Positions 1 to 64,000 of a DNA stretch of 64,000 nucleotides are shown here, in pieces. The stretch lies in IMG/VR virus record IMGVR_UViG_3300034022_001261; one strand, 5' to 3'. The position numbers were made by a program, and so were the translations under genes. Within the stretch, counting starts at the first letter, position 1; the number at the start of each line of letters is the position of its first letter. The stretch is from a virus. A model generated the notes under the pieces. That model did not search any database, was not told the origin of the DNA, and worked only from the letters and a program-made list of their open reading frames with translations.

Positions 1-2
1 GA

Positions 3-1688
3 ATGGTAGTGGGAAGATATGCTACTAAGAAACTTCTTCCAGGAATATTAGGCGCATCAACTAAGGTGAGAACAGTTGAAGGATATGAATATATTAGAAC
101 TGATGATCTTCTTAAGAATCTTGGATGGAGAGAAAAAGAAATAAATGATCTTACTAGATATATAAGCCTTGAGAACGCATTGGTTAATGCTCAGGTGTTG
201 AAGTACTCTGGCATAGGACCAGAAAAAACAGGATTAAATAGATTTTTCAAAGTGATATGCAAAGTCAGTAAAGTAATTGACGGTGACACAATTGATGTTA
301 TAGACATATTTGATAAGGCTGAGGTCCCATTTAGGGTTAGATTTGATGGAATAGATACACCTGAATTAGCTATCGTAAAATCTAATACTGACACTCTTCC
401 TCCTAAGACTGTTAATGTAAAATCTATTAAAATTAAAAATAATATTATGTTTATTAAATTTGATTTAACACTTAAAGAATTTAGCGATTTAGTTGACAGC
501 CCAAGTAATTACTTTCAAGGGTCTGATGAAAATGATGGTAAAACTGGGGATAAAGTTAGAATTTCAATTCCAAACTTTAATGGATCACCATTAATACTAG
601 ATGGAACAATAGCAATTAATGGAAAGCAATATGAAACTATAAAAGATACTACTACAATTACTCCAAGTTTTACTAATGGCGTACAAAGATTTAAGCTATC
701 TTCCAGTGCTGTTAATTCTGATTTTTATGTTGGATCTAGAGTTAAGATATATAACAAAAATTCTCCAGAAGTTAATTGGATGGAAGGAGTAGTAACTCAG
801 GTAGATTCCAATCCAGCAGCTAATGATTATGGCATTTCTGTAAACGTAGATAATAAATCTGGAACTACTGCATCAGCAGTTTATGCTGTAAGTAATAGAC
901 TCTTTTTAAATGGATATATAACAATCCCATATAGGCACGCAGATGTTCAAGAAAAAAATTATACTGGCAACGTAACAGTATATTCATATAAGTCTACTGA
1001 ATTTAAACTTAATACATCGCCAGGTGGAGCTTCAACATTGTTTACCTTAAATGCAATTAAAGACAAGGTAATAGTGTTAAGAGTTAATCCAGATACCAAA
1101 AAAATAACAGCAATAGTTGGCGAAGATGACTTCGAAGCCGGAGCCCAAAAGAATACTTATGTTTCCTATGGTAAGGATATTTATGGGTCAAGAGTATTGG
1201 GAACTATATTCTATAAAACTACTCAAAAAATAATAGATTCTTTAAGTTTAGAAATAAATAATTTATTTGTAAAAAACAAAACTTTATCAGATACAGATAT
1301 AAAAATTCAATTAAAAAACAGTTTCTACGATGGAGTGTTTCATGATAGATTTACTGAAATTTATGACGCAACATCAACAACGTCTTTAGTCGACTACTAC
1401 AAGTTATATGCAGCGAGCAAAACTAATTTTATAAGTACTACAAATGCAAGAATAAAGATATATAATACATATTTTGCAATGAGAGTAATCAGAGATATAT
1501 ATCAAAAAGTTTCAGATTGGCCAAATATAGCTTGGGATGAATACTATGATGATGGGACTCCAGCTTCTTTGAACTGGGAACTTGTGGTAAATAATTTAGC
1601 TAAAGTTTATACTTCCGGACTATTAGTAGAGCAGCCGTCAATAAATACATCAAGTGAAACTTTAGCAATAGGAAAAAACGGAGCATAA
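3..1688 (+). CDS. C-terminal part of a large tail/baseplate protein with an interrupted thermonuclease (SNase)-like domain (5' partial)
   Basis: ORF open from the window edge. SNase motifs KVIDGDTIDV and RVRFDGIDTPE, then after an insertion KDIYGSRVLG and LNWELVVNNLAKVY. Located upstream of baseplate genes. Confidence 0.6.
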   Translation: MVVGRYATKKLLPGILGASTKVRTVEGYEYIRTDDLLKNLGWREKEINDLTRYISLENALVNAQVLKYSGIGPEKTGLNRFFKVICKVSKVIDGDTIDVIDIFDKAEVPFRVRFDGIDTPELAIVKSNTDTLPPKTVNVKSIKIKNNIMFIKFDLTLKEFSDLVDSPSNYFQGSDENDGKTGDKVRISIPNFNGSPLILDGTIAINGKQYETIKDTTTITPSFTNGVQRFKLSSSAVNSDFYVGSRVKIYNKNSPEVNWMEGVVTQVDSNPAANDYGISVNVDNKSGTTASAVYAVSNRLFLNGYITIPYRHADVQEKNYTGNVTVYSYKSTEFKLNTSPGGASTLFTLNAIKDKVIVLRVNPDTKKITAIVGEDDFEAGAQKNTYVSYGKDIYGSRVLGTIFYKTTQKIIDSLSLEINNLFVKNKTLSDTDIKIQLKNSFYDGVFHDRFTEIYDATSTTSLVDYYKLYAASKTNFISTTNARIKIYNTYFAMRVIRDIYQKVSDWPNIAWDEYYDDGTPASLNWELVVNNLAKVYTSGLLVEQPSINTSSETLAIGKNGA

Positions 1689-1691
1689 AAA

Positions 1692-4395
1692 ATGGATGAT
1701 TTAAAATTTAATGTAGATGACTTGGCTGACTCATCTACAATAACTAAAAAAGTAGCAGAAAGTTTTTATCCAACTGGAGAACCATTAAAAACTTCCTATT
1801 CCCAAGACCCTAATGCAGCAAGCAGGCATCTGACTCAAAGGGACTTGCAAAGCATATTAGGTGGAGACGCATTATATAGAAGCCCAAACTTTGCCCTACA
1901 GATAAGTCAAAAAAATACAGAATCAAGCATTGCCTCAATACTAGCAGCCAACCCAGGAACTGATGCATCAGGGAAGGGCATTGTTATATCAGACCCAAAT
2001 TCACAAAATGCCAATGCAACCCTAACTCGGATCTACTGCCTTTAGCCAAATAGTGGCTAGTGGGTCCTTGGGCAAACAAGGCCTAGGTTATAACCTGCCC
2101 AACGTTCTTACCGACTTATCCAATAGCGTTGGCCCAGATGGAGCTCCGCATAGCGATACGGTTGGTAGCTTTAACCCGACTACAGCAGCATCTGGTGCAG
2201 GTAGAGCAGTTACAATAGCAAGTCAATTAACTCCCGAAGAAAAAACTATTTTTGAGGAAAGAATGAAACAGGTAGTTTCAACTGGCATTGTCAGTGATAT
2301 TAATCAACTAGCTTTTACTTTTAGGGCAACTGACTCAGCAAAAATACCTTCTACTTCAAAAATATACCTTACGGCATCTAGAGGGGTTAATAACAATAAT
2401 AACCCGATATTGAATACTGATCAAAGCTATTGGACGGGGATTGACGGTAAAGTAGCCTACACTTGTGCTTCAATGGTAGAGCTCTTACTCTGCCTTGGGT
2501 CCAGTGGGTCGGGGCTATATGTAAAAGGTAGCTTGGGTGCTACTAATGGTTTTACTGGTGCAGCTCAAGGAAACATGTTGGATCAGGGTACTGTATCTGA
2601 CCATACATTTGGTAGAGCTTTTGACATAACTATGGTAGGAAGGTCTAGCTCAGATGCAGTTAGTCTTGCTGGTAAGAACGTAGATGTTTACAGAACTGCA
2701 TTAAACCTAATATTAGCTAAGCTTAAGACAGTCCCAGAGTATCTTCATCCTGATTTAATAGTGATTCACGATCAACTTATGACTGAGTATGGGATAGGCA
2801 ATGGCTTTGAAGGTGATTTTGCAAGCACTAATGCTGCATTAATAATAAAAAATTACCCTGAGTTAGTTAGAATAAATTTTTCCGGAGATGCAGGACATAG
2901 GGATCATATACATATGTCATTTGGCCCAGCAAGAGCTGGCTCTTATGAAGACTGGGTAGATTCAGATGAAGGTTCATCAGGTGAAGGTGATCCAGATGCT
3001 GGTGACCCTCCTGCTGGAGATGCCGGTGATATCTCCGAGCTTGGCCAAAGCTACGCTCAAGGGCCAACATCAACACATGCATTGAAGAATAAGAACGCAC
3101 TCTACAAAGCATTAGTAACATATGGTGGATACAGTGCAGCAGCAGCTGCAATATGGATGTGCATAGCGGAAAGAGAAAGTAATTTTAGCCCTGGCGGATT
3201 CAATGGCCTAGTTAACGACAGTTCCGGTACGCCAAAGGGCACTAGTGATTATTCAATTGGTCTTTGGCAAGTAAACTTTTTAGGAATTCCAAGTCTATTG
3301 ACTAAAGCCTTAACTTTAGTTAGCTTAGATTCAACAAACACAAAATTAGTAAAAGTACTTGGTCGTGGTTATAAATTAATCGACAAAGATTGGGAAGCAA
3401 ATGGGACGAAAGATCAAACTACTGCAATAGCAAAAATGAAAGAATGGTATAAGGTTAATCCTAAAAAGCCAGATGATTATGGTATTAGTGAAGGAAAGTT
3501 GCATTCTGACCCAAGATTATGGAATGCCCTAACCCAAATATTCTTGTTGTCAGAATTAACCGCCAAAAGAAAAGATATGTGGATGTGGTGGAACTGGGGA
3601 GAATATGGGACAGAAGGAAAAGTTGGAGAAGCGTACAGTGCAAGCAAAAGACCACCAGCAGGGTGGCTAAGGGGGCTTAAGTTCCAAACAGCGGTAAACT
3701 ATTATCTAGCCAATAATCCAGGGAAAACAGCGGAAGACCTTAAGTCTTGGGTAAAGAAAAAGGGAACAGACAAGAATCTTAGATCCAGTAAAGAATTTTT
3801 AGACCAATGGTTAGCAGGGTATGTATTTAAAACTAACGGTGACATATCGACAGTACCAGAAACAGCTGCTGGAGGGATTCCAACATTTACTAAAACACAA
3901 ATTAAAGAAGCTGCAATTTGGTTAAGGACTAATAGGTTAGATCCATGGGAGGCAAGGACTGGTAATGCCTTTGGCTGCGAGGCTTTTGCTAGTAGGCTCG
4001 GTGCTGGAATTGGTTTATTTGGTCCAGTCAAAAGAGATTTGTTTACAAAAGAATGGGATAGGAAAGATGGAGATAAAAGACCATCTAGCAATCTGACTTC
4101 ACATGATACTGCGCAATCGCATTACGAATCAATAAAAGATCGTACATCCTTTTGTAAACCAGGTACATTATATGGGGACAATCCTCCAGCTGGGTATTTA
4201 GTATTTTGGACCGGTGGCACTGGGGGTAATAGTAACTATGGTCACGTAGCTATTTCGTTAGGCGATAAAACTTTTATAGATCAACACGTCACCAATTCAC
4301 CCACACCCACAACGGCAACTACACCTAAACCATTAGGTGGTCAGATTTGGCCTGGAAGTAATTATACATATGTCGGATCTTCTCCGGTTTGGTAA
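1692..4395 (+). CDS. Virion-associated multi-domain peptidoglycan hydrolase (M15-like peptidase + lysozyme/SLT-like + CHAP/NlpC-like), about 900 aa once the +1 break at CGG 2028-2030 is bridged
   Basis: Motifs SDHTFGRAFDI...HRDHIHMSF, CIAERESNF...SIGLWQVN and FGCEAFAS...YGHVAISLG. ORFs 1692..2045 and 2053..4395 join by removing one base in act-cgg-atc. Confidence 0.75.
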
Positions 4396-4405
4396 AGGAA
4401 ATATA

Positions 4406-4769
4406 ATGGCTATAAATTATCCAAAATTTGATAAAAAAATAGATGAGCAAATTCAGTCAGCCCACATGCAGAGAGCTAAGACTAGAATGGGAACTATTGC
4501 TCAGTACGATAAGCATGCAAACACTGCGGTAATTATACTAGAATCAAATTACTCAGATACTATTGGTGGTATAATTAAGAACGTATCTTGCCCAATAGTA
4601 TACCGGACTTCAAATGGTTAGCCCAGAACCAGGCGATAGATGTATTGTAGGGTTTAAAGATGACAATGAAAGATATGCATACATAGTCACCTTTATAAAT
4701 GATTTTTATAATGGCAGGACTACAAATATGAATATAGCAAACACCGGCATACCTAGGTTTATGATTTAA
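4406..4769 (+). CDS. Putative baseplate spike/hub-associated protein (OB-fold-like), 120 aa with a +1 break at CGG 4604-4606
   Basis: ATG 4406 after AAGGA. The +1 frame continues GLQMVSPEPGDRCIVGF... to TAA 4767-4769, 1 nt before the next ATG. The PxxGDxCxVxF pattern is typical of gpV/gp138-like N-termini. Confidence 0.5.
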
Positions 4770-4770
4770 A

Positions 4771-5433
4771 ATGGCAGTTAATAAAGATATATTAAATAAT
4801 GCAGAAACTGGAAACCCAGGTTATTTTGATGAAGCTCTTGAGCTGGAGAAAAGAAGCACTTTCTCCAGAAGAGAAGTTGGATTAACCCATCCAGATACTT
4901 CCTCTTTTATTAAATTAAATGACAAAGGTGAAATTGAAATATTTGCCGGAGAAGAAATAGGGATAATAATAAGCCCATCTACTGGAACAATATCTTTATT
5001 TGCAGATATTGTTAAAGTATATACCAAAGAGGATTCTGGTTTTAGATGGAATAATAAGAGTTTAAATTACGCCGGCGACTCATATAATGAGCCATCTTTG
5101 GTTACTACTGAGATTAAGGAAATAAACTCCGGCTTTAATTATGCAGACTATTACCTAAGTGCAGTAGATCAATTTGACCAGACAGATAATTCTAATAATA
5201 ACATAGTTACTATAAATGGAGAATTTGCCTTTAGGCCCAACAAGCCTGACACCTTCAATACAGGTATACCTAGCAATAGTCCAAGTACTATAAGTAAGAA
5301 CGACCAGGATCTACTAAGGGATTATGCCCTGACAAATAGTCAGGATAAATTAAATTATATGAAAACATTAATAGAATCTGGTTTTACATTTAATCAAGCT
5401 GCGGAAAAAACTTTAAGGGATAAAGGTGTCTGA
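4771..5433 (+). CDS. Hypothetical baseplate-associated protein
   Basis: 220-aa ORF with a beta-rich segment SFIKLNDKGEIEIFAG, between the spike-like and gp25-like genes. Confidence 0.45.
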   Translation: MAVNKDILNNAETGNPGYFDEALELEKRSTFSRREVGLTHPDTSSFIKLNDKGEIEIFAGEEIGIIISPSTGTISLFADIVKVYTKEDSGFRWNNKSLNYAGDSYNEPSLVTTEIKEINSGFNYADYYLSAVDQFDQTDNSNNNIVTINGEFAFRPNKPDTFNTGIPSNSPSTISKNDQDLLRDYALTNSQDKLNYMKTLIESGFTFNQAAEKTLRDKGV

Positions 5434-5806
5434 TTTATTTTTAACTCTCGATGGGGACTTAGCCATCAATGGCAATAGAGATATTGGAGTTGTCCAGTCC
5501 TCTAAGCAGAATGATGTTCAACAAATCTACATTAGGCTGATGACAGAACCAGGTGATTTCTACGCTTATCCAAGTCTTGGAGTTGATTTATCCAGGCTTT
5601 ACGGAATGCCCCAATCTGCCGAAACTGGAGAGCTTGGAAAAGAATTAATTCGCACTGCCCTAGAAAGAGAAAATATTTTTAGAGGAAAAAACATATCTAT
5701 CAACGCCGTACCTATAAGTAATGATGTTATTAGATTCGATGTGCACATATTGAGTGGATCAAACCAACCAGTAACTCTTAGCATAAAACAAAACTTGGGA
5801 GCATAA
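5426..5806 (+). CDS. Baseplate wedge protein, gp25/GpW-like
   Basis: 126 aa, QQIYIRLMTEPGDFYAYPSLGVDL motif, directly upstream of the J-like gene. Confidence 0.7.
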   Translation: MSDLFLTLDGDLAINGNRDIGVVQSSKQNDVQQIYIRLMTEPGDFYAYPSLGVDLSRLYGMPQSAETGELGKELIRTALERENIFRGKNISINAVPISNDVIRFDVHILSGSNQPVTLSIKQNLGA

Positions 5807-6976
5807 ATGCCTACTATTAATACTAAAACTAAAGAAGAGATAGTCTCTAGAATACTAAGTGCATTGGAAAGAAATGCTAGTATTAGCGCTACTTCTCCTG
5901 GTTCTATTGCAAGGGCTTTTGCAGAATCATTTGGAGCAGAGATGTTCTATTTATATGAATCATTTAAAGAAGCTATAAATCAAACCAATCTATCAACGGC
6001 TTCAGGTAGGTCCTTGGACTTGATTGGGGAACTCTATAATGTCCAAAGAAAGACCATATCAGATCAATTAATATTTGACAGATCTACTGCTAACATAGAA
6101 TTCTTTTTAGATATAGCTAGTTCTGGCGATGTCATTATCCCCAAAGGTACTTTAGTATATAATGATGTTGGCTCTTTCTCTTCCGCCCAATACTCTTACA
6201 CCTTAGTAGGAGATGTTGTAATCCTTTCTGGACTCAAGAAGGGCTATGGGGCTGTGCAGCCAAACTTTCAGTCTAACGATTACGTAGCTTCAGTTGGCTC
6301 ATTAACTAGGCATAATTATATTTCCCCTCCGGGATCCCTAGTATTTTGTTCTAATCCAAAAGAAATATATCCAGTCTTGAACTCTGAGTCAGACGATAAT
6401 TATAGAAGAAGAATTATTTCTTCAGTCAAAATAAATGCTACAGGAACTGCTGAAGCGTTAAGATTTGCTGCACTTTCCGTAAAGGGAGTTAAGGACATAA
6501 GAGTAAAGGAAGCTTCGTATGGGCTTGGCTCTTGTGATGTTATCATAGTTCCAGAGGTAGCTGGCAATATTGGAGTAATCCCACAAACCGTAACTAATAC
6601 CATAGCTCCTATTAGGCCAATTGGGATTAGAATGAATATAACCATGGCAGAACCGGTAGACTATTCACTACAAGCCGTTATAACGCTTCCTTATGGCACT
6701 GGAGAAAACCTTCGTGTAGGAGTACAAAACCAAGCTACCATTTTTGTTAAAAGATATCTTAATTCACTGACAATAGGAGATAGTGTTTCCATTCAAGAAA
6801 TAGAGGCTAGGATCAGATTATCTTCCGATTTAGTCAAAGCTGTCAATATAACAGCCGCTTCCGCTAAGGGGGTTAATGTCAATAGAAAAGATTTTAGGCC
6901 TTCATCTGAAAGAGAATATATAGTAGCTGGCAATATTAACATTTCTTCTGTTATAATAGGTGTATCTAATTACTAA
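5807..6976 (+). CDS. Baseplate J-like wedge protein
   Basis: TASGRSLDLIGELYNVQR, ESDDNYRRRI and GTAEALRFAALSVKGV motifs typical of Baseplate_J. Confidence 0.8.
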   Translation: MPTINTKTKEEIVSRILSALERNASISATSPGSIARAFAESFGAEMFYLYESFKEAINQTNLSTASGRSLDLIGELYNVQRKTISDQLIFDRSTANIEFFLDIASSGDVIIPKGTLVYNDVGSFSSAQYSYTLVGDVVILSGLKKGYGAVQPNFQSNDYVASVGSLTRHNYISPPGSLVFCSNPKEIYPVLNSESDDNYRRRIISSVKINATGTAEALRFAALSVKGVKDIRVKEASYGLGSCDVIIVPEVAGNIGVIPQTVTNTIAPIRPIGIRMNITMAEPVDYSLQAVITLPYGTGENLRVGVQNQATIFVKRYLNSLTIGDSVSIQEIEARIRLSSDLVKAVNITAASAKGVNVNRKDFRPSSEREYIVAGNINISSVIIGVSNY

Positions 6977-6996
6977 AGAAAGATGGTTATATAACC

Positions 6997-8232
6997 ATGG
7001 CCGAAAAATATTTTTTGATCACAACCAACCACATAATTAAAGCACCTAACATGACGCAGGCTAAATTAGCCGTAGAGGGTGAAATGGATTTCTTGGGTGA
7101 AGTATTAAAGAACGATTCTCATTCTAAAGAGATACAAGCTGCAGAGGCATTCAAATTTGCTGGGTATAACACAGCTTCCGACATAGATGATGATGAGCCT
7201 GACGCATATGTAGACCTGGAAGATTCTCCAACTGAAGTTAATAGATTTGATTTTATTCGATCTGAGAATAAGAGATTAGCTAAATTAGCTGAAAAAAATA
7301 AGAACGTTAAAGATGAAGCTATACTAGCCGTTTACGAAGCAGCATATGATGCCTTCCTTGACTTTGATCTTCCCCCTATTAAGCAGAATGAAATTACTTC
7401 AGGAAAAGCTGGAGTAGGAGAAACTGCTGTTGCAGTCTTTGGAGACTGGCAGCTCGGCAAGGTTACCCCTAGTTATAACTCTGAGGTATTGGGACAAAGA
7501 ATAGAAGCCTATGCTGAAAAATTAGTAGAGATTACCAATATTCAAAGAACTCATCATCCAGTAGACAATCTTCATGTTTGGCTTTTGGGGGATATCGTTG
7601 AGGGTGAAGAAATATTCCCAGGGCAAAGTCACTTAATTGATTCAGGTTTGTACAGACAAGTTGGAGTTAATGGCCCTGAGATCCTTGGCAATTTCCTCAG
7701 AACCGCACTTCAGAACTTCAAGCATGTCCATGTGACTGGGGTCATAGGTAACCATGGAGCTGTTGGTGGAAGAGCAAGAAAGCAGCATGACCCTGAGACT
7801 AATATGGACAGACTCCTTTATAAGATTGTCGAATTAATATTCAAAGATGAGCCTAGAATCACCTTTAATATTCCAGACGGTAAGGGCGAAAGAAACTTCT
7901 ACGCAGTAGACACTATTGGCAGCTATAGCTCCCTGCTTATCCACGGAGATCAAATGCCTGCACCAAGCGCTTCCTATGGTTACTATAAAAAGGTAATGGG
8001 ATGGAAAGATGGTGCTATCCCGGAGCATTTTGAAGATGTATTTATGGGGCATTATCACCAGCAGGTGAAGATGACTATAGGTAGTAGTCTTTTGAGAATT
8101 TCTGGCTCTCCAGAAAGTCACAACACCTATGCTCAAGAGTATTTCTCCTCTATGAGTAGACCATGTCAGCACTTAATGTTTGTCCACCCAGATAATGGAG
8201 TTACTTCAGAGTACTCAATCTGGCTAGACTAA
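6997..8232 (+). CDS. Calcineurin-like metallophosphoesterase with an extra N-terminal domain
   Basis: Five motifs GDWQ, LGDIVEG, GNHG, IHGD, GHYH. Confidence 0.8.
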   Translation: MAEKYFLITTNHIIKAPNMTQAKLAVEGEMDFLGEVLKNDSHSKEIQAAEAFKFAGYNTASDIDDDEPDAYVDLEDSPTEVNRFDFIRSENKRLAKLAEKNKNVKDEAILAVYEAAYDAFLDFDLPPIKQNEITSGKAGVGETAVAVFGDWQLGKVTPSYNSEVLGQRIEAYAEKLVEITNIQRTHHPVDNLHVWLLGDIVEGEEIFPGQSHLIDSGLYRQVGVNGPEILGNFLRTALQNFKHVHVTGVIGNHGAVGGRARKQHDPETNMDRLLYKIVELIFKDEPRITFNIPDGKGERNFYAVDTIGSYSSLLIHGDQMPAPSASYGYYKKVMGWKDGAIPEHFEDVFMGHYHQQVKMTIGSSLLRISGSPESHNTYAQEYFSSMSRPCQHLMFVHPDNGVTSEYSIWLD

Positions 8233-8251
8233 CCTCGAAAGGCATCTGTAG

Positions 8252-11200
8252 ATGAAACAATATATATTAGCCTTAAGAAGTCTTGACTTTATTAAGTCTG
8301 GTAAGAGTTGGTCTACTGGATCTATCGACTTATACAATAACAAGTCCTATACCAACTACTCTATTACTAGATCAAGATTTGGTATAGATGAACTTGGAGA
8401 TAGAACTTTTGTTGGCACACAGATAGTCCAAGATGCTACGCCAAGCGTAACTGTATCCGGGCTAGAAGCTGAGACAGTTACTAATTATGGCGAAATAGTC
8501 AAAGAAGCAGGAGTTATATCCTATAGTGTATTTGACTATAATGAAAATATTGGTCAGTATTTCATCTTTACTACAGGGGACCAAGCTACACCTTATTATG
8601 TATTGCAGGGATCACAAACGCCTGATCTATTTAGGTTTGTTGATACAAGCTCGCAAATAGACATACTAAGCTACAAAGCTGCATTCACAAATATAAATGC
8701 AAAAGATGCTCCAACATATACTATAAAAGTTTATGAAGGAGATGCTGCAGAGGGTCCATGGATGCTCTCTTCCATTTCTTCAGATGTAGGGACTCTATTC
8801 ATCAGTAATGCTAAGCGTTACTCTAAGTTTGAAGTAGAAGTAGAATCTGAGCTAGAGCCATCTGATGTAGAAAATTTTGGTTTTGTTTTATTAGTCCAAG
8901 TATCAATAGCAGACCCAATACCCCCGGTGCTAGGTAAGAGCGCTAAAAACATCTTGGCAAGATTTCCATCTTGGATGAAAATGTATGAAGACTCTATGGA
9001 CCAAGCTACTCCTGATCTATATGTTCCTCAAACTGTAGCTGGAAAGTTTATCAATGCGCTTATTGCTGACTACCCAGAAGACTTTGAAAAACAAAAAGAT
9101 TTATTTGGATTAGATAAAGCTATATCTACAGCTGATACCGATCAATTATCTTGGATTTATTCTATAACAGATGTCCCGCCTAACCACACAAGTGTTACCG
9201 GCGAAGGTTTAGTCTCCCTATCTAAACTTAGTTCCATAGAAGATCTTTACGAATCCAGAAAAGGCGACCTCTGTTACTACTATAATCCAGTAGACAGGGA
9301 AATGTTTACAGTTACATTATTCCCTTATTTGAGCATAGATGGAAAGTCCTATAATCAAAATCCAATTCTTAGATGGAACTGGTTTGATGAATTTGGAACT
9401 CGAGTTGGTTTAAAAAGACTGTACTTAGAAAGTAATGATAATTTTAGATTAAGAATTCTTGATGTATATCAAAACCTTCCAGGAGTTTCTTCTGATAGCT
9501 TTAAGTTAACTCTTCGTCGCGAGCTAGACATATGGTCTGCCTATGGAGCAACCCCTGATTCTGATTATCTTGGAGCTACCCCAGAGATAATTGAAATTGA
9601 AGACATGGAAACTAGTACTCCGTACTTCTCTTTCGCTGGAAATCCTCAACCTGAGTTTAAGAACTTTGTTAAAAATTTAAATGAAAAATACCCAGTTAAC
9701 TGGGGATATGTTAAATGGGATAATGGTTTTTGGGATTATGCTGGAAAAGATCAAACTGGAATTGGAAGAATAAAAGCTTCCTATGATGACAGCGCAAGCC
9801 CTTTTGGAACTTATTATCAAGCTGGAGTAGGCGACAATAATGATGCGCTGATCATGGTAAAGGAACCGATTGAATCTAATATAGATTTTTCCGCTAAGTT
9901 TAAAGCTCATGGGATTCGTAAAACTGGAGTAGAAGATGTATATTCCCCTATTGCTGTTAATTATGAGTATTACGGATCCTATTATCAAACAGTGTATGAG
10001 AATACTTCAGCAACAGCAAATTTTGATTATGCGTTAATTTTACCGCCGCATGCTTCTCATGCTAGCCCATCTGTCTACCATGCCACGATCAATACTTTCC
10101 CGACAAACTCTTACTCTCCAACTCATTCCTCTAGTCCTGAATACAGTATTACTAAAATTTTTGATGCAGAAGGAAATAGTATAGATGGAATTAATTTTTA
10201 TAACAGAGTAACTGGAGAACTATATAATGACTCTACCGCAACTCCTGCTACAAGTAAGGTTAACTTCTACTACGCTACAGAACTATCCGCAACTCCAATG
10301 CTCGGTTCTGCTGATTCCCATATAAAGTTTGCTGACGCAACTCCTATTACATCTACTATAGGTACTCCCGTAAGAATAACTAAGCCGTACTTCACAACTA
10401 CTTCAGCTGATATTAAAGTTGTTTCAATTAAATACGATGCAGTGACAAAAAGATTTTATACTACTCCAAAAATACCAGGAAGTTTGGAAATTAATGCGAG
10501 TAACGATACGAGTGTTACTAAAGATTTTACTTTAGACAAAAACTTTATACAAAATAATATAGTGTTTCCTCCAGGGTCTACTCCTGAATACATCTATATA
10601 GACAATTCAACTCCTTTTGGATATTTTTCTGCAACACTGTATGAGGACACCGGACCTTTTAAGGGATTCGGCGGAGTTGCATACGATCCTAGTTCTGGAC
10701 TAGATCAAGTAATCCCTTCATCCCCCAATATAATTGCATCCTATCTTAGTCCAAACTTTGCTACTCCTACATTACATCCAGGGTATAGAGATACAACTGG
10801 TAGTACTGTTAACTATTACTTTACTTCTTTGCTGTATCCTTATGGGGCTACTCCAACATCAATAGTTTTTTCTAGCGCAGACAGTGCAAACTACCCATTT
10901 ACCGCAGATGTTCTAACTGAATTTACGGCGCACAGTACTCCAATGATAGATGGAACTGTTAATGAGTTTGGAGTTGTCAGAACCGATCCAGATAATAAAG
11001 ATGAAAACTTTACTCAAAACAGCAATCTAGTTGGAAGATATAATTTAAGTTATTCTGACTTTGGCATTGATGCGGTTAACTATAGAATCAAAAAAATAGA
11101 AGCAGTCAATGATGTAGACGGTGTGGATTTATCTTTGTCAAAAGAGTTTGTCTATAGAAATACTGATCAGAATATATACTTTGCTAACTCAATTATTGAA

Positions 11201-12889
11201 GATGAATTTAATAAAATTAATGGGGTAGAAGTTAGCGCTGAATATGAAGCTAAATATGATTCCTATATTCACACTGGTTGGTATAGTCAAAATGAAGAAG
11301 ATCATTATATCTATAGCGATCCAGTAGAGGAAGCTCATGTTACCCCAGGCTTCACTCTCTCCTTAGACGCAGTTGCATTACAAGGTGCTCCTATTATTGT
11401 TCAAAGAAATATAGCAACACCTGGCAGTACTACGATGAATAGTGCAACTCCAGAAACATTAAGAGAAGTAGTTTTCCCGGACCAAGCAACACCAACTACA
11501 CTCTCTTTAATTAATTACGAGACAATATACGCCAACGCAAGCAATAATATATACCTAGGTTATGAAGACGTATACGACGTAACAGTGGTAGATGCTATCA
11601 CTGGTTATACAGTTTTAAGCAATGGTCAAACAAAAACTAACGAGATACAGGCATTTTCTTCTGCAACTCCAGTGGTAAATGGAAGAGAATACAACGTTAC
11701 TTATAAGGTAAGAAATTCCTACTTAATAGATAATGATTATTATGATTCAATTAATCAAAAATATATTAGTAAAATGCAATTTGATTCTACTCCATCTACC
11801 GTGTATTCATACGACGTAACATACGAATCAAACTACGTTAATCAATCAACTCCAATTTCTTTGACTGTAGATCCTTTGCAATTGTGGGACCAAGAAGGTT
11901 TTGTCTACTTGAGTCACAATGACTATAATTTTAATACAGCTATTATTAATTTAAAACCGGAATATATTATTGATGATGGTGATGATTATACAACAATAAC
12001 AATCCAATCAGTTGATGTAAACGGAAACTCAAAACCTTATCAAACTTTTAGAATTACTGGTCCTTACATCACCGCTGATGCCCAGTATATCACTACTGAC
12101 ATTAATGGTTTTGCTTATACTAATATTAAGTACAACGGAGTTATGCCTTCTGCTACTCCTGGAAGTTATATTACAGTCTCTGGCGTAGTCAACGGATCAA
12201 ACAACGCACATGCAAATTCACAAACGCAAGGCTATATAACGGTACTAAATTTCGATATAGTCACTGAATATTCAATGCAAAATCTAATTAAAGCGATAGT
12301 AGACACTCCATCTATTAAGGCAGATGGCATAAGCCAACAGTATATTAGAGGAATTATAACATCTGGGGCTACTCCAGTATCTAATAATGTTATTTATTGG
12401 AGAAAAGGAAGAACTCTTTATGACATCTTTACAGACCAAGATTACTCCAACTACGTAAGATCTGACAGTAATGGCAACTTCTCAATAGGCCCAATTCAAG
12501 CTAGCTCTTCAAAAGACCCAGGTTATTGGATGGTTGCTGTGGAGTCAGCTCATTCGGTGACTCCATCTTCAACCCCAGTTACGGTATCAGGAGATATTGT
12601 ATATTGGTCTGAAAAATATGATAACTTAAATTATCATTCAGGAGGCGCTGTATTATATAATTCAAATGTACTATTAGGGTATGGAGCTAAGATGTCTTCT
12701 ACTCCTAACTTTACTTTAAATTATCATGATGCTTCAGACGCCACTGCCTATGCTGCCACTCCCAATTGGCTTCCGCCAAAATGGTATCCTCTAGACAGAG
12801 CAGAGCAGTATCAAATGGGACTGTTGGGTTCAACGCCTAATGTTATTAGTAGTTATGGTAAATTAATGAATGATTATGAGGAAGAATAA
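8252..12889 (+). CDS. Large virion/baseplate structural protein (1545 aa) rich in Ala/Ser-Thr-Pro motifs
   Basis: Long intact ORF in the baseplate module. S/T/Y/N-rich beta-type composition; 32 TP dipeptides counted by hand. Confidence 0.6.
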   Translation: MKQYILALRSLDFIKSGKSWSTGSIDLYNNKSYTNYSITRSRFGIDELGDRTFVGTQIVQDATPSVTVSGLEAETVTNYGEIVKEAGVISYSVFDYNENIGQYFIFTTGDQATPYYVLQGSQTPDLFRFVDTSSQIDILSYKAAFTNINAKDAPTYTIKVYEGDAAEGPWMLSSISSDVGTLFISNAKRYSKFEVEVESELEPSDVENFGFVLLVQVSIADPIPPVLGKSAKNILARFPSWMKMYEDSMDQATPDLYVPQTVAGKFINALIADYPEDFEKQKDLFGLDKAISTADTDQLSWIYSITDVPPNHTSVTGEGLVSLSKLSSIEDLYESRKGDLCYYYNPVDREMFTVTLFPYLSIDGKSYNQNPILRWNWFDEFGTRVGLKRLYLESNDNFRLRILDVYQNLPGVSSDSFKLTLRRELDIWSAYGATPDSDYLGATPEIIEIEDMETSTPYFSFAGNPQPEFKNFVKNLNEKYPVNWGYVKWDNGFWDYAGKDQTGIGRIKASYDDSASPFGTYYQAGVGDNNDALIMVKEPIESNIDFSAKFKAHGIRKTGVEDVYSPIAVNYEYYGSYYQTVYENTSATANFDYALILPPHASHASPSVYHATINTFPTNSYSPTHSSSPEYSITKIFDAEGNSIDGINFYNRVTGELYNDSTATPATSKVNFYYATELSATPMLGSADSHIKFADATPITSTIGTPVRITKPYFTTTSADIKVVSIKYDAVTKRFYTTPKIPGSLEINASNDTSVTKDFTLDKNFIQNNIVFPPGSTPEYIYIDNSTPFGYFSATLYEDTGPFKGFGGVAYDPSSGLDQVIPSSPNIIASYLSPNFATPTLHPGYRDTTGSTVNYYFTSLLYPYGATPTSIVFSSADSANYPFTADVLTEFTAHSTPMIDGTVNEFGVVRTDPDNKDENFTQNSNLVGRYNLSYSDFGIDAVNYRIKKIEAVNDVDGVDLSLSKEFVYRNTDQNIYFANSIIEDEFNKINGVEVSAEYEAKYDSYIHTGWYSQNEEDHYIYSDPVEEAHVTPGFTLSLDAVALQGAPIIVQRNIATPGSTTMNSATPETLREVVFPDQATPTTLSLINYETIYANASNNIYLGYEDVYDVTVVDAITGYTVLSNGQTKTNEIQAFSSATPVVNGREYNVTYKVRNSYLIDNDYYDSINQKYISKMQFDSTPSTVYSYDVTYESNYVNQSTPISLTVDPLQLWDQEGFVYLSHNDYNFNTAIINLKPEYIIDDGDDYTTITIQSVDVNGNSKPYQTFRITGPYITADAQYITTDINGFAYTNIKYNGVMPSATPGSYITVSGVVNGSNNAHANSQTQGYITVLNFDIVTEYSMQNLIKAIVDTPSIKADGISQQYIRGIITSGATPVSNNVIYWRKGRTLYDIFTDQDYSNYVRSDSNGNFSIGPIQASSSKDPGYWMVAVESAHSVTPSSTPVTVSGDIVYWSEKYDNLNYHSGGAVLYNSNVLLGYGAKMSSTPNFTLNYHDASDATAYAATPNWLPPKWYPLDRAEQYQMGLLGSTPNVISSYGKLMNDYEEE

Positions 12890-12891
12890 GT

Positions 12892-15800
12892 ATGAAAAAG
12901 TTTATTGATAAAACTAATTCCCTTAAAGAACCAGCTATTAAAACTGGTAACTTCGTGCCCCGTGATGCGGTTAATTTAGGTTGGTTTTCGGGCAGGGAAA
13001 TATCTCCTAAAAACAATATATCATTAGTAGATTTGTCTGGTTTGATCCCGGAAAATATGACTACAAGTAATCAGTCGGACAAATTAATGTATGCCAATGA
13101 ATTTGGTATATTAGAAGATGCCAATGGCAACACTCTTATTGACTCAGATGATATTTCTGTAAGTTCCATTTTCTTAAACGCTGAGACACTAGACAGCAAC
13201 TACACAGCTGCTGATATGAGTCAAAAAGCATTTGTCCACTCATACTATGTTAGTAGATTTTTTACCCTTATTCCTAGCAGATCTTATACATCGTCAGCAT
13301 TGACTAACTATTTAGAAGAAGAATACATACCAAATCATATTAAGGTTTTGGACGAAGAAGGAAAGCTATATGCCGACCCAATAACTGGAGCAAAAAAATA
13401 TAGAATATCACTTGAATCATTTGTGACTAAAGTCAATAAGGATTTAGAAAGTGTTCCTCATAGAATAATAGTTCTTATAGATAACCCAAACCCAACTAAT
13501 TTGAAAATTGTTTACGATAAAGTTGAAGTAAATCAGGATGGCACCTGGTTTGGTCAATATCTTAAATTTGAAGAAAATATAAATTCTGTAAAAATATTCT
13601 CTGAGACTAGAGAAGAAACCGAAACCATAGATCCATCTAATGGGGATATGATGAAATTTTCTATTAAAAGAAACAATAAAAGATCATTAGTAGATGGATT
13701 AAATTTAAATAATTCTGGCAATCAAATATACATCAATAGAAAAGCATTAGATGATAACAGAGTTTTTGAAATATTTAACTGGAGGCTAGTAGCAAAAATT
13801 AGTAATAGTGTTAATTTTTCTCAAGTAAATTATGGCCAAGAAACAACAGGTAATAATGTACTACAAAAGACTGTTAAGGTTGGAGTTTTATATTCATCAA
13901 ATGAAGGACTTGACTATAGCAAAGTCAAACCATACGTAGCACTCAACTTGCAAAATTCCGTATTCAATCTATCCGGTTATGATTTCGAAAATCCAAATGC
14001 AACCTCTTCAAATCTCAATGAAGGTAAGTACTGGCTAGTAGATATAGATACCGTAAGTGATCTATCCGATTATGACGTAATATTTTCTGCAGTGCATTGG
14101 AGACTTACCGATAGTCAATCTCAAAAAATGCGTGATTTTTATACCACAAATAATGGCACGCTAGTAATAGACGCAAGCCAATGTTCAGCTAATGATTTAA
14201 CAGCCCTTAATTCTAGCTTAACAATATCGTCTGCTTCAGCAACTATTAGCAACCCAACCTATGCTAGCGCAACTGAAGCAGGCAGTCTACTAACCGACAC
14301 CACTAAGAATAATGGTTTTTCCATATCAAATGCAGAATTTCAACAGGATTGCGGAATACATGGATATACAAGAAACATTGCAAATGAATATAAGAATTAT
14401 AAATACTTTACTAATTCAAGTGTAAATTCCATACTATCTAGTGGCGCAAATAAATTTAGTGTTTTAGTAAGAAATATCCCCATTACGAATAACCTATCAG
14501 CTGGCAATATTATAGCTTCTACTTTCCCCATATTTGATTACTGCAATAACATCTATTTGGGTAGCAATTTAAATCCTACTAATAATTACGGAGAAACCAG
14601 TATTAGTTTAGCCCAAGGAAGTGTTTTTTCTGACTTTGTAGAAGGACCTTATAAATTCCTCTACAACTGCATGCTTGTAGCAATCAATGACAGAATAGAA
14701 TCTTCGAGATCTGTAATTGACGTTAGATCTAGCGTGCATTATTTTACTACTGGCTGGAATAACAATTGGGTTATTAATTCAGATGTTCTCTATGATGAAG
14801 AAAAAACTCAATATTATGAAAATATCAATAACGCAGGTGTCAACATATATGCTAGAAATATATTAAATTCACCTAAAACTTATTATATAGAAGAAATAAA
14901 AAAAATAATAACAGCATATCAAGATAGATTTTTTGATGACAATGAAAACAATATATCATTTTATGTAGAGTATACTAACGCAAACGTTCAATGGACAAAC
15001 ACTATCCCTGTAACTGATTTAGAAAAAAATGAAATATCTTCTTCTTATCAGATAAGAAAAATCTCAAACAAAAATAGTAAATGTTATGCGTACACAGAAA
15101 AAGTTTCACCCGCATTTATAATTCCATCAGGTTTTGGGCCATATCAAATTAGAGCTAAAACAGTAACCAGTGCAGTAGATCCACTTTCTTCTTTCTCTAA
15201 TGTAGCTCCACAAAATTACCCATTTGAATTAAACTTAAGTCACTCTAAGATATCTGGCGGAGACAATCCGAAATCGTTTAGCGCTTCGATTAAAACTCTT
15301 TTGAAGGTAGAGTTTGAACAAACTAATTCCTGGAAACAAGAAGTAGATTCTAATATCGGAGGCAATCTTACAGTATCACGACAGAAAACAGCTGCCATAG
15401 CAAGAACACTTAAAGTAGCCGGCAGGGCTGAAGTCATAAACCCTCCTACTCCCGGGGCTACAAAACCTCTAGCTTACAGTGCCGAAGAAGTACAAACTAG
15501 CGAATCTGCAGATACATTGGCTTCTAGTAGTGATTACAATGCTTTTGTATATACTGGAGATATAGGGCAAGGTAATACTTGGGACGAGTACTTTCAGGGC
15601 AAGGGCTCAGGAACTTATGTTAGATACATAAAGCTAACCATGCACCACGCTGGTTACAATAAGAGTAGTCCGTCCAATGGTACATTTGATGCCTCTTTAT
15701 CAACTGAAGTAAAAGCATTTCAAAAAGCTAATGACCTTCCCGCTGATGGGATTATAGACTCTAGGACCAAAGAAGCAATGGCGTTCATTTGGTCAGGTAA

Positions 15801-18441
15801 AACCGCCGAACAACTAGAGGCCACTAGAGTCAGTGTCGTAGATAAGAACAACTATAAAGATAAAGATATATGGGATTACGTCAATGCAGCGTCAAAGGTG
15901 AGAACCGCAAAAGCAGATATATTATCTGGCAATAATGTTACAATGATTAATTTTACTGGATCATCAAAAGCATCTGAAAAAATAAAGATGTGGGTAAGCA
16001 TTCGTCTTCGTAATGATGCAGTTTTAGAAAAAGTAACTACAGTGAATATACTGCCTATATCACCATGGCCTTCCGCTACATCCTACAAGGGAATAAGAGT
16101 GTTTGATTGGACTACAACAGACACGCCAAGTAGGACTCCATCTCCTGTCAACAACAAGACTCAAGGGTATCAAAAAGATGGAACAATAACAATTACTTTA
16201 GATTCATCTAGTTACAAGGGCAAGTGGCTGAATATACTTTTAGAGGGGTCCATATTGGGCGGCAATAAGTTTGGACCTAAAGCAGCAGGATTAGCATTTA
16301 GTCAAATAAATGTAAACTACAAATATTTAGATATTCAAAACCCAAATACTCCAGCGGTCTTAGAAGAGTGGAATAACGATGGAGTTGAGGCAACTTATTA
16401 CTATTGGTTAAATCACATTGATAGAGTTAGGGTTGAAGGAATAGTAGAAGTCACCCACGATCTAAATAACATATCCTTTAATCCTATATCAACAGATATC
16501 ACTCTGCAGTATCTAAAAAATAATGGAATATTAAAATCTATAATGGTTCATGAACAAGTAGGAGATAGATTGTTTGCTACTAACCCAGCATTCAATCGTA
16601 GTGGATCAGATTCACCTTTAAATAATTCTTCCTTTAAACCAGATTTGTCTAGAAATGAAATAGTAGATATAGCTAACCCTAAGAGTATAACCAGAATTAA
16701 CTCCTCTTCTCTAGTGGCAGGATCAGTCAGGGAGTCTGGAACTTCCATATTATCAAATGACAACTTCATTAATGTCAGCAGTAGCTCTTCAATGAACGCT
16801 GCTGGAGAAACTATTTTAAGTATTAGTGCAAATAGTAAAGTTTCTAGTTACACCGCAGCTACAACCTACAATAGAACTACACCTATATCTGGATACAGTT
16901 TAAAGAAGGTTATAAATAACCAAATAATTAATGGGAAAAATCACACCAATTACTATGACGGGATTATGTTATTGACCAATAGTAATGGAACACCATTTTT
17001 CCCGTTGAATCTCTCACAAGTTTCTGTTACATTAGCCAACACGGAAGACTCCTACTATAGCGATATTATACTCACTAAAGTAGGTGGAGATACTCCTGGA
17101 TTAGAATATGGGTTTTATGATACAACTACTAATCAATTTATTGGCAAAAAAATAACATACCTAAGATATATGCAAAATCCTAGCAATATCTATATAGGCG
17201 TATATGCGTATGATTATGATGGAAATTTGTCCACTCTAAAAGAATTTACTAGTTCTAGCAACGGGTCTATTTATACCCCGGTTTCAATACCATTAAGAGC
17301 AGCCTATCCTGTAGTTAATGTAGTTTCTAATGATAGAAACAAAATTCAATTGTCTGGAATAAATGGAGATTTAAGTAAAACTGAACCATGGCCTTTGTCT
17401 ATTAGTTCAGGTTCTTTTCAGAAGACAATAAATATAAATGCCAACGACGCCAGAGATTGGAAAGCCTCCTATGGTGGTCAGAATTTAATAGCTTCCTATG
17501 ATACGTCTTCTATAACAAGCGTGCCATGGTCAAGAATGTTTGGAAGAGGATACTACGATATTATAGGAGAACGTCCTAAATACAATAACTCTAGAGCTAT
17601 TACATTAAGGCAAACCCCACTACACGTTATAAAAGGCTATTCTTCAGATCTAAGTGGAAAAAATGTTCCAATGAAACCAGCGCTTAAGGTATATACAAGG
17701 GTTAGTGAAACTAGTCCTTGGTTATTAATTCCTTATTCTGAGATAGTAAACTTTAATGCAAGTACCGGTTTAATTGAGTTTAAGAATCAAATTATATCAA
17801 ACAATGAAGACTTAACAAAAGTAGACTACACTATTGAATATAGTAAACTTAGCGTTAAGCAGTCGGATGGAGTTCCAATTCCTACTAACCCATTTTTGAA
17901 TAAAGATACAGTACAATTAAATAAGCCTTTATACATTTATATTCTTCCCAAAAAGGTATACAAAAGTGATAGTGTCAATAATTCAATTAGACAAGTAGAA
18001 GTTACCGAGTATCCTACTGGTCCAGTTATAAACTTTACCTATAACAATAATATATTCAATAAATTTGACCAAGTTGCGTATGACCCATTTGCCCAGCTAA
18101 TAGGAATAATATATGTAATAAATACCAACGATGATGAAAACTTTAACTTTACAGACCTAAGAGTAAAGGGTGGGGGAATCTCTGCGAACTTTGACACCAA
18201 TACTATACTTGATGATATCTCTCAAGCAGTTTCCTATTGGGACATCTACCCTCCAATGGCAGAAGCATATCCAAGAGGTGGCTATGTTATGGTTAAAATT
18301 CCATCTATAGTTAAGAAAAACTTCATTAATCCTCAAGAAGTTTATGATATAGTTAGAGATAACTTAACAGCAGGTGTTGTATTTGACCTATACGATACGG
18401 ACGGAAAGGACTGGGGATCAAGTGTTACATCATCTTCCTGA
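12892..18441 (+). CDS. Large virion protein (1849 aa) with an internal peptidoglycan-binding (PG_binding_1-like) domain
   Basis: Intact ORF. Segment YVRYIKLTMHHAGY...GTFDASLSTEVKAFQKANDLPADGIIDSRTKEAM at about 15610-15780. Confidence 0.6.
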   Translation: MKKFIDKTNSLKEPAIKTGNFVPRDAVNLGWFSGREISPKNNISLVDLSGLIPENMTTSNQSDKLMYANEFGILEDANGNTLIDSDDISVSSIFLNAETLDSNYTAADMSQKAFVHSYYVSRFFTLIPSRSYTSSALTNYLEEEYIPNHIKVLDEEGKLYADPITGAKKYRISLESFVTKVNKDLESVPHRIIVLIDNPNPTNLKIVYDKVEVNQDGTWFGQYLKFEENINSVKIFSETREETETIDPSNGDMMKFSIKRNNKRSLVDGLNLNNSGNQIYINRKALDDNRVFEIFNWRLVAKISNSVNFSQVNYGQETTGNNVLQKTVKVGVLYSSNEGLDYSKVKPYVALNLQNSVFNLSGYDFENPNATSSNLNEGKYWLVDIDTVSDLSDYDVIFSAVHWRLTDSQSQKMRDFYTTNNGTLVIDASQCSANDLTALNSSLTISSASATISNPTYASATEAGSLLTDTTKNNGFSISNAEFQQDCGIHGYTRNIANEYKNYKYFTNSSVNSILSSGANKFSVLVRNIPITNNLSAGNIIASTFPIFDYCNNIYLGSNLNPTNNYGETSISLAQGSVFSDFVEGPYKFLYNCMLVAINDRIESSRSVIDVRSSVHYFTTGWNNNWVINSDVLYDEEKTQYYENINNAGVNIYARNILNSPKTYYIEEIKKIITAYQDRFFDDNENNISFYVEYTNANVQWTNTIPVTDLEKNEISSSYQIRKISNKNSKCYAYTEKVSPAFIIPSGFGPYQIRAKTVTSAVDPLSSFSNVAPQNYPFELNLSHSKISGGDNPKSFSASIKTLLKVEFEQTNSWKQEVDSNIGGNLTVSRQKTAAIARTLKVAGRAEVINPPTPGATKPLAYSAEEVQTSESADTLASSSDYNAFVYTGDIGQGNTWDEYFQGKGSGTYVRYIKLTMHHAGYNKSSPSNGTFDASLSTEVKAFQKANDLPADGIIDSRTKEAMAFIWSGKTAEQLEATRVSVVDKNNYKDKDIWDYVNAASKVRTAKADILSGNNVTMINFTGSSKASEKIKMWVSIRLRNDAVLEKVTTVNILPISPWPSATSYKGIRVFDWTTTDTPSRTPSPVNNKTQGYQKDGTITITLDSSSYKGKWLNILLEGSILGGNKFGPKAAGLAFSQINVNYKYLDIQNPNTPAVLEEWNNDGVEATYYYWLNHIDRVRVEGIVEVTHDLNNISFNPISTDITLQYLKNNGILKSIMVHEQVGDRLFATNPAFNRSGSDSPLNNSSFKPDLSRNEIVDIANPKSITRINSSSLVAGSVRESGTSILSNDNFINVSSSSSMNAAGETILSISANSKVSSYTAATTYNRTTPISGYSLKKVINNQIINGKNHTNYYDGIMLLTNSNGTPFFPLNLSQVSVTLANTEDSYYSDIILTKVGGDTPGLEYGFYDTTTNQFIGKKITYLRYMQNPSNIYIGVYAYDYDGNLSTLKEFTSSSNGSIYTPVSIPLRAAYPVVNVVSNDRNKIQLSGINGDLSKTEPWPLSISSGSFQKTININANDARDWKASYGGQNLIASYDTSSITSVPWSRMFGRGYYDIIGERPKYNNSRAITLRQTPLHVIKGYSSDLSGKNVPMKPALKVYTRVSETSPWLLIPYSEIVNFNASTGLIEFKNQIISNNEDLTKVDYTIEYSKLSVKQSDGVPIPTNPFLNKDTVQLNKPLYIYILPKKVYKSDSVNNSIRQVEVTEYPTGPVINFTYNNNIFNKFDQVAYDPFAQLIGIIYVINTNDDENFNFTDLRVKGGGISANFDTNTILDDISQAVSYWDIYPPMAEAYPRGGYVMVKIPSIVKKNFINPQEVYDIVRDNLTAGVVFDLYDTDGKDWGSSVTSSS

Positions 18442-21025
18442 TACAATACAAACTTTTTCTAATAGCAGTAAAAAAACTGTTAGTTCTTTAATCCAAAATA
18501 TTAAAGCAGATAAAACTCAAATCGCTAACCTAATTGAGAATATAAAAACTTTTGATACAACTGCTAATTATACGCCAGCTTTAGCCTTAAGATATTCTCC
18601 AATGAATTTAGAAGCTATAATAGAATTTTTTAGAGATTCCTCATTAAGAGTTGGACAATTCTTTTCTGCATCTTCCTCTATATCAAACGTTGCTAATTCA
18701 ATGGTTTCTATTTTTTCCTCTGAAATACAAAAAATAGAAAATGATATAAAAATATTAGAAACATTTATAAATAATTATCAATACATATCTGGAGAAGATG
18801 ATTTATTTAACTTCAATTATGTAGAAAATTTTGATAATGATTTAAATTCTTATAAACAAGATTCAAGTAATATAGTGCTATATGATAGAGATGGATCGAC
18901 ATTTGCTCAAAATGGTAATTACAAAATAGATAATACAATAAATAAAATGAGTATTGACAATGGGATTTCTTTTGTTAACATGATAAACAATATTTCTAAT
19001 ATTAACTATACTAGCAATTATTCAAATTTCACAACTACAGACAGTGGATTTAGCCCAGTCATAAACGAGAGCCCATTAAGAGATTGGACCGTGACTGTCA
19101 AGTCCCCATATGTAATAACTTCAAAGCTGCCATCATTATCCCGTTATTTAAGCTATGACTATTCTTACATAACTGGAGCACAATCTCAGGTAGTTATGAC
19201 GCTTATCAATGCCACAGAGATGGATCTTATAAGGATAAGTCCATCTGATACGGAAGAAATGCAGCTGCTTCAGGTCATAGTGGAATCCACTAATCCAACA
19301 GCATCAACTCAAACTGGTTCCGTAAGTGGAAGTATAATTGAAACACCTGTTTTGGATTCACCTTTATTAATTAATAAAACAGTAGATATATTATTCCCTA
19401 AATGTAGAGTAAATAAAATAACCTTTATATTTAACCAACCTAAATATATTAGATCTGATAATATAGCTAACGTCCACGAAACAAATTCTAAATATATTCA
19501 TTCAGTAGTAAAAGGTATAAGAGATTCAAAGTCTTTAAACGCTAGTAAAATGCAGGACCTAGTGTACTTTTATTTCAAAAACAGTACTTCAATACTTAAT
19601 TCTAGAAAAAACAAAAAGCAATATGAAGAAGTTTATTCATATAGATATCCATCTAATAAAGAGGTAAACCCAGATTCTGTATTTGATAATCTTGTAAAAT
19701 TTGGAGAAAAAAGAAAAGAAGATTTTGTAAATAGTGGTAATAATAATATTATTTCAAATATAGTTCAAACAATAGTTCAATATTCTATAGACGCTAGATC
19801 TAATTTATTTAATAATAATATATACAAACCAAATAGATCAGATGACTTTTCTAATCAAAGCAGAGGCATGATGTCGGATGGAATAGTCCCATTGAAAAAC
19901 GACAGAGAAAATTATGAATTTATTTTTCAAAAAGAAGATCCTGAAATTCCAGGAATAACTAGTTATGATTTAACAAGTTATTTAAATTCAAAAGAAATAA
20001 CAAGTTCTTATGAATATACTTTTTCTATTAAAAATATTTCCTTTGGTGTCTCTACTAGTTCAATTTCCAACAAAGCTTGTTACATATCTAAAAAAATTGA
20101 AACTGATGGCTCACCTTTAGGGCTAAAGGGTATTGTCAACATCATTAAAGAAAGACAAAACTTAAGCTATAATGGATATGATTTAATTGAGCCAGGTTCT
20201 GCAGAGCTTAGTATCTGTCTGCAGGAAAATGTATTATCAGAATCTTCGTGGATTCCAATTAATCACAGCTTATCTAATTCTATAGATTCTGAAGTTTTGT
20301 TTTTTAACAACTTAAAGCAGGCTACTCTGAGATTCCTCCCATTGCCTGCAACTATAAGAGTTTACAAAAATGGCATCTTGGAAAATCCAAATAATTGGAC
20401 CTATCAAAATAATAAAATTACGATGATAAATTCAATAGAGGCTTTATCTATATATGTAGCGCAATATAACTTAGACACATCAGATTATAATCAGTCATTA
20501 TTGGATATAGATGCACTTTTAGACGGTCAGAATGTGATTAGGTCTTACGTTAAAAATGGATCTCAAGGACAAGTATTCCAAGCTACTGGTGGAGGAAATA
20601 GAGTTCAGCTAGATTACACTCCTTTTATAGAAGATAAATTTTCAACGGCCACTTACAGTAGTGATTATGGTACGATTAACTCTTTTGAAAATATTGGCTA
20701 TTCTCCTATTACAGTAACTTTATCAGATGGAACTTTAGCTATTAATTTAACAAATTATTTAAGTAACAACTTTGAAAAAGCAACATTTTATTCTACAAAT
20801 CAAGTTTTATTTTTTCAAAATGGAAAACAACTAATCTTTAATAAAAACATTACAACTCCATTGAAAGTTAATTACTCGTATATTCCTCCTAGCGTAAGGT
20901 TTAGGGTTATCATTAGGAATAACATTCCGGAGTTAACCAATGGAATATCAGTAGATAATGTTATAATTAAATGTAAGGTAAATAACTTGGACCCATTATC
21001 ACAGAAATTATTAAGGTTAAATTAA
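18422..21025 (+). CDS. Putative baseplate/tail structural protein
   Basis: Likely GTG start at 18422 after GGGGA, overlapping the previous stop. Long N/S-rich ORF in the structural operon. Confidence 0.55.
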   Translation: MLHHLPDTIQTFSNSSKKTVSSLIQNIKADKTQIANLIENIKTFDTTANYTPALALRYSPMNLEAIIEFFRDSSLRVGQFFSASSSISNVANSMVSIFSSEIQKIENDIKILETFINNYQYISGEDDLFNFNYVENFDNDLNSYKQDSSNIVLYDRDGSTFAQNGNYKIDNTINKMSIDNGISFVNMINNISNINYTSNYSNFTTTDSGFSPVINESPLRDWTVTVKSPYVITSKLPSLSRYLSYDYSYITGAQSQVVMTLINATEMDLIRISPSDTEEMQLLQVIVESTNPTASTQTGSVSGSIIETPVLDSPLLINKTVDILFPKCRVNKITFIFNQPKYIRSDNIANVHETNSKYIHSVVKGIRDSKSLNASKMQDLVYFYFKNSTSILNSRKNKKQYEEVYSYRYPSNKEVNPDSVFDNLVKFGEKRKEDFVNSGNNNIISNIVQTIVQYSIDARSNLFNNNIYKPNRSDDFSNQSRGMMSDGIVPLKNDRENYEFIFQKEDPEIPGITSYDLTSYLNSKEITSSYEYTFSIKNISFGVSTSSISNKACYISKKIETDGSPLGLKGIVNIIKERQNLSYNGYDLIEPGSAELSICLQENVLSESSWIPINHSLSNSIDSEVLFFNNLKQATLRFLPLPATIRVYKNGILENPNNWTYQNNKITMINSIEALSIYVAQYNLDTSDYNQSLLDIDALLDGQNVIRSYVKNGSQGQVFQATGGGNRVQLDYTPFIEDKFSTATYSSDYGTINSFENIGYSPITVTLSDGTLAINLTNYLSNNFEKATFYSTNQVLFFQNGKQLIFNKNITTPLKVNYSYIPPSVRFRVIIRNNIPELTNGISVDNVIIKCKVNNLDPLSQKLLRLN

Positions 21026-21026
21026 T

Positions 21027-23343
21027 ATGACTCAATTATCTCCAAATACAGTAGCATATGATCAAATATATACAATCTTAACTAGATTCATAGATCAGGA
21101 AAGAACGAATCAATTCTCTAATAACAAAGAGTTCGCAGCTGAGTATCAAAGTATATTAAACTTTCTCAATACAAACTTAAGCCGGTCCTCTAAGCCAGTT
21201 TGATCCGTACATTAAGGGCGAGCCCCCAGTATCTGCTAAGTTTAATACCTATACAAGGAACTATTCAGACGACTTAAATATTATCGCTAAACAATTAGAT
21301 TATTTATCTGCAAAAGCTATTAGCAATTTTAATATGTTTACTTCTGAAGTAGAACAAGAAAATTCTTTCTTAAACAGAATAAAGAATAAAATAAAAGTTT
21401 TACAGATGTATTCAAGTAGCCCTGCAAGTGACCTATTCTACGTAGGAAGTTCTTTCGACAACGCCGACTACATAGATTATTCTAAAATACAAAGCACTGA
21501 CATCTTGCCAACGATAGACAATGGCCAAATGACATTATCTAAGGTTACGACTAGTGCGTGGACGCCACAAAGAGTTTTTATTGAAGAAGCTTCTTCAAAT
21601 GGCATAGCTGGAAACAATCATTCCGTCTACGCTTCTGCAGAGGATAGTCCACCTTATAGGTATTTCTTCCAAGATTCACCAACATCTAGAAACGTAAATA
21701 ACATCATAGATAATAACCCCTTAACATTTTTTGAATATGAACAAATGAATATATTGGCAACAAGAAAGCCAGTAGGCAATCAGAATTTTGAGTTCCAGTA
21801 CAGAAAAAATGAAGAAGACCAGTACTACGATTGGTCTACTTTTACTAGCGATGATCTTAGACTTGTAACTGTTTTAGAAAATGATGATGAACAAAAAGCT
21901 AACTTTGTTACCATAGTTCCTTATTTTGGCAGTAACAATAGTATTACTAAAGATATTAGAATAGAAAAAATTGAAGTTAAAAATAATTTAAATGAAGTTG
22001 AGAATGTTCTTATTGAACCAATCCATATAAGTTCAGGTTTAATACCAAGTTCTTTAGATTCTGCAAAGAAATTTTTCTATAAGGAAGCTAATATTAAGTT
22101 CACTGAAAGAAAAGTTAAATCTATTAAAATATTTTTCAAACAGCTTAATTACAATGAAGCAAAAATCAAGCATATGTTTTTTGAACCAGTTAAAAGTAAG
22201 ACTAGAACAGGTGGACTTATTGTTCCGGAAAACATAGAGTCTAATCCATTTTTTAATCAAACTAGATTTAACCCAAATGATCCAACTATTGCACCGTCAT
22301 TGGGATATCCGAATATATCATGGTCACAAAAGATTTGGAACCGAGCACAAATAATGCCCTCCTACAATCAGCCTAATGTATTTAAGGCTGAAACAAGTAA
22401 TACTCTTGATTTTACCATTAATCTTAGAAGGAACATACCAGTTAAGACTGGTTGGTCAGCCAGAGCTACTGGGGCTGATGGAAAAACTTATTATTTGACC
22501 AATCTATTTTTGCAAAGGTTTGATTACGACTCCGCTGCTACTCCTAACTATTTTTTAACTGGTTTAAGTGGGATAACTAATACTGGAACAAATCCAACGT
22601 ATGCTGGTTACATTACAGAAACTAAACCCAATGGAAACCTAGGGGGATTTGATGGCTGGATAGGTAACGCCACAACAGTAATCAGTGGAGTAACAGTGAG
22701 TGAATCTCAGGCAACTGCTACGGCGATTGTTGCTTGGTTTAATACCACAACTCAGGGATTTACTAAGCAGCAGAAGTATGATGTATTTAAACTTAGAGTA
22801 GACAGCATCACGGCTGAGTCTATAAATACAGATGAAACTAAAGTACAATCAAAATCATACACAGTACCCTTGGAGAGAAAGTATGACATTATCGATGGCC
22901 AAAGAAAATCAATCTCATTAAGAGATATCACAGTTGGATACGAAGAGTTCTCTGATAAAGCACAAATAGTATCAAAGCAATTTGATTTTAGTTCTCCAAT
23001 AGAGTATTTGACATTGTCCGCTGAAACTAGTTTATCTGGAGAACTTTCTCCTAATGTAAATTCAGAGTACATAAAGTACTATATATCCTTAGACGCTGGG
23101 TCTAGCTGGATAAGAGTTTCCGCAATAGAAAGCCCATTGTCTCAAGTCGGTGAGGTTCTAGCCTTTAACCAAAATGTAGACAACACATTCAAGATCCCAG
23201 GAGTAGAATATTACAATGCTCCCACAGTGCCAGAAAATCCAAAAAGTTTAATTGTAAAAATAGATTTAGAAAAACCTTCTGGAGAAAATATATCCCCGAT
23301 ACTTTATTCATATAAAGTTGGGGTTAAAGTGAGGAATTCATGA
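21027..23343 (+). CDS. Putative baseplate/tail structural protein, about 771 aa with a +1 break at CGG 21183-21185
   Basis: ATG 21027 lies 1 nt after the previous stop. The 0 frame stops at 21203. The +1 frame from 21184 is open into ORF 21334..23343 and contains the family motif GEPPVSAKFN...DDL. Confidence 0.6.
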
Positions 23344-25514
23344 CAATTTCTAAAATACAAAAAAAGAAATTTTTAGATAATATTTATAAACTAATGTATT
23401 CTACTGGTACATCTGCAACAAACAAAGTAGTAAGACAGCCTTCAGAATTAGAAGTAAAAAAAGAATTTGATCAATACTTTTCGCAGAATAGAATAGGGCT
23501 TCCTCTACGTAATGACATTAATCTTCTAAGGAATACAGAAACAACTAACCCAGATCTAATGAATATTTTTATGGCTAGATCAATACTTAATCTAGAAGTT
23601 TTATATGACTCCATACACGAAAACGGCGAAGACATGATGAGTGTTGTCACTGTTCTGGGGAAAAGATTGAACTCCTTAAGGGATAAAAGGGTAGCTTTAG
23701 AAAAAAAATTAGACGAAATATTATTTGCGAACTCAAATACTGACGGATATTTCTATTCCTTTAGCGATAGTTTTGCGAACCTATCTAATGTAGATTTAAA
23801 TTTATCAACTTGCTTTATTGATACTGAGCATAGAAACGCTAAGCTCCCGACTCTAAAAACTAATGCGTTAGACTTTAGAGCTCCCGGTAGAGTAAATCTA
23901 AATAATATTAAATACGATATGATATTCAATGGTAATACCGCAGCAACTCAAACGCTATTACCCAATGCAAATAATATCTTTGATGGGCTAAACGATACGC
24001 TATCTACGGTTACTCACACATCTAGCACATTGGGTGCTTGCGCCATGGTCCTGACTATCCCCTTGAATACTCCATTTGTAGTATCTAGTATAGATGGAAA
24101 ATTAAATACAAGTTCTGCTATTGTAACTATAGCTGAAATAATTGGGACTAATACCACTGAAGAAGTTCAGTATAGGAGAAAGCAATCTAACAGTGATTAT
24201 GATAAGTTTTCCTTTAATTTTATTCCTCAACAATCTGGAACAATAAGAATTACTTTAATAAAATATGAGCCAGATATAACCTTTAATGATAGGACTATAG
24301 ACAAGTATCATTATAAATTTGATATAAAAGATTTGATTATAAGTGGGCAATATTATGACAAAGAAGGAATGTTAATTTCGTCCCCAATAACAATAGATTC
24401 TGGAAATGAAAATAAAATAATAGACGCAGTTAGTATAGAAGCAGCTAACGCCAATCCTTCCATTGGGCAAATAAATTATTTTGTTGCACAGAACATACCT
24501 AATGCAGTTAATGTTTCAGACTTTAATTGGATACCAATCTCATCAAGTTCTTCGGGATTGGGTGTTGACCAAGTTGTATCTTTTAGTAAATCAATAAAAT
24601 ATTTTAAAAACATAAGTTCTTATCCTACCCCCGGAAATATATTTTTAAATCCAATAATTGATACTGGAGCTCTTACGGAAATTAATCCATCAAGTTCTAT
24701 TTATAGAGGAGTTCCAGTCTATAGAGTTGGCACTATTGCAGAATCGGACACCCCATACAATCCTTATTTATTAGATAGCGTAAATAGAATCAGCTTTAAA
24801 TATACCTCTTACTCACAAGGTCTATATGGGGACTTGGCTCAATGGTCAAGTTTGGTCAACGCTACCTCTTCAACTAATCAAGTTTTTGATATGGGAAGTT
24901 TAGCTATAACAAATGTTCCATCTATACCGATCTCTTTAAACCTAAATGAAATTAGTGGCTTTATGCAGACAAATCTATTGGTAGACAAGGCAACTCAGGT
25001 AAATCATGTAGTGTCAAAATCTGGAGGAGCAATAGATTGGGATGTTGCAGTTTACTTAAATGGAGTTAAAATAGCAGACATTCCAGCTGGTCAAGTATCT
25101 CCCACCCAAAATACTACTTGGAACTTAATTGAAGGAATAAATAGAATAACCATAACGTTTGATGCATTAGAAAATGCTTCGGGCACAATATCTTTAATGG
25201 ATGGTGTCTCAATAACAAATTATGGAACTCCATTCTTAAGCTACTATTCTTACGTAGATCCTTTTGACTTTAGGACAAATAGATCTATTGAAGATCCTGT
25301 ATTTACCATAGATAAATATCTTGGAAACAAAGAGATTTTATGTAGAAAACAAATAAAAGATAATTCTAGATTAGTTTATTATTCCAATAATAATAATCCA
25401 GTTGAATCAATTAGATTTAGGGCTGACTTTACTAGGCCAAATAACCCATTCGGCACTCCTGTGTTAAATGGATATAGGGTAAAATTTAAAAATGGATACG
25501 ATGAACTGAGTTAG
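23340..25514 (+). CDS. Putative baseplate/tail structural protein
   Basis: 724-aa ORF with ATGA overlap, composition like its neighbours. Confidence 0.55.
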   Translation: MTISKIQKKKFLDNIYKLMYSTGTSATNKVVRQPSELEVKKEFDQYFSQNRIGLPLRNDINLLRNTETTNPDLMNIFMARSILNLEVLYDSIHENGEDMMSVVTVLGKRLNSLRDKRVALEKKLDEILFANSNTDGYFYSFSDSFANLSNVDLNLSTCFIDTEHRNAKLPTLKTNALDFRAPGRVNLNNIKYDMIFNGNTAATQTLLPNANNIFDGLNDTLSTVTHTSSTLGACAMVLTIPLNTPFVVSSIDGKLNTSSAIVTIAEIIGTNTTEEVQYRRKQSNSDYDKFSFNFIPQQSGTIRITLIKYEPDITFNDRTIDKYHYKFDIKDLIISGQYYDKEGMLISSPITIDSGNENKIIDAVSIEAANANPSIGQINYFVAQNIPNAVNVSDFNWIPISSSSSGLGVDQVVSFSKSIKYFKNISSYPTPGNIFLNPIIDTGALTEINPSSSIYRGVPVYRVGTIAESDTPYNPYLLDSVNRISFKYTSYSQGLYGDLAQWSSLVNATSSTNQVFDMGSLAITNVPSIPISLNLNEISGFMQTNLLVDKATQVNHVVSKSGGAIDWDVAVYLNGVKIADIPAGQVSPTQNTTWNLIEGINRITITFDALENASGTISLMDGVSITNYGTPFLSYYSYVDPFDFRTNRSIEDPVFTIDKYLGNKEILCRKQIKDNSRLVYYSNNNNPVESIRFRADFTRPNNPFGTPVLNGYRVKFKNGYDELS

Positions 25515-25516
25515 CC

Positions 25517-25909
25517 ATGGCAAGAAGTTATATAGAAATTAAAAGAATAATACAACCTCTTTACGAAAGATATAGAAATACCTATAGGGGTCCTAGGTCT
25601 TCTGAAAAAGAAAACTTAGAGATGAATAAAATATACATTGACCTAAAAAGGTTAGATGAAAAAATAGATTATTTAAATAATAAAGTTTATCAAGACGTAA
25701 GAATCATAGTAGGGCAAGTTGATCCAGAGACATACTCTATTCATACTCCGTATGAAGATGGTTCCTATTATCTTTTTGACGATTTGCAGTTTGAGTATTT
25801 TGGGGATTCAGCAACTCCAAATTATTTGCAAATAGATACTACTTTGACTATTAGTTCCAAAATGTCAAAGATGCTGCACAAGATTAAAAGATTAGAAAAA
25901 GGACAATAG
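25517..25909 (+). CDS. Small structural-module protein
   Basis: 130 aa, YRGPRSSEKEN...DL motif shared with neighbours. Confidence 0.5.
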   Translation: MARSYIEIKRIIQPLYERYRNTYRGPRSSEKENLEMNKIYIDLKRLDEKIDYLNNKVYQDVRIIVGQVDPETYSIHTPYEDGSYYLFDDLQFEYFGDSATPNYLQIDTTLTISSKMSKMLHKIKRLEKGQ

Positions 25910-25917
25910 GTAGTTAA

Positions 25918-27171
25918 ATGTCAGAATTTATTTATACTAAAAAAAGAACAAAGCAATATAATGGCCCGCTTAATAGTGACGATCATAATGCGAGAATAGA
26001 AGAAAATTATAAAGATTTAGTATACCTTTATAATAAATATAATATATTTGACCAAAAACTTTCTGAAGCTTTTGAGAGAGTATTGAAAGACCATGTATTT
26101 ATTAATCAATACATAAAAGATATGGATGATAGAATAATAGCGCTTGAGTCTAATGATAATTTAATATCTATTCACTCCCTGTCTCAGATAGATGTTACGG
26201 CCACACCAGAGGGAGAATTGACAATTCAAGCTGATGAGCTGCTTACCTACGACCCCGCCTACAATATCGTAACTCTACCTAAGATAGATGGATCTTCTCA
26301 TTCTAAAGTTAAGTTCTTTACGCCTAGCGATGGTCAGGTGATTGCTGATTTTTTTGAAACTAAAATATCCAACTCACTACCTGGGGTTGATGTTCCTGGT
26401 TGTACTTTGGACAGTAACAATATCTATAATTCTATTTTAGATAGATCGGATAAGTTTTGGAAAAGAAGTATTATTGCAGATGCGGTTTCTCCTTATGGAG
26501 CTCAAACATATGTTTATGTTAAAATACCTTCTGAGTATAGTGGCTCTAAGAAATGTAACTTTTTTAAATTAAATCCATTTCCTACCTTTGGGGTAGATAT
26601 TCTCTCTATAGAGTACACAACGGTCCAGGAGCCAACTTTAAGTCAGTCTGATAACTGGATACCATTGAACAGAGATCGCGTCTATGACGGCGATCCAGAG
26701 GCCATAGGCAAGGTCCCACCAGGTGGTTGGAGCACCATAGGTTCCGATGCTATTTTAAATTCTGGTCCTATAGCATTCTACTTTGCAGAGCTAGATGTAA
26801 CAGCTATAAGATTTGTTATGCGTCAAAAGAATTATTTTACAGAAAATGGAAAATATATCTATACTTATGGCCTGTCTGACATGGACATAAGATACGATAA
26901 GTTTCTCCCTACTGGAAGAATTATATTTAAATTTGATGCCCCTCAAGGGACTTTGATTGACTCGATAGTCTCAGTCACCCCTAAGATATTTAACGTATCC
27001 CAATCCTTACTTTCTGACGTCTTTGAATATAGGGTAATTTACAATGATGGGTCAGTATATACTGAAGAAAATCCGGGATCTTCCAATACCGTATGGATAG
27101 AAGTTACTTTAAACCAACTTCCAGATGGCACCGCCCCAGTATTATCTGATTTAATAATAAATTATAACTAA
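25918..27171 (+). CDS. Putative structural protein
   Basis: 417 aa, YNGPLNSDDHN...DLVYLY N-terminal motif. Confidence 0.5.
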   Translation: MSEFIYTKKRTKQYNGPLNSDDHNARIEENYKDLVYLYNKYNIFDQKLSEAFERVLKDHVFINQYIKDMDDRIIALESNDNLISIHSLSQIDVTATPEGELTIQADELLTYDPAYNIVTLPKIDGSSHSKVKFFTPSDGQVIADFFETKISNSLPGVDVPGCTLDSNNIYNSILDRSDKFWKRSIIADAVSPYGAQTYVYVKIPSEYSGSKKCNFFKLNPFPTFGVDILSIEYTTVQEPTLSQSDNWIPLNRDRVYDGDPEAIGKVPPGGWSTIGSDAILNSGPIAFYFAELDVTAIRFVMRQKNYFTENGKYIYTYGLSDMDIRYDKFLPTGRIIFKFDAPQGTLIDSIVSVTPKIFNVSQSLLSDVFEYRVIYNDGSVYTEENPGSSNTVWIEVTLNQLPDGTAPVLSDLIINYN

Positions 27172-27189
27172 AAATATCTCTTAGACCAA

Positions 27190-27197
27190 TTACTATA
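27190..27197 (+). promoter_or_regulatory. Candidate phage late-promoter motif TTACTATA
   Basis: Intergenic, about 30 nt upstream of ATG 27229. The same 8-mer precedes three other genes. Confidence 0.5.
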
Positions 27198-27228
27198 TAC
27201 TTCTAAGAGCTTATTTAAGGAGATTAAA

Positions 27229-27855
27229 ATGGCCACATCTTACGTAGGACCTCGTCCAATCCTGAAGGGTCAAAACACCAATCAAATGGTAAACCCTTAT
27301 ACTACCATGTCTGGAAAAGCTAAGGGCACGGGAACTTACTCATACTACCCACTGTACAGCACCAGTCACATTCTCGATGGTGCCCCAGATAACCATCATG
27401 TTCCTGGAACAGGATACTTCCCTGGCAATGTATTCATGTCACAGATTTTCAATGGTTCAACACTTTACATCCATCCTTTGGCTGGAGCATTCCCTGACGG
27501 CACTGCTACATATGATGGTGCTAGATTCCGTCCGATGGAATTCAAAGGTCTTGCTGGGGCTAAGGCATTCCCAACTTCTTTTGGTCACGCTGAAAGAGAA
27601 AATGAATACAAGCTTCGTCAGTATGCTTTCAAGGGTGTCGCGTCAGCAGTAGCTTTTGCCAATACCGGTCACGCTGCAAGAACAGATGCACAAGGTGCTC
27701 CAGCTTCCTACGGTTACTTCAGACCAGAAGAAGAGCATGGCGTAGCAAGTGCTAAAGTTTTCCCATCAACCTTTGGTCAAGCTAATACAGCTAGTGAATA
27801 TGGAAGACAAAAAGTTCAGGAGTGGAAGGGCATCCCTTCCGCAAAAGCTTTGTAG
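27229..27855 (+). CDS. Hypothetical protein with four internal repeats (R-x3/4-[FHW]xG[LVI][AP][GS]A[KV][AV]F)
   Basis: Strong AAGGAG RBS. Repeats visible in the translation. Confidence 0.65.
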   Translation: MATSYVGPRPILKGQNTNQMVNPYTTMSGKAKGTGTYSYYPLYSTSHILDGAPDNHHVPGTGYFPGNVFMSQIFNGSTLYIHPLAGAFPDGTATYDGARFRPMEFKGLAGAKAFPTSFGHAERENEYKLRQYAFKGVASAVAFANTGHAARTDAQGAPASYGYFRPEEEHGVASAKVFPSTFGQANTASEYGRQKVQEWKGIPSAKAL

Positions 27856-27897
27856 AATACTACAAACATAAATTACAATAACCGTAACTGAGATTAT

Positions 27898-27918
27898 TAG
27901 CAGGAGTCCTGCTATAAT
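27898..27918 (+). promoter_or_regulatory. Palindrome TAGCAGGA-G-TCCTGCTA overlapping an extended -10 box (TGCTATAAT)
   Basis: Perfect 8-bp inverted repeat 27898-27914; TATAAT at 27913-27918. Confidence 0.5.
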
Positions 27919-27944
27919 GTTTGAAGCGGAAATGTTGTAGGATT

Positions 27945-27975
27945 TCCCGCTCTCTATAGAGCGGGATTTTCTATT
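27945..27975 (+). terminator. Rho-independent terminator-like hairpin
   Basis: TCCCGCTCT-ctat-AGAGCGGGA (9 bp) followed by TTTTCTATT. Confidence 0.65.
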
Positions 27976-28021
27976 CTTGGAGCAGTTTTATAGGTTTCGA
28001 TATCTTTGGATAGGAATATAA

Positions 28022-28729
28022 GTGTCAGTGTCAATTGAAGATCTCGAAAAGGTAGTTAGAGATGACATCCTTCCTACAGAAGTAGCTGATATGTATTTGA
28101 GAATCTATGTTGCAGACATTGATTGGAAGCCACACCTTGGTCAATTATGGTCTAACGTTAGTGCAAAAAGCACCGATGCTGATGCTGCTAAGGCTCAAAT
28201 AAAAAAGGTTATTGCATGCACTACACTACTGCCAGCCTATGACAAGACATCATTAACTAGCCCTCCACAGAACTTACTATTTTGGTGTGCAACTTGGGCT
28301 CAGTTCAATGAAAGAGATTGGCTTGACCTATATAAGAATGTGGTTAAGGCAGATATAGAGATTCAAAAAAATAGAAAACAAATTCTACACCTAGGAGTCA
28401 TAGACTCGGTAGACTACATACCATTGACCAGACAAGCCTTTAATTGGATATACTCTAAGGCAGAACAAAATGACGTCATTAATCCCGGCAATAAAGATGA
28501 GCTAGTTAAGAAGTTTCAAAATTTAGTTAGAATATACGGTGGTGCCACAATATGTAACTTGTTTAGCAAGCACCAAAAGAACATAGACAAGATTGTTAAT
28601 TGGAGAAGTGGATATTTTATTGAGAAAGAAATTTATAAAATATATACCATGGAACAGATAACAAAAATCAAGCAAACTGAACTCAGTAAGATTGACCCAA
28701 AACACGTTAAAACATTAGTAAAAAAATAG
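28022..28729 (+). CDS. Hypothetical protein
   Basis: 235-aa ORF, GTG start after AGGA; no motif recognised. Confidence 0.55.
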   Translation: MSVSIEDLEKVVRDDILPTEVADMYLRIYVADIDWKPHLGQLWSNVSAKSTDADAAKAQIKKVIACTTLLPAYDKTSLTSPPQNLLFWCATWAQFNERDWLDLYKNVVKADIEIQKNRKQILHLGVIDSVDYIPLTRQAFNWIYSKAEQNDVINPGNKDELVKKFQNLVRIYGGATICNLFSKHQKNIDKIVNWRSGYFIEKEIYKIYTMEQITKIKQTELSKIDPKHVKTLVKK

Positions 28730-28739
28730 GAGAAACTCA

Positions 28740-30842
28740 ATGTCAAATGAAATCACAACCCAAGAATTAACAGCTCAATCAATAGGAAGTAAATCTTCTT
28801 TATTTTTCTCCTTTAGAATCAGTGATGATTTCCTAGAAACATATAGAAATAAGAAAGCGCCATTTGGATATAGAGATGCTGGAGGCAACTCAGTAGGAGA
28901 GATAACATTCCTTCGCACCTATTCAAGACTAAAAGAAGATGGTACAAAAGAAACTTGGGTAGATGTTTGCGAACGTGTCATTAACGGCATGTACTCCCTA
29001 CAGAAGGATCACTGTAAGTCAAGTCGCCTTCCATGGAATGATGTAAAGGCACAGGCTAGTGCAAAAGATGCTTTTGATCGTTTGTTCAATCTAAAGTGGA
29101 CACCACCTGGGCGTGGGCTATGGATGATGGGAACTAAGATTGTTAACGTACACAAGAACTCCGCAGCTCTGCAAAACTGTGCGTTTGTTAGCACGTCAGA
29201 AATGTCAAAAAATAATCCGTCTAAACCATTTATGTTTTTAATGGAAGCTTCGATGCTTGGAGTTGGCGTAGGCTTTGATGACAAAGGTGCGGATAAAGAT
29301 TTTACTATACATAAGCCAGTAGATAAGGTGACAACAGACGTTATCGCAGACGACAGAGAGAGCTGGGCGAGAGCTACTGGTGATTTGATCAACTCTTATC
29401 TTAAGCCGGAACAAAATACAATTGAATTTGACTACTCTTTAATCAGACCATTAGGTAGCCCAATTCAAACGTTTGGTGGTACTGCTTCAGGACCAGCTCC
29501 TTTGATAAAGCTGCACAACGCTATTAGAAAAATATTTAATGGACGTAGTGGAGAAAAACTAACTCGTAGAGATATTGCAGACATAGGCAACCTTATTGGA
29601 GTGTGCGTAGTATCCGGCAACGTTAGACGTTCAGCTGAACTTCTAATAGGGAGAATTGATGATGAAGATTTTCTTAATCTAAAGAATGCTGAAGTGTTCC
29701 CAGAAAGAAACTCTTATGATTCAGAAAATCCGGGTTGGGGATGGATGTCTAATAACTCGGTAGAAGTTTCAGTTGGCCAAGATCTCTCTGCTATAGTTGA
29801 CGGCATTGCTAGAAATGGTGAACCAGGAGTAATCTGGATGGACATGGCACGCAAGTATGGTCGTTTAGCAGATCCTATCAACAACAAGGACCACAGAATT
29901 GCTGGCTTTAACCCGTGTGCAGAACAATCGCTAGAGTCTTATGAGTGCTGTACTTTAGTGGAAACATACTTAGGCAGACATGAATCTCTTGAGGACTTTA
30001 AGCGTACGCTAAAGTTTGCGTACTTATATGCTAAGACTGTGACTCTTCTCCCTACTCATTGGGAAGAGACAAATGCAATCATGCAACGTAACCGTCGTAT
30101 TGGGGCTTCAATGTCCGGGGTTGCAGACTTTGCAGACACAAACGGCATGCCAGTACTAAGAGAGTGGATGGACCAAGGATACAAGACAGTCCAAAGATAT
30201 GACAATATCTATTCCGAATGGCTTGGAGTTCGTGAGTCGATCAAGATGACGACAGTAAAGCCTTCTGGAACTGTTTCAATTCTGGCTGGAGAGTCTCCTG
30301 GTGTTCACTGGACTCCAGGAGGCAAGTACTTCAATAGAACAATTAGATTCTCAAATGATGATCCTATGCTTCCTTTGTTTGTAATGGCTAACTATAAAGT
30401 TGAACCAGCATCTGAATCTCCAGATACAACTTCTGTTGTTTATTTCCCGATAAAGTCTGATGCAAGACGTGCTGAGCGTGATGTAACCATCTTTGAGAAG
30501 ATGTCTTTAGCTGCAGTAGCACAAAGATACTGGTCTGACAACTCTGTTTCGGTAACCATTTCTTTTGATCCAGAAACAGAATCTGAGCATGTTGGGACCG
30601 TATTGCACATGTACGATGGGCAGCTTAAGACTGTGTCATTCCTTCCATCAGGAAACTTTACTTACCCCCAGATGCCATATACTCAAATTACAGAAGAAGA
30701 GTATCGTGAAGAGGGGGAGAATAAATTGTTCCCTATAGATTTCTCTGGGGTGTATGCAGGAATGGCAGCTGATGCTATTGGCGAAAGTTACTGCACAACA
30801 GACAGCTGCGAGATAAAGTTAATTAAAGACAACATTAAATAG
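28740..30842 (+). CDS. nrdJ: Class II (adenosylcobalamin-dependent, monomeric RTPR-type) ribonucleotide reductase
   Basis: WTPPGRGLW, NPCAEQSLESYECCTLVE, TTVKPSGTVS and C-terminal CTTDSC. Confidence 0.92.
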   Translation: MSNEITTQELTAQSIGSKSSLFFSFRISDDFLETYRNKKAPFGYRDAGGNSVGEITFLRTYSRLKEDGTKETWVDVCERVINGMYSLQKDHCKSSRLPWNDVKAQASAKDAFDRLFNLKWTPPGRGLWMMGTKIVNVHKNSAALQNCAFVSTSEMSKNNPSKPFMFLMEASMLGVGVGFDDKGADKDFTIHKPVDKVTTDVIADDRESWARATGDLINSYLKPEQNTIEFDYSLIRPLGSPIQTFGGTASGPAPLIKLHNAIRKIFNGRSGEKLTRRDIADIGNLIGVCVVSGNVRRSAELLIGRIDDEDFLNLKNAEVFPERNSYDSENPGWGWMSNNSVEVSVGQDLSAIVDGIARNGEPGVIWMDMARKYGRLADPINNKDHRIAGFNPCAEQSLESYECCTLVETYLGRHESLEDFKRTLKFAYLYAKTVTLLPTHWEETNAIMQRNRRIGASMSGVADFADTNGMPVLREWMDQGYKTVQRYDNIYSEWLGVRESIKMTTVKPSGTVSILAGESPGVHWTPGGKYFNRTIRFSNDDPMLPLFVMANYKVEPASESPDTTSVVYFPIKSDARRAERDVTIFEKMSLAAVAQRYWSDNSVSVTISFDPETESEHVGTVLHMYDGQLKTVSFLPSGNFTYPQMPYTQITEEEYREEGENKLFPIDFSGVYAGMAADAIGESYCTTDSCEIKLIKDNIK

Positions 30843-30849
30843 GATACTT

Positions 30850-31200
30850 ATGTCAGAATTTGAAGATGATGATATAGATAAAATGTTTGAAGAAATGATG
30901 TCTTCAGATGACAATGATGTAGATTTGCCTAGAATAGACGCTATAATTAGCATAGAACAAGTAAGTCTTGAAAGCATGATGAAAGAGTTAGTTTTTATCT
31001 CTCAATCATTATCTCAAAGCCTAGTCCATATTAACGAACTATTATTAAATTATATATCTTTTGACGATTATGATATAGATAGTACATTAAAAGATATACT
31101 TGGTAATATGTATAAATTGTCTGAGGATTTAGACGATCATATTATAGAAATAATGATAGAAGACTCACAGTTTAACGACGAAGAAGAAGATGATGAATAA
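30850..31200 (+). CDS. Acidic hypothetical protein
   Basis: 116-aa D/E-rich ORF in operon. Confidence 0.55.
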   Translation: MSEFEDDDIDKMFEEMMSSDDNDVDLPRIDAIISIEQVSLESMMKELVFISQSLSQSLVHINELLLNYISFDDYDIDSTLKDILGNMYKLSEDLDDHIIEIMIEDSQFNDEEEDDE

Positions 31201-31903
31201 AGAAAACAATTTAATAGAAGTACTAGGCAATGGCTATGTGAGATTAGTCGATCACATGGGTAGCGATCTTTCTGTTGTAAATGCAGCTAGAGCATCTTTT
31301 GCCAAAGAAAGCAAAGAGTTTGGCACTAGCGATGCTAGATTAATTGATTTCTTAGCTAGAGAAAATCATATGTCGCCATTCAGACACGCCTTTATGACCT
31401 TCGAATTTAAGGCCCCTTTAATGGTCGCAAGACAACACTGGAAGTACGTAGTTGGATCAGATCATACCATGGACTCATGGAACGAATCTTCTCGTAGATA
31501 CATAACTATGGAACCAGAATTCTATGTCCCTAATAATGATCAATGGAGACTAGCTCCTGAAGACAAGAAGCAAGGGTCTGCAGGTTTATGTGATCCGTTC
31601 TCCGGAGCAATCTTAACAGAACAACTGAATAGATGCATCGAACAAGGTGAAGCTTTCTATAACTTAGCTCTGGAAAATGGAATAGCTCCAGAGCAAGCGA
31701 GATTATTTCTCCCAGCCTATTCAATGCATGTAGTTTATAGGTGGTCTTGCAGTCTTCAATCAGTTGGTTTATTCTTAGCTCAAAGACTAGAAGAACAATC
31801 TCAAGAAGAGATTAGAGTTTACGCTCAGGCAATTGCCGAGCTAGTGAGAGACCTATACCCTGTTTCCATAAATGCATTAGTGGGCAGTCGTGTTTATAGT
31901 TAG
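31190..31903 (+). CDS. thyX: Flavin-dependent thymidylate synthase
   Basis: HMSPFRHAFMTFEFKAPLMVARQHWKY...WNESSRRY ThyX signature. Confidence 0.93.
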   Translation: MMNKENNLIEVLGNGYVRLVDHMGSDLSVVNAARASFAKESKEFGTSDARLIDFLARENHMSPFRHAFMTFEFKAPLMVARQHWKYVVGSDHTMDSWNESSRRYITMEPEFYVPNNDQWRLAPEDKKQGSAGLCDPFSGAILTEQLNRCIEQGEAFYNLALENGIAPEQARLFLPAYSMHVVYRWSCSLQSVGLFLAQRLEEQSQEEIRVYAQAIAELVRDLYPVSINALVGSRVYS

Positions 31904-40563: not shown

Positions 40564-41357
40564 AACAACTAAAGGTGGAGTCCATTAAAGACTTCCAAAC
40601 ATGCGCTCTTCTATACAGTTATAGGCATGAGCAAAAATTAAATGAAACTATCCCATCTAGAGATGTGTTTACACAAAAATTTGAAAATACAATTAAAAGT
40701 GTTATCAATTTTTTCTTTTACAAAAAACAAGGCGGGTTCACCCCATCTTATGCATCCCTATTGAATAGGTGGGAAAAAATATGGTATCCAAAAGATATGA
40801 CTTCCTATGATATTATTCATGAACAGCATGAGAGCTACTATGGCAATAATGCAAGTCTAACTTCACGAGCTGCCTCTACTCTTTTAAATTTTTATAATAT
40901 ATATTCACAAGATGATTCCATACCAATATCAATAGACCAACCATTTATAATACCATTAGGCGATTCTACAAAAGTAGACGGTAATTTTGATTTAATCTTA
41001 GCTAAAGATAACCAATACTATGTCTATAAATGGGTCTTTAACTTTAGAAGCTCTCATGCAGATACGTATCAAGTTGATTTTTCTGTTCTACACGAAGCTT
41101 TTAAACATAAGTTTGGCGCTAAAATAAATCAAGCTCATTTTGGATACTATGATCTATTGGCTTCTAACCAAAAATTTACGGATTTTCAAATAGATAAAGA
41201 AGATTCTAATTCTTTAAAATATTGGGCTAATACTATCAACGAAACAGAAGTTTTTGCTCCTAGAAGAGGTCAGACAATCTACTGTAAGAAATGCCCATTC
41301 GATACACCTTGTTCAAAGTGGAAAGCCTGGGATGGCATAGAAGCCCCAACCAGCTGA
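40560..41357 (+). CDS. PD-(D/E)XK/Cas4-like protein, possibly catalytically degenerate
   Basis: N-terminal FQTCALLY, GNFDLI, C-terminal CKKCPFDTPC; VYKW where D/E-x-K is expected. Confidence 0.6.
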   Translation: MKQLKVESIKDFQTCALLYSYRHEQKLNETIPSRDVFTQKFENTIKSVINFFFYKKQGGFTPSYASLLNRWEKIWYPKDMTSYDIIHEQHESYYGNNASLTSRAASTLLNFYNIYSQDDSIPISIDQPFIIPLGDSTKVDGNFDLILAKDNQYYVYKWVFNFRSSHADTYQVDFSVLHEAFKHKFGAKINQAHFGYYDLLASNQKFTDFQIDKEDSNSLKYWANTINETEVFAPRRGQTIYCKKCPFDTPCSKWKAWDGIEAPTS

Positions 41358-41389
41358 TATACTATTAGTCTTAACGAAAGGCATTCATT

Positions 41390-42064
41390 TTGGCTAACAA
41401 ATCAATACTTGATGATATTTTAAATAAAGAAAAAGATTCTATATCAATTGAAGAAGAGGCTGTAATCCTAAAGCCACTATCGGAAGAAATTGATTTAATA
41501 ATTAATGACGGAATAAAAAGTTTTGTTAAATCTATTTTAATTAGATCTAATTCTTTTTGGGAAATACCATCTAGTTTTTCTGGGAGATTTCATCCACCTG
41601 ATGAGCATAACAAGGGCGGCAATGCCCTTCATACCAAAAGAGTAGTGAGAGCTGCAAAAGTAATTTCTGATTCCTACTCTTTAAACACAGAAGAAAGAGA
41701 CTTAGTCTACGCTGCATGCCTACTACATGACTTGACTAAAGGGATTACGTCCAAAGATGATGATAAGTCTTTTGTTTACGACCCACTTCACCCCTATACT
41801 GTTGGCCATTTTGTTGAAAAATGTCAAGCTTATGACAAGAAGTATGCAGGAGAATCTCAATCTTCAACGCTATTTGTAGATGAAGAGACGATACAATCAA
41901 TCCTTAGACTAGTTAGGTGTCACCTCGGTCCTTGGTCACCAGTCCCGGAGACTATACCTATCACCTATCTAGAAGTCATAGTGCACCTTGCAGACAACCT
42001 TGCTTCAAAAGTCCATTATATAACTGATGGAGATACTATAATAGAAGAACGTTGGAAGTTTTAG
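41390..42064 (+). CDS. HD-domain phosphohydrolase
   Basis: GNALHTKRV, ACLLHDLTK, HLADNLAS. Confidence 0.8.
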   Translation: MANKSILDDILNKEKDSISIEEEAVILKPLSEEIDLIINDGIKSFVKSILIRSNSFWEIPSSFSGRFHPPDEHNKGGNALHTKRVVRAAKVISDSYSLNTEERDLVYAACLLHDLTKGITSKDDDKSFVYDPLHPYTVGHFVEKCQAYDKKYAGESQSSTLFVDEETIQSILRLVRCHLGPWSPVPETIPITYLEVIVHLADNLASKVHYITDGDTIIEERWKF

Positions 42065-42235
42065 TTGATAGACAGTGAAGAAAGAATATCTAAAAGATAC
42101 TTTATATTAAACAATCTAGAATATTTTATAGCTGAATCGGTATACTACAGAACCTATTCGGAAGACATGGAAGACTATGCTAAGAAAATTCTTTATAATT
42201 ATAATGATCAATCTGGAAGCTTGAATATAAAATGA
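42065..42235 (+). CDS. Small hypothetical protein (not in the ORF track)
   Basis: TTG start, 56 aa, exactly fills the gap with ATGA overlap. Confidence 0.4.
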   Translation: MIDSEERISKRYFILNNLEYFIAESVYYRTYSEDMEDYAKKILYNYNDQSGSLNIK

Positions 42236-43440
42236 GAATATCCTCAGACAATACTAGGTATACTTCTGCTTGGAGATACGTAGAGCTCGCCAAGTACGTG
42301 CCATCTCTAGGTAGAATTATAAGAATAAAGAAAGAAGATGATCCTGTCTTAGTGGATATAGATAGATTAGATGCTTTTAGGGAAAAGTACAATAACCTTG
42401 GGCTATACACTTCTGTGTGGCAGTATAACTCTAAGGACATAGACGTTGCTACCAGAATGGGTTCACTTTATTTTGATATAGATAACAAAGACGTTAATGT
42501 TTCCCTAGAGGAGTGTAAGAGATTATACTCTTATCTTTCTAATTACATTCCTGAGGAATCGTTAATAGTATATTACACTGGCAAAAAGGGATTCCATATA
42601 GAGTGTGAAGCTTTAGCTCTTGGAATTCCTAACGGCAATGACCTCCACAGTGTGTTTAGATTTATAGCCAATGACTTATATAAGAAATTGCAATTGACTT
42701 CTTTGGACTTTAGTGTTTATGACCTAAGAAGAATGTGGAGACTACCTGGCTCCATACATCAGGATACTAATCTATATAAAACTAAACTAGATAATTCTAT
42801 TTTGTTTTCTTCGCTAGAAGATATCGTTAAATATTCTTCTGAACCACAAGACTATTCTATCCCAGAACAAGAACGAGATCTAAAGGCTTGTGATTGGTAT
42901 ACCGATTACTCTATTCAAATGCAAGTAGAAAAAAATAGACCTAAAGACCCCCTTGCTTACTTCAATGAACATGGTTCCAAAAGAGTTACTTCTTTTGGTG
43001 ATGGAGAAAAAGTTTTTAATAAAGTCAGATTACTTCACAGCTGCAGCGCAATCAAAAGAATAGAAAAAGAAGCTAAAGAGAATAAGCACCTGGACCACGA
43101 GTCTAGATTGTTCCTATGCTCTATACTAACCTATACAGATGACTCAATACAATACCTGCATGAGATACTTAGCAATTGTGATGATTATAATCCAGGTAGA
43201 TCTTCGGCTCATATAAATGACTGGATCAAAAGAAGAGAAGCTGGCATTGGGGGGAGACCTTATACTTGCGAGCGAGCTAATTCCGCAGGAGTTGGTTGCG
43301 GAGATTGTTCATTGGAACATAAGAACAAATGGATTAAAATTGGTGAAACTTTTGTAGAGACTAGCGAGAAGATTTCTCCGTCTCCAATAAGATTTGCTTA
43401 TACCAATGAAAAGAAAGGAGGAACAACAGATGGTGAATAA
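42232..43440 (+). CDS. Archaeo-eukaryotic-type primase with a PriL-like Fe-S C-terminal domain
   Basis: LYFDID, YTGKKGFHI, DLRRMWRLPGS; Cys set CSAI/CDDY/YTCE/CGDC. Confidence 0.8.
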   Translation: MRISSDNTRYTSAWRYVELAKYVPSLGRIIRIKKEDDPVLVDIDRLDAFREKYNNLGLYTSVWQYNSKDIDVATRMGSLYFDIDNKDVNVSLEECKRLYSYLSNYIPEESLIVYYTGKKGFHIECEALALGIPNGNDLHSVFRFIANDLYKKLQLTSLDFSVYDLRRMWRLPGSIHQDTNLYKTKLDNSILFSSLEDIVKYSSEPQDYSIPEQERDLKACDWYTDYSIQMQVEKNRPKDPLAYFNEHGSKRVTSFGDGEKVFNKVRLLHSCSAIKRIEKEAKENKHLDHESRLFLCSILTYTDDSIQYLHEILSNCDDYNPGRSSAHINDWIKRREAGIGGRPYTCERANSAGVGCGDCSLEHKNKWIKIGETFVETSEKISPSPIRFAYTNEKKGGTTDGE

Positions 43441-43630
43441 TACAGATGACGTTATCGGAGTATGCAGCGAATGCCACTCAGATCAACCTAACCAGTACAT
43501 GATGAATAGCCCTTTTGCTCAAGAAGGCAAGAACGTACCCTGCAGATATTGTGGTGGAGTAGTTATAATTACTTACAGAGAAACTAGAGATAGTGCAATA
43601 GACGGCAGCGACAGAAGCAGAGGATTGTAA
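43430..43630 (+). CDS. Zn-ribbon protein
   Basis: CSEC...CRYC; GGAGG RBS. Confidence 0.6.
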   Translation: MVNNTDDVIGVCSECHSDQPNQYMMNSPFAQEGKNVPCRYCGGVVIITYRETRDSAIDGSDRSRGL

Positions 43631-43631
43631 A

Positions 43632-46600
43632 TTGAAGAATTGGACAAATCTACATAACCACACGGTTTATTCCATGTTGGATGGACACGGTGGGGTAGAA
43701 GCCTATTTGACGAGAGCTAAGGATCTTGGCATGGTTGGTTTGGCAACTACTGACCATGGCAATATCCACTCTTGGCTAGACTTTTATGACGCTGGCACAG
43801 CTTTAGGCGTCAAACCAATCTTGGGTTCTGAGTTTTATCAGGCAAGAAAAACAAGATGGGATAGAGACGAAGAAGAAAGAGCCGGTAAAGCAAAAAGTGA
43901 ATGGGAACAACGTGGCCCGTATCACATAACTATATTAGCTAAAAATAATACTGGTTATCATAACATCATTAAAATGTCTTCCCAATCTTATACTGATGGT
44001 TTTTATGTTAAGCCAAGATTAGACCATGAGCTTATCTCTCAATATTCTGACGGGATTATAGTTTTATCCGGATGTTTAAATAGCGAAGTAAGCCAAGCTT
44101 TACTGAGAAATGATTATGAATTTGCTTTGGCATCAGCAAAAAAGATGCAAGATATTGTTGGTAAAGACAACTACTTCATCGAGATACAAGACCATGGGTT
44201 AGGTGAACAGAGAAAGATCTCTGCTGAGTTAATAGATATAGCTAAAAAAATAGGAGCTATGGTAATACCCACTGGCGATTGCCACTATGTGAATCAATCA
44301 GAAGCAAATTCGCATGACATAATGCTTTGTGTTGCCACTAATAGTAACATACATACTCCAGATAGATTTTCTTTTTCTGGAGATCACTGGTATCTACATA
44401 GCTATCAAGAAATGGCTAAGACATTCTCTGAAGAATGGCTAGAGAACACCATGCATGTTCACGACATGATAGATGTAAATCTAAAATTTGGGGAGCTTTA
44501 CTTTCCTGACTTCCCAATACCAAGTGGGAAAGAAGTCAACGCTCATCTAGAAGATTTAGCTTGGGCTGGATTAAAGAAAAAATATGGTGATCCACTTCCA
44601 ATAGAAGTTGTTGATAGAGCTACCTATGAATTTAGAGTAGTTAAAGAAATGGGTTTCCCTGAATACTTCCTTGTGGTATCCGATCTAGTCAACTGGTCTA
44701 AGGAGAATGGTATTAGAGTTGGATGGGGTAGAGGATCGGCAGCTGGGAGTATCTTGTCCTATGCTTTGGGGATTACAAACTTAGATCCATTAAAGTTCGG
44801 ACTAATGTTTGAAAGATTTTTAGTTGAGGGAAGAAAGTCCATGCCCGACATCGACTTAGACTTTGACGATAGATATAGAGATAAGGTTATTGACTATGCT
44901 AGAACTAAATATGGAGATGACAGAGTTGCCCACATCTGCACCTTTAACAAAGCTGGAGCTAAGCAATCGATAAGAGACGCAGCAAGAGCTCTTGGATATG
45001 ATTTCACCGCTGGAGACAAGGTGTCCAAGCTAGTACCTCCACCAGTCTTAGGGGTAGCAAAGAATCTAAACGAATGCATGCAAGTTACTGAGTTTAAGTC
45101 TGAATATGATTCAAATGAAGATAGTAAAAAAATAGTTGACACTGCATTTGGGTTAGAGGGACTTGTCAGACAAACGGGAGTTCACGCTGCCGGCATAGTT
45201 ATATCAAGAGGTCCACTTACTGACTATCTTCCTATCATGAAAAAAGGTGTAGGTAATCCCATTATCACTCAATGGGACATGGGTAGAGTTGAACAGTGCG
45301 GACTACTTAAAATTGATTTTTTGGGTTTAAGAAACCTAGGAGTTATAGACCAGTGTATTAGTTTAGTCAAGAAGAATCTTGATATCGATATAGACCTAGA
45401 CGACATACCATTAGATGACCAAAAAACATTCGATGAATTGTGTAAGGGTAATGCTATTGGTGTTTTCCAGCTTGAATCTTCTGGGATGAGACAGTTAATG
45501 GTTCAGCTTCAGCCGCAGACTATCAAGGAAATTATGGCCTTGATCTCCCTATACAGACCAGGACCAATGGGATCAGGGATGGACAAGCTTTATATTAACC
45601 GTAAGCATGGGCGTATTCCAATTGATTATGAGCATCCTAAAATGAAAGATGCTCTTGAAGAATCATTAGGCATTATGCTATACCAAGAGGATGTATTGGC
45701 AGTGGCTAAGGATCTTGCTGGCTTTACTGTCCCCGAAGCTGACGACTTGCGTAAGGTCATTGGTAAGAAACAAATGGATAAGATTCCTAAAATAAGAAAG
45801 AACTTTGTAGAAGGTTGTCTATCCAATGTTGACATAACTGAAGAGAAAGCTAATAAAATTTTCTCAGATATAGAATACTTTGGAGGTTATGGGTTCAACC
45901 GAGCCCACGCTGCAAGTTATGCAATGGTTAGTTACATGACTGCGTATTTGAAGACACACTATACCGCTCAGTACATGGCTGCTTTGCTAACGTCTGTTGC
46001 CGGCAATAAGGAGAAGTCTTCTTTATACTTATCTGAATGTAGGAAATCTTCACTGAAAGTACTACCACCATCTATTAATAATTCCATGCATGACTTTGAA
46101 GTTATTGGGGATGATGAAATATTATTTGGACTCTCTGCGATTAATGGCATAGGCCCTTCTATAGCTGATGCCATAATCGGCTCAAGAGATGTAGATAGAC
46201 CCTACACCTCTATGCATGACTTCTTTAGAAGATGTGATCCAACTATATTAAAAAAGTCAACGATTGAACATTTGGCTGCAGCTGGTGGGTTTGATGATTT
46301 AATTGATGTCCCAGAAGAAGTTGAGATGAACAGAAGACGTGAGTTGGAAATTTTAGAAAAAGAAAAACTAGAATTAGGAATTTACGTATCGAAGCATCCT
46401 ATTGAGGGAATTTGGGAGATCATTAAACCCAAGGTAGATAAAGAAATATTTGAATTAGCTGAATGTAACCCTGGCACTAAAGTAAAAATAGGTGGGATTA
46501 TAACTTCTGTTAAAAAGATGATAACTAAAAAAGGTGCAAAGATGTTCAAGCTCGAGGTAGAAGATCTTACCTCAGCCATAGAAATAATCATCTTCCCTAG

Positions 46601-46955
46601 AGAAGCTAAGTCTATAGTCGATAGTTATTTTTCTGATGGAGATATCTTTATTTTTTCTGGCTCGGTCACTAAAGATGGCGATGAAGAGAACGCTACTCCT
46701 AAGTTAATTTTTAATTCCTGTGAGAAAATAGATAACGCTATATTTACGGGCAGTAAGCCAATAGTTTTAAAGACTAATTCACTAGTTTCTAATGAGACTA
46801 TTAAATCTATATATGATATAATTAATAATTCCAATGGAGCTTCTACTGTTTTTTTAGAAATGATAGATGGCAACAAAGAATATACATTTAGGTTCAATAA
46901 AACCACATCTTTAAAAGTAGAAAAAGATCTACAATCAATCTTAAATTTAAAATAG
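43632..46955 (+). CDS. dnaE: DNA polymerase III alpha subunit (family C)
   Basis: PHP motifs LHNHT/TDHGN/GDCHY, GRGSAAGS, SMPDIDLDF, GYGFNRAHA, OB fold. Confidence 0.96.
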   Translation: MKNWTNLHNHTVYSMLDGHGGVEAYLTRAKDLGMVGLATTDHGNIHSWLDFYDAGTALGVKPILGSEFYQARKTRWDRDEEERAGKAKSEWEQRGPYHITILAKNNTGYHNIIKMSSQSYTDGFYVKPRLDHELISQYSDGIIVLSGCLNSEVSQALLRNDYEFALASAKKMQDIVGKDNYFIEIQDHGLGEQRKISAELIDIAKKIGAMVIPTGDCHYVNQSEANSHDIMLCVATNSNIHTPDRFSFSGDHWYLHSYQEMAKTFSEEWLENTMHVHDMIDVNLKFGELYFPDFPIPSGKEVNAHLEDLAWAGLKKKYGDPLPIEVVDRATYEFRVVKEMGFPEYFLVVSDLVNWSKENGIRVGWGRGSAAGSILSYALGITNLDPLKFGLMFERFLVEGRKSMPDIDLDFDDRYRDKVIDYARTKYGDDRVAHICTFNKAGAKQSIRDAARALGYDFTAGDKVSKLVPPPVLGVAKNLNECMQVTEFKSEYDSNEDSKKIVDTAFGLEGLVRQTGVHAAGIVISRGPLTDYLPIMKKGVGNPIITQWDMGRVEQCGLLKIDFLGLRNLGVIDQCISLVKKNLDIDIDLDDIPLDDQKTFDELCKGNAIGVFQLESSGMRQLMVQLQPQTIKEIMALISLYRPGPMGSGMDKLYINRKHGRIPIDYEHPKMKDALEESLGIMLYQEDVLAVAKDLAGFTVPEADDLRKVIGKKQMDKIPKIRKNFVEGCLSNVDITEEKANKIFSDIEYFGGYGFNRAHAASYAMVSYMTAYLKTHYTAQYMAALLTSVAGNKEKSSLYLSECRKSSLKVLPPSINNSMHDFEVIGDDEILFGLSAINGIGPSIADAIIGSRDVDRPYTSMHDFFRRCDPTILKKSTIEHLAAAGGFDDLIDVPEEVEMNRRRELEILEKEKLELGIYVSKHPIEGIWEIIKPKVDKEIFELAECNPGTKVKIGGIITSVKKMITKKGAKMFKLEVEDLTSAIEIIIFPREAKSIVDSYFSDGDIFIFSGSVTKDGDEENATPKLIFNSCEKIDNAIFTGSKPIVLKTNSLVSNETIKSIYDIINNSNGASTVFLEMIDGNKEYTFRFNKTTSLKVEKDLQSILNLK

Positions 46956-46962
46956 GAATAAA

Positions 46963-47328
46963 ATGACACAAAGAATCGTTACAAAAAACCCAGTTAAAAA
47001 TGACTGCTGGAAGTTCTGTTCATCATGCAACAGATGTCAGGACAGAGGAAGATATAGCAAGTGTGCTGGATGTAGTGGTAGATATGACCCCAAGTTAATT
47101 ATAGACCCGGATCCAGATGATTATTGTGACTGTAAAAATGGCGTCTTAAGATGGAGAACCAAGCAGGGCAAGCTTCTTGTTACTAGATTTAAGACCAATC
47201 CATTTAAAGGTGAGGTTAAGTATGACAAAAAATCAGAAGATGAACGAGATTGGGATTCCTATGTCAAGGACATGAGAGAAAAAATGGATGACCCAACCTT
47301 CAACCCAATAGCAATAACAGAGGATTAA
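46963..47328 (+). CDS. Cys-rich hypothetical (metal-binding) protein
   Basis: CWKFCSSCNRC...CAGC...CDC. Confidence 0.55.
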   Translation: MTQRIVTKNPVKNDCWKFCSSCNRCQDRGRYSKCAGCSGRYDPKLIIDPDPDDYCDCKNGVLRWRTKQGKLLVTRFKTNPFKGEVKYDKKSEDERDWDSYVKDMREKMDDPTFNPIAITED

Positions 47329-47330
47329 AC

Positions 47331-47558
47331 ATGGAAACTACAGGAAAAATTACAAGAAATAACATAAGCTTACACGAATATGCTGAAGGAGTTCATCAGT
47401 ACGAAGACAAGTTCTTTATTAAATGTGGTATAGCTGGAATTTTTGCAAGTAAAAAAGAACTTGAGGACTTATATCTTGTTTTGAATTACTATTTAAATAT
47501 AGAAAAGTTCGCTGAGTGCGAAGTAAGAGTGGGAGACCAAGATGTGGCCATACAATGA
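47331..47558 (+). CDS. Hypothetical protein
   Basis: 75-aa ORF with GAGGA RBS. Confidence 0.5.
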   Translation: METTGKITRNNISLHEYAEGVHQYEDKFFIKCGIAGIFASKKELEDLYLVLNYYLNIEKFAECEVRVGDQDVAIQ

Positions 47559-47718
47559 AGACGACTTTATGGAGCTGGGGAGAACAGGGTGGGTTCCCAT
47601 TGGAGAAGGCAGCTATCTCAATAAACACAATGGCCATACAATAGATGAACTCGGAAATGAATACGATGAAAAGGGAATTAAAATATATTCACCTGGTGAA
47701 GACAATAATACCCTATGA
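47542..47718 (+). CDS. Small hypothetical protein (not in the ORF track)
   Basis: MWPYNEDDF..., 58 aa, GGGAG RBS, ATGA overlap with the next gene. Confidence 0.5.
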   Translation: MWPYNEDDFMELGRTGWVPIGEGSYLNKHNGHTIDELGNEYDEKGIKIYSPGEDNNTL

Positions 47719-48515
47719 GTAATATATCAGTAAGAACCGCAGAATCTCTTTCTCCCTTGGAATCTTTGTCATTAGTTGATTTTTCCTATTCAAGGTTAGA
47801 CACATATGCAATGTGTCCATCAAAATATTTTTATTCTTACATACAAAAAGAACCAAGAACATCAAACGATGCAGCTCTTCTGGGTAACATTATCCACTCT
47901 GTTCTTGAGGAGTGTGTGGATAAAGAAAAAGATTTAGATTTAGATATCCTTTATTCTGAGTATGAAAAACAGAAAGATAGCTACGATCCACAAAGTAATA
48001 TACCAGATATTCTAATTGATGCTGGAACTAATATACTATCTGAATTTTATGATAAACATTCTGGCGATAGCTTTGATATATTTGAAAAAGAACTTGGCTT
48101 TAGGTTTATTATTGGCACTTATGCTATAAACGGCTACATAGACAGAGTAGATGTCTATGATGAAGATACCATTAATATCATAGACTATAAAACAGGTAAG
48201 TGGGAAGTAGCTCAAAAGAATATTAAAGATAACCTTCAGCTGGGAATCTATGCCATAGCTACATCTTTAATCTTCCCCGATAAAAATATCAGAGCGGAAC
48301 TTTATTACCTTAGATCTGGTAAGAGAAAATTTCATCTCTTCACTAAGGAAGATATAGAGAACGCAAAACAATCTTTGATATTAAAGATCAATAAAATAAT
48401 GGAAGATACTTCTTTCTCCCCAACTGGCAATGAGAGAGTCTGTGGCTTCTGTGAGCACGCTGAGAGTGGCGCCTGTGCTACGGGAGTTGCAAGACGTAGA
48501 AGAATGGGCAAATAG
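47715..48515 (+). CDS. RecB/Cas4-like PD-(D/E)XK exonuclease with Fe-S cysteines
   Basis: FSYSRLDTYAMCPSKY, GYIDRVD, IIDYKTG, CGFCEHAESGAC. Confidence 0.85.
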   Translation: MSNISVRTAESLSPLESLSLVDFSYSRLDTYAMCPSKYFYSYIQKEPRTSNDAALLGNIIHSVLEECVDKEKDLDLDILYSEYEKQKDSYDPQSNIPDILIDAGTNILSEFYDKHSGDSFDIFEKELGFRFIIGTYAINGYIDRVDVYDEDTINIIDYKTGKWEVAQKNIKDNLQLGIYAIATSLIFPDKNIRAELYYLRSGKRKFHLFTKEDIENAKQSLILKINKIMEDTSFSPTGNERVCGFCEHAESGACATGVARRRRMGK

Positions 48516-48550
48516 AAAAGCCGGGGTTTTTAGCCCCGGCTTTTTTATTT
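48516..48550. terminator. Bidirectional Rho-independent terminator
   Basis: AAAAGCCGGGG-tttttag-CCCCGGCTTTTTT between convergent genes. Confidence 0.8.
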
Positions 48551-48649
48551 ATTGAATTTGTAAATTTAGAAATTATACAGAAACCAATTTGGTCTCGAAA
48601 ATTTTTTTCCATATTTACTCTATATAGGTTTTTTAAATTATGATAAAGC

Positions 48650-48820
48650 TTAGAAAGCTTCTACAGCATTTTCCAAAGAGTCAGCAAGAACAGAGAAGTT
48701 ATTCTCTACTACCATCTTTGTAGCTTCACGGTGAGTGAACCCTACAGATGAAAGATCGTCAATGACGCTCTCGTTGATTGTTTGGCTGATGCTGTTGATG
48801 ATTGTGTTTAATGTATTCAT
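48650..48820 (-). CDS. 56-aa hypothetical protein, the only credible minus-strand gene
   Basis: ATG (cat 48818-20) after AGGAT; MNTLNTIINSISQTINESVIDDL...; occupies an otherwise gene-free gap. Confidence 0.6.
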   Translation of the reverse strand: MNTLNTIINSISQTINESVIDDLSSVGFTHREATKMVVENNFSVLADSLENAVEAF

Positions 48821-48873
48821 GGTGGATATCCTATCTGTTGTGGAAAAGAAAAACAACCTATAGTTGCAATTTC

Positions 48874-48902
48874 TTGTTTTTTATTTATTTATAAAGTATA
48901 CT
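48874..48902 (+). promoter_or_regulatory. Host-type sigma70 promoter
   Basis: TTGTTT-17 nt-TATACT upstream of 48934. Confidence 0.5.
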
Positions 48903-48933
48903 GGTAGGTATGCTTAAGAACTAAGAGGTTACC

Positions 48934-49503
48934 ATGAAGAAGCCAGAAATTACAACTGCAGAAGACTTTTTTTTGGAAAAGTCCAATCTTCGTAAACATC
49001 CTAATTTTAAAAAAATAAAACAAGATTTTATAGACTCTGAAATTCTAGAAATAGAAGATGAAAAAAAGGTAGCTTCCAAAGGAAATGCCTATAAGAACAC
49101 AAAATCAGGCTATAGAAAAGACCTGGGCTTAAACTTAAGATCAAACTGGGAAGCTAACTTTGCCAGGATACTAAACGCATACAAAATACAATTTGACTTT
49201 GAACCGACTACATTTGCATTCCCAGTAAAAAGGGGAACCAAGGGTTACATTCCAGATTTTTATATAAACAAATCTAGCGAATGGGTAGAAATAAAAGGAT
49301 ATTTAGATGATAAAAGTAAAATCAAACTCAAAAGATTTAAAAGATATTATGAAGATGATTTCAATAAACTAACTTTCATAATAAGCAAGTACTCTACTGC
49401 AGCTAAGAAATTTGCAGAAGAAATAGAAATACCAAAAGTATTATACTATGAAGACATCCGAGCTGCTTATATGGAAAAATTACCCCTCTGGGAAGGAAAA
49501 TAA
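48934..49503 (+). CDS. PD-(D/E)XK restriction-like endonuclease
   Basis: RSNWEANFAR, YIPDFYI, WVEIKGY. Confidence 0.7.
   Translation: MKKPEITTAEDFFLEKSNLRKHPNFKKIKQDFIDSEILEIEDEKKVASKGNAYKNTKSGYRKDLGLNLRSNWEANFARILNAYKIQFDFEPTTFAFPVKRGTKGYIPDFYINKSSEWVEIKGYLDDKSKIKLKRFKRYYEDDFNKLTFIISKYSTAAKKFAEEIEIPKVLYYEDIRAAYMEKLPLWEGK

Positions 49504-64000: not shown

What the first reader, a model, noticed from the sequence alone, without database searches (positions are those of the whole stretch)
8252..12889. Ala-Thr-Pro motif scattered 17 times through one virion protein: candidate sequon for phage-encoded modification
Seen (hand count): 32 Thr-Pro dipeptides in 1545 aa, of which 17 are ATP and 9 are STP (for example DQATP x3, YGATP x2, SATP x4). 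They are dispersed singly in loops, not as a low-complexity tract. From composition roughly one ATP would be expected. The motif recurs in neighbours (DSAATPN in 21027, DSATPN in 25517, TATPE in 25918) but not in the metabolic enzymes. Established: mycobacteriophage virions can be glycosylated by phage glycosyltransferases, and Thr/Pro contexts are common O-glycosylation or Hyp-glycosylation sites. Inference: [AS]-T-P is the acceptor sequon for the glycosyltransferases or prolyl hydroxylase in this window, giving a glycan-shielded baseplate. Alternatives are phospho-Thr-Pro sites for the adjacent phosphoesterase, maturation cleavage sites, or docking sites.
Basis: partly seen in the sequence, partly recalled or inferred. 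Interest (0 to 1): 0.8.

Follow-up and report, generated by a model that had tools for sequence, protein, structure and literature searches.

The report
Ala/Ser-Thr-Pro motif on phage baseplate protein

Summary
ORF 8252-12889 (1545 aa) has 32 Thr-Pro, of which 17 are ATP and 9 STP. Shuffling predicts 1.2 [AS]TP, and codons vary at synonymous sites. ATP is the most enriched tripeptide in the 155-kb genome.

The protein sits where a wedge protein follows baseplate J. It has a helical core and a string of Ig-like domains.

Among 198 long homologues, 192 carry 7-27 sites and six carry 0-2. None carries 3-6. The six arose by at least two independent losses. They keep the loops and usually the Pro, but Thr is replaced by Glu, Val, Asp, Lys or Tyr. 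This all-or-none pattern points to a trans-acting reader rather than 20 independent structural turns.

The motif is also conserved in a ~260-aa Ig-like protein next to the major capsid gene, and it is enriched in some tail fibres.

The proposed enzymes fail. Complete relatives without the GT60 and P4H-type genes keep 19-21 sites. The phosphoesterase is also dispensable, and no conserved kinase was found.

Two adjacent GT2 genes (33211-34053, 37130-37822) were found in 32 of 33 motif-rich records.

Another pass of this scan had already noted this same stretch.

The parts
8252..12889 (+). 1545-aa baseplate wedge-position protein. It has an N-terminal beta domain, a conserved helical core (about residues 223-573), a string of Ig-like domains (about 800-1455) and a conserved C-terminal tail that folds with low confidence. 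It carries 26 [AS]TP sites.
   Evidence: In Bacillus jumbo phages the homologue directly follows baseplate J.
9005..9013 (+). Site A252-T253-P254, one of the near-universal sites (116 of 120 homologues have TP). It lies in a loop that is deleted in the Bacillus phage homologue.
9545..9622 (+). Loop with three sites (GATPD 432-436, GATPE 441-445, STP 455-457). The first two are kept in 117 of 120 homologues. pLDDT is about 56-71. About half of the loop is absent from the Bacillus phage homologue. In motif-less lineages the second site reads GAYPE, AAHPE, GALPE or ASDPE.
12830..12838 (+). Site S1527-T1528-P1529 in the conserved C-terminal tail (109 of 120 homologues have TP).
5807..6976 (+). Baseplate wedge subunit (gp6 / baseplate J-like), which fixes the position of the motif protein in the baseplate module.
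   Evidence: phrog_6, E 1e-42
33211..34053 (+). GT2 glycosyltransferase no. 1, a core gene of the clade and a candidate reader/enzyme (inference only).
   Evidence: 52-66% identity in distant relatives; adjacent to GT2 no. 2 where GT60 and P4H are missing
37130..37822 (+). GT2 glycosyltransferase no. 2, a core gene. Its best match among solved structures is Listeria GmaR, a flagellin O-GlcNAc transferase. Candidate reader/enzyme (inference only).
   Evidence: 26 of 27 tier-1 records, 6 of 6 complete, 5 of 5 tier-2
34055..35011 (+). GT60-type 'GlcNAc' transferase (PF11397). It is an accessory gene and is not required for the motif.
36231..36776 (+). P4H-type 2OG-Fe(II) oxygenase (PF13640). It is an accessory gene and is not required for the motif.
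6997..8232 (+). Mre11/SbcD-like phosphoesterase (phrog_284). It is absent from G012, which keeps 21 sites.
63755..64000 (+). Start of a 958-aa collagen-like tail fibre that runs off the window. It has 5 ATP sites against 0.94 expected.

Best explanation
[Ala/Ser]-Thr-Pro is a short linear motif on exposed loops of virion proteins of this phage clade. It is concentrated on the large baseplate wedge protein and is kept because a trans-acting factor reads it. The most likely reader is a cytoplasmic protein-modifying enzyme that acts on the Thr, and the best current candidates are the two adjacent, clade-wide GT2 glycosyltransferases (O-glycosylation). Shown here: the enrichment; protein-level selection; strict A/S-T-P specificity; conservation of about 20 sites per protein down to about 30% identity; all-or-none loss in some lineages with the loops and Pro retained; and presence in unrelated virion proteins. 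I put about 0.7 on a trans-acting reader of some kind. The 0.42 confidence given below is for O-glycosylation specifically.
For: (1) 26 sites against 1.2 expected, with varied codons. (2) Every one of about 190 long homologues from tier 1 and tier 2 carries 7-27 sites. (3) The distribution is bimodal: 192 proteins have 7-27 sites, six have 0-2, and none has 3-6. (4) The six motif-less proteins are intact full-length orthologues. At 13 columns where their sisters have ATP in 91 of 130 cells, they have it in 3 of 72. They keep Pro in 42 of 72 cells and put Glu, Val, Asp, Ala, Arg or Lys in place of Thr. At site 443, GATPE becomes GAYPE, AAHPE, GALPE or ASDPE while the Pro is invariant. (5) There were at least two independent losses: P0200 groups with motif-rich P0192 and P0186 (support 1.0), and the others sit in a separate clade (support 0.98). 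(6) Distant Bacillus phage homologues have one site each, and in them the 253 loop and part of the 434/443 loop are deleted, so the motif is not part of the core fold. (7) The same motif is conserved at aligned positions in a ~260-aa Ig-like protein next to the major capsid gene in six genomes. It is also enriched in tail fibres: 13 against 1.8 in G012, and 5 against 0.9 in this genome. (8) Both GT2 genes are core, syntenic and 50-82% identical. GT2 no. 2 was found in 32 of 33 motif-rich records, counting the window's own genome, including all that are at least 90% complete. Its best match among solved structures is GmaR, a flagellin glycosyltransferase (PMC3150276). The 50,697-record phage collection holds the pair only in GX15bay and not in the motif-less Bacillus phages.
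Against: There is no direct evidence of any modification. The GT2 pair is a core gene set, so its co-occurrence with the motif is uninformative until motif-less genomes are examined, and those could not be fetched. The pair sits in the replication and nucleotide-metabolism module, and GT2 enzymes could instead act on DNA or envelope glycans. Phage GX15bay has the pair (42% and 28% identity) but shows no [AS]TP enrichment. Lineage-specific inserted domains carry 2 sites in 1239 aa, against about 15 expected at core density, which is odd for a general surface shield. Within motif-rich proteins a lost Thr is most often replaced by Ser, Asn or Asp, which also fits an ST/Asx-Pro turn. Many sites are positionally conserved, as structural residues would be.
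Confidence: 0.42

Rival explanations
1. The motif is purely structural. [AS]-T-P would be a favoured loop or strand-cap turn (an ST-turn followed by Pro) in this protein's beta-rich architecture, inherited from the ancestor, with no reader.
For: 22 of 26 sites lie in loops, often 1-4 residues before a strand. Several sites are near-invariant. Thr is replaced mostly by Ser, Asn or Asp when Pro is kept. Inserted domains lack the motif.
Against: Twenty independent turns should not all be lost together, yet six proteins in at least two lineages lost all of them while keeping the loops and the Pro, with charged or bulky residues at the Thr position. Other beta-rich virion proteins of the same genome have none: the 1849-aa neighbour has 0 and the 4084-aa hub has 3 against 1.7 expected. 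The motif occurs in helical-core loops, Ig-like domains and a disordered tail alike. The core-loop sites are missing from Bacillus phage homologues of the same fold.
Confidence: 0.2
2. The motif is a docking site. The [AS]TP loops would bind a partner, such as a virion protein, an assembly chaperone or a prolyl isomerase, and the motif decays when that partner is lost.
For: The all-or-none loss fits any trans-acting reader. The most conserved sites (434/443/456 and the C-terminal tail) lie in conserved regions of low pLDDT, as interface segments often do.
Against: About 20 docking sites per chain, spread over all domains and also present on a head-module protein and on tail fibres, is hard to reconcile with one stoichiometric partner. 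No candidate partner was identified.
Confidence: 0.15
3. The sites are phospho-Thr-Pro sites, written by a proline-directed kinase and erased by the adjacent phosphoesterase.
For: S/T-P is the classic proline-directed kinase context. A metallophosphoesterase gene lies directly upstream.
Against: The phosphoesterase has no homologue in complete genome G012, which keeps 21 sites. No Pkinase-family gene is conserved in five genomes. Ser-Pro is not enriched (7 against about 8 expected), which is unusual for such kinases. A host kinase cannot be excluded.
Confidence: 0.06
4. One reading: a P4H-type oxygenase hydroxylates the Pro and the GT60 enzyme adds GlcNAc, as in the Skp1 pathway.
For: A PF13640 oxygenase and a PF11397 (GT60) gene lie within 3 kb of each other in the window. 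From my own recall, not tested here: Skp1's modified Pro follows a Thr.
Against: Complete relatives G003 and G012 have neither family and keep 19 and 21 sites. G006 lacks GT60 and keeps 24. Earlier notes place most P4H-like genes next to collagen-like and Pro-rich fibre genes, which are more natural substrates (untested here).
Confidence: 0.03

Closest known systems
Mycobacteriophage virion glycosylation (Freeman et al. 2023, Cell Host Microbe; cited through PMC12619734, since the paper itself is not held)
   Same: Phage-encoded cytoplasmic glycosyltransferases are proposed to decorate exposed virion proteins.
   Different: As PMC12619734 summarises that work, the glycans sit at the C-termini of capsid and tail-tube subunits. 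Here the candidate sites are a strict tripeptide scattered through a baseplate protein, and no modification has been shown.
HMW1 adhesin / HMW1C cytoplasmic multi-site glycosylation in Haemophilus influenzae (from my own knowledge)
   Same: A large beta-rich surface protein is modified in the cytoplasm at about 30 dispersed copies of a short sequon by a dedicated transferase. This is the closest working analogy.
   Different: That system is N-linked at Asn-X-Ser/Thr by a GT41 enzyme and is bacterial, not viral. No homology is claimed.
Listeria GmaR and other flagellin O-glycosyltransferases (PMC3150276, PMC9638930, PMC7591256)
   Same: These are cytoplasmic O-glycosylation systems acting on Ser/Thr of a surface-exposed filament protein. 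GT2 no. 2 has GmaR as its best match among solved structures.
   Different: The match is weak (29 bits, covering the nucleotide-binding half only). Flagellin systems have no strict tripeptide sequon as far as I know.
Skp1 prolyl hydroxylation / GlcNAc pathway (PhyA, Gnt1; GT60)
   Same: The window encodes both enzyme families, and the motif contains Thr-Pro.
   Different: The enzymes do not travel with the motif across relatives.
T4 gp7 / Mu gp48 / TssG-position wedge proteins
   Same: The gene lies directly after baseplate J/gp6, and the protein has a conserved helical core followed by peripheral domains.
   Different: No sequence or fold match to solved gp7 or TssG structures was obtained. 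None of those proteins is known to me to carry such a motif.

Membership tests
Sequon-directed protein glycosylation system | A defined acceptor motif, enriched and conserved in the substrates | tested here: met
   26 sites against 1.2 expected; 7-27 sites in 192 of 198 long homologues; strict A/S-T-P
Sequon-directed protein glycosylation system | A transferase that co-occurs with the motif and is lost where the motif is lost | tested here: inconclusive
   GT2 no. 2 was found in 32 of 33 motif-rich records.
Sequon-directed protein glycosylation system | A glycan detected on the acceptor residue | not testable with these tools
   This needs mass spectrometry of virions or of co-expressed proteins.
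Skp1-type Hyp-GlcNAc pathway (P4H + GT60) | Both enzyme families are encoded | tested here: met
   PF13640 at 36231-36776 and PF11397 at 34055-35011
Skp1-type Hyp-GlcNAc pathway (P4H + GT60) | The enzymes travel with their substrate motif | tested here: not met
   G003 and G012 are complete, lack both families and keep 19 and 21 sites
Baseplate wedge protein at the gp7/TssG position | The gene lies immediately after baseplate J/gp6 in the baseplate module | tested here: met
   In the window a phosphoesterase gene lies between the two genes, and it is absent from G012. The genes are directly adjacent in Bacillus phages WH1 and KLEB27-3.
Baseplate wedge protein at the gp7/TssG position | Fold or sequence similarity to solved gp7/TssG-type proteins | tested here: inconclusive
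   A profile search against PDB found nothing. Foldseek on the N-terminal model found nothing below E 0.001; pTM was 0.33.
Bacterial Ig-like (intimin/invasin, Big_1-type) domains in the C-terminal half | Beta-sandwich fold matching solved Ig-like adhesin domains | tested here: met
   Foldseek matches intimin D0-D1 (6tpl, E 7e-9), InvE and InvD. Two homologues carry PF02369.

The most novel reading that the evidence does not exclude
A clade of aquatic jumbo phages uses a strict three-residue sequon, [Ala/Ser]-Thr-Pro, to direct phage-encoded O-glycosylation (or another Thr modification) to about 20 loops of its baseplate wedge protein, and to a head-decoration protein and tail fibres. Lineages that lost the writer let all the sites decay. 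This would be the first defined protein-modification sequon in a bacteriophage, found from sequence alone.
Probability: 0.4. Interest if true: 0.85.

Novelty: new variant of a known kind. Interest (0 to 1): 0.7.

Why it matters
Phage virion glycosylation has so far been shown only in mycobacteriophages, as far as the papers I could search show, and there without a sequence rule. A tripeptide rule would let modified virion proteins be predicted from metagenomes. It would give a simple peptide substrate for assaying orphan phage GT2 enzymes. It would also bear on how phages tune the surface chemistry of the host-contacting baseplate, for example protease resistance, adhesion or evasion of host receptors. 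The all-or-none loss across lineages is also a general comparative test for separating trans-read motifs from structural ones.

Tried and rejected
- **DNA-level motif:** rejected, because codons vary at all three positions.
- **Internal repeat or domain periodicity:** rejected. Spacing is irregular, and sites occur in helical-core loops, Ig-like domains and the tail.
- **Megablast against phages:** no match.
- **Pfam on the protein:** no family.
- **PDB profile search:** nothing.
- **Foldseek on the N-terminal half:** nothing significant.
- **Motif count against presence of accessory GT60 or P4H:** no relation.
- **GX15bay, the only cultured-collection phage with the GT2 pair:** no enrichment.
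- **NCBIfam naming of the GT2s:** uninformative.
- **Moraphage paper (PMC12619734):** it describes a different lineage (family-B polymerase phages). I used it only for its summary of virion glycosylation.
- **Freeman et al. 2023:** not held in the library.
- **Full-length MAFFT/FastTree run:** timed out. It was repeated on the first 800 residues, so that tree rests on the N-terminal half only.
Full report
**What is there.** The window is part of a 154,849-bp IMG/VR virus record, estimated about 73% complete, with 36.5% G+C in the window. ORF 8252-12889(+) encodes a 1545-aa protein with 32 Thr-Pro dipeptides. Of these, 17 are Ala-Thr-Pro and 9 are Ser-Thr-Pro, exactly as reported.

Shuffling the sequence 20,000 times gives 0.48 ATP and 1.22 [AS]TP on average, and never more than 8 [AS]TP. 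The six TP not preceded by Ala or Ser equal the chance expectation, so the entire excess is the tripeptide [AS]-T-P. Gly or Ser is mildly preferred one position further upstream.

All synonymous codons are used at the three positions, so the signal is at protein level. ATP in this ORF is the most significant tripeptide enrichment in the whole genome. It exceeds even the tandem Gly-Pro-Thr of the collagen-like fibres. No other ORF of the genome comes close: the next are 3 against 0.17 and 5 against 0.94.

**What the protein is.** It follows a gp6/baseplate-J-like wedge subunit (phrog_6, E 1e-42) and a phosphoesterase gene. It precedes a run of large virion proteins.

The only relatives in cultured phages are 536-590-aa proteins of Bacillus jumbo phages (WH1 gp087, KLEB27-3 gp042). 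These sit directly after baseplate J and align with residues 223-573 at 24% identity. I therefore read it as the wedge protein at the gp7/TssG position, extended by peripheral domains.

AlphaFold models of the two halves have mean pLDDT 73-74 and low pTM, so only local structure is usable. They show an N-terminal beta domain, a helical core, and then a string of beta-sandwich domains. Foldseek matches those domains to intimin/invasin Ig-like domains (6tpl, E 7e-9). The N-terminal half has no significant PDB match.

By my reading of the DSSP strings, 22 of the 26 sites lie in coil, often one to four residues before a strand, against about 60% coil overall. The loop with three sites (434, 443, 456) and the C-terminal tail (1484, 1503, 1528) are conserved but modelled with low confidence.

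**The motif is a family trait.**
- The first database search returned 164 homologues at E <= 0.001, of which the best 120, down to 33% identity, were listed. All but one carry 13-27 sites against about 1 expected; P0078 has 7.
- The same holds for 80 IMG/VR loci and a second, independently drawn set of 80.
- Six positions are near-universal (253, 434, 443, 1080, 1180, 1528), and about 49 positions recur. Each protein occupies about 20 of them.
- Ala and Ser interchange freely at the first position. Thr at these sites is twice as conserved as other Thr.

**The test that separates a read motif from a structural one.** A profile of the conserved core searched against 1.84 billion representatives gave 488 hits.

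Among 198 long-form proteins the number of sites is sharply bimodal. 192 have 7-27 (mode 19), six have 0-2, and none has 3-6. The six are intact, full-length orthologues that keep the family's invariant residues.

I compared them at 13 alignment columns where ten motif-rich sisters have the motif in 91 of 130 cells.
- The motif-less proteins have the motif in 3 of 72 cells.
- They keep the Pro in 42 of 72 cells.
- They show few gaps.
- In place of Thr they have Glu (14), Val (10), Asp (9), Ala, Arg or Lys.

At the near-invariant site 443, GATPE becomes GAYPE (twice), AAHPE, GALPE and ASDPE, while the Pro stays invariant across the whole family.

P0200 groups with motif-rich P0192 and P0186 with support 1.0. 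The other five lie in a separate clade (support 0.98) with a motif-rich trio nested inside. So the motif was lost wholesale at least twice. This tree uses only the first 800 residues.

Twenty independent structural turns would not be abandoned together while their loops persist. A set of sites that all depend on one reader would be. The charged replacements also indicate that these positions are solvent-exposed.

The Bacillus phage homologues of the core fold have one site each. They lack the 253 loop and part of the 434/443 loop, so the motif is an add-on to the fold.

**The motif is not confined to one protein.**
- A ~260-aa protein sits immediately downstream of the major capsid gene. By language-model features its nearest named clusters are Big_5 Ig-like proteins, which is a lead only. 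It keeps two or three aligned [AS]TP sites in six genomes whose wedge proteins are only about 30% identical.
- A 1621-aa fn3-bearing tail fibre in G012 has 13 sites against 1.8 expected.
- The 958-aa collagen-like fibre that starts at the end of this window has 5 against 0.9 expected.
- Smaller proteins in G003, G028 and G030 are also enriched.

All of these are likely external virion parts.

**Which enzymes.** The window does encode a GT60-type 'GlcNAc' transferase (PF11397) and a P4H-type oxygenase (PF13640), plus three GT2s, a GT17-like enzyme, an RmlD-like reductase and methyltransferases.

- **GT60 and P4H.** Complete, terminally repeated relatives G003 (209.7 kb) and G012 (231.5 kb) contain no PF11397 and no PF13640 gene, yet their wedge proteins keep 19 and 21 sites. 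G006 (100% complete) lacks GT60 and keeps 24.
- **Phosphoesterase and kinase.** The neighbouring phosphoesterase has no homologue in G012, and no Hanks-type kinase is conserved.
- **The GT2 pair.** GT2 genes 33211-34053 and 37130-37822 are core. They are syntenic in all complete relatives, and adjacent to each other where the accessory genes between them are missing. They are 50-82% identical, far more conserved than the wedge protein. GT2 no. 2 was found in 26 of 27 tier-1 records, including all six that are at least 90% complete, and both genes in 5 of 5 tier-2 records.
- **GmaR link.** GT2 no. 2 has Listeria GmaR as its only hit among solved structures (E 6e-6). GmaR is a flagellar glycosyltransferase (PMC3150276, which cites Shen et al. 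2006).
- **Distribution in cultured phages.** In the 50,697-record phage collection the pair occurs only in the metagenomic phage GX15bay. There it is part of a seven-gene glycosyltransferase cluster upstream of the terminase. The Bacillus phages with motif-less homologues lack it.

These facts make the pair the best candidate, but they are not a test. A core gene co-occurs with everything, and GX15bay shows no [AS]TP enrichment.

**What speaks against a simple 'glycan shield'.** Lineage-specific inserted domains in four homologues total 1239 residues and hold only 2 sites, where core density would predict about 15. Within motif-rich proteins a lost Thr is most often replaced by Ser, Asn or Asp. 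That fits an ST/Asx-Pro turn as well as generic loop composition. I therefore keep a structural reading at about 0.2 and a docking-motif reading at about 0.15.

**What could not be done.** The decisive comparison is gene content of genomes that encode the motless orthologues. Their sources are Logan and ENA assemblies. IMG/VR, the JGI metagenome collection and the GTDB genome collection yielded only motif-rich relatives.

**Verdict.** It is unproven as glycosylation. The same stretch had been noted by another pass of this scan, and I found no description of such a motif in the papers I could search.

Noticed in passing
L005-L082 (for example L012, L024, L026): homologue ORFs: In many relatives the stop-to-stop frame of the wedge gene starts 140-500 bases after the tblastn match begins. 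This suggests a frame change near the 5' end and may be related to the CGGA four-base decoding noted elsewhere for this genome.
   Followed up: no
G028-G031 matches to window 33211-34053: tblastn matches to GT2 no. 1 in four tier-2 records are read through one or two stop codons (TAG, TGA or TAA), although the gene is otherwise 52-58% identical. It could be a frameshift or recoding site, or an alignment artefact.
   Followed up: no
Relatives G001-G027: PF13640 (P4H-type 2OG oxygenase) genes are expanded to 5-10 copies, often in one cluster, in many relatives. They are entirely absent from two complete genomes (G003, G012).
   Followed up: partly
P0070, P0079, P0089, P0102 against window 8252-12889: Some homologues carry lineage-specific inserted domains of 180-570 aa (two insertions in P0070, three in P0079), with precomputed Pfam hits PF14312 (P0079) and PF07603 (P0089, P0102). 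These are probably swapped-in binding modules, and they almost lack the motif.
   Followed up: partly
L231, L232: Two relatives sit in MAGs: a 106-kb contig binned as Cyclobacteriaceae (36% G+C) and a 210,765-bp contig binned as Iamiaceae. The second is probably a whole phage genome mis-binned. The first is a weak hint of a Bacteroidota host.
   Followed up: no
L123 (MK557849.1, Caudovirales GX15bay) 13126-18249: A 52-kb mangrove-soil phage carries homologues of both core GT2 genes at the head of a run of seven glycosyl- and methyltransferase genes just upstream of the terminase. It also has glycoside-hydrolase-bearing tail proteins.
   Followed up: partly
window 34968-35411: A 147-aa staphylococcal-nuclease-like gene (PF00565, phrog_452) between the GT60 and DenV-like genes is 82% identical in G003 and G006. 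It is among the most conserved proteins compared (RNR 80-82% and RNase H 77-83% are similar).
   Followed up: no
window 12620-12889 (residues 1457-1545): The C-terminal ~90 residues are strongly conserved (WxPPKWYP...QYQMGLLGSTP) but modelled at pLDDT 30-44. This is probably an interface that folds only in the assembled baseplate.
   Followed up: no
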